Shown here: positions 1-64,000 of the stretch, one piece after another
Layout: every line of letters begins with the position of its first letter
Numbering within the stretch: position 1 is the first letter of the stretch
NCBI GenBank assembly: GCA_049972045.1
Contig: JBMFKS010000001.1
Span: 11,536-75,535 of the forward strand
DNA length: 64,000 nt
Origin: Anaerolineae bacterium
Lineage (GTDB): Bacteria; Chloroflexota; Anaerolineae; B4-G1; DUEL01
Direction: 5' to 3'
Notes under the pieces: generated by a model
Told to the model about the DNA's origin: nothing
The model's input: the letters and a program-made list of their open reading frames with translations, nothing else
Databases searched by the model: none
Translations under genes and position numbers: made by a program

Positions 1-232
1 CCGCCACGCCGATCAGTCCGAAGGCCAGGAAGAAGAGGACGTCGCGCCCGCCGAGCCGCAGGGAGGCCCGGTCCTGCCAGAGAAGGATCAGGAAGAGCGC
101 CAGGGCCGCAATTCCCGCGCGGAAGAAGACAATGGTCAACAGGGGGAGGCCGGAGGCCGCCAGCCCCTTGTAAAAGAGACCCAGCGTGGCCCAGAGGGTT
201 GCGGCCACCAGGACCAGGCCGTAGCCCCCCAT
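1..232 (-). CDS. EamA/DMT-family transporter, N-terminal part (gene runs off window start)
   Basis: Minus-strand translation from ATG at 232: MGGYGLVLVAATLWATLGLFYKGLAASGLPLLTIVFFRAGIAALALFLILLW... is multi-TM and EamA-like. It starts 6 nt after the OCD-like stop. Confidence 0.5.
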   Translation of the reverse strand, partial: MGGYGLVLVAATLWATLGLFYKGLAASGLPLLTIVFFRAGIAALALFLILLWQDRASLRLGGRDVLFFLAFGLIGVA

Positions 233-237
233 GTGCC

Positions 238-1221
238 TCACAGGGCGACCTCAACCCCCAGGTTCTGCCGACGGGCCGCCTCCAGGACGGCCGCGGCCGC
301 GGCCACGTCCTGGACCGCCACCCCCACCGACTTGAAGAGGGTCACCTCTTCTGGAGACATGCGCCCCGGCCGGAGACCGGCGGCAATCTCCCCCAGTTCG
401 GCCCAGATGTGCTCCTCCGTCATCCGGCCTTCCCGGATGGGGATGAGCAAGTCGCCGGCCTCGGCCAGGCTGGCGGTCCGGTGGTCAATGACCACGCGCG
501 CCCGCAGGACGGTCTCCGTGGGCACCTCCCGCATCTGGGGGGTGTACGCGCCGACGGCATTGATGTGGGTGCCGGGGCGGACGTCGGCGTCGTCAAAGAC
601 GGGGGTGGTGGAGGTGGTGGCGGTGCAGACCACGTCCGCCTGCCGGACCGCCTCGGCGGGGCTGGCCGCGACGTGGACCGGTATCCCCAACTGTCCGCCC
701 ATCTCCCGGGCATACGCCTGCGCCCGCTGCGGGTCGGTGTCGTAGACCCAGGCCTCCCGGATGGGCCGCACCGCGCAGACGGCTTCCAGTTGGGTCCGCC
801 CCTGCACCCCGGCCCCGAAGACGGCCGCAACGGCGGCATCCGGGCGAGCCAGCAGGTCGGTGGCCGCGCCGGAGGCGGCTCCCGTCCTGAGCGCCGTCAG
901 CGACGCGCCCTCTATCGCCGCCACGGGCGCCCCCGTCTGGGCGTCTATGACCACCACCAGGGCGTGGATGAGAGGCAGGCCCCGGGCCGGGTTGTCGTTG
1001 AAGACGGAGACGATCTTGACCGCCATCTGGTCATCCGCAGCCAGGTAGGCGGGCATGAAGAGGGTGAGGCCGTTGTGCCGGGGGACGTGGAGCGGCACTC
1101 GCAGCGGCACTTCGGCCTGTCCGGTGGAGAGTTGGGCAAAAGCCCGCTTCATGGCCTCCACGGCCTCTCGCATCGGCAGCGCCCGCCGAACATCGGGATG
1201 GGAGAGGATGAGGATGCGCAT
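238..1221 (-). CDS. ornithine cyclodeaminase / mu-crystallin family protein
   Basis: MRILILSHPDVRRALPMREAVEAMKRAF... has a Rossmann GAGVQGR motif, typical of the OCD/AlaDH family. Start chosen at MRILIL (GGAGG RBS) rather than the ORF-track start at 1260. Confidence 0.8.
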   Translation of the reverse strand: MRILILSHPDVRRALPMREAVEAMKRAFAQLSTGQAEVPLRVPLHVPRHNGLTLFMPAYLAADDQMAVKIVSVFNDNPARGLPLIHALVVVIDAQTGAPVAAIEGASLTALRTGAASGAATDLLARPDAAVAAVFGAGVQGRTQLEAVCAVRPIREAWVYDTDPQRAQAYAREMGGQLGIPVHVAASPAEAVRQADVVCTATTSTTPVFDDADVRPGTHINAVGAYTPQMREVPTETVLRARVVIDHRTASLAEAGDLLIPIREGRMTEEHIWAELGEIAAGLRPGRMSPEEVTLFKSVGVAVQDVAAAAAVLEAARRQNLGVEVAL

Positions 1222-1243
1222 AGGTACCTCCGGAAGTCTTCCA

Positions 1244-2494
1244 TCACAGCAACACAGCAACGGGCCGGCCCAGGGCGTGCGAGAGGTCCTCCGGCCGCAT
1301 CTCGTCCAGCGACTGGCCCTCCGGGCCGCGAAACATCACGGCGGGCAGGACAACCGGTCCCTGCTGCGGACGCTCCCGCAGGTGGGCTACCACGTCCTGA
1401 CCGGTCAGGAGGCCGGCTACCGTCACCGTCTCGCCGAAGAAGCGGTTGGGGACCGGGACGACTTCGGCCCGGATGCCGGTACGGTCGGCGAATTTCGTCG
1501 CCAGCCCTTCCAGCACCGGCGCCATCAACTCCCCCGTGACCCATGTCTGGGATGGGCCTCCGAGGGCGGATAACGTCCGTTCCACGCTCCGCCACCGGTC
1601 CAGCAGCGACCGTACCAGCCCTACCCCGTTCTCCCGCAGGTCCAGGCCGTCGTAGGCCGCGCGCGGGGGGACGGCCTCCCCCAGCCGGAGATACCACTCG
1701 TCGCTCAGATAGACGAAGCGGACGCCCAGCCGACGCCGCAGTCGCCGCTGCCAGGCCGTGACCTGCTCCCAGACCCCGCGCATCTCCTGGACGGTGTACG
1801 GTCGGCATCCGCCCCGGTGGTGCTTCGTCAGCCCCACCGGGACCACGCTGACGGAGCGGACGGAGGGGTAGAGGTCCGCCAGGTCACCGACGGAGCGGTC
1901 CAGAGGGGGGCCGTCGTTCAGGCCCGGCACCAGGACCAGTTGGGTATGGACCTCAATGCCCATACGGGCCAGACGGCGCAGTCCCTCCATCACGTCGGGG
2001 GCGCGGGAGTTGCCCAGCACCCGCCGCCGGAGGTCGGGGTCGGTCGCGTGGACGGAGACGTAAAGAGGGCTCAAGTGTTGCTCCCCGATGCGGGCCCAGT
2101 CCTCCTCCGTCAGATTGGTCAGGGTGATGTAACTGCCAAAGAGGAAAGAGTAGCGGTAATCGTCATCCTTGATGTACAGGGACGGGCGCAGTCCCCGGGG
2201 CATCTGGGTGACGAAGCAGAATTCGCAGCGGTTGGGGCAGCGGCGGATGTCATCAAAGGTGGGTCGGGAGAAATCCAGGCCCAGGGGCTCGTCGTACCGG
2301 CGGCGCGCCCGGAAGGTCTGTTCTTCTCCCTCCCGGCGGACGCGCAGGGTCAGCCGCTCCTCCGCCCCGTAGAACTGGACGTCTATGATGTCCCGCAGGG
2401 GGTGGCCGTTGATCTCCAGCAATTCATCGCCGGGGCGCAGGCCCAACCGCGCGGCCAGACTATGGGGTTGGACAGCAGAGATGATGCCGGCCAT
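1244..2494 (-). CDS. radical SAM protein, DUF512 family with N-terminal PDZ domain
   Basis: N-terminal PDZ-like segment (GLRPGDELLEINGHPL) followed by the radical-SAM cysteine motif CPNRCEFCF; length 416 aa. Confidence 0.8.
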   Translation of the reverse strand: MAGIISAVQPHSLAARLGLRPGDELLEINGHPLRDIIDVQFYGAEERLTLRVRREGEEQTFRARRRYDEPLGLDFSRPTFDDIRRCPNRCEFCFVTQMPRGLRPSLYIKDDDYRYSFLFGSYITLTNLTEEDWARIGEQHLSPLYVSVHATDPDLRRRVLGNSRAPDVMEGLRRLARMGIEVHTQLVLVPGLNDGPPLDRSVGDLADLYPSVRSVSVVPVGLTKHHRGGCRPYTVQEMRGVWEQVTAWQRRLRRRLGVRFVYLSDEWYLRLGEAVPPRAAYDGLDLRENGVGLVRSLLDRWRSVERTLSALGGPSQTWVTGELMAPVLEGLATKFADRTGIRAEVVPVPNRFFGETVTVAGLLTGQDVVAHLRERPQQGPVVLPAVMFRGPEGQSLDEMRPEDLSHALGRPVAVLL

Positions 2495-2503
2495 AGGTGG
2501 GGG

Positions 2504-2971
2504 TTATTCCGCCTCCGGTGACGGCGACCAGCGGTAACTCAGTTTGTAACTGCGGGCAATCATCAGCGTCTGGGTGGAGCGGACACCGGGAATCTGATGA
2601 ATCTGCTGGAGAAGAAAGTCGGTCAGGTGGCTCAGGTCGCGACAGAAGACCTCCATAACCAGGTCAAAGGCTCCCAGCGTCATGACCAGGTAACTGACTT
2701 CGGAGAGTTCGGCGATCCGGCGGGCTACCTCGTCCACTTGCCCGGGGGCGACGGTAACGCCGACGATGGCCGGGGCCTGGAAGCCCAGCGCGTAGGGGTC
2801 CACAATTCCCACGGTTCGGATCACCCCCGCCTCCACCAGGGCGCGGTAGCGGAGGCGGACCGTCGTCTCGGAGACGCCGGCCTGGCGGGCGATGTGGGTA
2901 AAGGGTGTCCGTCCGTCCTGCTGGAGGGACTGGAGGATCAAACGGTCCAGGTCATCCATTTGAGCCTGCAT
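2504..2971 (-). CDS. Lrp/AsnC family transcriptional regulator
   Basis: MQAQMDDLDRLILQSLQQDGRTPFTHIARQAGVSETTVRLRY is an HTH_AsnC domain followed by a RAM domain. AGGAGG RBS before the ATG at 2971. Confidence 0.8.
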   Translation of the reverse strand: MQAQMDDLDRLILQSLQQDGRTPFTHIARQAGVSETTVRLRYRALVEAGVIRTVGIVDPYALGFQAPAIVGVTVAPGQVDEVARRIAELSEVSYLVMTLGAFDLVMEVFCRDLSHLTDFLLQQIHQIPGVRSTQTLMIARSYKLSYRWSPSPEAE

Positions 2972-3486
2972 AATGCCTCCTGTTTTGCGTCTATGATACC
3001 CCAACTTGTCCGGTTTGCAAAGGCATGAAATGTGGTAGCAAAGGGACACCGTAACCAGCAGAACAACTGGCGGTGGACAAACCTGCGGTCGGCCAGCAAG
3101 ACGACCTCCAGTCCGACGGGCAGGATGCTCCGCGCTGCATCCAGCACGGGCTGATAGTCGGCATAGCCCACTGTCGCGCTGGCATGACGGATCACCCGCC
3201 AGGCGAGGGGGATTGCCCGCCCCCGATAGATGAGCGATACCCTGATCAGCACGAAGGGACTTCCTTTGAGCACAGACGTGTCCAACGCCAGGGATACGCG
3301 GCCGACCGTTTCCCAGTGCCTCAGTGCCGCACGAACCAACGGCTCGTACAAGGACTGCACCCGGACATGCGGATTACCAGCGTTGGAAGTAGCGAGGTCG
3401 GCTGCCTGCCACCAAGGTGGCCACCCCCTCGGGACCGGTGGTCCCGCTCTCCAGCACGCCACCGAGGAGAAACTCCTCTCATTCAT
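2938..3486 (-). pseudogene. IS4/IS701-like DDE transposase remnant (truncated)
   Basis: LALDTSVLK...GRAIPLAWRVI...LLADRRF carries the first two DDE motifs but no C-terminal E region. The ORF runs into the Lrp gene. Confidence 0.5.
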
Positions 3487-3788
3487 CGGGCCACCTCCTT
3501 ATTCGCCGGAATGCAAATCTGGGGAAAGACGGAGCCGCGCAGCCCTGTTGCCAAATCAACCGTTCTATGTTATCTTATCCATCGGTTTGATAGGTTATGG
3601 CTTGCGTTTCTGTTACAGTTCATTGACGGGGGGGAGGGCAGGAAGGGGGAGGAGGGGGGTGCGGCAGCGGCCTTCGGCCGCTGCCGCACCCCCAACCCCA
3701 TTCCCTCCGTTTGGTCTTTGTCCGAACGGGGCGCAGGCTGAGAGGCGACGCTCTGTACCCCCAAACGCTTTCCCACAGAGGAGGACTG

Positions 3789-4130
3789 ATGGCAAAAAGA
3801 CGGATGATGCCCGGCGGATTCGGCGCCCCCGGCGACATGCTGCGCCGGCTGCAGAGCCTGCAGGACGACCTGATGAAGGCCCAGGAGGAGATTGCAGCGA
3901 TGACGATCACCGCCACGGCCGGTGGCGGGGCCGTCACCGCGGTGATTTCCGGCGATCGGCGCCTGAAATCGCTGCAGATTCAGCCCGACGTCGTGGACCC
4001 CAACGACGTGGAGATGCTCCAGGACCTGATTGTGGCCGCGATCAACCAGGGGCTGGAGCAGGCGGAGAAGGCCGCCGCGGAGCGGATGAGCGCAGTGACC
4101 GGCGGCCTGGGGCTGGATTTGGGGTTGTAG
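3789..4130 (+). CDS. ybaB: YbaB/EbfC nucleoid-associated protein
   Basis: MAKRRMMPGGFGAPGDMLRRLQSLQDDLMKAQEEI...; RBS GAGGAGG. It sits immediately upstream of recR, the classic ybaB-recR arrangement. Confidence 0.85.
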   Translation: MAKRRMMPGGFGAPGDMLRRLQSLQDDLMKAQEEIAAMTITATAGGGAVTAVISGDRRLKSLQIQPDVVDPNDVEMLQDLIVAAINQGLEQAEKAAAERMSAVTGGLGLDLGL

Positions 4131-4145
4131 GAGGACCCTACCCGG

Positions 4146-4745
4146 ATGTCTGCCCTCCCGCCCTCGGTGTTGCGGCTGATAGAGACCTTCTCTGAACTCC
4201 CCGGCATCGGGCCCAAGACGGCCTCGCGGCTGACCTTCTTCCTGCTGCGGGGGGAGTCGGACCTGGCGCTGCGGCTGGCCCAAGCCCTGCAGGACCTCCG
4301 GACACAGACGCGCCTCTGCTCTGTCTGCTACAACATCACCGAACAGGACCCCTGCCCCATCTGCCGCGACCCGACGCGCGATCGGGCGACCATCTGCGTG
4401 GTGGAGGAGCCGCTGGACGTGGTGGCGATTGAGCGGACGGAGCACTACCGGGGGCTGTATCACGTCCTCCACGGGGCGCTGGCCCCGATGGAGGGGGTAT
4501 TTGCCGAAAACCTGCGGATCGCCGAATTGCTGCAACGGGTAGAAGGCGGCACAGTGCGCGAAGTCATCCTGGCGACGAATCCCACCAGTGAAGGGGACTA
4601 CACCGCCGCCTACCTGGTGGCCAAACTCCGTCCCCTGGGGGTCCGGGTGACCCGCCTGGGGCGAGGGCTTCCGGTGGGCGGCGACCTGGAATACGCCGAT
4701 CAGGTCACGCTGACCAACGCCCTGGAGGGGCGGCGCGAAATCTAA
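4146..4745 (+). CDS. recR: recombination protein RecR
   Basis: HhH (LPGIGPKTASRL), C4 zinc finger (CSVCYNITEQDPCPICRD) and Toprim domain; 199 aa. Confidence 0.9.
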   Translation: MSALPPSVLRLIETFSELPGIGPKTASRLTFFLLRGESDLALRLAQALQDLRTQTRLCSVCYNITEQDPCPICRDPTRDRATICVVEEPLDVVAIERTEHYRGLYHVLHGALAPMEGVFAENLRIAELLQRVEGGTVREVILATNPTSEGDYTAAYLVAKLRPLGVRVTRLGRGLPVGGDLEYADQVTLTNALEGRREI

Positions 4746-4747
4746 CC

Positions 4748-5395
4748 GTGTCGGGAACCCGCTGGCGCATTACCTACGCCGTTGACGGTCCCCTGCGCTA
4801 CGTCTCCCACCTGGAGCAGGTGCAGGTGTGGGAGCGGGCCATCCGGCGGGCCGCCCTGCCCCTGGCCTACAGCGGTGGCTTCACCCCCCGCCCCCGCCTT
4901 CAGGTCGCGCTGCCCCTGCCCCTGGGCTTCGCAGCGGAGGCGGAGTGGCTGGACCTTTGGCTGGAGCAACCGGTGGGGCCGGAGCGCATCGTCCAGGCCC
5001 TGACCGGTACCCTCCCCGAGGGACTGGCGATCCGGGGTATAGAGGAAGTCCCCCTGAATGCCCCCTCGCTTCCTGCACAGGTCCGGGCCGCTGAGTACGC
5101 GGTGACGGTGGAGACAACGGTTCCGGCGGATGAAATCCGGCGGCGGATAGAGGAACTGCTGGCGGCCGGGACGCTCCCCCGGGAGCGCCGGGGCCGCCCC
5201 TACGACCTGCGCCCCCTGATCCTGGACCTTTGCCTGGAGGAGGCCTATGCGGGTGGGTGCGTGCTGACGATGCTCCTCTCGGCCCGCGAGGGGGCCACAG
5301 GCCGACCGGAGGAAGTGCTGGACGCGCTGGGCCTGGCGGACGGCTTCTTCCAGGTCACCCGGCGGAGGATTCTATCCACGAATGGACACGAATGA
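4748..5395 (+). CDS. TIGR03936-family radical-SAM-associated protein (DUF2344)
   Basis: MSGTRWRITYAVDGPLRYVSHLEQVQVWERAIRRAALPLAYSGGFTPRP is a characteristic N-terminus. The usual partner TIGR03960 radical SAM is at 53112-55073. Confidence 0.65.
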   Translation: MSGTRWRITYAVDGPLRYVSHLEQVQVWERAIRRAALPLAYSGGFTPRPRLQVALPLPLGFAAEAEWLDLWLEQPVGPERIVQALTGTLPEGLAIRGIEEVPLNAPSLPAQVRAAEYAVTVETTVPADEIRRRIEELLAAGTLPRERRGRPYDLRPLILDLCLEEAYAGGCVLTMLLSAREGATGRPEEVLDALGLADGFFQVTRRRILSTNGHE

Positions 5396-5478
5396 CACGA
5401 AGCAAAAGGGGAAACCACGGATTTCACGGATGACACGGATTGATGGCGAAAAAATCCGTGGAATCCGTGGTTTGTACG
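5395..5478. repeat. CACGRAW / AATCCGTG degenerate repeat cluster with inverted copies
   Basis: cacgaatggacacgaatgacacgaag...ccacggatttcacggatgacacggatt...aaaatccgtggaatccgtgg. Related clusters occur at 27908-27990 and 53040-53100. Confidence 0.5.
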
Positions 5479-5487
5479 GTTGCCGTG

Positions 5488-6006
5488 CTATGGAGCCCTC
5501 CATAGCCCCTGCCAGGTAAACAGCAGGATCATCATCACCCCCAGAACCATCTGGATGAGGCCGGAAAGAAGGCATCCTGCCAGCCATCCGGTGCCCGCGC
5601 GGGCGGCCTCCCTCCAGTCCTTCCGGCGGCGATACTCCGCCAGCAAAATACCGGCCAGAGCCCCGACCAGCCCTCCCGGCACGGCCCCGATGCCTCCCAC
5701 CGCCATGCCGACAACGAACCCCACCGCGCCGAGTCCCAGGCCGACCAGCAGCGCCTGCCAGGACGCCCCACCCAGACGGCTGCCCAAGTGGCTGGCCCAA
5801 ATGTTGGCCGTGATGCCGATAGCGGCCAGCACCGTCAGCGCGGCGAAGGTCAGCGGGTCAATCGTGGCGAACCGCTCGGCAATCGCATAGACCAGCGCGG
5901 CCAGCCAGATCAGTTCCAACCCGGGCAGAATGGGGATCAACGTCCCCACCAGCCCCACCACCATTACGCCCAGTGTCAGCCAGAAGGCCCACTCCGGTAG
6001 GGGCAT
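5488..6006 (-). CDS. DUF456-family membrane protein
   Basis: 172 aa, four TM segments, Gly-rich helices. Family assignment by sequence pattern recall only. Confidence 0.5.
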   Translation of the reverse strand: MPLPEWAFWLTLGVMVVGLVGTLIPILPGLELIWLAALVYAIAERFATIDPLTFAALTVLAAIGITANIWASHLGSRLGGASWQALLVGLGLGAVGFVVGMAVGGIGAVPGGLVGALAGILLAEYRRRKDWREAARAGTGWLAGCLLSGLIQMVLGVMMILLFTWQGLWRAP

Positions 6007-6072
6007 TTCGCTCCTCTCTGAACGGAAAAAACCCTCCCGCAGGTCCCGCAGTCTGCAGGAGGGTGATGCAAT

Positions 6073-6150
6073 CTGGTGAGCCGTGCAGGATTTGAACCTG
6101 CGGCCAAGGGCTTAAAAGGCCCCTGCTCTACCTGACTGAGCTAACGGCCC
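6073..6150 (-). tRNA. tRNA-Lys (anticodon UUU)
   Basis: Reverse complement GGGCCGTTAGCTCAGTCAGGTAGAGCAGGGGCCTTTTAAGCCCTTGGCCGCAGGTTCAAATCCTGCACGGCTCACCA folds as a cloverleaf. Anticodon loop CTTTTAA, T-loop GGTTCAAATCC, encoded CCA. Confidence 0.85.
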
Positions 6151-6209
6151 CTTTAGTAGAAAGTATAACACGGGAGCAGGGGATTGTCAAATAGAAACCC
6201 CCTGCCTGA

Positions 6210-6238
6210 TTGACACAATCGGGACAGCCGCATATAAT
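6210..6238 (+). promoter_or_regulatory. consensus sigma70-type promoter TTGACA-N17-TATAAT
   Basis: ttgacacaatcgggacagccgcatataat, about 70 nt upstream of the MOP-like gene start. Perfect -35 and -10 hexamers with a 17-nt spacer. Confidence 0.55.
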
Positions 6239-6297
6239 CTCGTCCGTGGTCTGTCGTCCGTCGTCCGTGGTCTGTCGTCCGTCGTCCATGGTCCATT
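6239..6297. repeat. STRR-like heptanucleotide tandem repeat (GTCGTCC/GTCTGTC)x8
   Basis: cgtccgtggtctgtcgtccgtcgtccgtggtctgtcgtccgtcgtccatggtccat lies in the 5' UTR of the MOP-like gene. Same family at 44667-44702, 55956-55982 and 63245-63278. Confidence 0.65.
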
Positions 6298-6309
6298 CTG
6301 GAGGCCTCT

Positions 6310-9030
6310 ATGCCCCCTCTGCAGATGACCGTCAACGGCCAGGCAGTGAGCCTGGATGTGCCCGAGGGCCGTACTCTCGCCGACGTCCTCCGCTATGATT
6401 TGGGCCTCACCGGCACCAAAATCGGCTGCGGCGAAGGGGCCTGTGGCGCTTGCACCGTGCTGGTGAATGACAAACCCGTCCGCTCGTGCCGCTTCCCGGC
6501 CCTCCGGGCCCAGGGCGCCCAGGTCCTCACTATTGAGGGTGTCGCGCAGGGCGGCGTCCTCCACCCCCTCCAGGAAGCCTTCATTCGCTACGGCGCGCTC
6601 CAGTGCGGCTTCTGTACCCCTGGGATGGTGATGACCGCGCTGGGCCTCCTCCTGCGCAACCCCACCCCCACCGACGAGGAGATATTCGCCGCGCTGCGGC
6701 ACAACCTCTGCCGATGTACCGGCTACCGGAGCATCGTGGAAGCCGTCCGCGCGGCCGCCGGACGGGGCGGCGAGCCGTTGGTCCCCGCCACCCGCCCGCC
6801 GGGGCGCGTGGTGGGCCGGCCCCTCCCCCGCCCGGACGCCGTCGCCAAAGTGACCGGCGCCGCCCGCTACGCCGACGACCTGACCTTCCCCGGCATGCTC
6901 CACGGCGCCGTCCTGCGGGCCGGCATCCCCCATGCCCGCATCCGCCGCATAGACGTCTCCGAGGCCCGCGCGCTCCCCGGCGTCCACGCCGTTCTCACCG
7001 GGGAGAACGTCCCCGGCGAGAACCGCCACGGACTGGTCCACCGGGACTGGCCCGTCCTCTGCACCGACAAAGTCCGCTACGTGGGGGATGCGGTCGCGCT
7101 GGTGGCAGCGGAGAGCCCAGAGGCCGCCCGGCAGGCGCTGGAGCACATCCAGGTGGAATACGAGCCGCTGCCGGTGGTGGCGGACGTCTTCCAGGCCCGT
7201 CGTCCGGATGCCCCGCGCGTCCACGAAGACCACCCCGCCGGCAACCTGCTGGCGGAACTTCACGTCCGCCGGGGCGATCCGGAGCGGGGCTTTGCCGAAG
7301 CGGACAAGGTGATAGAGCGGACGTACCAGACTCCGGCTATAGACCACGCCTTTCTGGAGCCGGAGTGTGCGGTCGCCCGGCGCGGGGAGGACGGGCGGAT
7401 GGAGGTGTACGTCGGTTCGCAGATTCCCCATGCCGACCGGGCCCAGATCGCCGCCGCGCTGGGGGAGGACGTCCGGGTGATCGCCACGACGATGGGCGGC
7501 GGGTTCGGCGGCAAGGAGGACATCGCCGGGCAGATTCACGCCGCGCTGCTGGCCCAGGCCACCAGCCGGCCCGTCAAGCTCCGTTACAGCCGGGCCGAAT
7601 CGCTGCTGGCCCACCCCAAGCGGCACGCGATGGTCATCCGGGTGCGATTGGGCGCCCGGCGGGACGGTCGCCTGGTCGCCCTGGAGAGCGAAATCTGGGC
7701 CGACACGGGCGCCTACGCCAGCCTGGGGACAAAGGTGCTGGCCCGCGCCGTCAGCCACGCCGGGGGGCCATACGAGGTCCCCAACGTCCGCATAGACGGC
7801 TATCTCTACTACACCAACAACCCACCCGCCGGGGCATTTCGCGGCTTCGGTGTCCCTCAGGTCGCCTTCGCCCTGGAGAGCGCGCTGGACGAACTGGCCC
7901 ACGAACTGGGGATGGACCCCATCGCCATCCGGCGGCGGAACCTCCTGCGGGTGGGCTCCGTCACCTGCACCGGGCAACGGCTGCGGGAGAGTGTGGGGCT
8001 GGAGGAGTGCCTGGACCGGGTGGAGGCGGAGATTCGCCGGGAGCAGGGGCTGGGGCCGGGGGAGCCGCTCCGCTGGGGGTGGCGGGAGGGGGAGCGGGCG
8101 CTGGGCTGGGGGATCGCGCTGGCCTACAAGAACACCGGCCTGGGCGGCGGCGCCGCCGATTTCGCCATTGCCGAGGTGGAATTGACCGAAGAGGGCGGGG
8201 CCGAAGTGCGCGTCGGTTCGGCGGAGATGGGGCAGGGGCTACCCACGGTCCTGGCGGCCATCGTCGCCGAGGAACTGGGCGTGCCCCCCGAACGGGTTCG
8301 GGTCGTCCCGCCGGATACAGACCGGACCCCCGACGGCGGTCCCACCACCGCCTCCCGCCAGACCTTCGTCTCCGGCAACGCGGTGCGGCTGGCGGCGGTC
8401 CGGCTGCGGGAGCAGATCGCCGCCGTGGTGAGCGAACGGCTGGACCTCCCGCCGGAAGCGCTGGAGTTCCGGGACGGGGCCGTCGCCACGCCGCGCGGGG
8501 AAATCCCGCTGGGGGAGGCCGTCCGGTGGGCGCGGGCGGAAGGGCACCCCACCCTCATCCGACACCGGTACGACATGCCGCCCACCCGGCCCGTGGACCA
8601 GGAGGGGGATACCTACGTGGCCTACAGTTTCGCCGCCCACGCCGCGCTGGTGGAAGTAGACGAGGGGAAGGGCACCCTTCGGGTGCGGAAGATGGTCGTC
8701 GCCCACGACGTGGGGCGGGCGATCAACCCGCTGGCGCTGGAGGGGCAGATTGAGGGCGGGATCGTCATGGGGCTGGGGATGGCGCTGAAGGAGGCGTTCG
8801 TCCTGGAGGGCGGCGTCCCCCGGACGCGCAAACTGGCCGATTGTCGCCTGCCCACGCTGGCGGACGTGCCGGAGATCGTCTCATTCGTCGTGGAGCATCC
8901 CCGTTCGGAGGGGCCCTACGGGGCCAAGGGGGTCGGCGAACTGCCGACGATTCCGGTGGCCCCGGCGGTCGCCAACGGGGTCTATCATGCGGTGGGGGCC
9001 CGCATCCGGCGGTTGCCGCTGAAGCCGTAG
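6310..9030 (+). CDS. xanthine dehydrogenase-family molybdoenzyme with fused N-terminal [2Fe-2S] domain (MOP-like aldehyde oxidoreductase)
   Basis: The N-terminus carries two 2Fe-2S motifs (CGEGACGACTV; CGFCTPGMVM...CRCTGY). It is followed by ~740 aa of molybdopterin-binding aldehyde oxidase/XDH domains. 906 aa, no FAD subunit gene adjacent. Confidence 0.85.
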   Translation: MPPLQMTVNGQAVSLDVPEGRTLADVLRYDLGLTGTKIGCGEGACGACTVLVNDKPVRSCRFPALRAQGAQVLTIEGVAQGGVLHPLQEAFIRYGALQCGFCTPGMVMTALGLLLRNPTPTDEEIFAALRHNLCRCTGYRSIVEAVRAAAGRGGEPLVPATRPPGRVVGRPLPRPDAVAKVTGAARYADDLTFPGMLHGAVLRAGIPHARIRRIDVSEARALPGVHAVLTGENVPGENRHGLVHRDWPVLCTDKVRYVGDAVALVAAESPEAARQALEHIQVEYEPLPVVADVFQARRPDAPRVHEDHPAGNLLAELHVRRGDPERGFAEADKVIERTYQTPAIDHAFLEPECAVARRGEDGRMEVYVGSQIPHADRAQIAAALGEDVRVIATTMGGGFGGKEDIAGQIHAALLAQATSRPVKLRYSRAESLLAHPKRHAMVIRVRLGARRDGRLVALESEIWADTGAYASLGTKVLARAVSHAGGPYEVPNVRIDGYLYYTNNPPAGAFRGFGVPQVAFALESALDELAHELGMDPIAIRRRNLLRVGSVTCTGQRLRESVGLEECLDRVEAEIRREQGLGPGEPLRWGWREGERALGWGIALAYKNTGLGGGAADFAIAEVELTEEGGAEVRVGSAEMGQGLPTVLAAIVAEELGVPPERVRVVPPDTDRTPDGGPTTASRQTFVSGNAVRLAAVRLREQIAAVVSERLDLPPEALEFRDGAVATPRGEIPLGEAVRWARAEGHPTLIRHRYDMPPTRPVDQEGDTYVAYSFAAHAALVEVDEGKGTLRVRKMVVAHDVGRAINPLALEGQIEGGIVMGLGMALKEAFVLEGGVPRTRKLADCRLPTLADVPEIVSFVVEHPRSEGPYGAKGVGELPTIPVAPAVANGVYHAVGARIRRLPLKP

Positions 9031-9088
9031 GGGGTGCGGCGGCGGCCCTGCGGGCCGCCGCCGCAAAAACTCGGGGAGGCCAACAAGG

Positions 9089-9667
9089 TTACTCCCCCTT
9101 CCCGGCCTGCTCCTGGGCATAGTCAGTGGGGTGAATCCGCGCGTCATACGAGGCCGGACGGCGCAGTTTCTCCAGGTTCAGCAGCAGGTCGGCCCGGTCA
9201 AACGCGGCAATCTCTATCTCGTGCCCCATCTTGATGGCGTCAAAGGGGCAGAACTCCGCGCAGAAGCCACAGTTCATGCAGATGCTGATGTCCACGTAGA
9301 ACTCCGCCGGTTCCCGCAGCGGCTTTCCCGTCTGCGGGTCCGTGGCGCGGACGATCCAGATGCACTGGGGCGGGCAGACCCGCGCGCAGGTCCCACAGGC
9401 CGTACAGCGCAGTTTCCCCGTCTCGTCGTCATAGACCAGGAAGGGGAAGCCCCGGAACCGTTCCGGCAGCGGCAGCCGCTCCGCCGGATACTGCACCGTG
9501 AAGATGCCCCGCTTGGTCAGGGGGTGCTGACGGACCGGTAACGTCTCCGGCGTGTACCGTTTCCCGAAGCCCTTCGTGAACAGCCACTTCAGGTCGTCTA
9601 TGTAGGTCTCCACGAACCGGCGGAAGGTGATCCAGAGAGCCTTGAGGATGTTCCATCCGATGTACAT
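9089..9667 (-). CDS. nuoI: NADH-quinone oxidoreductase subunit I (2x[4Fe-4S] ferredoxin)
   Basis: MYIGWNILKALWITFRRF...CTACGTCARVCP...CMNCGFCAEFCP is the typical NuoI/TYKY fold. Start chosen at MYIGW. Confidence 0.8.
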   Translation of the reverse strand: MYIGWNILKALWITFRRFVETYIDDLKWLFTKGFGKRYTPETLPVRQHPLTKRGIFTVQYPAERLPLPERFRGFPFLVYDDETGKLRCTACGTCARVCPPQCIWIVRATDPQTGKPLREPAEFYVDISICMNCGFCAEFCPFDAIKMGHEIEIAAFDRADLLLNLEKLRRPASYDARIHPTDYAQEQAGKGE

Positions 9668-9687
9668 AGGTCTAACCTCGCACAGAA

Positions 9688-10230
9688 TCAGTAGGGGGAG
9701 GAATTTTCCGGCGCGATTTCCTGCAACTTCTTCCACGCTTCTTCCCCAGTCAGCCCCACCATCTCTTCCCAGGGCACTTTCGCCCGCTCTCTCCGGATAA
9801 CCTCCCGGAGTTCGGGCGTGGCACGGCTCTCCATCTCCGTGAGAAAGCGCAACATCTCGTCCACCATCTCCTGGCTGACCCTCACCGTCTCTCCCTTTCC
9901 GTCCAGCAGGGCTTCTACAGCAGGCGAGTATAGATCAATGACCCGCCAGGTCAGCCGATACATCGTTGCATCGTACCAGATCAGCCGGACCAATTCGTCC
10001 CAGTAGGTATGGCCGAGGTTCATGTAATGCTGCCCGGTGGGATTGGAGGCAAGGAGTTCGCTGCGGAAGCGATCAAAGAGATGACCCGTTCGGACAATTT
10101 TGTCAATGGGAGGGATGCATATCTCCCCCTCGGCATACAGGCGAGGCAGGGGGAGCATCCATCCCAGAAGGATCCCCAGAAAGATCAGCCCAAAGGCCGA
10201 GAATATCCTCTTCCATCTGCGCGGGAGCAT
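9688..10230 (-). CDS. hypothetical membrane-anchored protein
   Basis: MLPRRWKRIFSAFGLIFLGILLGW N-terminal TM then a soluble domain; GGAAAGGGGGA RBS. No recognisable family. Sits between nuoCD and nuoI. Confidence 0.45.
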   Translation of the reverse strand: MLPRRWKRIFSAFGLIFLGILLGWMLPLPRLYAEGEICIPPIDKIVRTGHLFDRFRSELLASNPTGQHYMNLGHTYWDELVRLIWYDATMYRLTWRVIDLYSPAVEALLDGKGETVRVSQEMVDEMLRFLTEMESRATPELREVIRRERAKVPWEEMVGLTGEEAWKKLQEIAPENSSPY

Positions 10231-10272
10231 CTTGTCCCCCTTTCCACACCGGAAGCAGAAGGCCATCCGGCA

Positions 10273-12030
10273 CTACCGGTCCACCTCACCCAGCGTAATG
10301 TCAATGCTGGCCAGAATGATGACCACGTCAGCGATGAGGTGGCCTCGGCAGATTTCCCCCATCACGCCCAGGTTGACGAACGAGGGGGCGCGGATGTGGT
10401 AGCGGTACGGGTTGGGGCCGCCGTCGGAGACCACGTAGAAGCCCAATTCGCCCTTCGGGGCCTCAATGCGACCGTACGCCTCCCCCGCCGGGACCTTGAG
10501 GGTCGCCGACTTCTTCCCGGCCATGATGGGCCCATCGGGCAGGCGGTTGAGGGCCTGCTGGAGGATGCGCAGGCTCTGGCGCATCTCCCCCAGCCGCACC
10601 AGATACCGGGCATAGACATCGCCGTCCGGTGCCGTGATGATGTCAAAATCAAAATCGTCGTAAGCCGCATAGGGTTCGGCCCGCCGGACGTCATAGGGGA
10701 TGCCCGAACCCCGCAGCATGGGCCCCGTGCAGCCGTAGGCGACGGCCATCTCCGGTGGCAGGACCCCCACGCCCACGGTCCGGGCCCGGAAGATTTCGTT
10801 GTCCGTCAGGTACTGGTCCACCATGTCCACCACCCGCGGCAACCGCTCAAAGGCCAGCGCGCGGGCCAGAGCCACCGCCTCCTCGCTCATATCGTGGGCC
10901 ACCCCGCCGAAGCGCATGTAGTTGGACATCAGTCGGGAGCCAGCGACCATCTCAAAGAGGTCCAGGATATGCTCCCGCTCCTCCAGGGCGTAGAGCATCA
11001 GGGTAAAGTAGACCCCCATATCGTTGCACATAAAGCCGACGGAGACGGCGTGGTTGAGGAAGCGGGTGAATTCGGACATGATGACCCGGATGTATTGGGC
11101 CCGGGGCGGCGGCTCCACCCCCAGCAGTTTCTCCACCGCCAGGACGTAGGGGAGTTCGTTGGTCATACAACAGACGTAGTCCAGCCGGTCGGTGTAGGGG
11201 ATGTTGCCCAGCCAGAGGTTGCGCTCGCCGATTTTCTCGTGGCAGCGGTGGAGGAAACCCATCATCGGCTCCAGTTTGACGATGCGCTCCCCCTCCAGAG
11301 TCGCCAGCAGGCGAAGAACGCCGTGAGTGGAGGGATGATGGGGCCCCATGTTGAGCACCACCCGCTCCGCCGGATGGTCGGGGTTCTCCTGCCGGGCCAG
11401 TTCGTCGTGGGGCCCGTATCCCCAGACGTCCACCAGCGGGCGCCAATCGCGCGGCGACCAGCCGGGCGGATAGCGGAGATTATCGCCGAAGGGGCTGCGG
11501 CTCTCCGCCGGCACGGGGCGCCCTTCCGGGAAGCGACTGCTGAAGGGCTTGTGCTCTTCCTCGTAGTAGACCTCCTTCCAATCCTTTCGCAGGGGATGCC
11601 CGTCAAACCCCTCCCAGAGGAGGATACGGCGCAGGTCCGGATGCCCCTCAAAGCGGACCCCCATCAGGTCCCAGGCCTCCCGCTCCTGAACAAGGGCGGA
11701 AGGGAAGAGAGGGGATAGAGAAGGGACAACGGGGTTCTCCCGGTCGGCGTGGACGTGGAGGGTGAGCGGCCCCCCCCGGCCCTGGAAGAAGTGGTAGACC
11801 ACGTCGTAGCAGGCGGGCATCCCGTTCATGGGCTGGGGGTAGTCCACCGCGGTGACGTTGGAGAGATACAGGTATCCCAGTTCATCCCGCAGGTACGCGG
11901 CGACCTCCCGCAAGTGCTCCCTTGCCACGACAGCCCCCTGGTAGGGCGATGGGGCGGGCTGTACGGCATCCGGGAATCGTTCCTGAAGGTGGGTGATGAG
12001 GTCGGTAACAGGCCCGATGGATTCGTTCAT
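10273..12030 (-). CDS. nuoD: fused NADH-quinone oxidoreductase subunits C/D (NuoCD)
   Basis: 585 aa. The N-terminal 30-kDa (NuoC) domain is followed by a 49-kDa domain (LNMGPHHPSTHGVLRL, C-terminal ...RAPSFVNL). No NiFe cysteine motifs, so not a hydrogenase large subunit. Confidence 0.85.
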   Translation of the reverse strand: MNESIGPVTDLITHLQERFPDAVQPAPSPYQGAVVAREHLREVAAYLRDELGYLYLSNVTAVDYPQPMNGMPACYDVVYHFFQGRGGPLTLHVHADRENPVVPSLSPLFPSALVQEREAWDLMGVRFEGHPDLRRILLWEGFDGHPLRKDWKEVYYEEEHKPFSSRFPEGRPVPAESRSPFGDNLRYPPGWSPRDWRPLVDVWGYGPHDELARQENPDHPAERVVLNMGPHHPSTHGVLRLLATLEGERIVKLEPMMGFLHRCHEKIGERNLWLGNIPYTDRLDYVCCMTNELPYVLAVEKLLGVEPPPRAQYIRVIMSEFTRFLNHAVSVGFMCNDMGVYFTLMLYALEEREHILDLFEMVAGSRLMSNYMRFGGVAHDMSEEAVALARALAFERLPRVVDMVDQYLTDNEIFRARTVGVGVLPPEMAVAYGCTGPMLRGSGIPYDVRRAEPYAAYDDFDFDIITAPDGDVYARYLVRLGEMRQSLRILQQALNRLPDGPIMAGKKSATLKVPAGEAYGRIEAPKGELGFYVVSDGGPNPYRYHIRAPSFVNLGVMGEICRGHLIADVVIILASIDITLGEVDR

Positions 12031-12110
12031 TCTCAGAACTCCTCGGATAGGGATAAGGGATCAGGCTTCCTGCAACAACTTTTGGAGAAGAGCGGCGTCC
12101 GGTTTACACT

Positions 12111-13115
12111 CTACGTAGATGACCACGACTCCTTGTCCACCAGAAGGTGAAGGTTGAAGAAAATGTCGGCTAAGTCCAGGTCTAACACCTTTTCCAGTTC
12201 TTCTTTCCCCGCAATGGGTCTGACCATTGTCTGGTCTTCCCGGAAGTACGTCACGAAAACAGCCAACTCTTCCGCCGGTGTTTTCTCCAGGAGAGGGATC
12301 AGAAGGTAAGGATTGTGGGTGGAGATGAAGTACTGATTGGAATCATCCAGCGCGATGCGCTCCGCCAGGTATTTGGTGTAGTACGGGAAGGCGTGGGATT
12401 CCGGCTCCTCAAGGATCAGGACCGATTCCTGATTGGTCTCCATCGCGGCGAGATAAAAGGCTATCCGGCGGAGCGTGTCCGAGACTATGGTGTAGGGAAG
12501 GGAAACAATGACCTCTCCCACTTCTTTTTGGACACTCAACTGGTCTCCCCGGTATCCAACCACCAGCCTTAAATTGAAGGGAGCGAACAGGTCTCCAAGG
12601 GACTTCCGCAACTCCGGGTTGACCAGCAAAAGATAGGGCAGGTTCTCCCCATAGGGTGGAAGAAGGAAAGAGGCAGGTATCCGCCGAAACTGGGATGTGG
12701 GGGAAAAACGGTAAAACTTATGCGGATTATGCGGAGAAAGCACCGGAAATATGCTTACTCTGCGATCGGTAAAATCAAAATTATAAGGAACAGCCTCAGC
12801 ACCTATAAAGGTTTCCAACTCCATCTCTCCCTTAGAGGTGCCTTCCCGTTCATTAAAACGAAGATGGAAAGAAGATTGCCCCGCCCGAATGGTGATTTCG
12901 TCTCGCAAATTATGGTTGTAGAACAGATCCGTCATCTCCTCCATGCGGACGAAATCTCCGAAGTCTCCCGTGAAGGGCGCGGAGAATATCCCCAGGCTTT
13001 CCAGGATATTGGACTTGCCGGTGTTGGGCTCGCCGATGAAGACGTTGACCCGCCGGCAGTCTATCCGCAGATGCCGGATGGATTTGAAGTTCTGGATTTC
13101 CAGTGTTTGAATCAT
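12111..13115 (-). CDS. stand-alone AAA/ABC-type P-loop ATPase (OLD/RecF/AAA_21-like)
   Basis: MIQTLEIQNFKSIRHLRIDCRRVNVFIGEPNTGKSNILESLGIF is a Walker A; C-terminal VLILEEPESHAFP is a Walker B/D-loop region. Noticeably lower GC than its flanks. Confidence 0.6.
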   Translation of the reverse strand: MIQTLEIQNFKSIRHLRIDCRRVNVFIGEPNTGKSNILESLGIFSAPFTGDFGDFVRMEEMTDLFYNHNLRDEITIRAGQSSFHLRFNEREGTSKGEMELETFIGAEAVPYNFDFTDRRVSIFPVLSPHNPHKFYRFSPTSQFRRIPASFLLPPYGENLPYLLLVNPELRKSLGDLFAPFNLRLVVGYRGDQLSVQKEVGEVIVSLPYTIVSDTLRRIAFYLAAMETNQESVLILEEPESHAFPYYTKYLAERIALDDSNQYFISTHNPYLLIPLLEKTPAEELAVFVTYFREDQTMVRPIAGKEELEKVLDLDLADIFFNLHLLVDKESWSST

Positions 13116-13186
13116 AGACCGACCTGAGCCGGGCCGGAATCCGGGCGTCCGCTGTACCCGGGCCTGCACCACTACCGCAGGCGGAT

Positions 13187-13807
13187 TTACCCCTCCGCTT
13201 CCTGCGGCATCGCCTCTATCTGTTCCGTCAATCGCCAGTCCACCAGGTCGGGGCCCAATTCGGGGACGGGGATGGGCTCCGGAGCCACGCCCTTCTTGTA
13301 CCAACGCAGGTCGCGGAGGGACTCCTTCTCCATCTTGGCGTGAATGGTCAAGAAGCCATGGAGCAGCGCTTCGGGGCGGGGCGGGCAGCCGGGGACGTAG
13401 ACATCTACCGGGAGATATTTGTCGATGCCGGAGACGACGTTATACCCTTCCTTGAAGGGGCCGCCGGAGATGGCGCAGGCGCCCATCACCAGGACGTACT
13501 TCGGCTCCGGCATCTGATTGTAGAGGCGGACCACCTGGGGGAGCATCTTCTTCGTCACCGTGCCGTTGATAATCATCAGGTCGGCCTGGCGGGGACTGGC
13601 CCGCATGATTTCCATCCCGAAGCGGGAGGGGTCAAAGCGGGCGGCGAAGGTGCCGATCATCTCAAAGGCACAGCAGGCCAGGCCGAAGAAGATGGGCCAG
13701 AGGGAGCGCCTGCGCGCCCAGTTGTAGATGACATCTATGGGGGTGATGTGAACAGTACCGACCAGTTCGGGGGGAATTTCCGGCAACTCTCTCTTGCGGG
13801 GTGACAT
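13187..13807 (-). CDS. nuoB: NADH-quinone oxidoreductase subunit B (20 kDa, [4Fe-4S] N2)
   Basis: ...LWPIFFGLACCAFEM...GACAISGGPF...VYVPGCPPRPEALL are canonical NuoB cysteines. GGAGGAAAC RBS before the ATG at 13807. Confidence 0.85.
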   Translation of the reverse strand: MSPRKRELPEIPPELVGTVHITPIDVIYNWARRRSLWPIFFGLACCAFEMIGTFAARFDPSRFGMEIMRASPRQADLMIINGTVTKKMLPQVVRLYNQMPEPKYVLVMGACAISGGPFKEGYNVVSGIDKYLPVDVYVPGCPPRPEALLHGFLTIHAKMEKESLRDLRWYKKGVAPEPIPVPELGPDLVDWRLTEQIEAMPQEAEG

Positions 13808-13997
13808 TGGGACGTTTCCTCCGGTTGAGATAGATCGGGTCGGCTCAAACGGGTTATATTTTACATCGGAGTTCCCAAACGCGCAACTGCCGACGAGATC
13901 CGTCGCCAGCGCCCCTTGCCCCCGCCGATTCCCCATGGTATAATCCGGCCATCCGAGAAAAGTCGCAGACCGAGCATCCCCATCCGAAAGGAGTCCT

Positions 13998-14657
13998 GTG
14001 GAAGCAATAGAAACCGCCATCGTGGAATTTCTTCATTCTGTGCTCAATGCTATCGGCTGGCCAGGAGTCGTGCTGATTATGGCGCTGGAGAGCGCCAACA
14101 TTCCCATCCCCAGCGAAGTGACGATGCCGCTGGCCGGATGGATGCTGGTTCAGGCGAAAGGACTCCCCTTCTGGCGCGCGGCGCTGGACGGCGGCCTGTT
14201 CGGCGCGCTGGGATGCACCATCGGCTCCATCGCTTCCTACTTGCTGGGGCTGTGGGGAGGGCGGCCTTTCCTCCAACGGTGGGGCTGGTACATCCTCATC
14301 TCCCCGCACGACCTGGAGCAGGCCGACCGCTGGTTTGCCCGCTGGGGCGACTGGGCCGTCTTCATCTCCCGCCTCCTGCCCATCGTGCGCACATTCATCT
14401 CCTTCCCGGCCGGCATTGTCCGGGTTCCGTTCGTCCGGTTCACCGTTCTCAGTTTCATCGGCTCCTTCATCTGGTGCGCGGCGCTGGCCATCGCAGGCTA
14501 CGCCTTCGGGAGCGAGTGGGAACGCATCCGGGAAATCATGCGCCCCTTTGATATTCCCATCGCCATCGCTATGCTGGCCGGCCTGGGTTATTACATCTAC
14601 CGGCACATCCGCCGGGCTCAAACCCCTCTTCTCCCCGAAGAGGGCGAACCGGCGTAA
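13998..14657 (+). CDS. DedA/SNARE-associated family membrane protein
   Basis: 219 aa, multi-TM, with the conserved DedA core motifs (LESANIPIPSEV...RLLPIVRTFISFPAG). Confidence 0.8.
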   Translation: MEAIETAIVEFLHSVLNAIGWPGVVLIMALESANIPIPSEVTMPLAGWMLVQAKGLPFWRAALDGGLFGALGCTIGSIASYLLGLWGGRPFLQRWGWYILISPHDLEQADRWFARWGDWAVFISRLLPIVRTFISFPAGIVRVPFVRFTVLSFIGSFIWCAALAIAGYAFGSEWERIREIMRPFDIPIAIAMLAGLGYYIYRHIRRAQTPLLPEEGEPA

Positions 14658-14748
14658 CCCTCCTCACCCCAACTCTTGGCTAACGGCTAACCAAGCCACT
14701 TGACACTTTTGTGCGCCGCTCACCACTCCGCCGCCCGGATGGTCATGG

Positions 14749-14821
14749 CGAGCCGCCCGAAGGGCGGCGAAGCGATCTCCAAAGCGCATCGGAGATTGCT
14801 TCGGGCGCTTCGCGCCCTCGC
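14749..14821. repeat. ~75-bp palindrome-containing repeat element (copy 1)
   Basis: gcgagccgcccgaagggcggcgaagcgatctcc...ggagattgcttcgggcgcttcgcgccctcgc. A second copy is at 52977-53052. Confidence 0.55.
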
Positions 14822-14887
14822 AATGACCCCTCCAGAGAAAACTGTCAGGTGGCTAGACGGCTAACCACTATCGGCTAACGGCTCATC

Positions 14888-15703
14888 ATGAACATCCTCC
14901 AGCACCTGCGAGAACTCTGGCAGTATCGGGACCTGGTCCGCAACCTGGTCATTCGGGACCTGAAGGCCCGTTATAAAAACTCCGTCCTGGGGGTGGCCTG
15001 GTCGTGGGTCAACCCCCTGATGATGATGGTGGTCTACACCGTTGTCTTTAACATCCTGGCGGGCCGTTCCAACCTCCGGAATTATCCGGTCTTCATCCTC
15101 TGTGCCCTATTGCCCTGGAACTTCTTTGCCAACGCCGTCTCCCAGGCGACCAATAGCATCGTGGACGCGGCACCTCTGGTCAAAAAAGTCTATTTCCCCC
15201 GGGAGGTACTCCCCCTCTCCGCCGTACTGAGCAACATGGTTCATTTCCTCATCTCCCTTCCCGTCTTCTTCCTCCTGGCCCTGGCGATGGGGAATCCGCT
15301 GACTGGCTGGGCCCTCCTCTTCCCCATCACCCTCGCAATTCAGGTGATGTTCACCGTCGGCGTCAGTTTCATCACCGCCACCCTGAATGTCTTCTACCGG
15401 GACACCCGGCTGATTATGGACGTGCTCCTGCTGGCCTGGTTCTTCCTCACCCCCATCTTCTACCCCCTCACCACGGTGCCGGAGCAGTACGTCCTCTGGG
15501 GCGTCTCCATCAACGTGCGGGCATGGCTGTTGCGGCTGAACCCGATGGCCTCCATCATCTCCTCATACCGCGACCTTCTGTACTGGGGAGTCTCCACTGC
15601 CTGGGACTTTCTTCTGCGGACGGCGGTGACATCGCTCATCGTCCTGGTCATTGGCTACCTGATCTTCCTGCGGTACAGTCCCCGGTTCGGGGAAGAGGTG
15701 TGA
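14888..15703 (+). CDS. ABC-2 type transporter permease (polysaccharide/teichoic-acid exporter-like)
   Basis: 271 aa, 6 TM. The N-terminal motif LKARYKNSVLGVAWSWVNPL is typical of the KpsM/TagG/Wzm family. No cognate ATPase adjacent. Confidence 0.75.
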   Translation: MNILQHLRELWQYRDLVRNLVIRDLKARYKNSVLGVAWSWVNPLMMMVVYTVVFNILAGRSNLRNYPVFILCALLPWNFFANAVSQATNSIVDAAPLVKKVYFPREVLPLSAVLSNMVHFLISLPVFFLLALAMGNPLTGWALLFPITLAIQVMFTVGVSFITATLNVFYRDTRLIMDVLLLAWFFLTPIFYPLTTVPEQYVLWGVSINVRAWLLRLNPMASIISSYRDLLYWGVSTAWDFLLRTAVTSLIVLVIGYLIFLRYSPRFGEEV

Positions 15704-15720
15704 CAAAGATCGCCTCTAGT

Positions 15721-15848
15721 GGTCAGTCAAGTTTGTACTTATGGGTCCGAATGGCCGACGCGGCCAGGGGCCCACCAGGCGTAGGGCAACTGTGAGCAGT
15801 TGCCCTCCTGGAGGGCGCAAAGACCCACAAAAGGGCGGTTGACAAACC
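15721..15848 (+). repeat. MITE-like ~128-bp repeat element, copy A
   Basis: ggtcagtcaagtttgtacttatgggtccgaatggccgacgcggcc...GGGCAACTGtgagCAGTTGCCC...gacccacaaaagggcggttgacaaacc contains a perfect 9-bp hairpin and a terminal TTGACA. Copies at 32086-32185 (-) and 63305-63432 (+). Confidence 0.65.
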
Positions 15849-15984
15849 ATTAGACACAGAAAGAGTTCTGGGTACAGGATACCCGACTTGCTGGTGGAGC
15901 GCAGGGGGCGGTATGAGTGTTCGGGACTTTTACCCGTACGCCTTTATGGGATTCAACACACCCTTTGAGGTTCCCCAACTCCGC

Positions 15985-16692
15985 TCAGCGGACCTGCCGG
16001 ATGACCATCACCACCTTGCCCTGAATCTGTACCTGGCGGGGGTCGTCTATGTAGAGGGGTTCCATCGTGGGGTTGGCGGGCTGAAGGCGCACCCGTCCCC
16101 CCTCCCAGTAGACCCGCTTCAGGGTTGCCTCCTCCCGGTCCCGCAGCCAGACGGCCGCCATCTCCCCGTTCGCGACTTCCTCGGCGGGGCGCATAATGAC
16201 AATGTCGCCGTCGTGGACCATCGCATCTATCATAGAATTCCCCCGGACGCGCAGGGCGTAGAGGTCTCCGGGGTCTCCCACGATGCTGCGCGTTAACTCA
16301 ATCGTCTCCTCCACACCCAGCAGGGAGAAGTCTGAGGAAGGGACGGGGATCGGTTCGCCCGCGGCGATATAACCCAAAATAGGAACCAAGACGACTTCGC
16401 CGAGCCCCAGCCATCGCGCGCCCGCTGCAGTGAGACGAATGCTCCGGGAAGAGCGCGGGTCCCGCTCTATCCATCTCGCCTGTTCCAACCGCTTCAGGTA
16501 ATAATCCACCACCGAGGTGGAAGACATCCTCAGTTCCCGGACGATGTCCCGGACGGTGGGAGGGTAACCCCGTTCCTGGATGAAATCCCGAATGCACTCC
16601 AGAATGCGCCGCTCCTGCTCCTCTACCCCTTCCTGTTTTCTGTTCACCGCCGCCTCCCGAGGTGGGTTTCTCTTTTTATTATAGACGAACAT
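15985..16692 (-). CDS. lexA: LexA repressor (S24 peptidase)
   Basis: N-terminal wHTH, cleavage-site region ...VPILGYIAAGEP..., catalytic RGNSMIDA (Ser) and ...LKRV (Lys). Confidence 0.85.
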   Translation of the reverse strand: MFVYNKKRNPPREAAVNRKQEGVEEQERRILECIRDFIQERGYPPTVRDIVRELRMSSTSVVDYYLKRLEQARWIERDPRSSRSIRLTAAGARWLGLGEVVLVPILGYIAAGEPIPVPSSDFSLLGVEETIELTRSIVGDPGDLYALRVRGNSMIDAMVHDGDIVIMRPAEEVANGEMAAVWLRDREEATLKRVYWEGGRVRLQPANPTMEPLYIDDPRQVQIQGKVVMVIRQVR

Positions 16693-16699
16693 CCGTTCG
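16686..16699. promoter_or_regulatory. LexA box (Cheo-box type) CGAACATCCGTTCG
   Basis: A perfect CGAAC-N4-GTTCG palindrome overlapping the lexA start codon (cat at 16690-16692). It lies in the divergent lexA / M1-peptidase promoter region. Confidence 0.55.
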
Positions 16700-16743
16700 G
16701 TGTCAAATTTGGAATTCCCGTTTTTTGTTGTACAATATAGCCG

Positions 16744-18258
16744 ATGAGCGGCTCAACCCCATTCACCGGCCGTGGGCACCCACGAGCATTCCCCCTTCGC
16801 CTTTCCCGGGCCCTTGCCCCGGTTGGGCTGCTGGTTGTGCTCATTTCCTGCCTGCCACTGACGCCTTTGCCCTCGCCCACCCCCGCAATGGCTACTCCCC
16901 GTCCCCTTCCCACCGCCGCGCCGATGGATACCCCCCCGCCCCCAGACGCCCTCTCTCTAGCTCCCCAATACGCCATTTCCTTGACGGTGGACGTCGCTCG
17001 TTCGCAAGTGGTGGGAGAGCAGACGGTCCGCTTCACCAACGCCGAAGAGGCCCCTCTGCGCGACCTCTACCTCCGCCTCTTCCCCAACACCCCTGGCTAC
17101 GGCGGCAAGATGAGGGTGAGTTCCATTCGCCTGAACGGGAAGCCCGCCAGCCCGGAGGTCCGCCTGGGCGGGTCGGCCCTGCGTCTCCTGCTCAATCCGC
17201 CCCTGGCCCCGATGGAGACGGTCACCCTCAGCCTGGCCTTCACCGCCACCGTCCCCCTGACCGATGAGATAGACTACGCCCAGTTCTCCTTCGTGCGCGG
17301 CGTGATGGCCCTCCCCGAAGTCTACCCCCTGATCCCCGTCTACGACGACGAGGGCTGGAACGTGGAGGTCGCGCCCGAGTACGGTGACGCCGTCTACTCC
17401 GACGTCGCTTTCTATCAGGTGGAGGTGACCGCGCCACCGACGATGACCTTGGTGGCCTCCGGGACGTGCGCGGCGGGGGAGGCCGGGCATTGGTCCTGCC
17501 GGGCCGGTCCGGTCCGGGATTTCGCCCTCATCCTGGGCGACGACTACCAGGTCGCCAGCCAGGTCGCCGAAGGAGTCGTCGTCAACAGTTATTTCTACTC
17601 TGCCCATCGGGAGGGCGGGGAGCAGGTTCTGAGAATCGCGGTGGACGCCCTCACCCTCTACTCCCGCCTCTTCGGGCCGTACCCGTACGAGGAACTGGAC
17701 GTGGTGGAGACGCCGACGCGGGCCGGCGGGATTGAGTACCCCACGCTGGTGGTCATCTCCGACCGGCTCTATACCGGCCATCCTCGCCTGAAGTGGGTGG
17801 TGGCGCACGAGGTGGCCCATCAGTGGTGGTACGGCGTGGTGGGGAGCGACCAGGTGGACGAGCCCTGGCTGGATGAGGCGCTGACGCAGTACACCACCCT
17901 GCTCTACCACGAGTTCCTCTACGGCCCCGATACTGCCACCAGGATTCTGAAGGACGACTTTCAGGCCACCTACGACCGGCTGGTAAAGGAAGGGAACGAT
18001 ATGCCTGCTGGATTGCCGGTCGCTGCCTATCCCCGGGATCTCTACGGCCCGGTGGTCTACCGGAAAGGGGCCCTTTATTTTCACGCCCTGCGGGGGCGGG
18101 TGGGGGACGAGAACTTCTTTGCCCTGCTGCGGGCATACTACCGCCGTCACCGTTACGGGATTGCCACCCCGGACTCTTTTCTGGCAACGGTGAAAGCGGT
18201 GACGGGGAGCGAGCACCGCGACCTTTATGAGCGCTGGATTCTGGGGGTCTCGCGGTGA
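16744..18258 (+). CDS. M1-family zinc metallopeptidase (aminopeptidase N-like), secreted/lipoprotein
   Basis: Signal/lipobox-like N-terminus (VVLISCLP). Zinc motif HEVAHQWWYG...EALTQY (HEXXH + E). Confidence 0.8.
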   Translation: MSGSTPFTGRGHPRAFPLRLSRALAPVGLLVVLISCLPLTPLPSPTPAMATPRPLPTAAPMDTPPPPDALSLAPQYAISLTVDVARSQVVGEQTVRFTNAEEAPLRDLYLRLFPNTPGYGGKMRVSSIRLNGKPASPEVRLGGSALRLLLNPPLAPMETVTLSLAFTATVPLTDEIDYAQFSFVRGVMALPEVYPLIPVYDDEGWNVEVAPEYGDAVYSDVAFYQVEVTAPPTMTLVASGTCAAGEAGHWSCRAGPVRDFALILGDDYQVASQVAEGVVVNSYFYSAHREGGEQVLRIAVDALTLYSRLFGPYPYEELDVVETPTRAGGIEYPTLVVISDRLYTGHPRLKWVVAHEVAHQWWYGVVGSDQVDEPWLDEALTQYTTLLYHEFLYGPDTATRILKDDFQATYDRLVKEGNDMPAGLPVAAYPRDLYGPVVYRKGALYFHALRGRVGDENFFALLRAYYRRHRYGIATPDSFLATVKAVTGSEHRDLYERWILGVSR

Positions 18259-18286
18259 AGAACGGGCCGGGCACGTTCGCGGCCGC

Positions 18287-18314
18287 TTGACAACTTCCGC
18301 TTTCCGGATACAAT
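18287..18314 (+). promoter_or_regulatory. near-consensus sigma70-type promoter TTGACA-N16-TACAAT
   Basis: cttgacaacttccgctttccggatacaat. It is followed by a ~370-nt leader with several strong hairpins before the PTS EIIB start. Confidence 0.45.
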
Positions 18315-18681
18315 ATCGCCGCCACAGACCCTCTGGGGGCAGGACAACGGCTCACCGTTGTCCCGCTTCTGGGCTGTGAGCCGATGACCACCGGTGCGGT
18401 GGGCCAGGGCGGTTCTGGACCGAAGGCCCTTTCAAAACCGCAGAGGGCGCGAAGAGCGCAAAGAAATCTGAAAAATCTTTGCGCCCTTTGCGTTCTTCGC
18501 GGTGAAAACGAAAACATGTTCGCACTCCCACCGGGTCTGAACCTGCGGGGAGAGCAAGAGAGTTGCCCCGATGTCTTCCGCACCATTTCCCGGTGCCGCT
18601 GGGATCGCCGATGCGACCGAGACGGCAGAGGGGAAATGTCCCTCTGCTGTTTCCCCGATTTCTCAACCGAAAGCCGTGCGA

Positions 18682-19221
18682 ATGAGCCAGGAATGGGGAT
18701 TGGTCCGGATTGACGACCGGTTGATTCACGGGCAGGTGATTGCCGTCTGGTGCAAACACCGCCCCTTTACCCGCATCGTGATCGTGGACGACGAGGTCGC
18801 TGCCGACCCCTTCATGCAGGAGGTGATGCGGCTGGCCGCGCCCCCTGGCCTGGGGGTGGATGTCCTGTCGCTGGCGGAGGCCGTTCGCCGTCTGCCGCAG
18901 GACTCCCACCCCCCAGAGACCACGATGTTGCTTCTGCGATCCCCCCAGGCGGCCTTGCGCCTCTACGAGGGAGGAGTCCGGTATACGGCGCTGAACGTGG
19001 GCGGGATGGGAATCGGCCCGGGCCGCCGGCCGCTCTTCCGCCACATCGCTGCCTCGGACGAAGAGATTGCCGCCCTGAAGACCCTGGCAGAGCAGGGAGT
19101 GGAGATCACATTTCTGACGGTGCCGGGGGAGAAAGCCCGGTCGTTTCAAGATCTTCTCTTTAAACCGCAGAGCACGCCGAGAGCGCACGATTGCGGTTCG
19201 CAGTCAGGCACAAAGCGATAG
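18682..19221 (+). CDS. PTS mannose/fructose/sorbose-family EIIB component
   Basis: MSQEWGLVRIDDRLIHGQV is the signature of the PTS_IIB_man phosphorylation site. Start chosen at MSQEW (18682) rather than the ORF-track start at 18571. Confidence 0.75.
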   Translation: MSQEWGLVRIDDRLIHGQVIAVWCKHRPFTRIVIVDDEVAADPFMQEVMRLAAPPGLGVDVLSLAEAVRRLPQDSHPPETTMLLLRSPQAALRLYEGGVRYTALNVGGMGIGPGRRPLFRHIAASDEEIAALKTLAEQGVEITFLTVPGEKARSFQDLLFKPQSTPRAHDCGSQSGTKR

Positions 19222-19299
19222 CGGAGTGCCGTCTGGGGTGGCAAAAGGCCGAAGGAACTGACCGTTGTTCAACCACAAATTCCCTGTTCGGAGGAAACC

Positions 19300-21084
19300 A
19301 TGCGCCTATCCAGAAAATCCGTCGTCATCGCCATACTGGTCAATCTGGCCCTGATGGGGGTGGGCGCCGTCGCCGCTCGCGCTGCACCGACGGCGCAGCC
19401 AGAGCCGGTGCGGATGAGTTTCCCCCTCGCGGCGGCCGTCGGCATCCTCTACTACCTGGCCTGGTCTCCCTGGTTTGCCAACCTGGGCTTCACCGTTCTC
19501 TACCGCCCGCTGGTCGCCGGGACCCTGGTCGGGGCAGTGATGGGGCGGGTGGCGGAGGGGGTGGCTATCGGCGCCCACATCAACGTCCTCTACCTGGGGT
19601 GGATCACCGCCGGCGGCTCCTTCCCCGGCGACCCGGGCCTGGCGGGCTACCTGGGGACGGCGCTGGCGCTGGGGGGCGGGCTGGACGTCCAGGCGGCCCT
19701 GGCGCTGGCCGCTCCGCTGGGCCTGCTGGGCGGCCTGACGTACTCGCTGCGGATGTCCGTCTGCTCGGTGATCCCCCACTGGGCCGACCGCTTCGCCGAA
19801 GAGGGGGACATCAAGGCCGTCGCCCGCAGCAACTACATTTACTCTCAGCCTTTCCTGTTCGTCCTGTACGCGGTGCCGGTCGCCCTGGCGGCATATCTGG
19901 GCGCGCCAGCCGTGGGTGCGGCGCTGGGGTGGATCGCTCAGCACGCCATCTGGGTGATGAACGGGTTGTTCGTCGCCAGCGGGATGCTGGCCGCGCTGGG
20001 CATCGCCCTGAACCTGAAATTCCTGTTTCGCGGGAACACCTGGCCCTACTTCTTCATCGGATTCGCCGTCACTTCTTTGATGGCAGGCAAGGTCAACCTG
20101 GTGGTCCTGGCCATTATCGGGGTGTGCGTGGCCTACATTCACGTCCTCTTCACGGCCCGGGAGGGTGAGGAGCAACCGACGCCTCCGGCGGAGCGACGGG
20201 CCGGCCCGGGCCTGCTCACCCGTCGGGACGTCTTTCGCGCCTGGCTGCGCTGGCTCTTCTTCTCCCACTCCTGCTACAACTGGGAACGCATGCAGGGGCT
20301 GGGCTTCGCCCACAGTATGACGCCCATCATTGAGAAATTGTACAAAAAGCAGGAGGACATCCGCGCGGCGCTGAAGCGACACCTGGTCTTCTTCAACACC
20401 CAGCCGGATATCGGGGGCGTCATTCACGGCATCGTGATCGCGATGGAGGAGGAGCGGGCCGCCGGAGCCGACATCAGCGACGACGCCATCAACGGGGTCA
20501 AGACCGGGTTGATGGGCCCGATGGCGGGCATCGGCGATACTCTTCAGCAGGGCATCGTCATTCCCATTGCGCTGGCGCTGGGCATTGGCATCGCCACCGG
20601 CGGCGCTGTTGGGACGGCGACGCGGGGGAGCATCCTGGGCCCCCTCTTCTACCTGGTCGCCGTGGCGGCCTTCATCTGGGGCGTGGGCTGGTGGGTCTGG
20701 TGGCAGGGATATGTCCGGGGGCGCGCGGCGGTGACGTCCATCCTCCGCACCGGTGCCATCGCACGCATCATTCTGGGTGCGGGGGTACTGGGCAACTTCA
20801 TCATGGGCGCGCTGGCGGTCCAGTTCGTCCGTCTCTCCACCCCGGTGGCCTTTATGGTCGGTGGGAGTCCGTTCCGCCTGCAGGCCATCCTGGATAGTCT
20901 GATGCCCAACCTGCTACCCTTGTTGCTGGTGCTGCTGGTGTGGTGGCTGGTGGCCCGGAAGAACGTCTCCCCCACCAGGGTGATGGCGGCCATCATCCTC
21001 CTCGGCATCCTCAGCGCGTACCCGATCTGGCCGGGGCTGAACGAGGCCGGTGAGGCGATTCGGGTGGGACTGTTCGGGGGGTGA
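19300..21084 (+). CDS. PTS mannose-family fused EIIC-EIID membrane component
   Basis: The N-terminal half is EIIC-like multi-TM. The C-terminal half carries the EIID signature WLRWLFFSHSCYNWERMQGLGFAHSMTPIIEKLY. Confidence 0.75.
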   Translation: MRLSRKSVVIAILVNLALMGVGAVAARAAPTAQPEPVRMSFPLAAAVGILYYLAWSPWFANLGFTVLYRPLVAGTLVGAVMGRVAEGVAIGAHINVLYLGWITAGGSFPGDPGLAGYLGTALALGGGLDVQAALALAAPLGLLGGLTYSLRMSVCSVIPHWADRFAEEGDIKAVARSNYIYSQPFLFVLYAVPVALAAYLGAPAVGAALGWIAQHAIWVMNGLFVASGMLAALGIALNLKFLFRGNTWPYFFIGFAVTSLMAGKVNLVVLAIIGVCVAYIHVLFTAREGEEQPTPPAERRAGPGLLTRRDVFRAWLRWLFFSHSCYNWERMQGLGFAHSMTPIIEKLYKKQEDIRAALKRHLVFFNTQPDIGGVIHGIVIAMEEERAAGADISDDAINGVKTGLMGPMAGIGDTLQQGIVIPIALALGIGIATGGAVGTATRGSILGPLFYLVAVAAFIWGVGWWVWWQGYVRGRAAVTSILRTGAIARIILGAGVLGNFIMGALAVQFVRLSTPVAFMVGGSPFRLQAILDSLMPNLLPLLLVLLVWWLVARKNVSPTRVMAAIILLGILSAYPIWPGLNEAGEAIRVGLFGG

Positions 21085-21120
21085 TCGGTAAGGACAAGCC
21101 CCGCCCCGCATGGGAATCGG

Positions 21121-21375
21121 ATGCCCGAAATAGAGGTAACGGTCAGACATCCGGAGGGGTTGCATGCCCGACCGGCGGCCCGTTTCGTCCAGACGGCGCG
21201 GCGGTTCCACAGCCGGGTGCGCGTCCTCTACGGCGGCCGGGAGGCGGACGCGAAGAGCCTGCTGAGCCTGCTGGCCCTGGGGGTAGAACCGGAGGCGGTG
21301 ATCACCATCCAAGCCGAAGGGGAGGACGCGGAAGAGGCGCTGGCCGCGCTGGAAGGGGTGGCAACAGGGCAGTAA
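21121..21375 (+). CDS. ptsH: phosphocarrier protein HPr
   Basis: MPEIEVTVRHPEGLHARPAARFV has the His15 active-site motif GLHARPA; 84 aa. Confidence 0.8.
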   Translation: MPEIEVTVRHPEGLHARPAARFVQTARRFHSRVRVLYGGREADAKSLLSLLALGVEPEAVITIQAEGEDAEEALAALEGVATGQ

Positions 21376-21415
21376 GGACGCCTTCCGCAGGTTCCAACCT
21401 GCGGGAGGCGTCCGG

Positions 21416-22918
21416 TTAGCGGCCATACACCGCCAGTACGATGGCCGGTGTGAGGGAAACCTCCACGGCGGCCGCCAAGGCCAGCAGGGGCACCACGACG
21501 GCCAGAAAGACCTTCACAAAGTCGGCCAGCGCCTGGATCCATCCCTCGCCGACGGTCAGCCCCCGGGGTGGGGCGATGAGGGTCGCGCCCAGGCGCACCG
21601 CCAGCGCGGTGGCGATGAGGGCGGCGGGCAGTTCCAACACGCCGTGGGGCATCACAAACGTCAACACAAATGTCAGCGGGTCATATCCCGCCCAGGCGAC
21701 CTGGAAAGCGGCATAGGCAATGATGGCGACCGGAGCCATCAGCAGGATAATCGCCAGGGACCCGAAAGAAAACGTCCCCAGGATGGCGGCCAGCGTTAAG
21801 GAACGGACGTTGTTGCCCAGGACTCCCCAGACCGTAAAAGCGGGCAGCCAGGAAATCGCAGAGGCCTGCTGGAATACCTCTTCGGTCACCTGATCCAGCG
21901 GGATGGATTCGGCCGGAAGCCGAAAGCGGACAGCGACTCCCCAGCCCACCCCCACTGCGCCCGCCAGGGAGACCAGGACCAAGGCCAGCGCCAGATGGGA
22001 ACGGGCCAGAACCCGGGGGATATCCCGCAGATACAGCCCGGTCCAGGTGCTCAGCCAGCGCAGACGAGGGGGTAGCCTTTCCGGTGGCCATCCGAAGAGC
22101 CACCGTTCCCAGACAAAATGCCGCCGAAACATCCGCCAGACGTTGCGCAGATTCGGTTCGTCAATTTCCCGCCCCAGCAACTCCTCCCGGTTGAAGAGCC
22201 GAATCCCCATCCGGACCAGCATCACATCCGCCACCAGCAGGAAGAGCAGGATGTACCAGAGGACCTGGTTGCCGCCCTGGAGGAGGATGAGGCTCTCCTG
22301 CTGGAGCAACAGGGAGACCGGAACGATGATGAAACTGGCCAGGAGGTTGGCGGCCCGGACACTGGTAGTCTGGCTGGAGACGACAACGGCCGCGGAGACC
22401 ATCACGAGGGCCTTCCCAATGGTCAAAAGAAAAACCTGTAACAGGGTCAAGGGGGTCGGCCGTGCCTCTATGGGCAGGATGAGCAAATAAAAGGCAATGC
22501 CGACGGTGCCCGCCATCAGTGGAAGGGTCAAGGCAGCCACCGTCTTCCCCAGATAGAGTTGCAGGTCGGAGAGCGGCGTCGCCAGGAGGGGCTCCAGGCT
22601 CATCCGCTCCTTCTCCCCCACGAAGGATTCCAGCGCGATGACCAGGGAGATGGAGACAGGGAGAAACCCCACCAGCAGGAGCATAAGGGGCAGCAAGCGG
22701 GTCGTCACTCCCTCCGCTCCCCAGCGTTCGTAGAAGGAACCCTCCAGATAGCCGGTCACGAAGCGCATCAGAAGGGGGAAGAGGAGCGTCAGGGCGAAAA
22801 TGGGGAACAGAATGCGCCAATCCCGCAGGTAATCCCGCAGTTCCCGCCCCATCAGAAGCCAGACCTGGCGGAACCAGTGGGCTTGGATGGTTCCCTGAAC
22901 GAATGGGATTTCCCTCAT
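21416..22918 (-). CDS. ABC-2 family transporter permease (large, ~12 TM)
   Basis: 500-aa polytopic membrane protein directly downstream of, and translationally coupled to, the ABC ATPase at 22923-23864. Confidence 0.65.
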   Translation of the reverse strand: MREIPFVQGTIQAHWFRQVWLLMGRELRDYLRDWRILFPIFALTLLFPLLMRFVTGYLEGSFYERWGAEGVTTRLLPLMLLLVGFLPVSISLVIALESFVGEKERMSLEPLLATPLSDLQLYLGKTVAALTLPLMAGTVGIAFYLLILPIEARPTPLTLLQVFLLTIGKALVMVSAAVVVSSQTTSVRAANLLASFIIVPVSLLLQQESLILLQGGNQVLWYILLFLLVADVMLVRMGIRLFNREELLGREIDEPNLRNVWRMFRRHFVWERWLFGWPPERLPPRLRWLSTWTGLYLRDIPRVLARSHLALALVLVSLAGAVGVGWGVAVRFRLPAESIPLDQVTEEVFQQASAISWLPAFTVWGVLGNNVRSLTLAAILGTFSFGSLAIILLMAPVAIIAYAAFQVAWAGYDPLTFVLTFVMPHGVLELPAALIATALAVRLGATLIAPPRGLTVGEGWIQALADFVKVFLAVVVPLLALAAAVEVSLTPAIVLAVYGR

Positions 22919-22922
22919 TCTA

Positions 22923-23864
22923 TCACCATTGGGTTGCAGGCTGAAGCCCGCGCTCCGATTCCACCACCCGCAAATAGACCGCTTCCAGGCTGCGCGGGAC
23001 CTCGCCCAGGGTCACCACCGGGATGCCCGCTTCGGCCAGAGAGCGCACGATCGCCGGATTGACCGTCTCCGGCGATTCCACCTGGTAGCGAATCCAGTTC
23101 GGGCCTTCTTCCACGACCGGAGCCCAGCGAGCGACCAGGGGACGGGCTCCGTCAATGGAGGATGCCACCCGGAGTTCCATCAACGGGGGGCCCAGCAGTT
23201 GTCGCTTCAATTCCGCCGGTGTCCCCATGGCCACAATCCGCCCGCGCCGGATGATGGCAATTTCGTCCGCCAGCAGTTCCGCCTCCGCCAGGTTGTGCGT
23301 GCAGACCAGTATGGTGTGCCGTTCATCCCGCAGCGAGAGGATGGCGTCCCGCACCAGTTTGGCGCTGTGGGGGTCCATCGCCGATGTGGGTTCATCCAGC
23401 AGGAGGACAGGCGGGTCGTGGAGCAAGGCACGCACCAGGGCCAGTTTCTGACGCATCCCTTTGGAGTACTCCCCGATACGCCGGTCCCAGGCCTCCGGCA
23501 TGGCGAACCGGTCCAGCCACTCCCGGGCCCGTCGTCGGCAGGTCTCCGGGTCCAGGCCGTAAAGTCGGCCAAAGAACTCCAGGTATTCCCCTCCACCCAT
23601 CCGCAGGTAGAGGCCCGGCTGTTCGGTCAGCAGCCCCACCTGCTGGCGGACGGCGATGGGGTCCTGGCGGGTGTCGTGCCCGGCGACCACCGCTCGGCCC
23701 TCGGTGGGCATCAGGATGGCCGCCAGCATCCGCACGGTAGTGGTCTTCCCGGCCCCGTTGGGACCCAAAAGGGCCAGGATCCGTCCCGGTCGGACGGTCA
23801 ACGTGACCCCATCCACGGCGGTGAAGTCGTCAAATCGTTTGGTGAGGTGTTCGGTGTGGATCAT
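22923..23864 (-). CDS. ABC transporter ATP-binding protein
   Basis: Walker A (GPNGAGKTTT), signature (YSKGMRQKLAL), Walker B (LLLDEPTSAMD), H-loop. Confidence 0.85.
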   Translation of the reverse strand: MIHTEHLTKRFDDFTAVDGVTLTVRPGRILALLGPNGAGKTTTVRMLAAILMPTEGRAVVAGHDTRQDPIAVRQQVGLLTEQPGLYLRMGGGEYLEFFGRLYGLDPETCRRRAREWLDRFAMPEAWDRRIGEYSKGMRQKLALVRALLHDPPVLLLDEPTSAMDPHSAKLVRDAILSLRDERHTILVCTHNLAEAELLADEIAIIRRGRIVAMGTPAELKRQLLGPPLMELRVASSIDGARPLVARWAPVVEEGPNWIRYQVESPETVNPAIVRSLAEAGIPVVTLGEVPRSLEAVYLRVVESERGLQPATQW

Positions 23865-23915
23865 CGGTTCGTCTGGACTGTCGCCGATAACCGTTATGCC
23901 GAAATGAATTTCGGC

Positions 23916-26900
23916 CTATCCCGCTACCGGCAGGGTGAAGGTAAACGTGCTTCCTTTACCTGGCTCGCTCTCCACCCAAATTTGACCGCCCTGGAGTTCC
24001 ACCAGACTCCGGGTGATGACCAGCCCCAGACCGGTGCCGGGCACGCTCCGCACCATCGGATGCTGGGAGCGGAAAAACTTGGTGAACAGTCGCTCCTGCT
24101 CCTCAGGTGAAATACCGATGCCCGTATCGGAAACGGAACAGACCACAAATCCGCCGTCCGGATGAACGGTTACCCGGATGTGGCCTTCCTCGGGGGTGTA
24201 CTTGTACGCGTTACTCAGCAGATTGGTCAGAATCTGCACCACCCGGTTCCGGTCCGCCTTCACGGGAGGCAACGGTTCCGCGATTTCCACCTCCAGCGTC
24301 TGCCGTTTGGCCTCTACCTCCTGGCGGATCATCCGAACGGCCTCCTCTACGGCCTCCCGCAACGCGACCTGCCCGATTTCCAGCCGCAGTCGCCCCGCCT
24401 CAATCCGGGACATATCCAGCAGTTCCTGCACCATTGTGTCCATCCGGTTCACGTTGGAACGGATGACTTCCAGGAACGACCGCTGGGTCTCGGTCAGGTC
24501 GCCCGCCAACCCCTTGACCAGCAGGTCGGTGTAGCCCTTGATCGCCGTCATCGGCTGTTTCAGTTCGTGGGAGACGAAGGAGATGAATTCCGTCTTGGCC
24601 TGGTTGGCGGCCTCCACCGCGGCGAAGAGGCGGGCGTTCTCTATCGCGATGGCCGCGTGATCGGCCAGGCGAACGACGAAATCCAGGGCATCCTGGTCAA
24701 ATTGTCCCGGCCGGGCGCTCTCCAGCACGATGACACCGATAATCCGTTCCTCTCGCCAGATGGGCACCGTCATCTGGGCAACCATTCCGTCCACAGCGGC
24801 CACGTAATCGGGGTCGTTGCGAACATCGGAGACCAGTTCGGGCCGACCCGTCCGGGCTATCCGTCCCACGATGCCCCGGTCCAGCGGCCAGAGGGTCTCC
24901 CGGTACGGCTCCACGGAGTCCGGGGGGTAGCCCCGGTAGGCCAGAAGCCGCAGGCCCCGCCGGCCGTCCTCCTCGTCCAAGACGGCCAGCAACCCGACAT
25001 CGGCGCCCGTCCGCTGAATGGCCCATTCCAGAGCCGTTTCCATCGTCTGCTGATAATCCAGCGTGGCGTTCAATTCCCGGTCAATCCGCTGCATCATGGA
25101 GAGTTCCTCCACCCGGGCCGCCAGCGCCTGGTCGGTCATGGCGAAGAGACGGGCGTTCTGGATGGCCACGGCCGCCTGCGCGGCCAGAGCGGTCAGCAAT
25201 CGTTCGTCGTCCTCATCAAAGGGGCGACCGTCCCGCCGATTGAGCATCTCCAGGGCGCCGATGACCGTCCCGTGAGCCGTCATGGGAGCACAGAGGAGCG
25301 AACGGGTGACAAACCGGGAGCGGCGGTCTACGTCCGCATACCAGTGCTTGTCCTGCCGGACATCGTCCACCCGGATGGGGCGGTTCTCCCGGACGACCTG
25401 TCCGGCGATGCCGGCACCGGCGGTCAGGCGGGTACCGGCGAGGTCGGGCGCGCCCACGGCGACCTGAAAGACCAGATCTCCGCTCTCTTCGTCCACCAGC
25501 AAGAGGGAGCCCGCCTCCGCCTGCAGGAGGTCTACCGCTTTCCGGATGGTCAGGTCCAGCAGGCTGTTCAGGTCCAGCGTAGACGCCAGGAGATGGCCCA
25601 CCTCATTCAGCCCCTCCAGCCGCCGGGCCCATTTTTCCGTCTCCTGATAGAGGCGGGCCTTATCCAGAATGGCCGCGGCCTGGTCGGCGATGACCTGGAA
25701 CACCCGCACCTGCTCCGCTGTATACGTCACATCGGGGTCAAAACTGGAGATATTGATGACGCCCAGGATGCGGTCCTGGGAGATGAGAGGCATACCCATC
25801 CAGGCTTTGCCCGGTCGGCCCCCCGGCCGGACCCCCCGACGCTGGCACTCGGCCAGGTAGTCATCGGTCACGATGGGCTGACCGGTGCGGACGATGAGGC
25901 CGGTCAGCCCCTCCGTATCGGACCAGATGTCTTCGGGATACCGCCGTTCACCGTTCTCCACGTAGAAGGCGAAGCGCAGGGTCCGGGTCGGGGGATCGTA
26001 GAGCGCAATGTAGAAGTTGCGAGCGTCCAGTACCCGATTGGTCTGGGTATAGATCAGTTCCATCAGGTCGTCCGGCTGGACGGAGAAGCCCACGGACTGG
26101 GCAATCGTGCCCACCGCTTCCAGTTCCTGGACCCGGCGCTCCAGGTCCGCGATCAAGCGGACGCGGTCCAGCGCGGCGGTGATCTGGGGGGATAGCATCT
26201 CCAGGAACCAGGCATCGCGGGCACGGAAGCGCTCCAGGCGGGTGGGACCGACGGTCAGCCATCCCCATCCGGGCAGGGGGACGAAGAGGGCCGGCCCCAG
26301 GACAGCCAGCCGCTCTTCCTCCTCTTCCAGGTCGGAGGGAAGGATGTCCTCCACCGCAAGGTAAAGAGGACGGGTATCGCCGCTCATCCGACGGGCCAGT
26401 GGTCCGTCGGGGCGAAAAGATGGCAGGGAAGAGGACGAGGCATCACCGAAAACCCGGGGAACGTACAATCCACTGCGCGGGCTGGCCAGGTAGAAGATCA
26501 CAGAACGGGGTGCCAGTACCTGCCCGATGACATCGGCGACGGCCGCTATCACCTCATCCACAGAACGTACGGTGGCCACCCGGTTTCCGAACTCCCGCAG
26601 GGCCCGCTCCGGGGCCATCCGCCGCCCCAGCAACAAACGGTCTATCGCGCGGGTCAGCAGCCCGCGCAGGGGCAGAATTCCCATCCCCACCACCAGCACC
26701 AGCAGGGCCAGCACCAGCGGCTGAAAGGGGAGAATGGTCAGGTGGAACCACCGGCCCAGGAGGGCCAGGAGCAGGGCAAATATGCCCACCACGGCCAGCG
26801 TCAGGAGAAGGTAAATCGCCGCGTTGCGGACCACCCAGTCAATGTTCAGTGTGCGGGGGAAGAGAATGGCGTAGGCGATGGCCAGGGGGAAGAAGACAAA

Positions 26901-27881
26901 GGACGGCAGCAGCAGGCTGGGCTGGAAGGGGAAGCCGGGCCGGAAGGCAAAGGGAATCCAGACCATTATCGGGAAGAAAGAAAGCAGAGCCCCCAGCAGG
27001 ACAATGTAGGTCTGGGCCCGGATGATGGGGGAGCGGGAGAAGAGCCGGTGGTAGGCCATCAGGCCGATGAGCACCAGCCCGCCGATGCCCGCCCAGGCCC
27101 GCCCCCATCGCCAGGGAGCGAAGTAGGCGATGGGGTGGGCCATGTCCGCCGTGGTGAGCCACCCGGCGACCGTCAGTCCCAGCGCGGGCAGGTAGACCAG
27201 CAGACGCAGCCACGGGAACCGTCGCAGCACAGGAGGCGGCTGGGGGAAAACCAGAGCCAGGTGGGCCGCCGCGCTTCCGGCCAGCGGCACCGCGGCAACC
27301 CAGACCGGGAACAGGCGATGAGTGGTGTACAGGTCAAAAAAGAGGCCCGTCACCAGCGCGATGAAGATGCAGAAGAGGGCAAAAATCTGCCCCGACTCTT
27401 CCCGCCCCCGCCGCCAGAGCATCACTCCCCCGGCGGCCAGATAGAACAGGCCCAGGGCATAAGGAATGATGAAGAAGTCCCAGAGGACCAGCCGGGGGAG
27501 GGAAGTCAGGGAGACCCGAACCTGACGGACGGCGCCCGTCTCCGCGTGGCGCGCGGTGAAGGTGACAGTCTCTCCGACCTGGCGATGATGCAGAGCCTCT
27601 ATCAGCGCGGGGGGACGGTCCAGCGGCTCCCCATCTATGGCGACCAGTTGTTCGGGCAGGCTCAGGCCGGCCGCGTACCCGCCCCAGGACATAGAGCCGA
27701 TGTTGTTCACTACCAGCGTCGGTTCGGTGAAGAGGCCGGGGAAAGGGAGGCGGACGGTCTGGAGCGCCAGCACGGCGGCCCAGACCAGGATGACAGCGGA
27801 GAAGGCCGAGAGGGCCGCCAGGAACCCGCGGACCAGTTGCCGGAAAGGAGTCTTCGGGAAGTCAGAACCCGAATGGGCCAT
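23916..27881 (-). CDS. multi-domain sensor histidine kinase (PDZ-like, ~10 TM, multiple GAF, HisKA, HATPase_c)
   Basis: It starts with a PDZ-like segment and hydrophobic helices, then several GAF domains. It ends with HisKA (SHELKQPMTAIKGYTDLL) and HATPase (GTGLGLVITRSLVELQGG). An alternative upstream start at 28016 is possible. Confidence 0.8.
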   Translation of the reverse strand: MAHSGSDFPKTPFRQLVRGFLAALSAFSAVILVWAAVLALQTVRLPFPGLFTEPTLVVNNIGSMSWGGYAAGLSLPEQLVAIDGEPLDRPPALIEALHHRQVGETVTFTARHAETGAVRQVRVSLTSLPRLVLWDFFIIPYALGLFYLAAGGVMLWRRGREESGQIFALFCIFIALVTGLFFDLYTTHRLFPVWVAAVPLAGSAAAHLALVFPQPPPVLRRFPWLRLLVYLPALGLTVAGWLTTADMAHPIAYFAPWRWGRAWAGIGGLVLIGLMAYHRLFSRSPIIRAQTYIVLLGALLSFFPIMVWIPFAFRPGFPFQPSLLLPSFVFFPLAIAYAILFPRTLNIDWVVRNAAIYLLLTLAVVGIFALLLALLGRWFHLTILPFQPLVLALLVLVVGMGILPLRGLLTRAIDRLLLGRRMAPERALREFGNRVATVRSVDEVIAAVADVIGQVLAPRSVIFYLASPRSGLYVPRVFGDASSSSLPSFRPDGPLARRMSGDTRPLYLAVEDILPSDLEEEEERLAVLGPALFVPLPGWGWLTVGPTRLERFRARDAWFLEMLSPQITAALDRVRLIADLERRVQELEAVGTIAQSVGFSVQPDDLMELIYTQTNRVLDARNFYIALYDPPTRTLRFAFYVENGERRYPEDIWSDTEGLTGLIVRTGQPIVTDDYLAECQRRGVRPGGRPGKAWMGMPLISQDRILGVINISSFDPDVTYTAEQVRVFQVIADQAAAILDKARLYQETEKWARRLEGLNEVGHLLASTLDLNSLLDLTIRKAVDLLQAEAGSLLLVDEESGDLVFQVAVGAPDLAGTRLTAGAGIAGQVVRENRPIRVDDVRQDKHWYADVDRRSRFVTRSLLCAPMTAHGTVIGALEMLNRRDGRPFDEDDERLLTALAAQAAVAIQNARLFAMTDQALAARVEELSMMQRIDRELNATLDYQQTMETALEWAIQRTGADVGLLAVLDEEDGRRGLRLLAYRGYPPDSVEPYRETLWPLDRGIVGRIARTGRPELVSDVRNDPDYVAAVDGMVAQMTVPIWREERIIGVIVLESARPGQFDQDALDFVVRLADHAAIAIENARLFAAVEAANQAKTEFISFVSHELKQPMTAIKGYTDLLVKGLAGDLTETQRSFLEVIRSNVNRMDTMVQELLDMSRIEAGRLRLEIGQVALREAVEEAVRMIRQEVEAKRQTLEVEIAEPLPPVKADRNRVVQILTNLLSNAYKYTPEEGHIRVTVHPDGGFVVCSVSDTGIGISPEEQERLFTKFFRSQHPMVRSVPGTGLGLVITRSLVELQGGQIWVESEPGKGSTFTFTLPVAG

Positions 27882-28047
27882 CCGATGCTCCGGGCACGTT
27901 GTTTCTTTTCCAACAACCACGAAAAACCACGAAGGACCCGAAGGGACACGGATTTTCTGCCCCCTCAGGATTCTTCGTGTCCTTTGTGGACTCTTTACGC
28001 CCTTGGTAGCAGGCAATTGTTAAATTGTAGCACATTATCGCCAGGCG

Positions 28048-29085
28048 TCAACGGCCAAAAAGTACCCAGGACATCCCTAAAGCCAGCAAGGTATTGAAGA
28101 GCGTGGCCGCCAGGTACACCAGGAGCGGGCGAAGGCCGATTTTCCGCAGTTCGCCGAAGGAGAGTTGCCAGCCGATGCCGATGAAGGCCAGGGTGAACGC
28201 CCAGTTGCGCAGAGCGGTGATGTCTTTCACCTGGGCTTTAGTGAAAAGCCCCACCGAGGCCAGCACCGATACGGCGAGAAACCCCAGGACGAACTTGGGG
28301 AAGCGCTCCCAGATCATCCGCGCGCTGGGGCGACCGGCGGTAGCCCCTTCCTCCTTGGCCACCCAGTACAGGGCCAGGAGAAACGCCACCACACCGATCA
28401 GGGCGTTCTGGGCCATTTTGACGATGGACGCCACCCTGACGGCCTCCTCGCCGTAGATGGCTCCGGCGCCGACCACGGCGGCGGTGGTGTCTATGTTGCC
28501 GCCGAACCAGGCCCCGGCCCAGGCAGGGGACATGCCGGTCGCCGCAGCAATCCAGGGCATCAGCACCATCATCGGCAGAGCGGTGACGATGACCAGCGCG
28601 GTCACGTAGGCCAGTTGCTCCCTTTTGGCAAGAACGGCACCTGCGGCGGCGATGGCCGCCGAGACGCCGCAGATGGAGACCGCGGCACACATCAACGCCC
28701 GCAACTTCTTTTCCAATTGGAGTCGTCCGCCCAGCCACCAGGTAAAGGCGAAGACCAGGGAGACCAAGGCCAGGGCTTGAACCACCCCCCGTGCGCCAAC
28801 GCTGAGAATCTCCCCCAGATTGACGGCTGCGCCCAGCAGGACCAGGCCAATTTTCAGGAAGAGTTCGGCCCGGAAGGCCCTGCCCAGCCGTTCTTTCACT
28901 CCCGCCGCGGCGGCGATGGCGCCCGTCACGAATCCCAGCAGGGCGGCCCACAGGGGATACTCCAGGGCTTTCGGACTGATGGTGGCCAGGCGATGGGTCG
29001 CCCAGGCCAGCGCGACCAGCAAAACCAGTGAGGCGACGAGCCATAATGCCTGTGTCCAGCGGACTGAGAGATGGGAAGAGCCCAT
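28048..29085 (-). CDS. YeiH/UPF0324-family putative sulfate-exporter-like membrane protein
   Basis: 345 aa, ~10 TM, Ala/Gly-rich helices typical of the UPF0324 (PSE) family. Confidence 0.65.
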   Translation of the reverse strand: MGSSHLSVRWTQALWLVASLVLLVALAWATHRLATISPKALEYPLWAALLGFVTGAIAAAAGVKERLGRAFRAELFLKIGLVLLGAAVNLGEILSVGARGVVQALALVSLVFAFTWWLGGRLQLEKKLRALMCAAVSICGVSAAIAAAGAVLAKREQLAYVTALVIVTALPMMVLMPWIAAATGMSPAWAGAWFGGNIDTTAAVVGAGAIYGEEAVRVASIVKMAQNALIGVVAFLLALYWVAKEEGATAGRPSARMIWERFPKFVLGFLAVSVLASVGLFTKAQVKDITALRNWAFTLAFIGIGWQLSFGELRKIGLRPLLVYLAATLFNTLLALGMSWVLFGR

Positions 29086-29101
29086 ATCTACCTCTTCGCT
29101 A

Positions 29102-29233
29102 TCACCAGGGAACAGGCCCCAGAATTCCCAGAACCACCAGCAGGATCAGCAGCAGCCCCACAATGATGGCCCATTCGTCCTCGCCCAGGCGGGAGAAAAA
29201 CGGTTTTTGCACCGGAGACGGAGACTCTCTCAT
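29102..29233 (-). CDS. small 43-aa single-TM protein (not in ORF track)
   Basis: MRESPSPVQKPFFSRLGEDEWAIIVGLLLILLVVLGILGPVPW*. ATG at 29233 and stop 16 nt before the YeiH-like start, co-directional. Confidence 0.35.
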   Translation of the reverse strand: MRESPSPVQKPFFSRLGEDEWAIIVGLLLILLVVLGILGPVPW

Positions 29234-29258
29234 CTATGCCCCCTTACAGGTTGGAGCA

Positions 29259-31307
29259 TTATGCCATCTGCTGCGCCACCAGTTCCACCACATCCAGCAC
29301 CCGGACGCGCAACTTCTCCTGCCGGGCCGCACCGGCCAGCGTCCGCTTGCACTGCTGGCAGGCGGAGAGCAGAATCTTCGCCCCCGTGGCCTGCACCTCG
29401 CCGATGCGCCGCTTCGCCACCGCCGCAACCAGGTCCTTATCCGCCATCTCCACGTCCCCGCCGCCGCCGCAGCAGAGGGAGTACTGGTGGTGATGCTCCA
29501 TCTCCACCAGCGTCACCCCGGGGATGGCCCGGATGACCGCCCGGGGCGCTTCGTACACGCCACTGGTCCGCCCCAGATCACAGGGGTCATGGTAGGTGAC
29601 CGTCTCCTCCAGCGGCCGCAGGGGGATGCGCCCCTCGGCCAGCAGTTCCGCCAGCAGTTCCGTCAGGTGCAGGACCTCCAAGCCCAGCGGCTCGCCCAGG
29701 ACGCGCGGGTAGTCGTGTTTCCAGGTGTGGTAGCAGGACGGGCAGGCCGCGACCAGCCGCCGCGCCCCCGTCCGGCGGACCGCGTCCAGGTTGTGCCGCA
29801 TGGTCTCCACCGCCACGTCGCCCATTCCGGCAATGACCAGCGGGAAGCCGCAGCACCACTCCTCCCCACCCAGCGTCAAGTAGTCCACCCCGGCCCGCTC
29901 CAGTACCTGCACCGCGTTCTGGGGGATGGAGTAGGACTGGGGGTAGAAGGACGCGACACATCCTACGAAGAAGACCACCTCCGCCTGCGTCTTCTTGCCG
30001 ACCCCCTCCGGGATTTCGGGCAGGTTCTGGCTCCAGATGAGCCGGTTGGCGTTGTCGTCACCGGAGATGTTGTGGGCCGTCAGGAAAGTCTCCCGGAGAC
30101 GGTCAAAGACCGCCGGGTAGGCGCCCTGCCGGACCAGGTCCTGGCGCATGGCGATCCAGAGTTCGCGGGTTTGGATGTGGGCTGGGCAAACGACGGCGCA
30201 ACGCCCGCAGAGGGTGCAGTCGTACGTGCCGGTGGAGTGGGTCTGGAGCGCCTCCGGCTGGAGCGGGCGGGGGCCGAAGAGCCGGGCCAGAAGCCCGTAC
30301 TGGCCCCGGATGAACCGCCGCACCGCCTCAATCTTGCGCAGCGGCGTGATGGCGTCCAGGTCTGGCTTCTCGGTAAAGGTCGGACACCAGAGGACGCACT
30401 CCCCACAGCGGGTGCAGGCGTCCAGCGCCAGCAGTTCCCGGAAGGTGTAGAGAGCGGGGTCAGGCCGGGACTGGGTACCTCCTATCGCCGGAGCGGTCTC
30501 CGCCTCCTGTACCCGATTCACCGTGGCGGTCAATGCCGTGGCGACCGCGTGCAGAAACTTGGAGTACGGAATGGTGACGATGACGAGAGAGACCAGCAGG
30601 CCGTGGCCCACGTAGAATCCGTCGGCGAGATGTTCCCAGGGGAGATTCCAGCCCGCCAGCAGGCGGGCGAGGGGGTAGCCGATAAACGCCATATAGGGCG
30701 CGGGGCCGTCATAGCGGGCGTTCAGGCGGACAACCTCCGCAATCCAGCCCGTGAGCAGAATCAGCCCCAGCGCGACCACCATCCAGGTATCCATCGCGCC
30801 GGTCCGAAGTTGGGAGGGGCGGGCCAGATACCGCCGGACGATGTAGAAGATCAGGCCGGCAGTCATCATCAACCCACCGATCTCATTGAGGAGCGCGGTA
30901 ACCGGGTGGTCAGCGGTGTACCACATGGCTATCCAGGGGATATGCCCCAGGTGGAACAAGTGGTAGAGCACCTTTTCCGAGAGGGCGGCCAGACCGGAGA
31001 GCGTCATCAGCAGGAGAAATCCGTTCAGCAAGAGAAAGTGGCTTGCCCACCGCCAGCGGCTGGTCCGCCAAAGGCGGCGGTTGAACCAGGCTTCGGTGAT
31101 AAAGGCTTTCAGAATAGCGGGGAACTGGCGGCTGAAGATGGCCCGCAGTGCCCGGTTCAGCAAGCTCAGAAATTTTCGCCAGGCCGAGACGGTGTTGCTC
31201 CCTTCCACCCGTCCCTGAAGCCAGATGCCCACCACATCGGCCAGGCCGATCAGGAAGAGGAGCATCAGGGGAAGATGGATCACCCAGAAAAGGGTTTCAA
31301 CGTTCAC
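29259..31307 (-). CDS. HdrE/NarI-like membrane domain fused to HdrD-like Fe-S/CCG-domain oxidoreductase
   Basis: ~260-aa polytopic N-terminal domain. Then 2x[4Fe-4S] motifs (CTRCGECVLWCP; CTLCGRCAVVCP) and two CCG domains (VGCVASFYP...WCCGFP; CPSCYHTWK...HDPCDL...CCGGGG). Confidence 0.75.
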   Translation of the reverse strand: MNVETLFWVIHLPLMLLFLIGLADVVGIWLQGRVEGSNTVSAWRKFLSLLNRALRAIFSRQFPAILKAFITEAWFNRRLWRTSRWRWASHFLLLNGFLLLMTLSGLAALSEKVLYHLFHLGHIPWIAMWYTADHPVTALLNEIGGLMMTAGLIFYIVRRYLARPSQLRTGAMDTWMVVALGLILLTGWIAEVVRLNARYDGPAPYMAFIGYPLARLLAGWNLPWEHLADGFYVGHGLLVSLVIVTIPYSKFLHAVATALTATVNRVQEAETAPAIGGTQSRPDPALYTFRELLALDACTRCGECVLWCPTFTEKPDLDAITPLRKIEAVRRFIRGQYGLLARLFGPRPLQPEALQTHSTGTYDCTLCGRCAVVCPAHIQTRELWIAMRQDLVRQGAYPAVFDRLRETFLTAHNISGDDNANRLIWSQNLPEIPEGVGKKTQAEVVFFVGCVASFYPQSYSIPQNAVQVLERAGVDYLTLGGEEWCCGFPLVIAGMGDVAVETMRHNLDAVRRTGARRLVAACPSCYHTWKHDYPRVLGEPLGLEVLHLTELLAELLAEGRIPLRPLEETVTYHDPCDLGRTSGVYEAPRAVIRAIPGVTLVEMEHHHQYSLCCGGGGDVEMADKDLVAAVAKRRIGEVQATGAKILLSACQQCKRTLAGAARQEKLRVRVLDVVELVAQQMA

Positions 31308-31402
31308 AAAACACCCCCGTAGAGCGAGATGGGATGCCCCAATAGCGCGCTCAATTATCCCCCCAGAGGCACCTTTGGGAGTACTGTCCGCGACGGGCTG
31401 GA

Positions 31403-31834
31403 CTACCCCAGCAGGCTCTTGTACTTTGCCGCCTCCTCTTCAATGAAGGCGCGAAATTCGGGGGAATCCGCCCGGAAAAGGTTGTTCAGTTCCGCCGGGT
31501 TGGACATCTCAATCTTGACCAGCCAGCCCTGGTCAAAGGGAGACTGGTTGATCAGAGAGGGCTCAAATTCCAGTTCCTCGTTGACGGCGACGATCTTGCC
31601 GCTGACGAGCGCGGGGACACGCCCAACCCACTTGCCGGACTCCATAGACATAAAGGTCTGGCCCTGGGTGACGGCTTTCCCCACGGGGGGGATTTCCACG
31701 TAGACAATCTCCTTGGCGATGCGCTGACCGAAATCGGTCAAGCCCTGGACCACGATGTTGCCCTCCACCCGGGCCCAGTTGTGCTGTTTGTCGTAGTAGA
31801 GGTCATCGGGAAATTCAATACCGGCGATCTGCAT
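31403..31834 (-). CDS. gcvH: glycine-cleavage H-protein-like lipoyl carrier
   Basis: The NWARVEGN...GLTDFGQ...SMESGKWVG lipoyl-lysine region fits the GcvH fold. No gcvT/gcvP in the window. Confidence 0.75.
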   Translation of the reverse strand: MQIAGIEFPDDLYYDKQHNWARVEGNIVVQGLTDFGQRIAKEIVYVEIPPVGKAVTQGQTFMSMESGKWVGRVPALVSGKIVAVNEELEFEPSLINQSPFDQGWLVKIEMSNPAELNNLFRADSPEFRAFIEEEAAKYKSLLG

Positions 31835-32085
31835 GGCGCGCCTCCTATTTCAGGTTGATCCAGGCATTTTTATACCCGGACAAGCCGAATTGTCAAGCCT
31901 GGCACTCCCGAGGTTTATCCCACATGCGACGCACCGTACAGTGCGTCGCATTTTGCGACTTCGCCCTCCACCGATGCCCGCCGGCCCTGTGGGTGTTCAA
32001 AGAAAGGCCGATTCCCTATCGCGCCCGTGTTGGCGGGAGAGCCTGCCCCGAATCAGACCCGAATTTTGACGGCACACCCCTACTG

Positions 32086-32185
32086 GTTTGTCAACCGCAC
32101 TTTTGTGGGTCTTTGCGCCCTCCAGTAGGGCAACTGCGAGCAGTTGCCCTACGCTTCGGACCCATCAGCATAAACTTGACTGACC
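32086..32185 (-). repeat. MITE-like repeat element, copy B (shorter, internally deleted)
   Basis: The reverse complement matches copies A/C, including GGGCAACTGctcgCAGTTGCCC, ...gacccacaaaagtgcggttgacaaacc and ggtcagtcaagttta. It lacks the ~27-bp tggccgacgcggcc segment. Confidence 0.55.
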
Positions 32186-32186
32186 C

Positions 32187-33455
32187 CTACGACCGCCCGC
32201 CCGCGGGCAGGAAGCGCCGCACCGTGCGCAGCAGGTGGTCGGGGTCTATGGGTTTGCTGATCCAAGCATCTATCGGGATATGCAGATCGTCGGGCAGAAG
32301 GCCGGCATACTGACTGCTGTCTATGCTGGAGACCATCACCACTGGGATGGTCCGCAGTATCAGGTCGGCGGCCATCTCCTGCGCGACGGCGACACCTTCC
32401 AGCGGTGTCGCCATCATCACGTCCAGCAACACCAGGTCCGGCTTCTCCTCCCGCATCACCCGCAAGGCTTCCGCTCCGTCACGAGCCGCGCTGACCCGGT
32501 AACCGGCCTGGACGAGAATCCGGCGGCTCAGGTCCACGAAGTCCGGGTCGTCGTCCACCACCAGAATCCGCGGCGCTACGCCTGGTTTGACCTCTACTTT
32601 CTTCTTCGGCCGCAAGTAGCTGAACCAGTAGGTCAATCCGACAAGCCCGGCGCCGCCGATGATGTTCCCGATGGTCACCGGCAGGAGGTTCCGCAGGAAG
32701 AAAGCCCCCCAGGTCAGCGCCGCGAAGTCGGCCGGGGTCTTCCCCACCGTCTCCCAGAAGGCTGACGGTGCCCACGCCTTGATGAATAGGCCGATGGGGA
32801 TCAGGTACATGTTGGCTACACTGTGCTCAAACCCGGCGGCCACAAAGGCTGTGATGGGGAAGATAATGGCGAGAATCTTGTCGGTGGTGGAGCGAGCCGA
32901 CGCGCAGAGCCACACGGCCAGACAGACCAGTGCGTTACACATCACGCCCAGCGCAAGGGCCTGCAGGAAGCCCAGGCTGCATTTCGCGCTGGCGATGCTC
33001 AGCGCGTTGAGCCCGATCGCTCCGGAGGCAAAGGTATACTGCCCGGTGAGGAACATCAGCAAAGCGGTCAGAACGGACCCGACGAAGTTGCCCAGGTAGA
33101 CGATGCTCCAGTTGCGCAGCAGTTGGGCCGTGGTGACTCGGCGACTGGCATAGGCCATCACGATGAGGTTGTTGCCGGTGAAGAGTTCGGCCCCGGCCAC
33201 CACGACGGCGATCAGGCCGAGGCAGAAGACCAGACCGCCGACCAGCCGGATCAGCCCGTAAGGAACACCGGCCGCGCCGAGGCCCGTTGTGACTGTCGTC
33301 AGGAAAATGCCCCCCGTGGCGATAAACGCGCCGGCAAGAACCGCCAGGGAGAACATCGTCCAGAAATCCAGATTCGCCTTCGTGACGCCGACTTCTTCCA
33401 TTCGGCTGGCCATCTTCGCCGGTGGGTAGGCATCAATCTGCAATTCGTTGCTCAT
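32187..33455 (-). CDS. formate/nitrite transporter (FNT) family channel fused to C-terminal response-regulator receiver (REC) domain
   Basis: N-terminal FNT signature ...GGLVFCLGLIAVVVAGAELFTGNNLI... with 6 TM. C-terminal CheY-like REC (ILVVDDDPDFV...DLVLLDVMM...ISKP). GGAGGAG RBS before the ATG at 33455. Confidence 0.75.
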   Translation of the reverse strand: MSNELQIDAYPPAKMASRMEEVGVTKANLDFWTMFSLAVLAGAFIATGGIFLTTVTTGLGAAGVPYGLIRLVGGLVFCLGLIAVVVAGAELFTGNNLIVMAYASRRVTTAQLLRNWSIVYLGNFVGSVLTALLMFLTGQYTFASGAIGLNALSIASAKCSLGFLQALALGVMCNALVCLAVWLCASARSTTDKILAIIFPITAFVAAGFEHSVANMYLIPIGLFIKAWAPSAFWETVGKTPADFAALTWGAFFLRNLLPVTIGNIIGGAGLVGLTYWFSYLRPKKKVEVKPGVAPRILVVDDDPDFVDLSRRILVQAGYRVSAARDGAEALRVMREEKPDLVLLDVMMATPLEGVAVAQEMAADLILRTIPVVMVSSIDSSQYAGLLPDDLHIPIDAWISKPIDPDHLLRTVRRFLPAGGRS

Positions 33456-33881
33456 AGGTCTCCTCCTGTTCTGGGATTGCCTATCCGACAGGCTCCCCTG
33501 GGGAAAGCCCCCTGAGGATACGAAGCATTGACGTGATCCCATCGTGTTTGTCAAAGCCATTCGTCTCTCTTCGGATAGCCCGAAGAACTTCGCTGAATCA
33601 GCCCGACGGTTGACCGTCGGGCGAAAAAGGGCATCCCCGATAACATTGGGGTACCAACGGCGTAAGTCCTACGGGAAACAACAGGGACGGTGTTCCTCTC
33701 TTCATAATATCCTGAATTGCCTCATGGGCAAGTGACAATGATCCATCTGATGGATGACGTTTATCCTTGCGGCCCTTCGTCTCGCTCGGGTAGTAGGACA
33801 AGGTAGTAGGACAAGGCTGAGCCTTGTCCTACGGTGTTTCGGCGCTTGACAATCCCCCCGCCCCTGTTAAAATGAGAACCG

Positions 33882-35684
33882 ATGGGCCAGGAAACCATCC
33901 GCAACTTCTGCATCATCGCTCACATAGACCACGGCAAATCCACACTGGCCGACCGGCTCCTGGAACTGACCGGCACCATCTCCCCGCGGGAGATGGCCGA
34001 GCAGGTGCTGGACTCTATGGACCTGGAGCGGGAGCGGGGGATCACCATCAAGGCGTCGGCGGTGCGGATGACCTACCGCGCCGCCAACGGCCAGGCCTAC
34101 GAACTGAACCTGATAGATACCCCCGGCCACGTGGACTTCTCCTACGAGGTGAGCCGCGCGCTGGCGGCCTGCGAGGGTGCCCTTCTGGTGGTGGACGCCT
34201 CCCAGGGTATAGAGGCCCAGACCATGGCCAATCTCTACCTGGCCCTGGACGCCGGGCTGGAAATCATCCCCGTCGTCAACAAAATAGACCTTCTCGCCGC
34301 CCGGCCCGACGAAGTGGCGGCGGAGGTGGCTGACCTGCTGGGCGTCCCCGCCGAGGAGGTCCTGCGGGTCTCTGCCAAAGAGGGGACTAACATCCCCGCA
34401 GTGCTGGAGGCAGTTGTCCGGAGAATCCCCCCACCCTCCGGCCGTCCCGATGCCCCCCTGAGAGCCCTCATCTTTGACTCCCACTACGACCCCTACAAGG
34501 GCGTTGTCGCCTACGTACGCGTGGTGGACGGCGCGGTGGAGAAAGGGCGTCGGCTGATGCTGATGTCCTCCGGCCTGGAGACGGAACCGGTGGAAATCGG
34601 CATCTTCACCCCCGGTATGCAGCCGACAGGCCGCCTGGAGACCGGCGAGGTCGGCTACATCGCCACCGGCCTGAAAACCGTCCGCGAGTGCCGGGTCGGC
34701 GATACACTGACCGATGCCGCCCGTCCGGCCGAAGAGCCCCTCCCCGGCTACCGCCCGGCCAAGCCCATGGTCTTCGCCAGCCTGTATCCGGTGGAGGCGG
34801 AGGAGTATCAGAACCTGCGGGACGCGCTGGAGAAACTCCGCCTCAACGACGCCGCCCTGACCTTTGAGCCGGAGACGTCGCAGGCCCTGCAATTCGGCTT
34901 CCGCTGCGGCTTCCTGGGCCTCTTCCACATGGAGATCGTCCAGGAACGGCTGGAGCGGGAGTATGGCCTGGACCTCATCGCCACCGCCCCCAGTGTGGCT
35001 TACCAGGTCGTCACCACCCGGGGAGAAGTGCTGGAGGTCTCCCGCCCTGCCGACCTGCCTGACCCGTCGGTCATCCGGGAAATCCGGGAGCCGTGGATGA
35101 AGGTGCAGATTTTCACCCCCGCCGCCTCCATCGGCCCGGTGATGGAACTGGTCACCCGCCGCCGGGGCCAGTACGAGACGACAGAGTACCTGGATAGCCA
35201 GCGGGTGGTGCTGACATTCCATATGCCCCTCTCCGAGATGATCGTGGACCTCCACGACCGGCTGAAATCGGCCACGCGGGGCTACGCCTCTATGGACTAC
35301 ACCTTTGAGGGCTACCGGCCCGGCGACCTGGTGAAGATGGACATTCTGGTCAACGAACAGCCGGTGGACGCGCTGGCGCTCATTGTCCACCGGGACCAGG
35401 CCTACGAGAAGGGGTCGGCGCTGGTGCGGAAGATGAAAGAAGTCATCCCCCGCCAGTTGTTCCCCGTGCCCATCCAGGCGGCCATCGGGGGGCGCGTCAT
35501 CGCCCGGGAAACGGTGCGGGCGCTCCGGAAGGACGTGCTGGCGAAGTGCTACGGCGGCGACGTCACTCGCAAGCGGAAACTGTTGGAGAAGCAGAAGGCG
35601 GGGAAGAAACGGCTCAAACAGTTCGGGCAGGTGGTGCTTCCTCAGGAAGCGTTCCTGGCCATCCTGAGGTTGGAAGAAGAATAA
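33882..35684 (+). CDS. lepA: elongation factor 4 (LepA)
   Basis: [20 protein letters not shown]...[12 protein letters not shown]...NKIDL GTPase motifs and the LepA C-terminal domain; 600 aa. Confidence 0.9.
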
Positions 35685-35743
35685 GCGTTCGCCACCAAGT
35701 CGCCAGGGAACGGTAAGCCCCCATTCCTTTCAGCCTCCTCGTC

Positions 35744-36595
35744 TTGGGCCTGGCATGGCACCAACTGGTGGAAGGCGCAATGGAAGGCGGACTGGTCTGT
35801 CGGTATTGTGGCCGCCCGATCGCGGTGCCGGCCTCTAACTGCCCCTGGTGCGGGCGGACCATTATGGTCATCTGCGCTCACTGCAAGCAGTACACCGATG
35901 ACCAGGGGACAGTCTGTGAGCACTGCGGCGCTCCGCTGGAGCCGGACCGGCTGGAATCGCTCCGCATCGGGGTCGGAGTGGATAGCCGGACGGCCCAATG
36001 GATTGCCGACTGCCAGCGCGCCCGCCTGGTGGCCAGTGGTGTGATAGCCCTCCATCTCCCCGACTTCTTTTATGCCGATGCCCAGCGCCGGACCGTTCTG
36101 GTGGACCTCTTTGGCCCCTCTCTGACCCCCCAACGGGAAGCCGCGGCCCTGCTGTTTGCCGCGGTTGCCTATCTGATCCAACATGGGTACTGCGCGCTTC
36201 AGCCCGCTGGGGAGGGTGAATCCCCGCTCTGGGCCGAAGTCCGGCCGTGGGATGGGCAAATTCTCAGCCTGGAGGGCGCGCTGGCCCGGCAGGCCGGCCT
36301 GGGCCAGACTCTGACCCAATCCCTCCGGCAGGCCGTGGCGGAAGGGGCGGGCATCACCCCGGAGCAGGAGCGGCCTGCTGGCCGGCAGAGACGGCCCACG
36401 GCCGCACCGTTCGCCCGTCCTGTCGCCGAAGCGGTGGTGGAGGCGGCCCGCCGCACCGTCCTCCCCGAGCACCAGGAGAAAGAGGCATGCCGGGAGATTT
36501 ACCGGTTACTGCTCCAGTTTGTCCAGCATGACCCCGCCCGGGCCCGCCGCATCGCCGGGGAGGTTCTGGAGGCCCTGGCCTGGTTTCCGGCTTGA
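35744..36595 (+). CDS. hypothetical protein with N-terminal double zinc-ribbon
   Basis: CRYCGRPI...CPWCGR...CAHCKQ...CEHCGAPL are paired CxxC motifs. The remainder is Ala/Arg-rich with no recognised family. Confidence 0.45.
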   Translation: MGLAWHQLVEGAMEGGLVCRYCGRPIAVPASNCPWCGRTIMVICAHCKQYTDDQGTVCEHCGAPLEPDRLESLRIGVGVDSRTAQWIADCQRARLVASGVIALHLPDFFYADAQRRTVLVDLFGPSLTPQREAAALLFAAVAYLIQHGYCALQPAGEGESPLWAEVRPWDGQILSLEGALARQAGLGQTLTQSLRQAVAEGAGITPEQERPAGRQRRPTAAPFARPVAEAVVEAARRTVLPEHQEKEACREIYRLLLQFVQHDPARARRIAGEVLEALAWFPA

Positions 36596-36762
36596 CAAAT
36601 CAGCCAGTTGGGCTATAAATAAAACCAGCAGGTGAAGCCAGCCACGAGGTAAAAGGAGGTGCGCAGGGGGAAAAGAACAGACTCCGTTGATCCACAACCT
36701 GTCCTCTCCATCCATATTTTACATTTTACTCCACTGTTCCCAAATCCTGAAAGGAGGAGAAA

Positions 36763-37917
36763 ATGCTCCGGAAGATCCTGCTGTTGGCGCTCGCTGCCAT
36801 CCTGGTGCTGCCGCTTTTTGCCGGGTGTAAGCCCAAAGAGGCTGGCCCCATCAAAATCGGCGTGGAACTTCCGCTGACGGGGGACTACGCCTACGAGGGG
36901 CAGGGGATGCTGAAGTCCATCCAGTTGCTGGTGGACCAGACCAATGCGGCTGGTGGGCTGCTGGGCCGCAAGGTGGAACTGGTGGTGGAGGACGACGCCG
37001 GGGATGCCGGCCAGGCCTCTCAGGTAGCCCAGAAACTGGTGGACGCGGGAGTGATCGCCGTCATTGGCGCCTACAACTCCAGCGCCACCGAACCGGCCTC
37101 CGTCATTTACAATCAGGCGGGCATTCTCCACATCACCCCCTCCTCCACCGCCACTCGGCTCACCGAGAAGGGCTTCCAGCGTTTCTTCCGCGTCTGCTTC
37201 CTGGATGACCGGCAGGGGCTCTTCGCGGCCAAGTTCATGAAAGAGGTATTGGGCGCCCAGAAAATCGGCATCCTCCACGACAACTCCACTTACGCCCAGG
37301 GCCTGGCGGAGCACACCAAGCGGTATGCCGAGCAGTTGGGAATGAACGTGGCCTTCTACGACGCCATCAACCCGGCCGATAAGGACTTCACACCCACCCT
37401 GACCCGCATCGGCGGCGCCGGCCTGGATGCCATCTACTTCACCGGTTACCATGCCCAGGGCGGCTTGCTCCTGAAGCAGTCCGGCGACCTGGGGCTGAAA
37501 CTCCGGTGGGTGATGGGCAACGCCTGCAACAACCCGGAGTTGATCCAGATTGCCGGGGTGGAGAACGCGGCGGGGACCTACGTCACCACCGAGCCGCTGC
37601 CGAAGGACGTGAACGTCCCCGAGGCCAAGAAGTACGTGGAGGACTTCAAGGCCCGCTACGGCGAGGAGCCGGCCAGCGTCTGGTGGATGATGGCCGCCGA
37701 GGCCTTCAATGTCATCCGCTACGCGATTGAACAGACCAAGTCCACCGACCCGAAGGTGCTGGCGGAGTTCCTCCATCAGGCCAAGAACATCAACGGCATC
37801 ACCGGCCCCATCCTGGGCTGGGATGAGAAGGGCGACCGCCTGGGCACCATCCATGTGGCCTACATCATCAACGAGAAGGGCGAGTTCATCCTGAACCCGC
37901 AGCAGCCGTCACCGTAG
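36763..37917 (+). CDS. livK: branched-chain amino acid ABC transporter substrate-binding lipoprotein (LivK/LivJ family)
   Basis: Lipoprotein signal (LPLFAGC). Type I periplasmic binding fold motifs (IKIGVELPLTGDYAYEGQ). Confidence 0.85.
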   Translation: MLRKILLLALAAILVLPLFAGCKPKEAGPIKIGVELPLTGDYAYEGQGMLKSIQLLVDQTNAAGGLLGRKVELVVEDDAGDAGQASQVAQKLVDAGVIAVIGAYNSSATEPASVIYNQAGILHITPSSTATRLTEKGFQRFFRVCFLDDRQGLFAAKFMKEVLGAQKIGILHDNSTYAQGLAEHTKRYAEQLGMNVAFYDAINPADKDFTPTLTRIGGAGLDAIYFTGYHAQGGLLLKQSGDLGLKLRWVMGNACNNPELIQIAGVENAAGTYVTTEPLPKDVNVPEAKKYVEDFKARYGEEPASVWWMMAAEAFNVIRYAIEQTKSTDPKVLAEFLHQAKNINGITGPILGWDEKGDRLGTIHVAYIINEKGEFILNPQQPSP

Positions 37918-38013
37918 GCGTTGTGCCCGCCGGGGGGAGTTCGGGGGAGCCCCCGGACTCCCCCCTTTTTGGTATGGGGCACATCCGAGTTGCCGTTCAG
38001 GAGGGCAAATTTC

Positions 38014-38922
38014 ATGCAACAATTGCTCCAGCAACTCATCAATGGCATTACCATCGGCTCTTTCTACGCCCTGGTCGCCCTGGGCTATACGATGGTGTAC
38101 GGCGTGCTGAAACTGATCAACTTCGCCCACGGCGACCTTTTTATGTGGGGGGCTTACATCGGGCTGACCGGACTGAGCATCCTGGTAGCCCTGCTGGGCC
38201 AGGGTGGCCCTCTCTCCATTTTCCCGGTTGCTGTCATTGTGATGGTCACCATCGCGCTGATCGGCGTCCTGATAGAGCGCGTCGCCTACCGCCCCCTTCG
38301 TTCTGCAGGACGCCTGGCGCCGGTCATTTCGGCCCTGGGGGCGGCCTTCATCCTGGAGAGTCTGGCCCGCAACATCTACGGCGCCAGTTGGAAGACCTAT
38401 CCCCCGGGGCTGGTGCCTGCCGGCAAAGTCGCCCTGGTCGGGGGTGTCCGGATCAGCGTGATGCAGGTGTTGGTCCTGGCCGTCTCCTTCCTGCTCATGG
38501 CGCTCCTCTACCTGTTCGTCTACCGCACCCGTATCGGCACCGCTATGCGCGCCGTCTCCCTGGATCACGAGGTCTCCCGGCTGATGGGGATAGATGTGGA
38601 CGGCATCATTGCCACCGTCTTCCTGATCGGCCCGGGCCTGGGCGGGCTGGCAGGGATGATTGTGGCCCTCTACTACGGCTCCTTTGACTTCACCCTGGGC
38701 TGGGTATTCGGGCTGAAGGCCTTTATTTCGGCCATTCTGGGCGGCATCGGCAACATCCCCGGCGCGATGCTGGGCGGGATGATTCTGGGTATCATAGAGA
38801 CGCTGGGGGCCGGATACGTCTCCCCTCAGTGGAAAGATGTCATTGCGTACGTGATCCTCATCCTGATTCTCATCTTCCGCCCCACCGGTCTGTTGGGCGA
38901 GCGCGTGGCGGAGAAACTGTAG
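38014..38922 (+). CDS. livH: branched-chain amino acid ABC transporter permease LivH
   Basis: MQQLLQQLINGITIGSFYALVALGYTMVYGVLKLINFAHGD is the canonical LivH N-terminus. Confidence 0.85.
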   Translation: MQQLLQQLINGITIGSFYALVALGYTMVYGVLKLINFAHGDLFMWGAYIGLTGLSILVALLGQGGPLSIFPVAVIVMVTIALIGVLIERVAYRPLRSAGRLAPVISALGAAFILESLARNIYGASWKTYPPGLVPAGKVALVGGVRISVMQVLVLAVSFLLMALLYLFVYRTRIGTAMRAVSLDHEVSRLMGIDVDGIIATVFLIGPGLGGLAGMIVALYYGSFDFTLGWVFGLKAFISAILGGIGNIPGAMLGGMILGIIETLGAGYVSPQWKDVIAYVILILILIFRPTGLLGERVAEKL

Positions 38923-38934
38923 CGGGAGGGAACA

Positions 38935-39897
38935 ATGGAGAATCTGAGGGAACGTCTTCGGAGGAATCCGCTGATATGGCAGGTCGGCCTGCTGGCCCTG
39001 GCCGTCCTGCTTCCGCTCCCGCTGAACGACTATTACCGCGCGGTGCTCTGGCGCACCGGCATCTATGCCATTCTGGGGTTGAGCCTGAACATCATCGTCG
39101 GCTACGCGGGGCTGTTCCAACTGGGCCACGCCGCTTTCTACGCGCTGGGCGCGTACACGTCGGCGCTCCTCAACCTCTACTTTCACGTCCCCCTCGTCCT
39201 GACCTGGCCCATCAGCATCCTGGTGGCCGCGTTCTTCGGCTACCTGATCTCCCGTCCTATCCTGCACCTGCGCGGCGACTATCTCTGTATCGTGACCATC
39301 GCTTTCGGCGAAGTGGTCCGGCTGGCTCTGGTCAACAACATCTTCGGCATTACCGGCGGGGCCAACGGGCTGAGCGGCATTGACCAGACCGTCCTCTTCG
39401 GCCTGACGCTGCGGACTCCCCTCCACCACTACTACCTGGTCCTCTTCTTCCTGGTCCTGACCCTCTTCGCGGTCCGGCGGCTGGAGAACTCCCGCCTGGG
39501 GCGGGCCTGGATGTATGTCCGGGAGGACGAGACGGCGGCCGAGGCGATGGGGATAGACACGACGTGGGCGAAACTGCTGGCTTTCGTGCTGGGCTCCGGG
39601 TGGGCCGGCCTGGCCGGGGCGCTCTACGTGGCCCGCATCCCTGTCGTCTCCCCGGACCTGGCCCGCTTCATTGAGTCGGTCGTGATGTTCTGCATCGTCG
39701 TCCTGGGCGGTACGGGCTCCATCCCCGGCGTCTTCGTCGGCACCCTGGGGATGATCACCCTGCCGGAAATTTTCCGCTTCCTGAAGACCTGGCGGGATGC
39801 CTGGATGGGCGTGGCGATGGTCGCTATGATGATCGCCCGCCCCGAGGGCCTGTGGCCCAGCCGCCGCATCCGGATGGAGATTCGGGAGGAAGAGTAA
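38935..39897 (+). CDS. livM: branched-chain amino acid ABC transporter permease LivM
   Basis: Polytopic; motifs GYAGLFQLGHAAFYALGAYT are typical of LivM. Confidence 0.85.
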   Translation: MENLRERLRRNPLIWQVGLLALAVLLPLPLNDYYRAVLWRTGIYAILGLSLNIIVGYAGLFQLGHAAFYALGAYTSALLNLYFHVPLVLTWPISILVAAFFGYLISRPILHLRGDYLCIVTIAFGEVVRLALVNNIFGITGGANGLSGIDQTVLFGLTLRTPLHHYYLVLFFLVLTLFAVRRLENSRLGRAWMYVREDETAAEAMGIDTTWAKLLAFVLGSGWAGLAGALYVARIPVVSPDLARFIESVVMFCIVVLGGTGSIPGVFVGTLGMITLPEIFRFLKTWRDAWMGVAMVAMMIARPEGLWPSRRIRMEIREEE

Positions 39898-39918
39898 GCG
39901 CGCAATGAGGGAGGATAG

Positions 39919-40779
39919 ATGGCGCTTCTGGAAATCCGCAACCTGACCAAACAATTCGGCGGCCTGACCGCCGTGGACAACGTCAGTTTCTCCCTGGACG
40001 AGGGGGAGATTCTGGGTCTTATCGGCCCGAACGGGGCCGGGAAGACCACCATCTTCAACCTGATCACTGGGATCTACACCCCGACAGAGGGGGAAATTTT
40101 CTTTAACGGCCACCGGATCGCGCATCCGCCGCTGGGCGCCCGGAAGTTCATCACCCCCGTCTGGTGGTTGCAGGGGGTGCCGGCCCGGTCGGTCCGGGAA
40201 CGATGGGACCAACTGCGGACGCTGCGGCCCCACGAGGTCACCGAACTGGGCATCGCCCGGACGTTCCAGACCATCCGGCTGTTCAAGAATATGACCGTCC
40301 TGGAAAACGTGATGGCGGGCGTCCACCACCGGACCCGGGCCGGTGTCTGGGGGGCCATCTTCCGCCCACCGGCGCAGCGGGAGGAAGAAGCGTTGATCGC
40401 CCGGGAGGCGGAACAGCACATCCGCTTTATGGGGCTTGCGGACTACCGGGACGAACTGGCGAAGAACCTCCCCTATGGCCATCAACGGCGGCTGGAGATC
40501 GCCCGCGCGCTGGCGGCCCGGCCCCGTCTGCTCATCCTGGACGAGCCGGCGGCCGGCCTGAACGAGCAGGAGACGCTGGAACTGATGGACCTCATCCGGC
40601 AGATTCGGGATTCGGGCATCACCGTCCTGCTCATTGAGCATGATATGAAGGTGGTGATGGGCATTTGCGAGCGGATTGTCGTCCTGGACTACGGCAGGAA
40701 GATCGCCGAGGGGACGCCGGAAGAGGTGCAGCGGAACCCGCGCGTCATCCAGGCCTACCTGGGAGAAGAGGGGGTGTGA
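39919..40779 (+). CDS. livG: branched-chain amino acid ABC transporter ATP-binding protein LivG (with ~30-aa insertion)
   Basis: Walker A GPNGAGKTT, Q-loop, signature, Walker B ILDEPAAGLN. An extra segment ITPVWWLQGVPARSVRERWDQLRTLRPHEV sits between Walker A and the Q-loop. Confidence 0.85.
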   Translation: MALLEIRNLTKQFGGLTAVDNVSFSLDEGEILGLIGPNGAGKTTIFNLITGIYTPTEGEIFFNGHRIAHPPLGARKFITPVWWLQGVPARSVRERWDQLRTLRPHEVTELGIARTFQTIRLFKNMTVLENVMAGVHHRTRAGVWGAIFRPPAQREEEALIAREAEQHIRFMGLADYRDELAKNLPYGHQRRLEIARALAARPRLLILDEPAAGLNEQETLELMDLIRQIRDSGITVLLIEHDMKVVMGICERIVVLDYGRKIAEGTPEEVQRNPRVIQAYLGEEGV

Positions 40780-40781
40780 CG

Positions 40782-41495
40782 ATGCCACTCCTGAGGATAG
40801 AGAACCTGCACACTTACTACGGCCATGTCCACGCGCTGAAGGGGATTGACCTGGAGGTGGAGGAGGGGGAGATCGTCACCCTCATCGGGGCCAACGGGGC
40901 CGGCAAAAGCACTACGCTCCGCACCATCTCCGGCCTGGTCCGCCCGCGCGAGGGCCGCGTGGAGTTCAACGGGCAGGTCATCAACCACGTTCCGGCTCAT
41001 CAGATCGTCCAGATGGGGGTCTGCCATGTCCCCGAGGGCCGCCGCATCTTCACCACCCTGACGGTGATGGAGAACCTGATGATGGGGGCCTACACGGTCA
41101 AGGACGAGAGGACGATTCGGGAAAACCTCCAGCGGGTCTTTGACCTGTTCCCTCGTCTGGCAGAGCGGAAGAACCAGTTGGGGGGCACCCTCTCCGGCGG
41201 CGAGCAGCAGATGCTGACTATCGGGCGGGCGCTGATGTCCCGGCCGCGGCTCCTACTGCTGGACGAGCCGTCCCTGGGGCTGGCGCCTCTGCTGGTCAAG
41301 GCCATCTTTGAGACCATCCGGGAGATCAACGCGCGCGGCACCACCATCCTGTTGGTGGAGCAGAATGCCCGCGCCGCGCTGAAGATTGCCCATCGGGCCT
41401 ACGTCCTGGAGACCGGGCGGGTCATCCTCTCCGGACCGGCGCAGGAACTGATGCGGGATGAGCGGGTGAGGAAGGCATATTTGGGGGAAAGATAG
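40782..41495 (+). CDS. livF: branched-chain amino acid ABC transporter ATP-binding protein LivF
   Basis: MPLLRIENLHTYYGHVHALKGIDLEVEEGEIVTLIGANGAGKST...LSGGEQQML...LLLDEP. Confidence 0.85.
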   Translation: MPLLRIENLHTYYGHVHALKGIDLEVEEGEIVTLIGANGAGKSTTLRTISGLVRPREGRVEFNGQVINHVPAHQIVQMGVCHVPEGRRIFTTLTVMENLMMGAYTVKDERTIRENLQRVFDLFPRLAERKNQLGGTLSGGEQQMLTIGRALMSRPRLLLLDEPSLGLAPLLVKAIFETIREINARGTTILLVEQNARAALKIAHRAYVLETGRVILSGPAQELMRDERVRKAYLGER

Positions 41496-41500
41496 GGAGT

Positions 41501-42877
41501 ATGGAGTATGGGGTAGGAAGTAGGATGATGAGTCAGGCGGTGTTGTTTGAAGTGGAGGCCGAGTACGCGGGGGCCGAAGCCCGGAGGCTGGAGCAGAAAT
41601 ATGCCCATCGGATGCGGGAGGAGCTGCGGATGGGCCCCCTGGTCTCGTATGTGGGCAACAAGGAGGTTCCCCTTCTCCGTCTCTACCGCTACAAAGAGGC
41701 CTTCACATTCCGGTTCGTGGACGAGTGGCTCACCCGCTTCGGGGTGAATCGGGAAGACACCGTCTTTGACCCCTTCTGTGGAATGGGCACCACGCTGCTG
41801 GCGGCATCTTGTCGTGGGATATCCGCCATCGGCACCGATCGTCTGCCGGTGGCGGTGCTCATCGCCCGCACGCTGCCGCTTTTCTTTCAGGTCCGCCCGG
41901 GAGAACTGACTCGCATCTTTGAGTGCTTGCAGCACATTGTCCCTTCCGCCGAACCGGCCCCCGTCGCGGCCGACGTGGCCATTATGGGCGTCGCGTTCTC
42001 CCCGGATACTCTGCTGGCCCTGCGGCGCTGGAAGGCCGCCATTGACGGCCTGGAATCGCCGTTCCGGGAGATTTTCCTGCTCCTCTTTTTCTCGGTCCTG
42101 GAGCCCTGTAGTTACACATCTAAAGACGGCCAGTTCCTGCGGTTGAAGCGCACCAAGCGGCCAGCGGATCCGGAGGAGGCGCTGGCGGGAAAAGTGCAGG
42201 AGGCCGAAACGGACATCCGGTGGGTTCGGGAATTGGGCTGGGACATCGCCTTCCGGCCGTTCCGGGTCATTCTCGGCGACACCCGGCGGCTGGACGAGGT
42301 CCCCTTTGATCGCCCTCCGACGGTTATCATCACCTCTCCACCCTATGCCAATCGGTACGACTATACCCGGACCTACTCCCTGGAGCTCTGTTTCCACTTC
42401 GTCCGGAACTTTGACGAACTGAGGGAACTGCGGCACAGCCTGCTCCGTTCCCACATTGAGGCCCGACTTTCGCCTACGGAAGAAGCCCCCCATCCGGCCG
42501 TGCGGGAACTGGTGGACTTTCTGCGAGCGCGCGGCAAAGCGCTGAACAACCCCCGAATCCCGGATATGTTAACCGCGTACTTTGTGGACATGCAGAAAGC
42601 CATCCGGGAGTGGAGGAGAGTGTTGGCCCCTTCGGCACGTGTGGCGATGGTTGTGGACAATGTACGCTTTGAGGGCCGGATGCTTCCGGTGGATCTGATC
42701 CTTTCTGAAATGGCCGAGGAAGAGGGTTTCGCTGTGGAGGAAATCGTCGTCGCTCGGTACAAGGGGAACAGTTCCCAGCAAATGGGCCGCTACGGGCGCG
42801 TCCCGGTCCGGGAGAGTATCGTTGTCTGGAGGAAGCAGGGATGGCTTCGGACTCCCGACATCAAACCTGGTTTCTAG
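41501..42877 (+). CDS. DNA methyltransferase (amino-MTase; motif I FCGMGTT, motif IV SPPY)
   Basis: DPFCGMGTT at ~aa 90 and ITSPPYANRYDY at ~aa 320, separated by a long TRD-like region. SPPY favours N4-cytosine/N6-adenine amino-MTases. Lower GC than flanks. Confidence 0.7.
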   Translation: MEYGVGSRMMSQAVLFEVEAEYAGAEARRLEQKYAHRMREELRMGPLVSYVGNKEVPLLRLYRYKEAFTFRFVDEWLTRFGVNREDTVFDPFCGMGTTLLAASCRGISAIGTDRLPVAVLIARTLPLFFQVRPGELTRIFECLQHIVPSAEPAPVAADVAIMGVAFSPDTLLALRRWKAAIDGLESPFREIFLLLFFSVLEPCSYTSKDGQFLRLKRTKRPADPEEALAGKVQEAETDIRWVRELGWDIAFRPFRVILGDTRRLDEVPFDRPPTVIITSPPYANRYDYTRTYSLELCFHFVRNFDELRELRHSLLRSHIEARLSPTEEAPHPAVRELVDFLRARGKALNNPRIPDMLTAYFVDMQKAIREWRRVLAPSARVAMVVDNVRFEGRMLPVDLILSEMAEEEGFAVEEIVVARYKGNSSQQMGRYGRVPVRESIVVWRKQGWLRTPDIKPGF

Positions 42878-43776
42878 ACCAACTGACCAAGAGCGAGTTC
42901 TTCCATCAGAAACTCCATGAGTGGAAGATGCTATCGGTAGCCGAAGCCATTGAGGTTTTTAGAGGGGAAACCCTGGAATGGAACCTCTCCGACCTGGGCA
43001 TTTCTCAGTCCGCCTGGAACAGGGTCATCCACAGAGGGATCAGACCGGTCACTGTCTTTGCCCACCCGGATGTGCTGATGAGCATCCCCGGTTCTACGGG
43101 CTATTACCGGATGCTCTCTATGGTCTCCCAGAAATCTATGGCACGGGTGGGCCTGGCCGTGAATGCCTACGAGACGGGCGCATCTGCTCCCGACCGGGCC
43201 GCAGCCGAGCAAATTGCCCGTCATCTGAATCAGATTATCAGTCGCCTAATGGAGTTTGACGAGAAAGTCAATGCCCGGGAGTTTGACCTCTGGCGCGGCA
43301 TGGCAGCGGGAACCCAGGCGCAAGGTTCCTGGCAGAACGCCAAAGGCGAGCGCGCGGAAGCCCTGGTGAAAGGCCTGATCCAGCGGAGACTGCGTGAACG
43401 AGGCTGGGTGGTTGCGGAAAGCGCAGACGGCAGGCGTATGGAACTCTCTGACGGTCGCCTGGTTACCGTTGGCGACGAGCCCGATATCGCGTTCTACAAG
43501 GGAGGCCGAATTCGGGCGGCGGTAGAAGTCAAAGGCGGCATAGACCCCGCGGGCATTCTGGAACGTTTGGGTGCGGCAATGAAAAGTCTGGCCCGGGCCC
43601 GGGAAGAGAACCCCACTGCCGTGACCATCATGGTCGTTCAAGGTGCATCGCTCACCGATAGAGCCCGGGCGGACCTGGACCTCAACCGCCATATCATCAC
43701 CCACTGGTTTACCGTAGAGCGCCTTCTGACCGAAGAGGCCACCCGGGCCGAGGTTTTTGAACTATTGAATATCTAA
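42841..43776 (+). CDS. putative type II restriction endonuclease (PD-(D/E)xK-like)
   Basis: Overlaps the MTase 3' end by 37 nt. Candidate nuclease motif ...VTVGDEPDIAFYKGGRIRAAVEVKGG (D...E-V-K). No other family match recognisable. Confidence 0.5.
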   Translation: MASDSRHQTWFLDQLTKSEFFHQKLHEWKMLSVAEAIEVFRGETLEWNLSDLGISQSAWNRVIHRGIRPVTVFAHPDVLMSIPGSTGYYRMLSMVSQKSMARVGLAVNAYETGASAPDRAAAEQIARHLNQIISRLMEFDEKVNAREFDLWRGMAAGTQAQGSWQNAKGERAEALVKGLIQRRLRERGWVVAESADGRRMELSDGRLVTVGDEPDIAFYKGGRIRAAVEVKGGIDPAGILERLGAAMKSLARAREENPTAVTIMVVQGASLTDRARADLDLNRHIITHWFTVERLLTEEATRAEVFELLNI

Positions 43777-43849
43777 CCACGGAACAGGTAATACCCATTG
43801 CGTTTGTTTCGGCCAGCGCCGATCGCCCGGACGTAAACATCCGGGCTCA

Positions 43850-44060
43850 TCATGCGAAGCCCCTCGGGGCGAGCCCCGTCGGCCACGCCGCGAGCGGCGC
43901 CTCGGGCGAGCCTCGGCGTGGCCCTCGCCGCGCCACGCGCCGAAGGCCTTGGCCCGAAGGGCCTTCGGCCCGAGGGCGCTCGCGCCGAGGCCTTGGGCCG
44001 AGGGCCCCGCGGCCCGAGGGCGTGGCGGGGCGTGGCCCTTCGGGCTTTTTGAGAGCCCCC
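43850..44060 (-). repeat. GC-rich ~150-200 bp repeat (R family), copy 1
   Basis: The reverse complement shares ~60 bp near-identical with 57920-58090 (ccacgccctcgggccgcggggccctcggcccaaggcctcggcgcgagcgcccctcggg). It creates spurious Arg/Pro/Ala ORFs. Confidence 0.5.
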
Positions 44061-44149
44061 ATGGGGGCTTCGCTGTGTTGAGCCTGGCGGTTTACCGCCA
44101 GGCGAGAATGGCCAAAATAAACCCACTTGGTATAACACGGGATACGTCC

Positions 44150-44668
44150 ATGTCCGAACCTCTTCGTTGCATCAACCACCCCAACGTGGAAACCTACCTG
44201 CGCTGTGCCCGGTGCGGAGTGCCCATCTGCCCCCGCTGCGCGGTGCCGATAGAGGTGGGCTACATCTGCCCGGCCTGCCGCAACCGCCAGCAGCAGGTCT
44301 TCTACGCTGAATTCCGTCCGGTCTACTATCTGGTCGCGGCGGCGGTGGCGCTGCCCTTGGCCTTCATCGCGGGCTGGATCATCCCTGCCTCCGGCTGGCT
44401 GGCGATCTTCCTCGGCCCTTTGGCCGGGACGGGCATCGCCGAGGCGGTCCGCCGGGCCATCCGCCGTCGGCGCGGCCGCTATACCTGGCTGGTCGTCGCC
44501 GCCTGCATCCTGGTCGGCGCCCTGCCCTGGATGCTGGCCCTCCTCCTCCCCAGTCTGGACGCCCCCATCGCTGCCGCGTCCCTCACCGGCATCGCCTGGC
44601 CCCTCCTCTGGGCCATCATCTACTTGGCCGGGGCCATCGGCGCCGCCATCGCTCGGCTGCGGATTTGA
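44150..44668 (+). CDS. B-box-type zinc-finger membrane protein (hypothetical)
   Basis: MSEPLRCINHPNVETYLRCARCGVPICPRCAVPIEVGYICPACRNRQ followed by ~4 TM helices. Confidence 0.5.
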   Translation: MSEPLRCINHPNVETYLRCARCGVPICPRCAVPIEVGYICPACRNRQQQVFYAEFRPVYYLVAAAVALPLAFIAGWIIPASGWLAIFLGPLAGTGIAEAVRRAIRRRRGRYTWLVVAACILVGALPWMLALLLPSLDAPIAAASLTGIAWPLLWAIIYLAGAIGAAIARLRI

Positions 44669-44702
44669 CGACGGACGACGGACGACAGACGACGGACCAC
44701 CG
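44667..44702. repeat. STRR-like heptanucleotide tandem repeat (GACGACG/GACGACA)x5
   Basis: gacgacggacgacggacgacagacgacggaccacc, between the B-box protein stop and the recN start. Confidence 0.6.
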
Positions 44703-44747
44703 TTCATTGTTAATTTTTTAATTGTTCATTTGTCTTTGTGGGAGCTT

Positions 44748-46574
44748 ATGCTCTCCGAACTCCACATCCGCGATTTCGCCATCATAGACGAACTCCACCT
44801 CTCCCTGCCCTCCGGCTTCATCGTCCTGACCGGAGAGACGGGCGCGGGGAAGTCCATCATCATTGACGCCGTCGGCCTGGTGCTGGGGGGACGGGCCGAC
44901 CCCACCGTCGTGCGCGCCGGCGCCGACCGGGCCCTGGTGGAGGCCGTCTTCCGGCTGAGTCCGGCCCATCAGGCCGCCCTGCGCCCCCTCCTGGAGCGAG
45001 AGGGCCTGGAGGGTGACGAACCCGACCTCCTCATCCTCTCCCGCGAAGTGCGAGCCGAAGGGCGGAGCATCTGCCGGGTCAACGGTCGGGCGGTCACCCT
45101 GGCCCTCATGCGGGAGGTGGCCGAGGGGCTGGTGGACATCCACGGCCAGAGCGAGCATCTCTCCCTCCTGCGGGTGCGGGAGCACATCCACATGCTGGAC
45201 CGGTTCGCCGGCCTGGAGGAGGCCCGGGCCCGCGTGGCCGACCTGGTCGCCCAAGTGCGGGCCGTCCGGCGGGAGCGGGCCGGCCTGGAGCAGGACGAGC
45301 AGGAGCGGGCCCGCCGCATAGATCTCCTCCAGTACCAGATGGCCGAGATTGAGGCCGCCGGCCTCCGCCCCGGCGAAGAGGAGGAACTGGCCGAGGAGCG
45401 GGTGCGGCTGGCCAACGCCGAACAACTCTCCCTCCTTCTGGCCGACGCGCTGCGGGCGCTGGACGAGGGCGGCGAAGCGGGCCGCCCTGCCACCGACCAG
45501 TTGGGCCACGCCCTGCGGGCCTTAGAGGGACTGGCCCGCATAGATAGCACCCTCGCCCTTCGCCAGCAGGAGGCCGAAGAACTCCTCTACCGCCTCCAGG
45601 ACCTGGCCGACAGTCTGCGGGAATACCGGAATCGGGTGGAATTCAACCCGCGTCGGTTGGCCGAAGTGGAGGAACGGCTGGACCTCATCCGTCGCCTGAA
45701 ACGCAAATACGGCGCCACCGTTGCCGAAGTGCTGGAATACGCCCGTCGGGCGGCGGCGGAACTGGAGACCCTCGCCCACAGCGAGGAGCGCATCGCCGAA
45801 CTGGCCGCCCGGGAAGCCCAACTCCTGGACAAACTGGCCCGTGCGGCGCTGGACCTCTCCGCCCGCCGTCGGGAGGCCGCAAGACGGCTAGCAGCGGGCA
45901 TTGAGGCCGAACTCCAGGACCTGCGCATGTCCGGTGCCCGCTTTGCCGTGGATTTCCGCTGGACCGCCGACCCCGAGGGCGTCCCGCTGGACCCTGAAGA
46001 CGTCGCGGCGGCGGGCATAGACGTGGGCGATTTCCCTCTTCCGGCCCGCGTCGGTTTTGATGCTACCGGCATAGACCGGGTGGAGTTTCTCGTCTCCCCC
46101 AACCCGGGCGAACCCCTCAAGCCGTTGACCAAAATCGCCTCCGGCGGCGAGACCTCCCGGCTTATGCTGGCCCTCAAGGCCGTTCTCTCCCGCGTGGACG
46201 AGACCCCCACGCTCATTTTTGACGAGATTGACCAGGGCATCGGCGGACGGGTGGGCGCGACGGTGGGGGAGAAACTCTGGCGGCTCACGGTAGCCGATAT
46301 CAACGGCGGCGTGGCCCATCAGGTCCTCTGCGTCACCCACCTGCCACAACTGGCCAGTTTCGGCGACGCCCACCTGCGGGTGGAGAAAATCCCCCTGGAG
46401 GGTCGCACCGTCACCCGGCTGACGGTCCTGGAGGGGCCGGCACGGGTGGAGGAACTGGCCCAGATGCTGGGCGCCAGCGGCGAATCCGCCTACCGGAGCG
46501 CGAGGGAGATTCTGGAGGAAGCGGGAAGCCGGAAGGGCATTGTACAAACGGTGGAACAATGTTATAAACGATGA
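44748..46574 (+). CDS. recN: DNA repair protein RecN
   Basis: MLSELHIRDFAIIDELHLSL...GFIVLTGETGAGKSIIIDA (Walker A), long coiled coil, C-terminal ...LIFDEIDQGIGG (Walker B). Confidence 0.85.
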   Translation: MLSELHIRDFAIIDELHLSLPSGFIVLTGETGAGKSIIIDAVGLVLGGRADPTVVRAGADRALVEAVFRLSPAHQAALRPLLEREGLEGDEPDLLILSREVRAEGRSICRVNGRAVTLALMREVAEGLVDIHGQSEHLSLLRVREHIHMLDRFAGLEEARARVADLVAQVRAVRRERAGLEQDEQERARRIDLLQYQMAEIEAAGLRPGEEEELAEERVRLANAEQLSLLLADALRALDEGGEAGRPATDQLGHALRALEGLARIDSTLALRQQEAEELLYRLQDLADSLREYRNRVEFNPRRLAEVEERLDLIRRLKRKYGATVAEVLEYARRAAAELETLAHSEERIAELAAREAQLLDKLARAALDLSARRREAARRLAAGIEAELQDLRMSGARFAVDFRWTADPEGVPLDPEDVAAAGIDVGDFPLPARVGFDATGIDRVEFLVSPNPGEPLKPLTKIASGGETSRLMLALKAVLSRVDETPTLIFDEIDQGIGGRVGATVGEKLWRLTVADINGGVAHQVLCVTHLPQLASFGDAHLRVEKIPLEGRTVTRLTVLEGPARVEELAQMLGASGESAYRSAREILEEAGSRKGIVQTVEQCYKR

Positions 46575-46795
46575 GAAAAAGTAAGATGTATTCAGCGACG
46601 ATTTCGTCAAAGTACCAGATTGTCATCCCTCGCGCGGTGCGGAAGCGGTTCGGGTTGAAACCGAAGCAGAAGGTGGTTTTTATCCCCCTGGGAAACACCT
46701 TGCGCCTGGTGGTCGTTCCGCCCATAGAGCATGCTCGGGGGATGTTCCCCGGCATAGATACCGATGTGGCCCGCGAAGAGGATGAGGAGCGATGA
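46571..46795 (+). CDS. AbrB/MazE/SpoVT-family (swapped-hairpin) small DNA-binding protein
   Basis: MYSATISSKYQIVIPRAVRKRFGLKPKQKVVFIPLGNTLRLVV is a looped-hinge-helix motif. No cognate toxin gene follows. Confidence 0.55.
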   Translation: MRKSKMYSATISSKYQIVIPRAVRKRFGLKPKQKVVFIPLGNTLRLVVVPPIEHARGMFPGIDTDVAREEDEER

Positions 46796-48222
46796 ACGGG
46801 ATGGACTCACCAGACTGGCTGGAGTACCTGGCGAACGGCCCCAAGGAGTACCCCCAGTCCGAACCCTTTGACCTTCTTCTCACCGGCGGCTTGCTGGTCA
46901 CCGGAGCGGGCATCCGGCGGGCCGACGTGGGCATCCGCGGCGAGGCCGTCGCCGCCGTTGCCCCGGACCTACAGGGCCACCCCGCCCGCGAAGCCATAGA
47001 CGTGACCGGCCATTACATCCTCCCCGGCGCCATAGACGTCCACGTCCACCCCGTCTACGAGGACGATGTGGAGGCCTGTTCCCGCGTGGCGGCTTACGGC
47101 GGCATCACCACCCTCCTCCACTTCGCCTATGCCCGCACCGGCGAGAGCCTCCTGGAGCAGGTGGAGCGGATGTTAGAGGACGGTCGGGCTCGCTCCCGGC
47201 TGGACTTTGGCCTCCACGGCGGCCTCTTTGAGGCCCCGCGCCAGGTCCCCGAAATCCCCCGGGTGATGGAATTGGGCGTCCGTACCTTCAAATTCTTCCT
47301 GGCCTACGTCAAGCAGAAATGGTACACCGATGACTACCACCTGCTCTGGGCGATGCACCTCCTGGCGGAACGGGGTGGCATGGCGATGGTTCATGCCGAA
47401 AATGGCGGCGGGATTGACTATCTGGAGGACCGCTACTGGGAGGAACTGGGCGGGCCCGATGCAGCGCACTTCTTCAGCGTCTCCCACCCCTCAGCGCTGG
47501 AGGAGGAAGCCGTCTTTCGGGCCATCTGCATGGCCGAAGTGGCCGATTGCCCCCTCTACGTCGCCCATGTGACCTCCGCGCGGGCCCTGCGGCCCATCCG
47601 CCAGGCCCGGGCGGAGGGGCGGCGGGTCTTCGCCGAGACCTGTGCCCAGTACCTGACGCTGACCGAAGATCTTTTGCGAACGCGCGGCGCGCTGGCCAAA
47701 ATCGGCCCGCCGCTGCGCACCGACGCCGATCGGGAGGCCCTCTGGCAGGCCCTGGCCGACGGCACCCTCTCCGTCGTCTCCTCCGACCACGCGCCCAAGC
47801 GCAAAGAACCCTTCGGCGACTTTCGGGAGCAACCCTACGGGTCGCCGGGCCTGGAGACGCTCCTGGTCGTCACCCACGACGAGGGCGTCAACCGGGGACG
47901 CATCTCCCTGGTGCGGCTGGTCCAGGTCCTCGCGGAGAACCCCGCCCGCATCTTCGGCCTTTACCCGAAGAAGGGCACGATTGCCGTCGGCTCCGATGCC
48001 GACATCGTCGTCTTTGACCCCCGACGGGAAAGGACCATCCGGGCCCAGGAGATGCATTCGGGGGCCGGATACACCCTCTACGAAGGCCGGACCGTCCTGG
48101 GCTGGCCCGTGATGTCGTTTCAGCGGGGGCATCGGGTGCTCTGGGAGGGGGAAGTGGTCGCCGAACCGGGGGCGGGGCAGTTTCTGCCCCTCCTGGAATC
48201 TCCCCCGACCGCGCCCCTTTAG
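46792..48222 (+). CDS. cyclic amidohydrolase (dihydropyrimidinase/D-hydantoinase-like)
   Basis: ILPGAIDVHVHPV (HxH metal site) plus other amidohydrolase-fold motifs (carboxylated Lys region, VSSDHAP). 476 aa. Confidence 0.75.
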   Translation: MNGMDSPDWLEYLANGPKEYPQSEPFDLLLTGGLLVTGAGIRRADVGIRGEAVAAVAPDLQGHPAREAIDVTGHYILPGAIDVHVHPVYEDDVEACSRVAAYGGITTLLHFAYARTGESLLEQVERMLEDGRARSRLDFGLHGGLFEAPRQVPEIPRVMELGVRTFKFFLAYVKQKWYTDDYHLLWAMHLLAERGGMAMVHAENGGGIDYLEDRYWEELGGPDAAHFFSVSHPSALEEEAVFRAICMAEVADCPLYVAHVTSARALRPIRQARAEGRRVFAETCAQYLTLTEDLLRTRGALAKIGPPLRTDADREALWQALADGTLSVVSSDHAPKRKEPFGDFREQPYGSPGLETLLVVTHDEGVNRGRISLVRLVQVLAENPARIFGLYPKKGTIAVGSDADIVVFDPRRERTIRAQEMHSGAGYTLYEGRTVLGWPVMSFQRGHRVLWEGEVVAEPGAGQFLPLLESPPTAPL

Positions 48223-48232
48223 AGCAGAAAGA

Positions 48233-48264
48233 TCGGCGGCGGGCGGCTTCGCCGCCCGCCGCCA
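48233..48264. terminator. perfect GC palindrome GGCGGCGGGCGGC-ttcg-GCCGCCCGCCGCC (bidirectional terminator candidate)
   Basis: It lies between the convergent hydantoinase and miaA genes. A near-identical hairpin recurs at 60151-60187. Confidence 0.45.
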
Positions 48265-48310
48265 ACTCCCAAACAAAACAGGGGGCCGAGGGCGTCGCCG
48301 TCGGCCATCC

Positions 48311-49240
48311 TCACCTCAGCCATTCCCGGACCGCTGCCAGAATCTCCTCCGGCGGCGTCCGGGCGGCGTCAAACCAGCGGATGCGCGGGTCGCTGGGGCG
48401 GAACCAGTTGTACTGGTGGCGGATGAACCGCCGGGTGTCCCGCCGAATGTGCGCCAGCACTTCCTCCAGCGTCGCCCGGCCCTCAAAGTACGGACGGAAC
48501 TGCCGGTAATTGAGGGCCGACATGGCCGGCAGATCCCAGCCGTATCCGGCCTCCAACAATCCCCGGATTTCCTCCACCAGCCCCGCTCGGACCATCTCCT
48601 CCAGCCGCGCGTCGGCGCGGGCATAGAGGGCCGGCCGGTCCATCGTCAGTCCGATCTGGAGGGCGTCGTAGGGTGGGGGGATTCGGCCCGGCCTCGCGGG
48701 GCCGGCGCGCAGGGCAACCTCCAGCGCTCGCACGACCCGGCGGGGGTTGCGAGGGTCCACGCGGGCGGCGGCCTCGGGGTCCAGCGCGGCCAGGCGGGCC
48801 AGGAGGGCTTCCAGCCCCTCCCGGCGGGTCTGCTCCTCCAGTTCGGCCCGCAGGGCGGGGTCCGGGGGGACGGCGGGGGGAGTCCAGCCCTCCACCAGCG
48901 CGCGGATGTACTGTCCGGTCCCGCCCACCACAATGGGCAGACGGCCGCGCGCGCGGATGTCGGCAATGGCCGCCTGCGCCAGGCGCAAAAAACGGGCCAG
49001 CCCCACCGTGTCATCAGGGTCCGTGATGTCTATCAGGTGGTGGGGGACCCTGGCCCGTTCCTCCGGGGTCGGCTTGGCCGTGCCGATGTCCATCCCCCGG
49101 TAGAAGAGGCGGGAATCGGCAGAGACCACCTCTCCCTCCAGACGTTCGGCCAGGTAGAGGGAGAGGGCGGTCTTGCCCACTGCCGTCGGCCCCACGATGA
49201 CCAGGACCTTAGCCGACGGTCCGGGAATGGAATCGGACAT
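48311..49240 (-). CDS. miaA: tRNA dimethylallyltransferase MiaA
   Basis: VLVIVGPTAVGKTALSLYLAERLEGEVVSADSRLFYRGMDIGTAKPT is the canonical MiaA P-loop and N-terminus. Confidence 0.85.
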   Translation of the reverse strand: MSDSIPGPSAKVLVIVGPTAVGKTALSLYLAERLEGEVVSADSRLFYRGMDIGTAKPTPEERARVPHHLIDITDPDDTVGLARFLRLAQAAIADIRARGRLPIVVGGTGQYIRALVEGWTPPAVPPDPALRAELEEQTRREGLEALLARLAALDPEAAARVDPRNPRRVVRALEVALRAGPARPGRIPPPYDALQIGLTMDRPALYARADARLEEMVRAGLVEEIRGLLEAGYGWDLPAMSALNYRQFRPYFEGRATLEEVLAHIRRDTRRFIRHQYNWFRPSDPRIRWFDAARTPPEEILAAVREWLR

Positions 49241-49637
49241 AGGTCAGCGTGCGGGTGATCAACTCCTTGGCCAGGAACAGTCCCTGCAAGTCGCGGGCCA
49301 GCACCTGTCCGACGGCGAGGGTATCCTTCGCCCCCTGCAGGGGAAGCCCGATCGCATCCAAGCGGAGCAGGCTGGGCTCTCCTTCCTCCCCCACCAGCAG
49401 AGTATCGATCCGGGCGGCGATTTTCCGCTCCGTGGGCGTCCCGCTGTAGCGCTTCCAGAGCACGTACAGCAGATAGGCGTAGAGGCCGTTCACGTGGAGG
49501 ATGTTCAGGAACTTGGAGACGGTGTGGGCGATCTCCTCCCCGCTCAGCCGGTCTTCCATCCTCAGGCCGTCCACGATGCGACGGGCATAATCGGCGCAGT
49601 AAAAGTCCAGGTTTTCCACCGCTTGTTGAACGCCCAT
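49209..49637 (-). CDS. Cmr5/Cas11-like small alpha-helical subunit
   Basis: 142 aa, all-helical. ...VSKFLNILHVNGLYAYLLYVLWK matches the conserved Cmr5 core (P.MILSNGLLQTLAFLLAK pattern). AAGGAGGGAAC RBS. Its 3' end overlaps the miaA start by 32 nt. Confidence 0.55.
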   Translation of the reverse strand: MGVQQAVENLDFYCADYARRIVDGLRMEDRLSGEEIAHTVSKFLNILHVNGLYAYLLYVLWKRYSGTPTERKIAARIDTLLVGEEGEPSLLRLDAIGLPLQGAKDTLAVGQVLARDLQGLFLAKELITRTLTYVRFHSRTVG

Positions 49638-49640
49638 CGT

Positions 49641-49720
49641 TCCCTCCTTATCCCTACTCCCTACTTCCTACTCCCTACTTCCTACTCCCTACTTCCTACT
49701 CCCTACCCTCTACTCCCAGA
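49641..49720. repeat. purine heptamer tandem repeat (mRNA sense GGAGUAG/GAAGUAG, 9 units) spanning the cmr4 stop and cmr5 RBS
   Basis: Plus strand has ctactcc/ctacttc x9 from 49654 to 49716. Every unit carries UAG and a GGAG-like SD. Confidence 0.7.
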
Positions 49721-50703
49721 TTCAACACCCGCAGCCGTCCCATCCCCCGGGTGTTTTTGCCGCCGATACCCAGGTATTCCACATAGTGCAGTCCTTTCTC
49801 CACCTGAGCCTGCACCCAGGCGATGTCCTGAGGGATGGGCTGACCGTCCAGCAGGAAGTCGCGCGGGTTCTTGTAGACCATCTGGAAGGAGAAGAGGGTA
49901 GCACGCGGGATCGCCTCGTAGGTGTAGAGGGCGCCGGTCAGCGCCGCGCCTGTGGAGCGGTCAATCGCCGTGGACGTGCGCACTTCCAGGTTATTGTTGA
50001 CCACCTGGGAGAACAGTTCGTCCGGCACCAGCACCAGTCGGTTCAGTATCTCCTCCGGCACGTTCGCTTTCTTCAGGCGGGCCACCCCCGAGGGGGTCAG
50101 CGGGGAGGTGGGGACGGCGACCGGCAACAGGAGCCAACCCAGGTTCAGCCGACGGCCCGGGAGCCCCGTCTGCAGGCGGAAGCCGTGCTCCGGCTTCAAC
50201 TGGATGTCCACATCTTTCGCGTCCAGCGCGCCTGACTGGACCAGTTCCTTCAGCCGCTCCGGCGAGGTCACCCAGACCGGCCCGAGCATGGAGGGGGCGG
50301 GGAAGAAGAGGGGGAAGCCGTCAAAGGCCTGGACCATGCTGGGGGAGGTGCGGCCCCCGGGCTGGAGGAAGCCGTACGGGATACAGACAGGGCAATCCAC
50401 CCGGCCGCAGGCCCCGTCTTTTCTGCCCGTGGGGCCGGTCTGGTCGGCGCAACTGGCATAGCCGACCACGCCCGGCTTCACCTCCACCGGTCGGCGGTAC
50501 TTCTCCGGGTAGTGCATAGCGGTGTAGGTCCGGGCGACGCCGGCCAGACTGGTCGCCGGGATTTTGGGCAAGTTGGTGGCCGCGTCCCGGACGATGGGAT
50601 TATCCACCCGCCCCATCTGCATCTCCCCGCTGCCAATGTGGACGGGGTCCAGGGCCAGCGCGTAATACGTTTTCCGCAGATACGGCATGCTCACTTCGGC
50701 CAT
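49696..50703 (-). CDS. cmr4: Cmr4-like RAMP (Cas7 family) with zinc-finger insertion
   Basis: It aligns motif-by-motif with P. furiosus Cmr4: LDPVHIGSGE...GRVDNPIVRD (catalytic Asp position), IPATSLAGVARTY, YTYEAIPRATLF, G-rich loop YLGIGGKNTRGMG. An extra CADQTGPTGRKDGACGRVDCPVC insertion is present. Confidence 0.8.
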   Translation of the reverse strand: MAEVSMPYLRKTYYALALDPVHIGSGEMQMGRVDNPIVRDAATNLPKIPATSLAGVARTYTAMHYPEKYRRPVEVKPGVVGYASCADQTGPTGRKDGACGRVDCPVCIPYGFLQPGGRTSPSMVQAFDGFPLFFPAPSMLGPVWVTSPERLKELVQSGALDAKDVDIQLKPEHGFRLQTGLPGRRLNLGWLLLPVAVPTSPLTPSGVARLKKANVPEEILNRLVLVPDELFSQVVNNNLEVRTSTAIDRSTGAALTGALYTYEAIPRATLFSFQMVYKNPRDFLLDGQPIPQDIAWVQAQVEKGLHYVEYLGIGGKNTRGMGRLRVLNLGVEGRE

Positions 50704-50715
50704 CTCTCTCCTCTC

Positions 50716-51801
50716 TCAGGCAGGGATTCCCAGTAACCGGTCCAGCGCATCGGACAGGGCCGCCAGGGTGGGGAAGGTCTGCCACCCTACGTCTTTCAGG
50801 ACCACTACCCCCTCCGGTTCATCCACCCCGGAGACCTTCAGGTGGGCCTGACCGAAGCCGCGAGTGCTCTTGCTGGAGAAACCGTGGACGCGCAGCATCA
50901 GCACGATGGCCTCCCCCAGAGCCCGCAGGTCCTCCCGGACTTCCGGAAGGGCTTCTTCCGCCGTCCGGTCCATCAGGTCAAAGGGGAGGTAGAGGAGGGT
51001 GAAGACGCCCGAAGCGCCGGGCGGTACCGTCTCCAGGAGAACGGGCACCGTTCCGGCGCGGGTCCTGCGGCTGTGGGGGTTGATCACTTCCAGTCCGATG
51101 CGGTCAAAGTAGGTGGGGTAGGGACGGATCCGCCCCAGCATATTCCCCTCTTCGGCCAGTTCCTCCTCCTCATCCCGGGCCTGCCCGAAGAGGCGAAGGA
51201 GCAGCGGCGACGCCTCCCCTTCCGGCAACTGGCGGGTCAGGACGGTGCGCAGGATGCCTTTCCAGGTGCTGGCCCGGATCATGGGGACCTTGAAGACGCT
51301 GTCTTTCATCACCGGATTTTCGTGGATGTAGAACTCGTCGTCGTCCTTGCTGTAGAAGGAGCGGGCCAGTGTGAAGCGGAACTGGATGTAGGCCGAAAAG
51401 GGCGGCAGGTCCTGGAGGTTGATGCGGGGCGGGTAGATGCCCAGCCGGGCCAGTTGCTCCAGCCCGGGGCGGATGACTCCTTCTATGTACGGGGAGTCGC
51501 CCTTGCGCCGATACACCACTCCTTTATATCCGCCGCCGAAGCGGGGATGTCCGCTGCGGGCGAACTCCTTGACGTCGCTGGTCAGCCCCTGGGCCAGCAG
51601 GGAGACCTGGGCATAGGGCCAGACCAGTTCCCGATACGGCTCCTTATGATCGCCGACGATGCGGCGGACGTCGTCCTGGGTTTCGCAGGGGTAAGCGGCG
51701 TAGAAGTCGTAGGGGGGTCGGCGCTCCCCCGGCGGGGCCGGTCGGCGATTCCCCTCGCCCCGGGACGGGGGGCCAGATTGGGGTCGCGGTTTAGAGTTCA
51801 T
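50716..51801 (-). CDS. Cmr6-like RAMP (Cas7 family)
   Basis: VPMIRASTWKGILRTV (RAMP GSSxKG-type motif) and C-terminal G-rich loop GFSSKSTRGFG. Start chosen at MNSKPRPQ (GGAGG RBS), overlapping the upstream gene's stop by 11 nt. Confidence 0.6.
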   Translation of the reverse strand: MNSKPRPQSGPPSRGEGNRRPAPPGERRPPYDFYAAYPCETQDDVRRIVGDHKEPYRELVWPYAQVSLLAQGLTSDVKEFARSGHPRFGGGYKGVVYRRKGDSPYIEGVIRPGLEQLARLGIYPPRINLQDLPPFSAYIQFRFTLARSFYSKDDDEFYIHENPVMKDSVFKVPMIRASTWKGILRTVLTRQLPEGEASPLLLRLFGQARDEEEELAEEGNMLGRIRPYPTYFDRIGLEVINPHSRRTRAGTVPVLLETVPPGASGVFTLLYLPFDLMDRTAEEALPEVREDLRALGEAIVLMLRVHGFSSKSTRGFGQAHLKVSGVDEPEGVVVLKDVGWQTFPTLAALSDALDRLLGIPA

Positions 51802-52669
51802 CCAACACCTCCCCTCCGGTACGGGTGTCCGAAACGCCCAGCCGCTGGAGGGTCGCCATAACCTTCTCCAGCATCTCCCGGTCCCGGGCATATCCCCAGA
51901 AGCGGTGGACGGTCTGGAAAGAGAAGACCTTCTTGCTCACCCCGCGCCGTCCGCTGAGGAAGCCCGATGGGTCCACCCGGACCAGTTCGTTGACCTGGCT
52001 CAGGTCCAGATAGCGCCCGGTGTTGAAGAAGAAGAGGCGCAGGTCAGGCCATTCCGGTGGGGCCCGACGAAGCCGCTCCTGCATACGGGAAGAGTTATCC
52101 AGGATGCGAGCCAGCCATGCCTGGACGTCCTTCCGGGTGATGTTGGTGGGGAGGCGCAGCGGGGAGGCCAGCGTCACCAGGCCGTAATCCGGCTGAGGCG
52201 GCTTGAGGGTCGTCTTGCCGCCCAAGGAGCCGTAGCGGGTGATGAGCCAGACCGCCTTCGCCAACAACCAGCGCTCCTCCGCTTCGGTGGGCTTTACCTC
52301 CACGAAATTCATCGTGAAGGAGATGCCGGGCTGGCTGAGGTTGACCTCGTACCCGCCCTCCCCGTCGGTGAGGAGGAGGCGCAGTTTGCTGCTCCAGCCG
52401 CTGCATCCGAAGAGTCGACAGGCCGGACAGACATCCCGCAGGCCATCTTCCGGTTCGCCGGTCCGGCCGTAGGCCACTTCGTCAAAGGAGCACCGCTCGT
52501 CCCCGGTGGGGTCGCAGGCGTATCCGCCCAGACCCCGGATCAACGCCTCTGTCCACCAGCGGACGGAGCCCATCAGGCTACTCTCCTTTGCCTGCTCTGA
52601 CGTGCGCTCCACGTCCCCGGTCCAAATCGGGGCTAACGTTCGCAGGCTCACCACAATAGTTCGGGGCAT
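51791..52669 (-). CDS. Cmr1-like RAMP (Cas7 family) with zinc-finger
   Basis: PIWTGD...LMGSVRWWTEALIRG matches the Cmr1 SxxxKGxxRWWxRAL motif. CDPTGDERC...CPACRLFGC forms a treble-clef. AAGGAG RBS before the ATG at 52669. The ORF-track start at 52768 is a TTG. Confidence 0.6.
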   Translation of the reverse strand: MPRTIVVSLRTLAPIWTGDVERTSEQAKESSLMGSVRWWTEALIRGLGGYACDPTGDERCSFDEVAYGRTGEPEDGLRDVCPACRLFGCSGWSSKLRLLLTDGEGGYEVNLSQPGISFTMNFVEVKPTEAEERWLLAKAVWLITRYGSLGGKTTLKPPQPDYGLVTLASPLRLPTNITRKDVQAWLARILDNSSRMQERLRRAPPEWPDLRLFFFNTGRYLDLSQVNELVRVDPSGFLSGRRGVSKKVFSFQTVHRFWGYARDREMLEKVMATLQRLGVSDTRTGGEVLDEL

Positions 52670-52976
52670 AGAGGACTCCTTTCCTTGGGAGACAGACAAG
52701 GGGCCACTGAAAGGGATAGTCGTTGGCCTTCCGTGGCGTCTGATATAGTTTAGCATCCAATTATCCAAAAGTCAAGCCAGCAGCACGATGCGAGGATACA
52801 AGCAACCAGCCTCAGCGGTGAATGTCAGTCGGCTATTGGCGTGGTGTGGCAATCATCTGAAGAAAGGGGGAGCCCATCTGGCAATATTGTTGGCCTGAGG
52901 AATTCAGAAGAAAGGACAAGCGCCCTGGAGGGCTATCCAGCCCTTTCACCGGCTTACTAAAATTTGAACAATCACT

Positions 52977-53052
52977 CGCGAGCCGCCGCAGGCGGCGAAG
53001 CGATCTCCCGGCCCGCGGGGGATTGCTTCGGGCACTCCGCCGCCCCGAGGGG
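52977..53052. repeat. ~75-bp palindrome-containing repeat element (copy 2)
   Basis: cgcgagccgccgcaggcggcgaagcgatctcccggcccgcgggggattgcttcgggcactccgcc matches 14749-14821. It is followed by a CACGAAG-type cluster at 53040-53100. Confidence 0.55.
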
Positions 53053-53111
53053 GTGACAGCACGCCCAAGTCTTCGTGTTCTTGGTGTCCTTCGTGGTTTT
53101 CGGACAAGCGC

Positions 53112-55073
53112 TCACAGGCTGGCTTTCGGCGGCGAAGCCGCCGGGTCGGTGGTTGGCGGGGGGCAGACCCACCCCGGGGCCCAGAGGTCGCCAAAGGCGG
53201 CGCCGATGCCGCAGGCCGCGCAGGCGCTCCGACAATCGGGGCGGGTGCGAGCCTCCCGACTCCATTCCCACTCCCGCCACAGGTACCCCTTCCGCACCCC
53301 GATGTCCACCACGTCCCACGGGAAGACCTCCTCTCTGGACCGCTCCCGGTGGGCGTAGAACCCCGGGGAAAGCCCCGCTCGCTCAAAGGCCAGCGTCCAG
53401 GCGGTGAAGTCAAACCACTCGTCCCAGCCGTCAAAGCGGGCCCCTTCCGCCCAGGCCTGCCCGATGACCTCCCCCAGCCGCCGGTCGCCCCGGGAGAGCA
53501 CGGCCTCTATCAGGGTCATGCGCGGGTCGTTCCAACTGGGGTTGAGCCCACCGCCCCGCAGTCGCTCCCGCAGCACTTGCTGACGGGCCCGAATCTCCTC
53601 CAGCGGGGCCAGCGGCGCCCACTGGAAGGGAGTATGAGGCTTGGGGACGAAGGTGCTGATGGTGATGTTGACCTGTGCCTTGCGCCCGTGGACCTTTCGC
53701 CCTTCCGCCAGCACCGCCCGGGCCAGGTCGGCGATCGCCCGCACGTCCTCCGGTTCCTCCCCGGGCAGGCCAATCATGAAGTACAGTTTGACCGTCCGCC
53801 AGCCGCGCTGGAAGACCTCCCGGGCGATCTCCACCATCTGGGCCGCCGGGACCGGCTTGTTGATGGCCCGCCGCAGCCGCTCCGTCCCGGCTTCCGGCGC
53901 GAAGGTGAAGCCCGTCCGCCGCCCGCGACTGATCGCATCCGCCAGGTCCACTGAGAAGGACTCGATCCGCAGGCTGGGCAGGGAGATGGAAAGATGTCGG
54001 TCGGCGTACCGGTCCGCCAGCGCGCCCACCAGTTCGCCGATGCGGGAGTAGTCGGCGGAGGAGAGGGAGAGCAGGGCGATCTCTTCGTAGCCGGTGTGGG
54101 CCAGAATCTCGTCCACTGCCGCCAGGACCTCCTCCAGGGGCCGCTCCCGCAGGGGGCGGGTGACCATTCCGGCGTGGCAGAACCGGCATCCCCGGATGCA
54201 TCCGCGCTGGATCTCCACCACCCCCCGGTCGTGGGCGACGGTGATGTTGGGGACCAGCAGGCGGGTAGGCGGTGGGGGGAGGGCCGGCACCACGCGCCGC
54301 CGAACCGGAAAGGAGACATCCGGACGCAAGGGACGGATGCGGGCAATGGTGCCCTCGGGGTAGTAGTCCACCGCGTAGAAGCGGGGGACGTAGACGCCGG
54401 GGATGCGGGCCAGTGCCTCCAGCTGGGCTTCCCGGCCCTCATGGCGGGTGCGCTCGTAGGCCCGCACCACGTCCCCAATCGCCTCCTCGCCGTCGCCGAT
54501 GACGAAGGCGTCCACAAAATCCGCCACCGGCTCCGGGTTAAAAGCCGCGTGCCCTCCGGCGATGATCAGGGGGTGTCGGGTGTCCCGCTCCGCGCTCCGC
54601 AGGGGCAATCCCGCCAGGTCCAGCGTCTCCAGGAGATTGGTGTAGAGGACTTCGTAGGGGAGGCTGAAGCCCAGAATGTCAAATTCGGCCAGGGGATGGA
54701 AGGATTCCAGGCTGTAGAGGGGGATGGATTCCCGGCGCATGGCCGCGGCCATGTCGGGCCAGGGAGTGTAGGCCCGCTCCGCCAGGACGCCGTCCATCCG
54801 GTTTAGAATGTCGTAGAGGACCTGGATGCCCAGGTTGGACATCCCCAGGTCGTAGAGGTCGGGGAAGATCAGGCAGACACGGGTGGGGGTGGCGTCCCAG
54901 TCCTTGCGGACGGCGTTGACCTCGCCGCCGACGTAGCGGCCGGGGCGCTCCACGCGGGGGAGGATGCGCCCCAGGCGGGCTTTCCAGTGGGGGAGCATAG
55001 AGTTCTTCACCGGACTGAAGAAAATCGTTGTGCTCTCCACGTCCTCTGGGGTGAGTTTTTGCAGGAGATTCAA
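53112..55073 (-). CDS. TIGR03960-family B12-binding-domain radical SAM protein
   Basis: CIRGCRFCHAGM radical-SAM motif after an N-terminal B12-binding-like domain. The conserved C-terminal extension is typical of TIGR03960. 653 aa. Confidence 0.8.
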   Translation of the reverse strand: MNLLQKLTPEDVESTTIFFSPVKNSMLPHWKARLGRILPRVERPGRYVGGEVNAVRKDWDATPTRVCLIFPDLYDLGMSNLGIQVLYDILNRMDGVLAERAYTPWPDMAAAMRRESIPLYSLESFHPLAEFDILGFSLPYEVLYTNLLETLDLAGLPLRSAERDTRHPLIIAGGHAAFNPEPVADFVDAFVIGDGEEAIGDVVRAYERTRHEGREAQLEALARIPGVYVPRFYAVDYYPEGTIARIRPLRPDVSFPVRRRVVPALPPPPTRLLVPNITVAHDRGVVEIQRGCIRGCRFCHAGMVTRPLRERPLEEVLAAVDEILAHTGYEEIALLSLSSADYSRIGELVGALADRYADRHLSISLPSLRIESFSVDLADAISRGRRTGFTFAPEAGTERLRRAINKPVPAAQMVEIAREVFQRGWRTVKLYFMIGLPGEEPEDVRAIADLARAVLAEGRKVHGRKAQVNITISTFVPKPHTPFQWAPLAPLEEIRARQQVLRERLRGGGLNPSWNDPRMTLIEAVLSRGDRRLGEVIGQAWAEGARFDGWDEWFDFTAWTLAFERAGLSPGFYAHRERSREEVFPWDVVDIGVRKGYLWREWEWSREARTRPDCRSACAACGIGAAFGDLWAPGWVCPPPTTDPAASPPKASL

Positions 55074-55183
55074 TCTTCTTTTTCGGGGCCTCGGAATTGT
55101 CCCAATCTGGATGGAAAGAGGCCACAGGCGAAAAACAGGTTCAGGCGTCGGCCGCCCGGCCTGCGACCGGCGAAGCGCCGGTG

Positions 55184-55948
55184 CTACCCTTTAGCGATTC
55201 CTTCTACGACGCACTCCCGCGCGCCGCTATCCACGAAGCCCGCCGATTCGGCCAGGCGGGCGGAAGGTTCATTGCCCTCGGCGACGACGTAGAGGGGGAT
55301 GGCGCCAGAGCGCAGAATCCAGGTGATGCAGGCGTCCAGCACGGCCTTGCCCCAGCCGCGCCGCTGGGCCTCCGGGGCCGTCCGGACGTAGACTTCGGCG
55401 AAGTGGGGGGACTGCCAGTTGATGCCGGCCTCGGCGACGATCTGGGCCTCCTGGGAGCGGATGACGAAGCGGGGGGAGCCGTTGGCCGCCTGGGCCGGGG
55501 TAACCAGGACGTGGATCTCCGGCGCGTAGCGCCTCAGATCCAGGTAGTAGATGCGGTTGAGGCTGACCCGTTCCACCTCCAGCGCCTCCTCGGCGACGCC
55601 CAGCAGGTCAGGGGTGGTCACCAGGTAGTAGGGGCGGCGGGGGAGGCCGCCGCCGGAGGGGGAGAGGCCCCGCTGCAGGAGAGCCTGGGCGACGTCTATA
55701 CGGCGGGCGCGCAGGACGCTGATGGGCCGGAAGAGGTCCCAGCCCGTCTGGCAGATGGCCAGGAATCCCTCCACGCGCGGCCCGCGTTCGGCCACCCAGA
55801 GCCGGGTGCGCGCCGGGTCGTGGTAAAGGACGTAGTAGGCGGCCAGGCCGTCGCGCGGGGCGCTGAGGTCCAGTATCGTCCGCACCTTGCGGCGCAGTTC
55901 CTCCAGGTCCTGGGTGACTTCCTGTTCCTGCGGGGTGAACCAGTCCAT
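55184..55948 (-). CDS. GNAT-family N-acetyltransferase domain protein
   Basis: C-terminal acetyl-CoA-binding motif ...QRRGWGKAVLDACI... (GNAT motif A). Confidence 0.6.
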   Translation of the reverse strand: MDWFTPQEQEVTQDLEELRRKVRTILDLSAPRDGLAAYYVLYHDPARTRLWVAERGPRVEGFLAICQTGWDLFRPISVLRARRIDVAQALLQRGLSPSGGGLPRRPYYLVTTPDLLGVAEEALEVERVSLNRIYYLDLRRYAPEIHVLVTPAQAANGSPRFVIRSQEAQIVAEAGINWQSPHFAEVYVRTAPEAQRRGWGKAVLDACITWILRSGAIPLYVVAEGNEPSARLAESAGFVDSGARECVVEGIAKG

Positions 55949-55955
55949 GGGTCTT

Positions 55956-55982
55956 GACCACTGACGACGGACGACAGACGAG
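55956..55982. repeat. STRR-like heptanucleotide tandem repeat (x4)
   Basis: gaccactgacgacggacgacagacgag, immediately upstream of the GNAT start codon on the opposite strand. Confidence 0.55.
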
Positions 55983-56107
55983 AGGCTATCCTTCCGTCAG
56001 GACGAAATCCCTCTTCAACGATCAGCCTGGCTATTTACGCCAGCACCAAGGCGCGCCCGTGAAGGATTTCTTCGCGGCGCATTGGGCGAATATCGGTTTC
56101 AGTCAGT

Positions 56108-57844
56108 TTATACCTCATCTCCCTCATCTGCGCCCAGCAGCAGGCGGCGCAGGAGTGGGATGGGGGGCGTGCCGTACGAAAGAAAGCGGTCGTGGAACCG
56201 GCGCAGGTCAAAGTTCTCCCCCTCCCGTACCCGGACGTCCTCTCGCAGTTTCAACACCATGAGTTTGCCCAGGGTGTAGTTCAGGTACTGGGGGTCGTAG
56301 GTGCCCCGGATGGCTTCCTCCTCGGCCGGCGCCCGTTCCATGAACGCGTCCTCCACAAAGCGGCGGGTGGCCTCCTCCACCGTCATCCCGGCGGTATGCA
56401 AGCCCAGCGCGCAGACGAAGCGGACGTCCCGCAGCAGGGCCTCGCTCAACTGGCCCAGGCGGGCCCAGAGGTCATCCGGGCAGACCGTCTCCCCCATCAT
56501 CTGTTCACAGTAGTGGGCCCAGCCCTCGGTGAAGGCGTAGGAGCCGAAGGCTTTGGTGACCGCCGACGGGGCGTTGCGGGTGTGCAGGCCGTGCAGGTAG
56601 TGGCCGGGCCAGGCCTCGTGGACGCAGGTGCTCCAGAGGGAGTGGTAGGTGAAGGCAGTCATCCACTCCTCCACTTTCTCGGAGGGCCAGTCCGGCTCCG
56701 GCGGGGTGACGTAGTAGTAGGACTCGCGCGCGGCGGTCTCAAAGGGGCCGGAGGAGTACATCATTGCGAAGGCGTAGCGCAGGAAGGGGGGCGTTTCGGC
56801 GACGATGCAGTTCTCATCGTACGGGACAGAGACGATGCCCCGCGCCAGGACCGTCTGGCGGAGGTCGTCCACCAGCCGTCGGACCTCGGGGATCAGGTCT
56901 TCCGGCGCGGGATGGCGGCGCTTCCCCTCGGCGATGACCTGCTGGGGGTCGCGGCCGGGCCCGCCCAGACGGGCGGCGGTCTCCAGGAACGCCTCCTGAT
57001 TGCGGGTCAGGTCCGCCTCCGCCACCTCCCGCAGGCGGTCCAGAGATATATCCAGGCCCTCGCTCAGGGCCAGCATGCGCGCGAACCGCTCCGCGCCCAG
57101 GGCGAAGTCGTCGGTGGCGCGGGGGGCCAGGTCGTTCTCCAGCCAGGCGACGGCGGCCTCCACTTCCCGAACCGCGTCCCGGATGGCCTCATCCAGTTCG
57201 GCCCGTAGCGCACCGTCTTCCAGGCCGGAGAGGGCGCCGGGGAGATCGTCATGCAGGAAAGAGGCCAGCCCCTTCCCGATGCGCGCGGCCACGCCGACGG
57301 CGGGGCGCATGGGGTGGGTGAGATTCTCCCGCATGGCGGAGAGGACGGCCGGGACATTGCGCAGGTGGGCCAGCAGCGCTCGCGCGCGCACCTCCAGCGG
57401 CGCGTAGGCGCGCAGGATATAGTTGCCCACGTCCAGCGTCTCCAGGTACGGGATGGGGTCCCGTTCCAGTTTGCGCCATTCGGCCAGGGTGAAGGCTTCA
57501 AAGAGGGCCTCGTGGCGCACCACCTGGTAGTCCAGCCAGGCCCGTTCATCCAAGTCGGCGGGGTCTATCTGGTCCAGGTCGTCCAAGAAACGGCGCAGGT
57601 CTGCCAGGCGGGTTTCCAGCGCACGGCGGGAGAGGTCAGGCAGTCGTCCGTCGTATTCGTGGAACCCCAGCCAGACGGCGACGAGGGGATACGTTTCGCA
57701 GTAGGTCCGCAAGTAGGCATCGGCCAGAGTTTGCAGTTCTTGTATGGCGGAGGGAACCACAGAATCCTCCTGAGTGCGCAGGTAGACGTCGGCCGGATAG
57801 GCCCGACGGTAAACCGTCGGGCTGAAACTGAAGAGGACTCTCAC
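56108..57844 (-). CDS. DUF885-family protein (putative metallopeptidase-like)
   Basis: HEAWPGHYLH and surrounding motifs are characteristic of DUF885. 578 aa. Confidence 0.7.
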   Translation of the reverse strand: MRVLFSFSPTVYRRAYPADVYLRTQEDSVVPSAIQELQTLADAYLRTYCETYPLVAVWLGFHEYDGRLPDLSRRALETRLADLRRFLDDLDQIDPADLDERAWLDYQVVRHEALFEAFTLAEWRKLERDPIPYLETLDVGNYILRAYAPLEVRARALLAHLRNVPAVLSAMRENLTHPMRPAVGVAARIGKGLASFLHDDLPGALSGLEDGALRAELDEAIRDAVREVEAAVAWLENDLAPRATDDFALGAERFARMLALSEGLDISLDRLREVAEADLTRNQEAFLETAARLGGPGRDPQQVIAEGKRRHPAPEDLIPEVRRLVDDLRQTVLARGIVSVPYDENCIVAETPPFLRYAFAMMYSSGPFETAARESYYYVTPPEPDWPSEKVEEWMTAFTYHSLWSTCVHEAWPGHYLHGLHTRNAPSAVTKAFGSYAFTEGWAHYCEQMMGETVCPDDLWARLGQLSEALLRDVRFVCALGLHTAGMTVEEATRRFVEDAFMERAPAEEEAIRGTYDPQYLNYTLGKLMVLKLREDVRVREGENFDLRRFHDRFLSYGTPPIPLLRRLLLGADEGDEV

Positions 57845-57919
57845 CTGAGCCTGCCGTTATTATACCAGGTTGGCGGAGGAAGACAACCTCCCCTGATCGT
57901 ATGTCTCATTGCCAGGACT

Positions 57920-58090
57920 TACGCAGTCGGGGGATTGCGCCTCGGGCGAGAAGCCCCCTCGGCCACGCCGCGCCACGCCCTCGGGCCGCGGGGCCCTCGG
58001 CCCAAGGCCTCGGCGCGAGCGCCCCTCGGGCTGAGCCTTCGGGGCGGGGCCCCTCGCTGGGGCTCGGCGCAACGCTGGCGGCCCGCGCTA
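57920..58090 (+). repeat. GC-rich repeat (R family), copy 2
   Basis: Shares ~60 bp with the reverse complement of 43850-44060. A partial third copy lies at 60040-60110. Confidence 0.5.
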
Positions 58091-58227
58091 CAGAGCGTTC
58101 GTAGTCAGGAGCGAAGTGGCGCTCAAACGGCACTTCACTTCGTTCCGTGCTGCACTACGAGCAGCAGGCCCCCTCGCTGCTGCTCGGGGCGGGGCTGGCG
58201 GCCTGCGCTCCATCGCCGTAGCGTAAG

Positions 58228-58258
58228 GTGCGACGCACCTCCCAGGTGCGTCGCACCT
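58228..58258. terminator. perfect hairpin GGTGCGACGCACC-tccca-GGTGCGTCGCACC downstream of the TPP-enzyme gene
   Basis: A 13-bp perfect stem located 13 nt past the stop at 58271 (minus strand). Confidence 0.4.
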
Positions 58259-58270
58259 GCGCCGCAATGC

Positions 58271-59989
58271 CTACTCCGGCAGTTCGCACCCTTCCATCCA
58301 GACCGCGGCCAGGTTCTCCAGGTCGGGCGGGAGCAGGTTGGCCCACGAGTCCACAAGGACGTCCAGCACCGCGGGCTTCCCCGACCGGACGGCCCGTTCC
58401 AGCGCGGGCGTAATCTCCTTCGGGTCCTCCACCCGTTCCCCCCAGCCGCCGCAGGCACGCGCGATCTCGTCGTAGCGGATGTCGGTGAAATCCACGCCGA
58501 TGTAGCGCGCGTCGTAGTTGGCCATCTGCGAGGCCTTGATCATCCCCCACTGCCGGTCGTTGGCGACGACGATGACGACCGGGACCTTGAGCCGTGCGGC
58601 CGTCTCCAGTTCCTGCATGTTCAGCCCGAAAGCGCCGTCGCCGCAGATGGCGTAGACGGGCCGGTCCGGCGCGGCCAGTTGGGCCCCGATGGCGTAGGGG
58701 AGCCCCGTCCCCAGGTGCCCGGAGTCCGCCGCCCAGAGGAACGACCGGGGCGCGTAGACCCGGTTCAGGTAGTGGGCCCAAACGGTGATGTTCCCGCCGT
58801 CCACAACGGTGATGGCCTCGCGCGGGAAGAAGGCCCGCACGTCCCGCACCAGCCGGAGGGGATGGATGGGCTTGGCGTCCGACTCGGCCTGCTTCTGGAA
58901 GTTGGCCAGCCAGGCCTCCTGCGCGGCCCGGTACTCCGCCATCCGGGGCCGCTCCGGAATCGGCGGGGTCAGCCGCCGGATGGCTTCTATCAGTGCGCGC
59001 AGGGTGGCCTTCGCGTCCCCCACCAGCGCCAGGTCCACGGGCCGATTGAGCGCGATGTTCTCCGGCTCAATGTCTATCTGGATGAACTTCTGGACATCCG
59101 GCTCGCCCCACATCGGCGGCTGCCCCCAGAAGTCCACGTCCCCCAGCCGCCCGCCGACCAGGAGCACCACGTCCGCCTCGTTCTGCGCGCCCAGCGCGCC
59201 GTAGCCGCCGGGAATGAGGCAGAGGGGGTGGTCTTCGGGCAGGACACCGCTGGCCCCCATAGAGGTGGTGACGGGCGCGGCGAGGTACTCGGCCAGTTCC
59301 CGGACCTCGTCCCACGCGCCGGAGCGGAGGACGCCACCGCCGGGATGGATGAGGGGACGCTCCGCGTTGACCAGCATGCACGCGGCCTCCTCAATCAGCG
59401 GGGCCGGGGCGACGGGGCGCTCCAGCGCCCGGTACCGCTGGGGCGGCCAGGGGTGATAGGTGAGTTCCGACTCGTCCACCCGTTCCAGCAACACGTCCAC
59501 GTGCAGGTCCAGGTAGACGGGGCCGGGGCGGCCGGAGAGGGCGACGCGGAAGGCCCGCTGGACCAGTTCGGGGATGCGCTGGGGGTGGGTGACGCGGGCC
59601 TGCCACTTGGTGATGGGTGCCATCAGGTCCACCTGGTTGAGGGACTGCATAGAGCCCCGTTCGGGGTAACTCTTCCAGGTCTGGTTCTGGGCGCCCAGGA
59701 CGATGAGGGGGATGGAGTCGGCCCAGGCGGCGTAGACGCCGGGGACCAGGTCGGCCACGCCCGGCCCGACGGTGCCCATGCAGACCCCCGGCTCCCCGCT
59801 GACGCGGGCGTAGGCGTCGGCCATATGCGCCGCGGCCTGCTCGTGGCGGGTCATGACGAATTCCATCCCCGCCGACGGCCCCAGCCGCCGGATGGCATCC
59901 AGGATGGGGCAGAGTTGGCCGCCGGGGATGCCGAAGACGTAGCGGACGTTTTCCTGAATGAGGCATCGGACCAGCAGTTCGGCTCCGAT
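58271..59989 (-). CDS. thiamine-pyrophosphate enzyme (acetolactate synthase large subunit-like)
   Basis: MIGAELLVRCLIQENVRYVFGIPGGQLCPILDAI is the TPP N-terminal domain. The TPP-binding motif GDGAFGLNMQELETA...N is near the C-terminus. Start chosen at MIGAEL (GAAGGGAGGA RBS). Confidence 0.75.
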   Translation of the reverse strand: MGAELLVRCLIQENVRYVFGIPGGQLCPILDAIRRLGPSAGMEFVMTRHEQAAAHMADAYARVSGEPGVCMGTVGPGVADLVPGVYAAWADSIPLIVLGAQNQTWKSYPERGSMQSLNQVDLMAPITKWQARVTHPQRIPELVQRAFRVALSGRPGPVYLDLHVDVLLERVDESELTYHPWPPQRYRALERPVAPAPLIEEAACMLVNAERPLIHPGGGVLRSGAWDEVRELAEYLAAPVTTSMGASGVLPEDHPLCLIPGGYGALGAQNEADVVLLVGGRLGDVDFWGQPPMWGEPDVQKFIQIDIEPENIALNRPVDLALVGDAKATLRALIEAIRRLTPPIPERPRMAEYRAAQEAWLANFQKQAESDAKPIHPLRLVRDVRAFFPREAITVVDGGNITVWAHYLNRVYAPRSFLWAADSGHLGTGLPYAIGAQLAAPDRPVYAICGDGAFGLNMQELETAARLKVPVVIVVANDRQWGMIKASQMANYDARYIGVDFTDIRYDEIARACGGWGERVEDPKEITPALERAVRSGKPAVLDVLVDSWANLLPPDLENLAAVWMEGCELPE

Positions 59990-60150
59990 CATGGGGGTCC
60001 TCCCTTCTATGAACGAATGTGGAATGACTTGGCTGCGCGCTGGGAAGAGGGGGTCCCCTCCCCCTCGGGGCGAGAAGCCCCCTCGGCCCGCGGGCGAGCG
60101 GGAGGGGGAAGGAGGGTAACGGCTCGCGGTTGCCCTACCAGAGGTAGGGA

Positions 60151-60187
60151 GGGATGCGGCGGGCGGCGAAGCCGCCCGCCGCATCCC
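60151..60187. terminator. perfect 16-bp GC palindrome GGGATGCGGCGGGCGGC-gaa-GCCGCCCGCCGCATCCC
   Basis: Directly after the CpXC-protein stop (60188). Same core as the hairpin at 48233-48264. Confidence 0.45.
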
Positions 60188-61570
60188 CTACCCCCGAACC
60201 ATCACCAGGCCGCTGGGGCGCCGGGGCGGGCGCTTTCCCTCCGGCTGGGCTGGCCGCATCGTCCGGGCCATTTCCAGGGCGCGCGCGGCCCTCTGGGCGA
60301 CCTCCTCCCCCCGGGCCTGCATGTCCTGCACGACTCGCTCCAGGAACGCCAGGAACGAGTCGTTGAGCATCTGCGAGTTCGCCTCCAGAACCTGCCGCAT
60401 CGCCTCCTCGTCCGGTGCCTCCAGCAATCCGGTCAGCAAGCGCAGTTCCGGCGGCACCTGCTCCTGCAGCAGGCGCATCACCAGTTGCCAGACCGCCTGC
60501 AGGCGGGAGAGGGTCTCCTGGTCGCCAGCCTGCTGAGCGCCCTCCATCTCGGAGGCCAGGACGTTCAGGAACAGGTCATCCAGTTCCACCAGCCGACGGC
60601 GGGCCAGGAGTTCCGGTTGCTCCGAAGTCAGCAGGTCCCGCAGCAGGCGTAGTTTGGTCTGTACTTCCTCCCGGGCCTGGGCCCGGATTTGCTCCCGAAT
60701 CCCCATGACCTCTTCCCGCAGGGCCTCCAGTCGTTTGCGTGCCTCCTCATCCGTTTCGCTCTCTATGCGACGGGTCAGTTTCTGGAAGAAGAGATAATCC
60801 ACCAACGGCTGCCCGAAGGTGATCAGCACCGCGCGGGTCGCCGGGTCTTCGGTCTCCACCAGTAGGTCCAGCAGTTTCTCCCGGGTGGGCTCGGCCTGCA
60901 GGGCCTGAAGCGTGCGGGAGCGGGCGGCCAGTTTGCGGCCCACCGCCGTCTGCTCCAGGAGCAGCGCGCGCACTTCCATCAGTCGCTGGAAGGCATCGGT
61001 CAGCCCCATCGCGTCGGCCTGCTCCAGGTTGAGGGAGAGGATGCGGAAGAAACTCTCGTCCAGCATCGCCTCGTTTTCCCGGACGAGGGCCATGCGCTCC
61101 TCGGTCGTGGACGCTTCCAGCAGCCGCTTCAGCAGGTCCGCCCGGTCCCGCTGGGCCTGGATCATCTCCGGCGTGACGCCGTCGGCCTCCAGCACCCGGT
61201 TGACCAGACTCTCGTAGGTGAGGAAAACCTGGGGGCTGAGCAGGTAACTCTTCCGCTGCTCCTGGGGGAGCGTGCTCATCACGGCGCGGGAGAGAGCGCC
61301 AATGGCCTGCTGCCGCTCCATGTCGGTCCGTCCGGCCGCCATGGGCATGTAGACCAGCGCCAGTTCCTTGCGCGGGTCATGGTAAATGAAGGGGACCTCC
61401 AGAATGCTGGCGAACCCGCACGCGGGGCAGATGGCCAGGTTGACCTGACCCGCCACCAGGCGGGCTTTGGCCGACGGGTCCATCTCTACATCCAGGACCT
61501 GCTCTATGGGGATACCGAAGGTTGTTCGGCAGTTGGGACAAGTCACTCGGGCCAGAAGTCGTTGAGCCAT
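60188..61570 (-). CDS. CpXC-domain zinc-ribbon protein with long helical C-terminal region (hypothetical)
   Basis: MAQRLLARVTCPNCRTTFGIPIEQ...ICPACGFASILEVPFIYHD has the CpXC-type arrangement. The rest is Leu/Glu/Arg-rich helical. Confidence 0.5.
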   Translation of the reverse strand: MAQRLLARVTCPNCRTTFGIPIEQVLDVEMDPSAKARLVAGQVNLAICPACGFASILEVPFIYHDPRKELALVYMPMAAGRTDMERQQAIGALSRAVMSTLPQEQRKSYLLSPQVFLTYESLVNRVLEADGVTPEMIQAQRDRADLLKRLLEASTTEERMALVRENEAMLDESFFRILSLNLEQADAMGLTDAFQRLMEVRALLLEQTAVGRKLAARSRTLQALQAEPTREKLLDLLVETEDPATRAVLITFGQPLVDYLFFQKLTRRIESETDEEARKRLEALREEVMGIREQIRAQAREEVQTKLRLLRDLLTSEQPELLARRRLVELDDLFLNVLASEMEGAQQAGDQETLSRLQAVWQLVMRLLQEQVPPELRLLTGLLEAPDEEAMRQVLEANSQMLNDSFLAFLERVVQDMQARGEEVAQRAARALEMARTMRPAQPEGKRPPRRPSGLVMVRG

Positions 61571-61657
61571 TTTCCTCCTTTGAAGAGTTCGTTTTCACCC
61601 AAAGGACCCAGAGACAGAAAGCGTTCTTTCCTGGTGCCCTGGCATCTTTGTGGGAGT

Positions 61658-63244
61658 TTAACCGAAAGGCACCGGGAGGCGGTCGCGGGGGGGGCGGGGA
61701 AGGCTAAAGGAGAAGGTGGCGCCTTTCCCCGGCTCACTTTCCACCCAGATACGCCCCCCGTGGGCCTCCACAATGGCCCGGGCCAGGTACAGCCCCAGGC
61801 CAACGCCCCCTGCCTGCCGGACGGGCGCCTCGTCCACCCGGTAGAAGGGATCAAAGATGCGGCCCTGTTCCGTCACGGGGATGCCGATGCCCTCGTCGCT
61901 GACCGAAACGACCACTTCCTCGGGCCGGACCTCCCCCCGGATGCGGATCCGTCCGCCCTCCGGCGAGTACTTGATGGCGTTGGAGACCAGGTTGTTCAGC
62001 ACCTGCTCCAGGCGCAGGGGGTCCCCCTGGACGGTGGGAAAGTCCGGCGGGAAACGGACAGCGATGTCGTGCCGGTCGGTCTGGGGCTGGAACCGCTGGG
62101 CGACCCGTCGGGCCAGTACCTCCAGGTCCACCTCCTCCTGCTGGAGCGGCAACGCCCGGGCCTGGATGCGGGAAGCGTCCAGCAGGTCGGTGATCAGACG
62201 GTCCAGCCGTCGGGCCTCCTCCTGGATGACCCCGGCCAGTTCCCGGACGGTCCCCGCGTCCCACTGGGCGTCCGGGCGGGCCAGGGTCTCGGCGTACCCC
62301 AGAATGGTCGCCACCGGCGTCTTCAGTTCGTGGGAGACGACGGAGACGAAGGTGGACTTGAGCCGGTCCGCCTCCCGGAAGCGGGTGATGTCCCGCACGT
62401 TGGCGATGATGTTGACCAGTTTTCCCTCCCGGTCCAGGAGGGGGGCATAGGTGATGCCCACGCTGAGGACGCCACCGGTCCGACGGCGCAGGTCTCCCTC
62501 CACATAGAGCACCGTCTTCCCGCGGGACTGGGCCAGGGGCCAGCCGCCCGCAGTGGCCCGGCTCAGGTCCATCTCCGTATCCCGCCGCGCCCACTGGATG
62601 ACCTCGTCGTGGTGGCGGCCGATGGCCTCCGCCGCCGACCAGCCGGTCATCTCCGCCAGCGCGCGGTTGAAGACGGTGATGCGCTGGCCGGGGTCCAGGA
62701 TCATCACCCCGTCGGCACTGTGCTCCAGGATGGCGTCCAGACGACGCTTCTCCTGGGCCAGCCGCTGGTACAACTGGGCGTTGTGGACGGCGATGGCGGC
62801 CTGGTCGGCGAAACTGGCCAGGACCTGCCGGTCGTCGGCCGTGAAGGCCGCGCCGTAGGCCCGAATGACGTAGAGGACGCCGATCAGTTCCTGCCCGATG
62901 CGCATCGGCAGGGCGATGATCTGGCTGAAGGGAAGGCCGGTCCGCAGGGCAACCTCTGCCAGTTTCGCCTCCAGGTCGGGGATGTGGAAGAGAAACGGGT
63001 CCACCTGGTTGGGAATGTCTGCCAGGAGGAGGGAAAAGTAGTCCTGGAGGCGAGAGGGAAAGCCGCGCGCGGCGCGAATGGTGAACCGCCCGTCCAGTTC
63101 CCGGACGGCGATGAGGGCCGCCTGCCCGCCCAGCATCTCCATAGCCGCCTTCAGCACCTCCGAGAGGACGGTATCCAGGTCCAGTTGGGCGGTCAGCGCG
63201 CGGCTGATTTTCAGCAGATAGTCCCGCTGGCGAATCCAGTACAT
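61658..63244 (-). CDS. sensor histidine kinase (GAF + PAS + HisKA + HATPase_c)
   Basis: HisKA SHELKTPVATILGYAETL. HATPase N-, G1- and G2-boxes (NNLVSNAIKYS...DEGIGIP...GGVGLGL). Confidence 0.8.
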   Translation of the reverse strand: MYWIRQRDYLLKISRALTAQLDLDTVLSEVLKAAMEMLGGQAALIAVRELDGRFTIRAARGFPSRLQDYFSLLLADIPNQVDPFLFHIPDLEAKLAEVALRTGLPFSQIIALPMRIGQELIGVLYVIRAYGAAFTADDRQVLASFADQAAIAVHNAQLYQRLAQEKRRLDAILEHSADGVMILDPGQRITVFNRALAEMTGWSAAEAIGRHHDEVIQWARRDTEMDLSRATAGGWPLAQSRGKTVLYVEGDLRRRTGGVLSVGITYAPLLDREGKLVNIIANVRDITRFREADRLKSTFVSVVSHELKTPVATILGYAETLARPDAQWDAGTVRELAGVIQEEARRLDRLITDLLDASRIQARALPLQQEEVDLEVLARRVAQRFQPQTDRHDIAVRFPPDFPTVQGDPLRLEQVLNNLVSNAIKYSPEGGRIRIRGEVRPEEVVVSVSDEGIGIPVTEQGRIFDPFYRVDEAPVRQAGGVGLGLYLARAIVEAHGGRIWVESEPGKGATFSFSLPRPPRDRLPVPFG

Positions 63245-63278
63245 AGACCACAGACGATGGACAATGGACGACGGACGG
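63245..63278. repeat. STRR-like heptanucleotide tandem repeat (x5)
   Basis: agaccacagacgatggacaatggacgacggacgg abuts the histidine-kinase start codon (63244). Confidence 0.55.
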
Positions 63279-63304
63279 CTAACCCCTAACGGCTAACGGC
63301 TACT

Positions 63305-63432
63305 GGTCAGTCAAGTTTATACTTATGGGTCCGAATGGCCGACGCGGCCAAGGGCCCACCAGGCGTAGGGCAACTGTGAGCAGTTGCCCTACTGGAGGGC
63401 GCAAAGACCCACAAAAGGGCTGTTGACAAACC
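63305..63432 (+). repeat. MITE-like repeat element, copy C
   Basis: Near-identical to copy A (15721-15848), including GGGCAACTGtgagCAGTTGCCC and the terminal ttgacaaacc. Confidence 0.65.
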
Positions 63433-63444
63433 CCTACACCCCCC

Positions 63445-64000
63445 TCAACGCAGATAGAGCAGAGGGTCCACCGGCACTCCGTTATGGCGAAGTTCAAAGT
63501 GCAGATGCGGGCCGCTGGAGCGGCCGGTACTGCCGGCTGCGCCGATGATCTCCCCCTGACGCACTTCCTGACCGACGATGACGGCAAAGGCCGAGAGATG
63601 GGCGTACCAGGACTGCCAGCCGTCGGCGTGGTCTATGACGACCAGGTTGCCGTAGCCGCCGGAGGCGTCGGCGAAGGAGACCACCCCGTCGGCTGTGGCG
63701 AAGATGGGGTCGTGGAGAGCCGCCGCAATATCCAGCCCGATGTGGCGGGGGTTGGACGGGTCGTGGAAGTACCAGCCCGAGATGGCCCGCCGGGGCGCCG
63801 GCCAGGCGAAGCCGGAACTGCCTGTGGGGAGTTCTTCCAGCGGCCAGCCCGCGGGCGGCCCGCCGCGGTAGACCTCCGGGCGGGTCAGATAGCGCTCCCC
63901 GGATAGGGTGACCAGCAGGGTATAGCGGCCCGGCGTGCCCGAGAGCGCCTCCAGCCGCAGGAGATACGATCCGGTCTGGGGGAGTTCCCGCTCCACGATG
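63445..64000 (-). CDS. M23-family (LytM-type) peptidase, C-terminal part (5' end beyond window)
   Basis: HIGLDIA...GYGNLVVIDHADGWQSWYAHL...GSTGRSSGPHLHFELR carries the M23 HxxxD and HxH motifs. Confidence 0.75.
   Translation of the reverse strand, partial: IVERELPQTGSYLLRLEALSGTPGRYTLLVTLSGERYLTRPEVYRGGPPAGWPLEELPTGSSGFAWPAPRRAISGWYFHDPSNPRHIGLDIAAALHDPIFATADGVVSFADASGGYGNLVVIDHADGWQSWYAHLSAFAVIVGQEVRQGEIIGAAGSTGRSSGPHLHFELRHNGVPVDPLLYLR

Follow-up and report, generated by a model that had tools for sequence, protein, structure and literature searches.

A 32-nt overlap between a subtype III-C-derived RAMP operon and miaA in a Thermoflexus-like clade: a probable deletion scar

Introduction

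Same-strand overlaps between neighbouring prokaryotic genes usually measure 1 or 4 nt. In Escherichia coli, miaA belongs to the amiB-mutL-miaA-hfq-hflXKC superoperon, where promoters for it have been mapped within the upstream gene mutL and no gene overlap occurs. [quoted passage not shown] For a III-C-type module without Cas10, no description was found in full-text searches of the open literature or in the 2025 CRISPR-Cas classification.

Such a module lies directly upstream of miaA in the DNA described here, a 64-kb stretch referred to below as the window. The initial annotation of this locus had read the module as a RAMP operon that is translationally fused into miaA through overlapping reading frames, and had seen in this arrangement a hint that the module either serves tRNA or RNA modification or controls miaA.

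Results

The RAMP module

Four RAMP module genes precede miaA on the minus strand. The cmr1-like gene (51791..52669, 292 aa) starts at ATG 52669 after the Shine-Dalgarno sequence GGAAAGGAG, the mechanically called ORF extending to TTG 52768. Its product matched TIGR01894 (47.7 bits, cut-off 28.65) and the PADLOC Cmr1 profile (4.8e-12), and homologues are 291-292 aa long. The ATG (51801) of the cmr6-like gene (50716..51801, 361 aa; PADLOC Cmr6, 2.4e-62) overlaps the cmr1 stop by 11 nt (ATGAACTCTAA), as it does in loci L001, L005, L013 and L014. Window Cmr6 is 31-33% identical to the product of the gene 5' of Cas10 in the canonical III-C locus L016. As the large subunit of L016 is Csx11, the order of that locus is the III-C order Cmr1-Cmr6-Cas10-Cmr4-Cmr5-Cmr3; a "Cmr3-like" label for the second RAMP gene, considered on account of its match to the gene upstream of the L016 Cas10, was rejected on the grounds of this order and of the PADLOC Cmr6 match.

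The third gene, cmr4 (49696..50703, 335 aa), encodes the Cas7 backbone subunit (TIGR02580, 107.5 bits, cut-off 87; PADLOC Cmr4, 1.5e-41). Its catalytic Asp34 is kept, GRVDNPIVRD aligning with GVVDQPIQRE of Pyrococcus furiosus Cmr4, and none of 17 homologues departs from D34. A heptamer microsatellite on the same strand (GTAGGGA/GTAGGAA, about 9.6 copies, 49651..49717; TRF period 7), which has 1-5 copies in relatives, runs across the cmr4 stop and the spacer before cmr5. The fourth gene, cmr5 (49209..49637, 142 aa), carries the Shine-Dalgarno sequence AAGGAGG 5 nt 5' of its ATG and encodes the Cas11 small subunit. Its product gave no Pfam or NCBIfam match and was identified by the PADLOC profile "CAS-III-C effector_SS" (small subunit; 1.5e-17), by its position directly after cmr4 and by an all-helical Cmr5 fold: the top 17 PDB fold matches of its AF2 model (pLDDT 91.5) in Foldseek were all Cmr5 (TM up to 0.65), and its best PDB profile match was Cmr5 4GKF (E 0.015). 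The cmr1-, cmr6-, cmr4- and cmr5-like labels of the initial annotation were thus all appropriate.

Judged by gene content and order, the upstream module is a rare subtype III-C derivative (Cmr1-Cmr6-Cmr4-Cmr5) without Cas10 and Cmr3. The four genes stand in III-C order in the window. No Cas10-like ORF was found between cmr6 and cmr4, where the gap is 12 nt, or elsewhere in the region examined, and the L016 Csx11, used as tblastn query, had no match in 55 module loci. Cmr3 (Cas5), which binds the crRNA 5' handle, was likewise missing: the L016 Cmr3 matched nearly all canonical loci whose contig extends past cmr5 and no module locus in tblastn searches, and in the window miaA directly follows cmr5, where the III-C order has Cmr3. 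CRISPR arrays were absent from the 64-kb window and from 557 kb of flanks of the 55 module loci, whereas 10 of 57 canonical loci have one. Periodic repeats in L030 were considered as a CRISPR and rejected as tandem coding repeats. The only known RNA in the window (Rfam) was one tRNA. A recurrent non-coding space beside the module that could hold a guide RNA was not found; with no room left between the module and the genes on either side of it in L014, no adjacent guide gene is conserved.

The cmr5/miaA junction

The miaA gene (48311..49240, minus strand) encodes a tRNA (adenosine(37)-N6)-dimethylallyltransferase of 309 aa. Its product matched the curated equivalog model TIGR00174 with 264.2 bits (cut-off 148.65) over residues 12-293 and PF01715 at 1.8e-79, and aligned end to end with the solved structures 2QGN and 2ZM5. 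The segment KVLVIVGPTAVGKT, comprising the N-terminal beta-strand and the P-loop GPTxxGKT, aligned with 2QGN residues 4-17 and with 2ZM5.

According to the ORF list, the minus-strand frames of cmr5 (49637..49209) and miaA (49240..48311) have 32 nt (49209..49240) in common, out of frame. The overlap consists of the last 10 codons and the stop of cmr5 and, on the side of miaA, of its first 10 codons plus 2 nt. The miaA frame is +1 relative to cmr5, its ATG being formed by the "AT" of Tyr133 (TAT) and the "G" of Val134 (GTC). The junction is therefore a frame overlap and a protein fusion is excluded, so that of the earlier wording "translationally fused" the overlap itself is real, but "overlapping, possibly translationally coupled" describes it better.

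Upstream, the miaA frame is closed by an in-frame stop two codons 5' of ATG 49240, and the sole other in-frame start is a GTG at codon 16, within the P-loop. Were this GTG (49195, 13 nt past the cmr5 stop) the true start, the overlap would be an annotation artefact. That explanation is scarcely credible, as initiation there would remove beta-strand 1 (KVLVIV), which aligned to 2QGN residues 4-9 and TIGR00174 positions 1-5. Moreover, five of the six distinct junction sequences of the overlap-bearing clade have GTC instead of this GTG, and the TAT codon behind the ATG is invariant in this clade despite a local TAC:TAT ratio of 87:17. The TIGR00174 match begins at MiaA residue 12 and residue 4 of 2QGN (the Bacillus halodurans enzyme) is aligned with K11 of MiaA, so beta-strand 1 requires the upstream ATG. 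Only ATG 49240 is compatible with the first beta-strand, and the miaA start is secure. At the other end, Cmr5 homologues are 141-143 aa long and have the C-terminal motif RTLTYVRxxxR in common whether or not miaA follows; by these comparisons the cmr5 end is secure as well.

Thirteen more records, drawn from independent MAGs and metagenomes, have the same junction, each with a Cmr5 at least 91% identical and at dS of ~0.3-0.6 from the window. Its recurrence in independent, diverged records rules out an assembly artefact. The coordinates first given for the overlap were hence borne out by both the ORFs and their recurrence, and the alternative-start check proposed with them ended in rejection of the GTG and in favour of the annotated start.

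Purifying selection acts on miaA and on each of the four module genes across the overlap-bearing clade, with dN/dS values of 0.06-0.15 for cmr5 and 0.12-0.25 for miaA; given a dS of ~0.3-0.5 between the window and L017, this indicates that the arrangement is stable and functional. Within the overlap, 8 of the 10 variable sites among the six distinct sequences were third positions of the cmr5 frame and synonymous for cmr5. Variable columns numbered 2 of 11 in the Cmr5 tail and 8 of 10 in the MiaA leader.

No Shine-Dalgarno sequence precedes the miaA ATG. The native miaA starts of L019 and L021, two relatives without the overlap, have none either, and its lack is therefore no specific argument for translational coupling. 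A search for RNA structure that might enforce coupling at the miaA start found none: the junction fold was unremarkable (z 0.08), and nothing thus indicates an occluded start that needs upstream ribosomes. The back-step from the cmr5 stop to the miaA start is 29 nt, which is long for termination-reinitiation.

Transcription signals

A strict consensus scan returned a single promoter, a sigma-70-type site upstream of cmr1 (52747..52775, minus strand) with TTGACT, a 17-nt spacer and a TG-extended TAAACT. Thirteen related loci, including those with a different upstream gene, have kept the motif TTGAC[ATG]-17/18-(TG)nTA[AT]AA. No terminator-like hairpin was detected in the window scan between this promoter and miaA. 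After miaA follows an intrinsic-terminator-like hairpin (48232..48266, minus strand) with a 16-bp stem containing 13 GC pairs, a GAA loop and the tail CTTTCTGCTC (CUUUCU); its folding energy is −39.6 kcal/mol (z −5.9), and it corresponds to the GC palindrome that had been noticed at 48233-48264. On its other side lies a convergent amidohydrolase gene (46792..48222, plus strand).

With a conserved promoter upstream, no internal terminator and a hairpin after the last gene, cmr1 to miaA likely form one transcript, a reading that rests on consensus scans of a kind unreliable outside model organisms. The single transcription unit proposed at the outset is consistent with these signals. The accompanying statement that there is no room for an independent miaA promoter was too strong: none is visible in cmr4 or cmr5, but the upstream coding sequence could hold one.

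Promoters inside upstream genes are common, and miaA might be served by one within the cmr4 or cmr5 coding sequence, in which case the overlap would touch translation only and would not imply an obligate operon. Non-canonical or alternative-sigma promoters escape consensus scans, and weak promoter-like sites do occur within cmr6, at 51553..51523 (CGGACA, 19 nt, TATAAA) and 51305..51278. A relaxed scan, however, gave no site with at least 8 of 12 matches within cmr4 or cmr5 or anywhere between 51278 and 49240, the strict scan gave the cmr1 promoter only, and the ancestral spacer that would have housed miaA's own promoter appears to have been deleted (see below). We therefore regard an internal promoter as unlikely, though worth keeping in mind.

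Comparison with relatives

In a neighbour-joining distance tree of cmr4 and cmr5, built without support values and including the window and eight other overlap loci, all overlap-bearing loci formed one shallow, Thermoflexus-like clade. The sister clade comprised L019, L021, L040 and L022, the contig of the last ending at this point, and the gap-bearing L003 lay further out as an outgroup. In sister clade and outgroup, miaA stands downstream of the module after a spacer of 100-380 nt, the distances from the cmr5 stop to the P-loop being 107 nt (L019), 376 nt (L021), 174 nt (L040) and 220 nt (L003).

Three of these spacers contain very stable hairpins of the GC-stem type seen after miaA in the window: a textbook terminator with a 20-bp stem and a T tract in L021 (z −7.7), an 18-bp stem in L019 (z −5.2) and a 15-bp GC stem in L040 (z −7.7). 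The L003 spacer showed no notable structure (z 0.61). A 49-nt repeat, present three times in tandem, also lies in the L021 spacer. Gap loci have a native MiaA N-terminus in common (L019 ...ARARPPLLVVVGPT, L021 ...ERPRHPLLVILGPT), whereas the overlap-bearing clade has the leader M[SC][DG][SF][IT]P[GAV][PR][SL][AD]K, translated from the cmr5 tail in a different frame.

The palindromes in the spacers and, in L021, the threefold 49-nt repeat resemble mobile intergenic repeat elements, and the spacers of L019, L021, L040 and L003 could on this account be later insertions into an ancestral overlap. We consider this highly improbable. The native MiaA N-terminus common to the gap loci is missing in the overlap-bearing clade, the outgroup L003 is gapped while the overlap loci are a single derived clade, and a start codon plus 12 codons would have to be rebuilt in each lineage.

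Within Thermoflexales, miaA keeps its place next to the module, with a spacer between them, at Cmr5 identities as low as 71%. This persistent adjacency is ordinary synteny, in which selection could still play a part. In 28 further module records, representing at least 12 sequence-distinct lineages and each with at least 1 kb of downstream sequence, miaA was absent from the sequenced flank and unrelated genes stood in its place, among them those for a TPR protein, response regulators, glycosyltransferases and a PurF-like amidotransferase. These lineages span Chloroflexota and other phyla, including a Gemmatimonadetes MAG and a Cmr4 named Latescibacterota. In phylogenetically distant genomes cmr5 and miaA were thus not adjacent, miaA being downstream only in Thermoflexales-like loci. 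The comparison of relatives suggested initially therefore had a divided outcome: miaA follows the module in the overlap-bearing clade, its sister clade and the outgroup, but not in the 28 other records.

These observations bear on functional coupling, that is, on the idea that MiaA and the RAMP complex have a common pathway, such as RNA-guided tRNA recognition or surveillance, or that the module regulates miaA, and that selection fused the operon. Module and miaA appear to be in one transcription unit, the overlap was retained over dS of ~0.3-0.6, and several Thermoflexales lineages have miaA 3' of the module. Some module or III-C loci also have RNA-modification genes in their vicinity (in L007, one for an RsmD-like methyltransferase and a TrmFO-like one; in L016, those for MnmG and TruA), yet such neighbours appear too few to beat chance. 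Against coupling also stand the records without a nearby miaA, with their varied downstream genes, the strong hairpins insulating the module from miaA in three sister lineages, and the free drift of the overlap-made MiaA leader. Coupling is accordingly very unlikely, and the functional hint drawn from the overlap was not upheld: only a single shallow clade has the overlap, three sister lineages have hairpins in its place and 28 records show no miaA in the sequenced flank.

Discussion

A single deletion as the probable origin of the overlap

The confinement of the overlap to one clade, the spacer and different MiaA N-terminus in sister clade and outgroup, and the lineages without miaA together point to a single deletion. 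We consider it very probable that one recent deletion in the ancestor of the overlap-bearing clade created the overlap and left miaA on its neighbour's transcript, with no functional partnership between them. The ancestor would have had a four-gene RAMP operon with its own promoter and a strong stem-loop at its end, and miaA, with its own start codon, 100-380 nt further on. The deleted stretch would have reached from just past the cmr5 stop to about seven codons 5' of the miaA P-loop glycine; with it would have gone the hairpin, whatever promoter miaA may have had, and the native start plus about 12 codons. The shortened miaA frame presumably happened to be open back into cmr5, up to an ATG in the conserved Tyr133-Val134 codons (tATGtc), and this chance ATG would have been recruited as the new start. 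Its position within cmr5 would account for both the new, unconstrained 10-residue leader of MiaA and the 32-nt overlap in the +1 frame. At present, miaA would mainly be transcribed by read-through from the conserved promoter 5' of cmr1, with the transcript ending at hairpin 48266..48232, and its translation may gain from ribosomes that translate or terminate on cmr5.

Seen in this way, the locus would be a clean, datable case of accidental operon change, in which one deletion cost a housekeeping gene its promoter, its terminator barrier and its start codon, and the gene survived through a chance ATG and a transcript borrowed from an unrelated neighbour. In all likelihood, the cmr5-miaA arrangement is uninformative on shared function. 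It calls for caution with guilt-by-association from one genome, the tight overlap being here no sign of a common role. The apparent dependence of miaA on the RAMP operon makes steady expression of the latter in these organisms probable; at most, the arrangement implies expression steady enough to supply a housekeeping enzyme.

The module itself, a III-C derivative without Cas10, Cas5 or a nearby array, is a more interesting object than the overlap and the better target for follow-up. One conceivable role is that of a III-C effector backbone exapted to host RNA without an array, the miaA linkage in Thermoflexus being adaptive, for example through co-regulation of RNA surveillance and tRNA A37 modification; taken as a whole, this proposal seems most improbable. 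Strong purifying selection, the near-consensus promoter of the module, the Cmr4 Asp, the housekeeping surroundings and the persistence of the overlap over dS of ~0.3-0.6 fit such an exaptation. An adaptive link to miaA is opposed by the lack of any tie between module and miaA outside one clade.

Comparison with known systems

The closest counterpart of the module is subtype III-C, as represented by L016: the window genes are orthologous to III-C subunits, stand in the same order and keep the catalytic Asp of Cmr4. The module differs in being without Cas10 and Cmr3 throughout the 55 loci, in having no array in its flanks and in being set among housekeeping genes. With III-E it has in common that it is a type III derivative without Cas10 and Cas5, built solely of Cas7-like and Cas11 parts, but it consists of four separate III-C-derived proteins and no array was found with it.

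With regard to miaA, the situation resembles the E. coli superoperon in that the gene is apparently co-transcribed with unrelated upstream genes and that signals for its expression lie within upstream coding sequence. Here, however, a CRISPR-derived operon, in which no internal promoter is visible, precedes miaA. The junction also resembles other overlapping or coupled same-strand operon genes: the frames differ, the miaA start lies inside the upstream gene without a Shine-Dalgarno sequence of its own, and the transcript is apparently common to both. In the same operon, the 11-nt cmr1/cmr6 overlap is conserved across phyla. The cmr5/miaA overlap stands apart from such pairs by its length of 32 nt, by partners that are apparently unrelated in function and by an origin that can probably be traced to one deletion and a chance ATG.

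Gene identities and the cmr5/miaA junction

The initial annotation had labelled the four minus-strand genes upstream of miaA (the module) as cmr1-, cmr6-, cmr4- and cmr5-like, and profile searches agreed. PADLOC profiles matched Cmr1 (4.8e-12), Cmr6 (2.4e-62), Cmr4 (1.5e-41) and Cmr5 ('CAS-III-C small subunit', 1.5e-17), and NCBIfam cut-offs were exceeded by Cmr4 (107.5 vs. 87) and likewise by Cmr1. The 142-aa Cmr5-like protein had no match in Pfam or NCBIfam; its top PDB sequence-profile match was Cmr5 4GKF, and the 17 best PDB matches of its AlphaFold model (pLDDT 91.5) were Cmr5 chains (TM up to 0.65), so that the predicted fold also supported the label. The likely starts, each with a good SD upstream, were ATG 52669 (cmr1), ATG 51801 (cmr6, overlapping the cmr1 stop by 11 nt), ATG 50703 (cmr4) and ATG 49637 (cmr5, with the strong SD AAGGAGG).

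Across the cmr4 stop and the spacer before cmr5 runs a microsatellite of heptamer units (coding strand GTAGGGA/GTAGGAA; 49651–49717), with approximately 9.6 copies in the window and 1–5 in close relatives; purine-rich and SD-like, it provides stops in all frames. In Cmr4 (49696–50703), C85, C99, C104 and C107 were invariant in 17 homologues, including the canonical III-C one (SCA...CG..DCPVC); they probably make up a zinc-binding insertion of this lineage of Cmr4.

The ORF list held, on the minus strand, a 142-aa ORF (49637..49209) and a 309-aa ORF (49240..48311) with 32 nt in common (49209..49240). At the junction, cmr5 reads ...ACC TAT GTC CGA TTC CAT TCC CGG ACC GTC GGC TAA and miaA reads ATG TCC GAT TCC ATT CCC GGA CCG TCG GCT AAG GTC CTG GTC ATC GTG GGG CCG ACG; miaA therefore lies in the +1 frame relative to cmr5, and the arrangement is a gene overlap, not a protein fusion. 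The overlap reported in the initial annotation is confirmed and is not an artefact: another 13 records, drawn from independent MAGs and metagenomes, carried an identical junction. Homologues of cmr5 encode 141–143 aa, with a conserved C-terminal motif RTLTYVRxxxR. Profile scores identify the downstream gene as a genuine miaA (TIGR00174, 264 bits with a cut-off of 148.65; PF01715, 1.8e-79). Its start at ATG 49240 is constrained and withstood a check of alternatives: an in-frame stop lies two codons 5' of it, and the single other in-frame start, a GTG at codon 16, falls within the P-loop. The alignment of MiaA to the TIGR00174 model and to the solved structures 2QGN and 2ZM5 begins at K11/V12, which corresponds to beta-strand 1.

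Transcription and translation signals

Alignment of the 5' flanks of 13 related loci revealed a conserved promoter, TTGAC[ATG]-17/18-(TG)nTA[AT]AA, and a conserved SD, GGAAAGGAG, both of which accompany the module also at loci whose upstream gene is a different one. In the window, a strict scan returned one promoter site on this strand, TTGACT-17-TAAACT (52775..52747), before cmr1. A promoter hidden in the coding sequence upstream of miaA would be an alternative source of transcripts, and E. coli miaA has promoters within mutL; here it is unlikely, given the single strict site and the lack of any promoter-like site inside cmr4 or cmr5 in a scan down to 8/12 matches. No terminator-like hairpin was detected between the module promoter and miaA. 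A hairpin 3' of miaA (48266..48232, minus strand; 16-bp GC stem, U-rich tail, ΔG −39.6 kcal/mol, z −5.9) lies opposite the end of an amidohydrolase gene that converges on miaA. With a promoter before cmr1, no internal signals and a hairpin after miaA, a single transcription unit from cmr1 to miaA would be the simplest reading; the co-transcription proposed in the initial annotation is thus plausible, as a prediction from these scans.

In such a unit, miaA would now be expressed by read-through from the module promoter and translated from an ATG that has no SD and is located 29 nt before the cmr5 stop; ribosomes on cmr5 may assist initiation. The missing SD is uninformative, since L019 and L021, two related loci in which a spacer precedes miaA, also have none at their native miaA starts. 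RNA fold analysis found no unusual structure at the junction.

Upstream of the module promoter, a spacer of approximately 340 nt (52776–53111) extends to the radical-SAM gene (TIGR03960 family, 55073..53112); measured from the cmr1 ATG, the distance is approximately 440 nt. This spacer is AT-richer than its surroundings and contains two terminator-like hairpins (52990–52977 and 52926–52913). In the related loci L035, L039 and L020, approximately 85–105 nt separate the end of the radical-SAM match from the cmr1 ATG.

Relatives and origin of the overlap

The module was present in many contigs with differing neighbouring genes, including a TPR protein (L001/L002), response regulators (L005/L006), a convergent RsmD-like methyltransferase (L007–L010), glycosyltransferases (L013) and a PurF-like amidotransferase (L014/L015). 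Restriction-modification genes were seen twice: a pair in the window approximately 5 kb beyond miaA (41501–43776, plus strand; N6_N4 DNA methylase and XcyI-like endonuclease), and a methylase with an EcoRII-C endonuclease directly upstream of the module in L015 (5777–7975), absent in the otherwise syntenic L014.

The initial annotation had proposed checking relatives for the same genes upstream of miaA. Among 112 fetched loci, the 13 records sharing the window's overlap all had Cmr5 at least 91% identical; in five others miaA followed after a spacer, and no miaA was found downstream in 28 records, which represent at least 12 sequence-distinct lineages and each include 1 kb or more beyond the module. 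The cmr5 stop and the P-loop Gly codon were 16 nt apart in the overlap loci, 107 nt in L019, 174 nt in L040, 220 nt in L003/L004 and 376 nt in L021. In a neighbour-joining tree of cmr4 and cmr5, which took in the window and eight other overlap loci, the overlap loci formed one clade, with the window branching first; its sister was a clade of gap loci (L019, L021, L022, L040), and L003 stood further out.

The L021 spacer has a 20-bp stem followed by CTTTCTTT (z −7.7), a predicted intrinsic terminator of textbook form, then three 49-nt tandem repeats and an ATGATG start. The L019 spacer holds a palindrome of 18 bp (z −5.2), and miaA there has an ATG of its own; L040 contains a GC stem of 15 bp (z −7.7), and L003 no notable structure (z 0.61). 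The GC stems of L021 and L040 are similar to the terminator that follows miaA in the window (GCGGCGG...GAA(G)...CCGCCGC). Native MiaA N-termini of the gap loci are mutually similar (L019 ...ARARPPLLVVVGPT, L021 ...ERPRHPLLVILGPT) and show no relationship to MSDSIPGPSAKVLVIVGPT of the window; the window and the gap loci become homologous again at about CTGGTCATC, 6–7 codons before the P-loop Gly. These comparisons establish that the overlap has a single origin within one clade, and that a hairpin-bearing spacer and the native miaA start were lost and an ATG recruited. The most parsimonious history would be one deletion that started just past the cmr5 stop and reached into the first dozen miaA codons, after which a chance ATG in the cmr5 Tyr-Val codons would have rescued miaA translation. 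Captures of this sort, in which a deletion brings a gene into the operon next to it, are unremarkable in kind; the history of this one is unusually clear.

The L021 repeat (6537–6690) is a GC-rich unit of approximately 49 nt, AGCGCAGGCTGTAGCCTGCGGATACAGGCCCGGCGGCCTGCGTTACCGT, in three tandem copies; related motifs, GGCGGCCTGCGCTAC, recur in Thermoflexales intergenic spacers (the L003 spacer, upstream of L019 and L040) and may belong with it to a dispersed intergenic repeat family. In the overlap-clade MAG Thermoflexales QH2S170213_bin_190 (L020, 8319–9964), the module appears partly deleted: cmr1 residues 1–115 are joined to 259–291, the cmr6 match is weak, and cmr4 lies in two segments, suggesting a frameshift, while both cmr5 and its overlap with miaA remain whole. 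Either decay or an assembly error could account for the apparent deletion.

Selection and the question of a functional link

The six distinct overlap sequences vary at 10 sites, eight of them third positions of the cmr5 frame and second positions of the miaA frame, and variable columns numbered 2 of 11 in the Cmr5 tail vs. 8 of 10 in the MiaA leader. Therefore, the constraint falls on the cmr5 frame, and the leader that MiaA has gained is a neutral tail. Within this leader, the ATG alone is fixed: the Tyr codon at the miaA start is TAT in all overlap loci, although TAC outnumbers TAT 87 to 17 in neighbouring genes, and 8/9 other cmr5 third positions in the overlap vary. Both miaA as a whole and the module genes are under purifying selection, with dN/dS of 0.12–0.25 for miaA, 0.06–0.15 for cmr5 and 0.08–0.19 for cmr4. 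The dS between the window and the related locus L017 was approximately 0.3–0.5; the arrangement has lasted long enough to count as stable, and it is consistent with function.

The free drift of the MiaA residues encoded by the overlap also bears on a hint in the initial annotation that the module's function is tied to tRNA/RNA modification. Adjacency to miaA is confined to Thermoflexales-like genomes, and a strong hairpin insulates miaA from the module in three sister lineages. RNA-modification genes do occur near some loci (TrmFO-like and RsmD-like at L007; MnmG and TruA beside L016, a canonical III-C locus), and a radical-SAM gene lies upstream of the module in the window, but our impression was that such neighbours are no commoner than chance among the inspected genes. 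The hint is left unsupported, and a functional link between module and miaA is highly improbable.

The module as a III-C derivative

The upstream module, represented by window 49209–52775 (minus strand), L001–L015 and L017–L056, merits separate attention. Its Cmr5 relatives split sharply by identity: those at least 42% identical always lay in the four-gene arrangement without Cas10 and Cmr3, whereas those at most 31% identical lay in canonical III-C loci (Cmr1-Cmr6-Cas10(Csx11)-Cmr4-Cmr5-Cmr3). When 1.84 billion representative proteins were searched with a profile, only about seven module-type clusters (at 50% identity) emerged, all with at least 100 bits, followed after a gap by approximately 360 canonical-type clusters with at most 68 bits. 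CRISPR-like arrays accompanied 10/57 canonical vs. 0/55 module loci (557 kb covered), and the 64-kb window held none. The module occurs among housekeeping genes in Chloroflexota and other phyla (a Gemmatimonadetes MAG; Cmr4 named Latescibacterota, as in both L014 and L015). No description of it was found in the 2025 classification (PMC12669027) or in searches of other openly accessible full texts.

The 11-nt cmr1 stop/cmr6 start overlap (51791–51801, ATGAACTCTAA) had the same size in L001, L005, L013 and L014, which belong to different phyla, and is thus conserved, whereas the cmr5-miaA overlap is not.

The lack of Cas10, Cmr3 and an array, together with the conserved cmr1/cmr6 overlap, promoter and SDs, the catalytic Asp34 of Cmr4 (invariant in 17 homologues) and dN/dS of 0.06–0.2 across the module genes, indicates a rare III-C derivative without Cas10, Cas5 or a nearby CRISPR array, kept functional by selection. 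Compared with canonical III-C, the predicted complex would be without the foot that binds the crRNA 5' handle but would keep the Cmr4/Cmr5 backbone and the Cmr1/Cmr6 cap.
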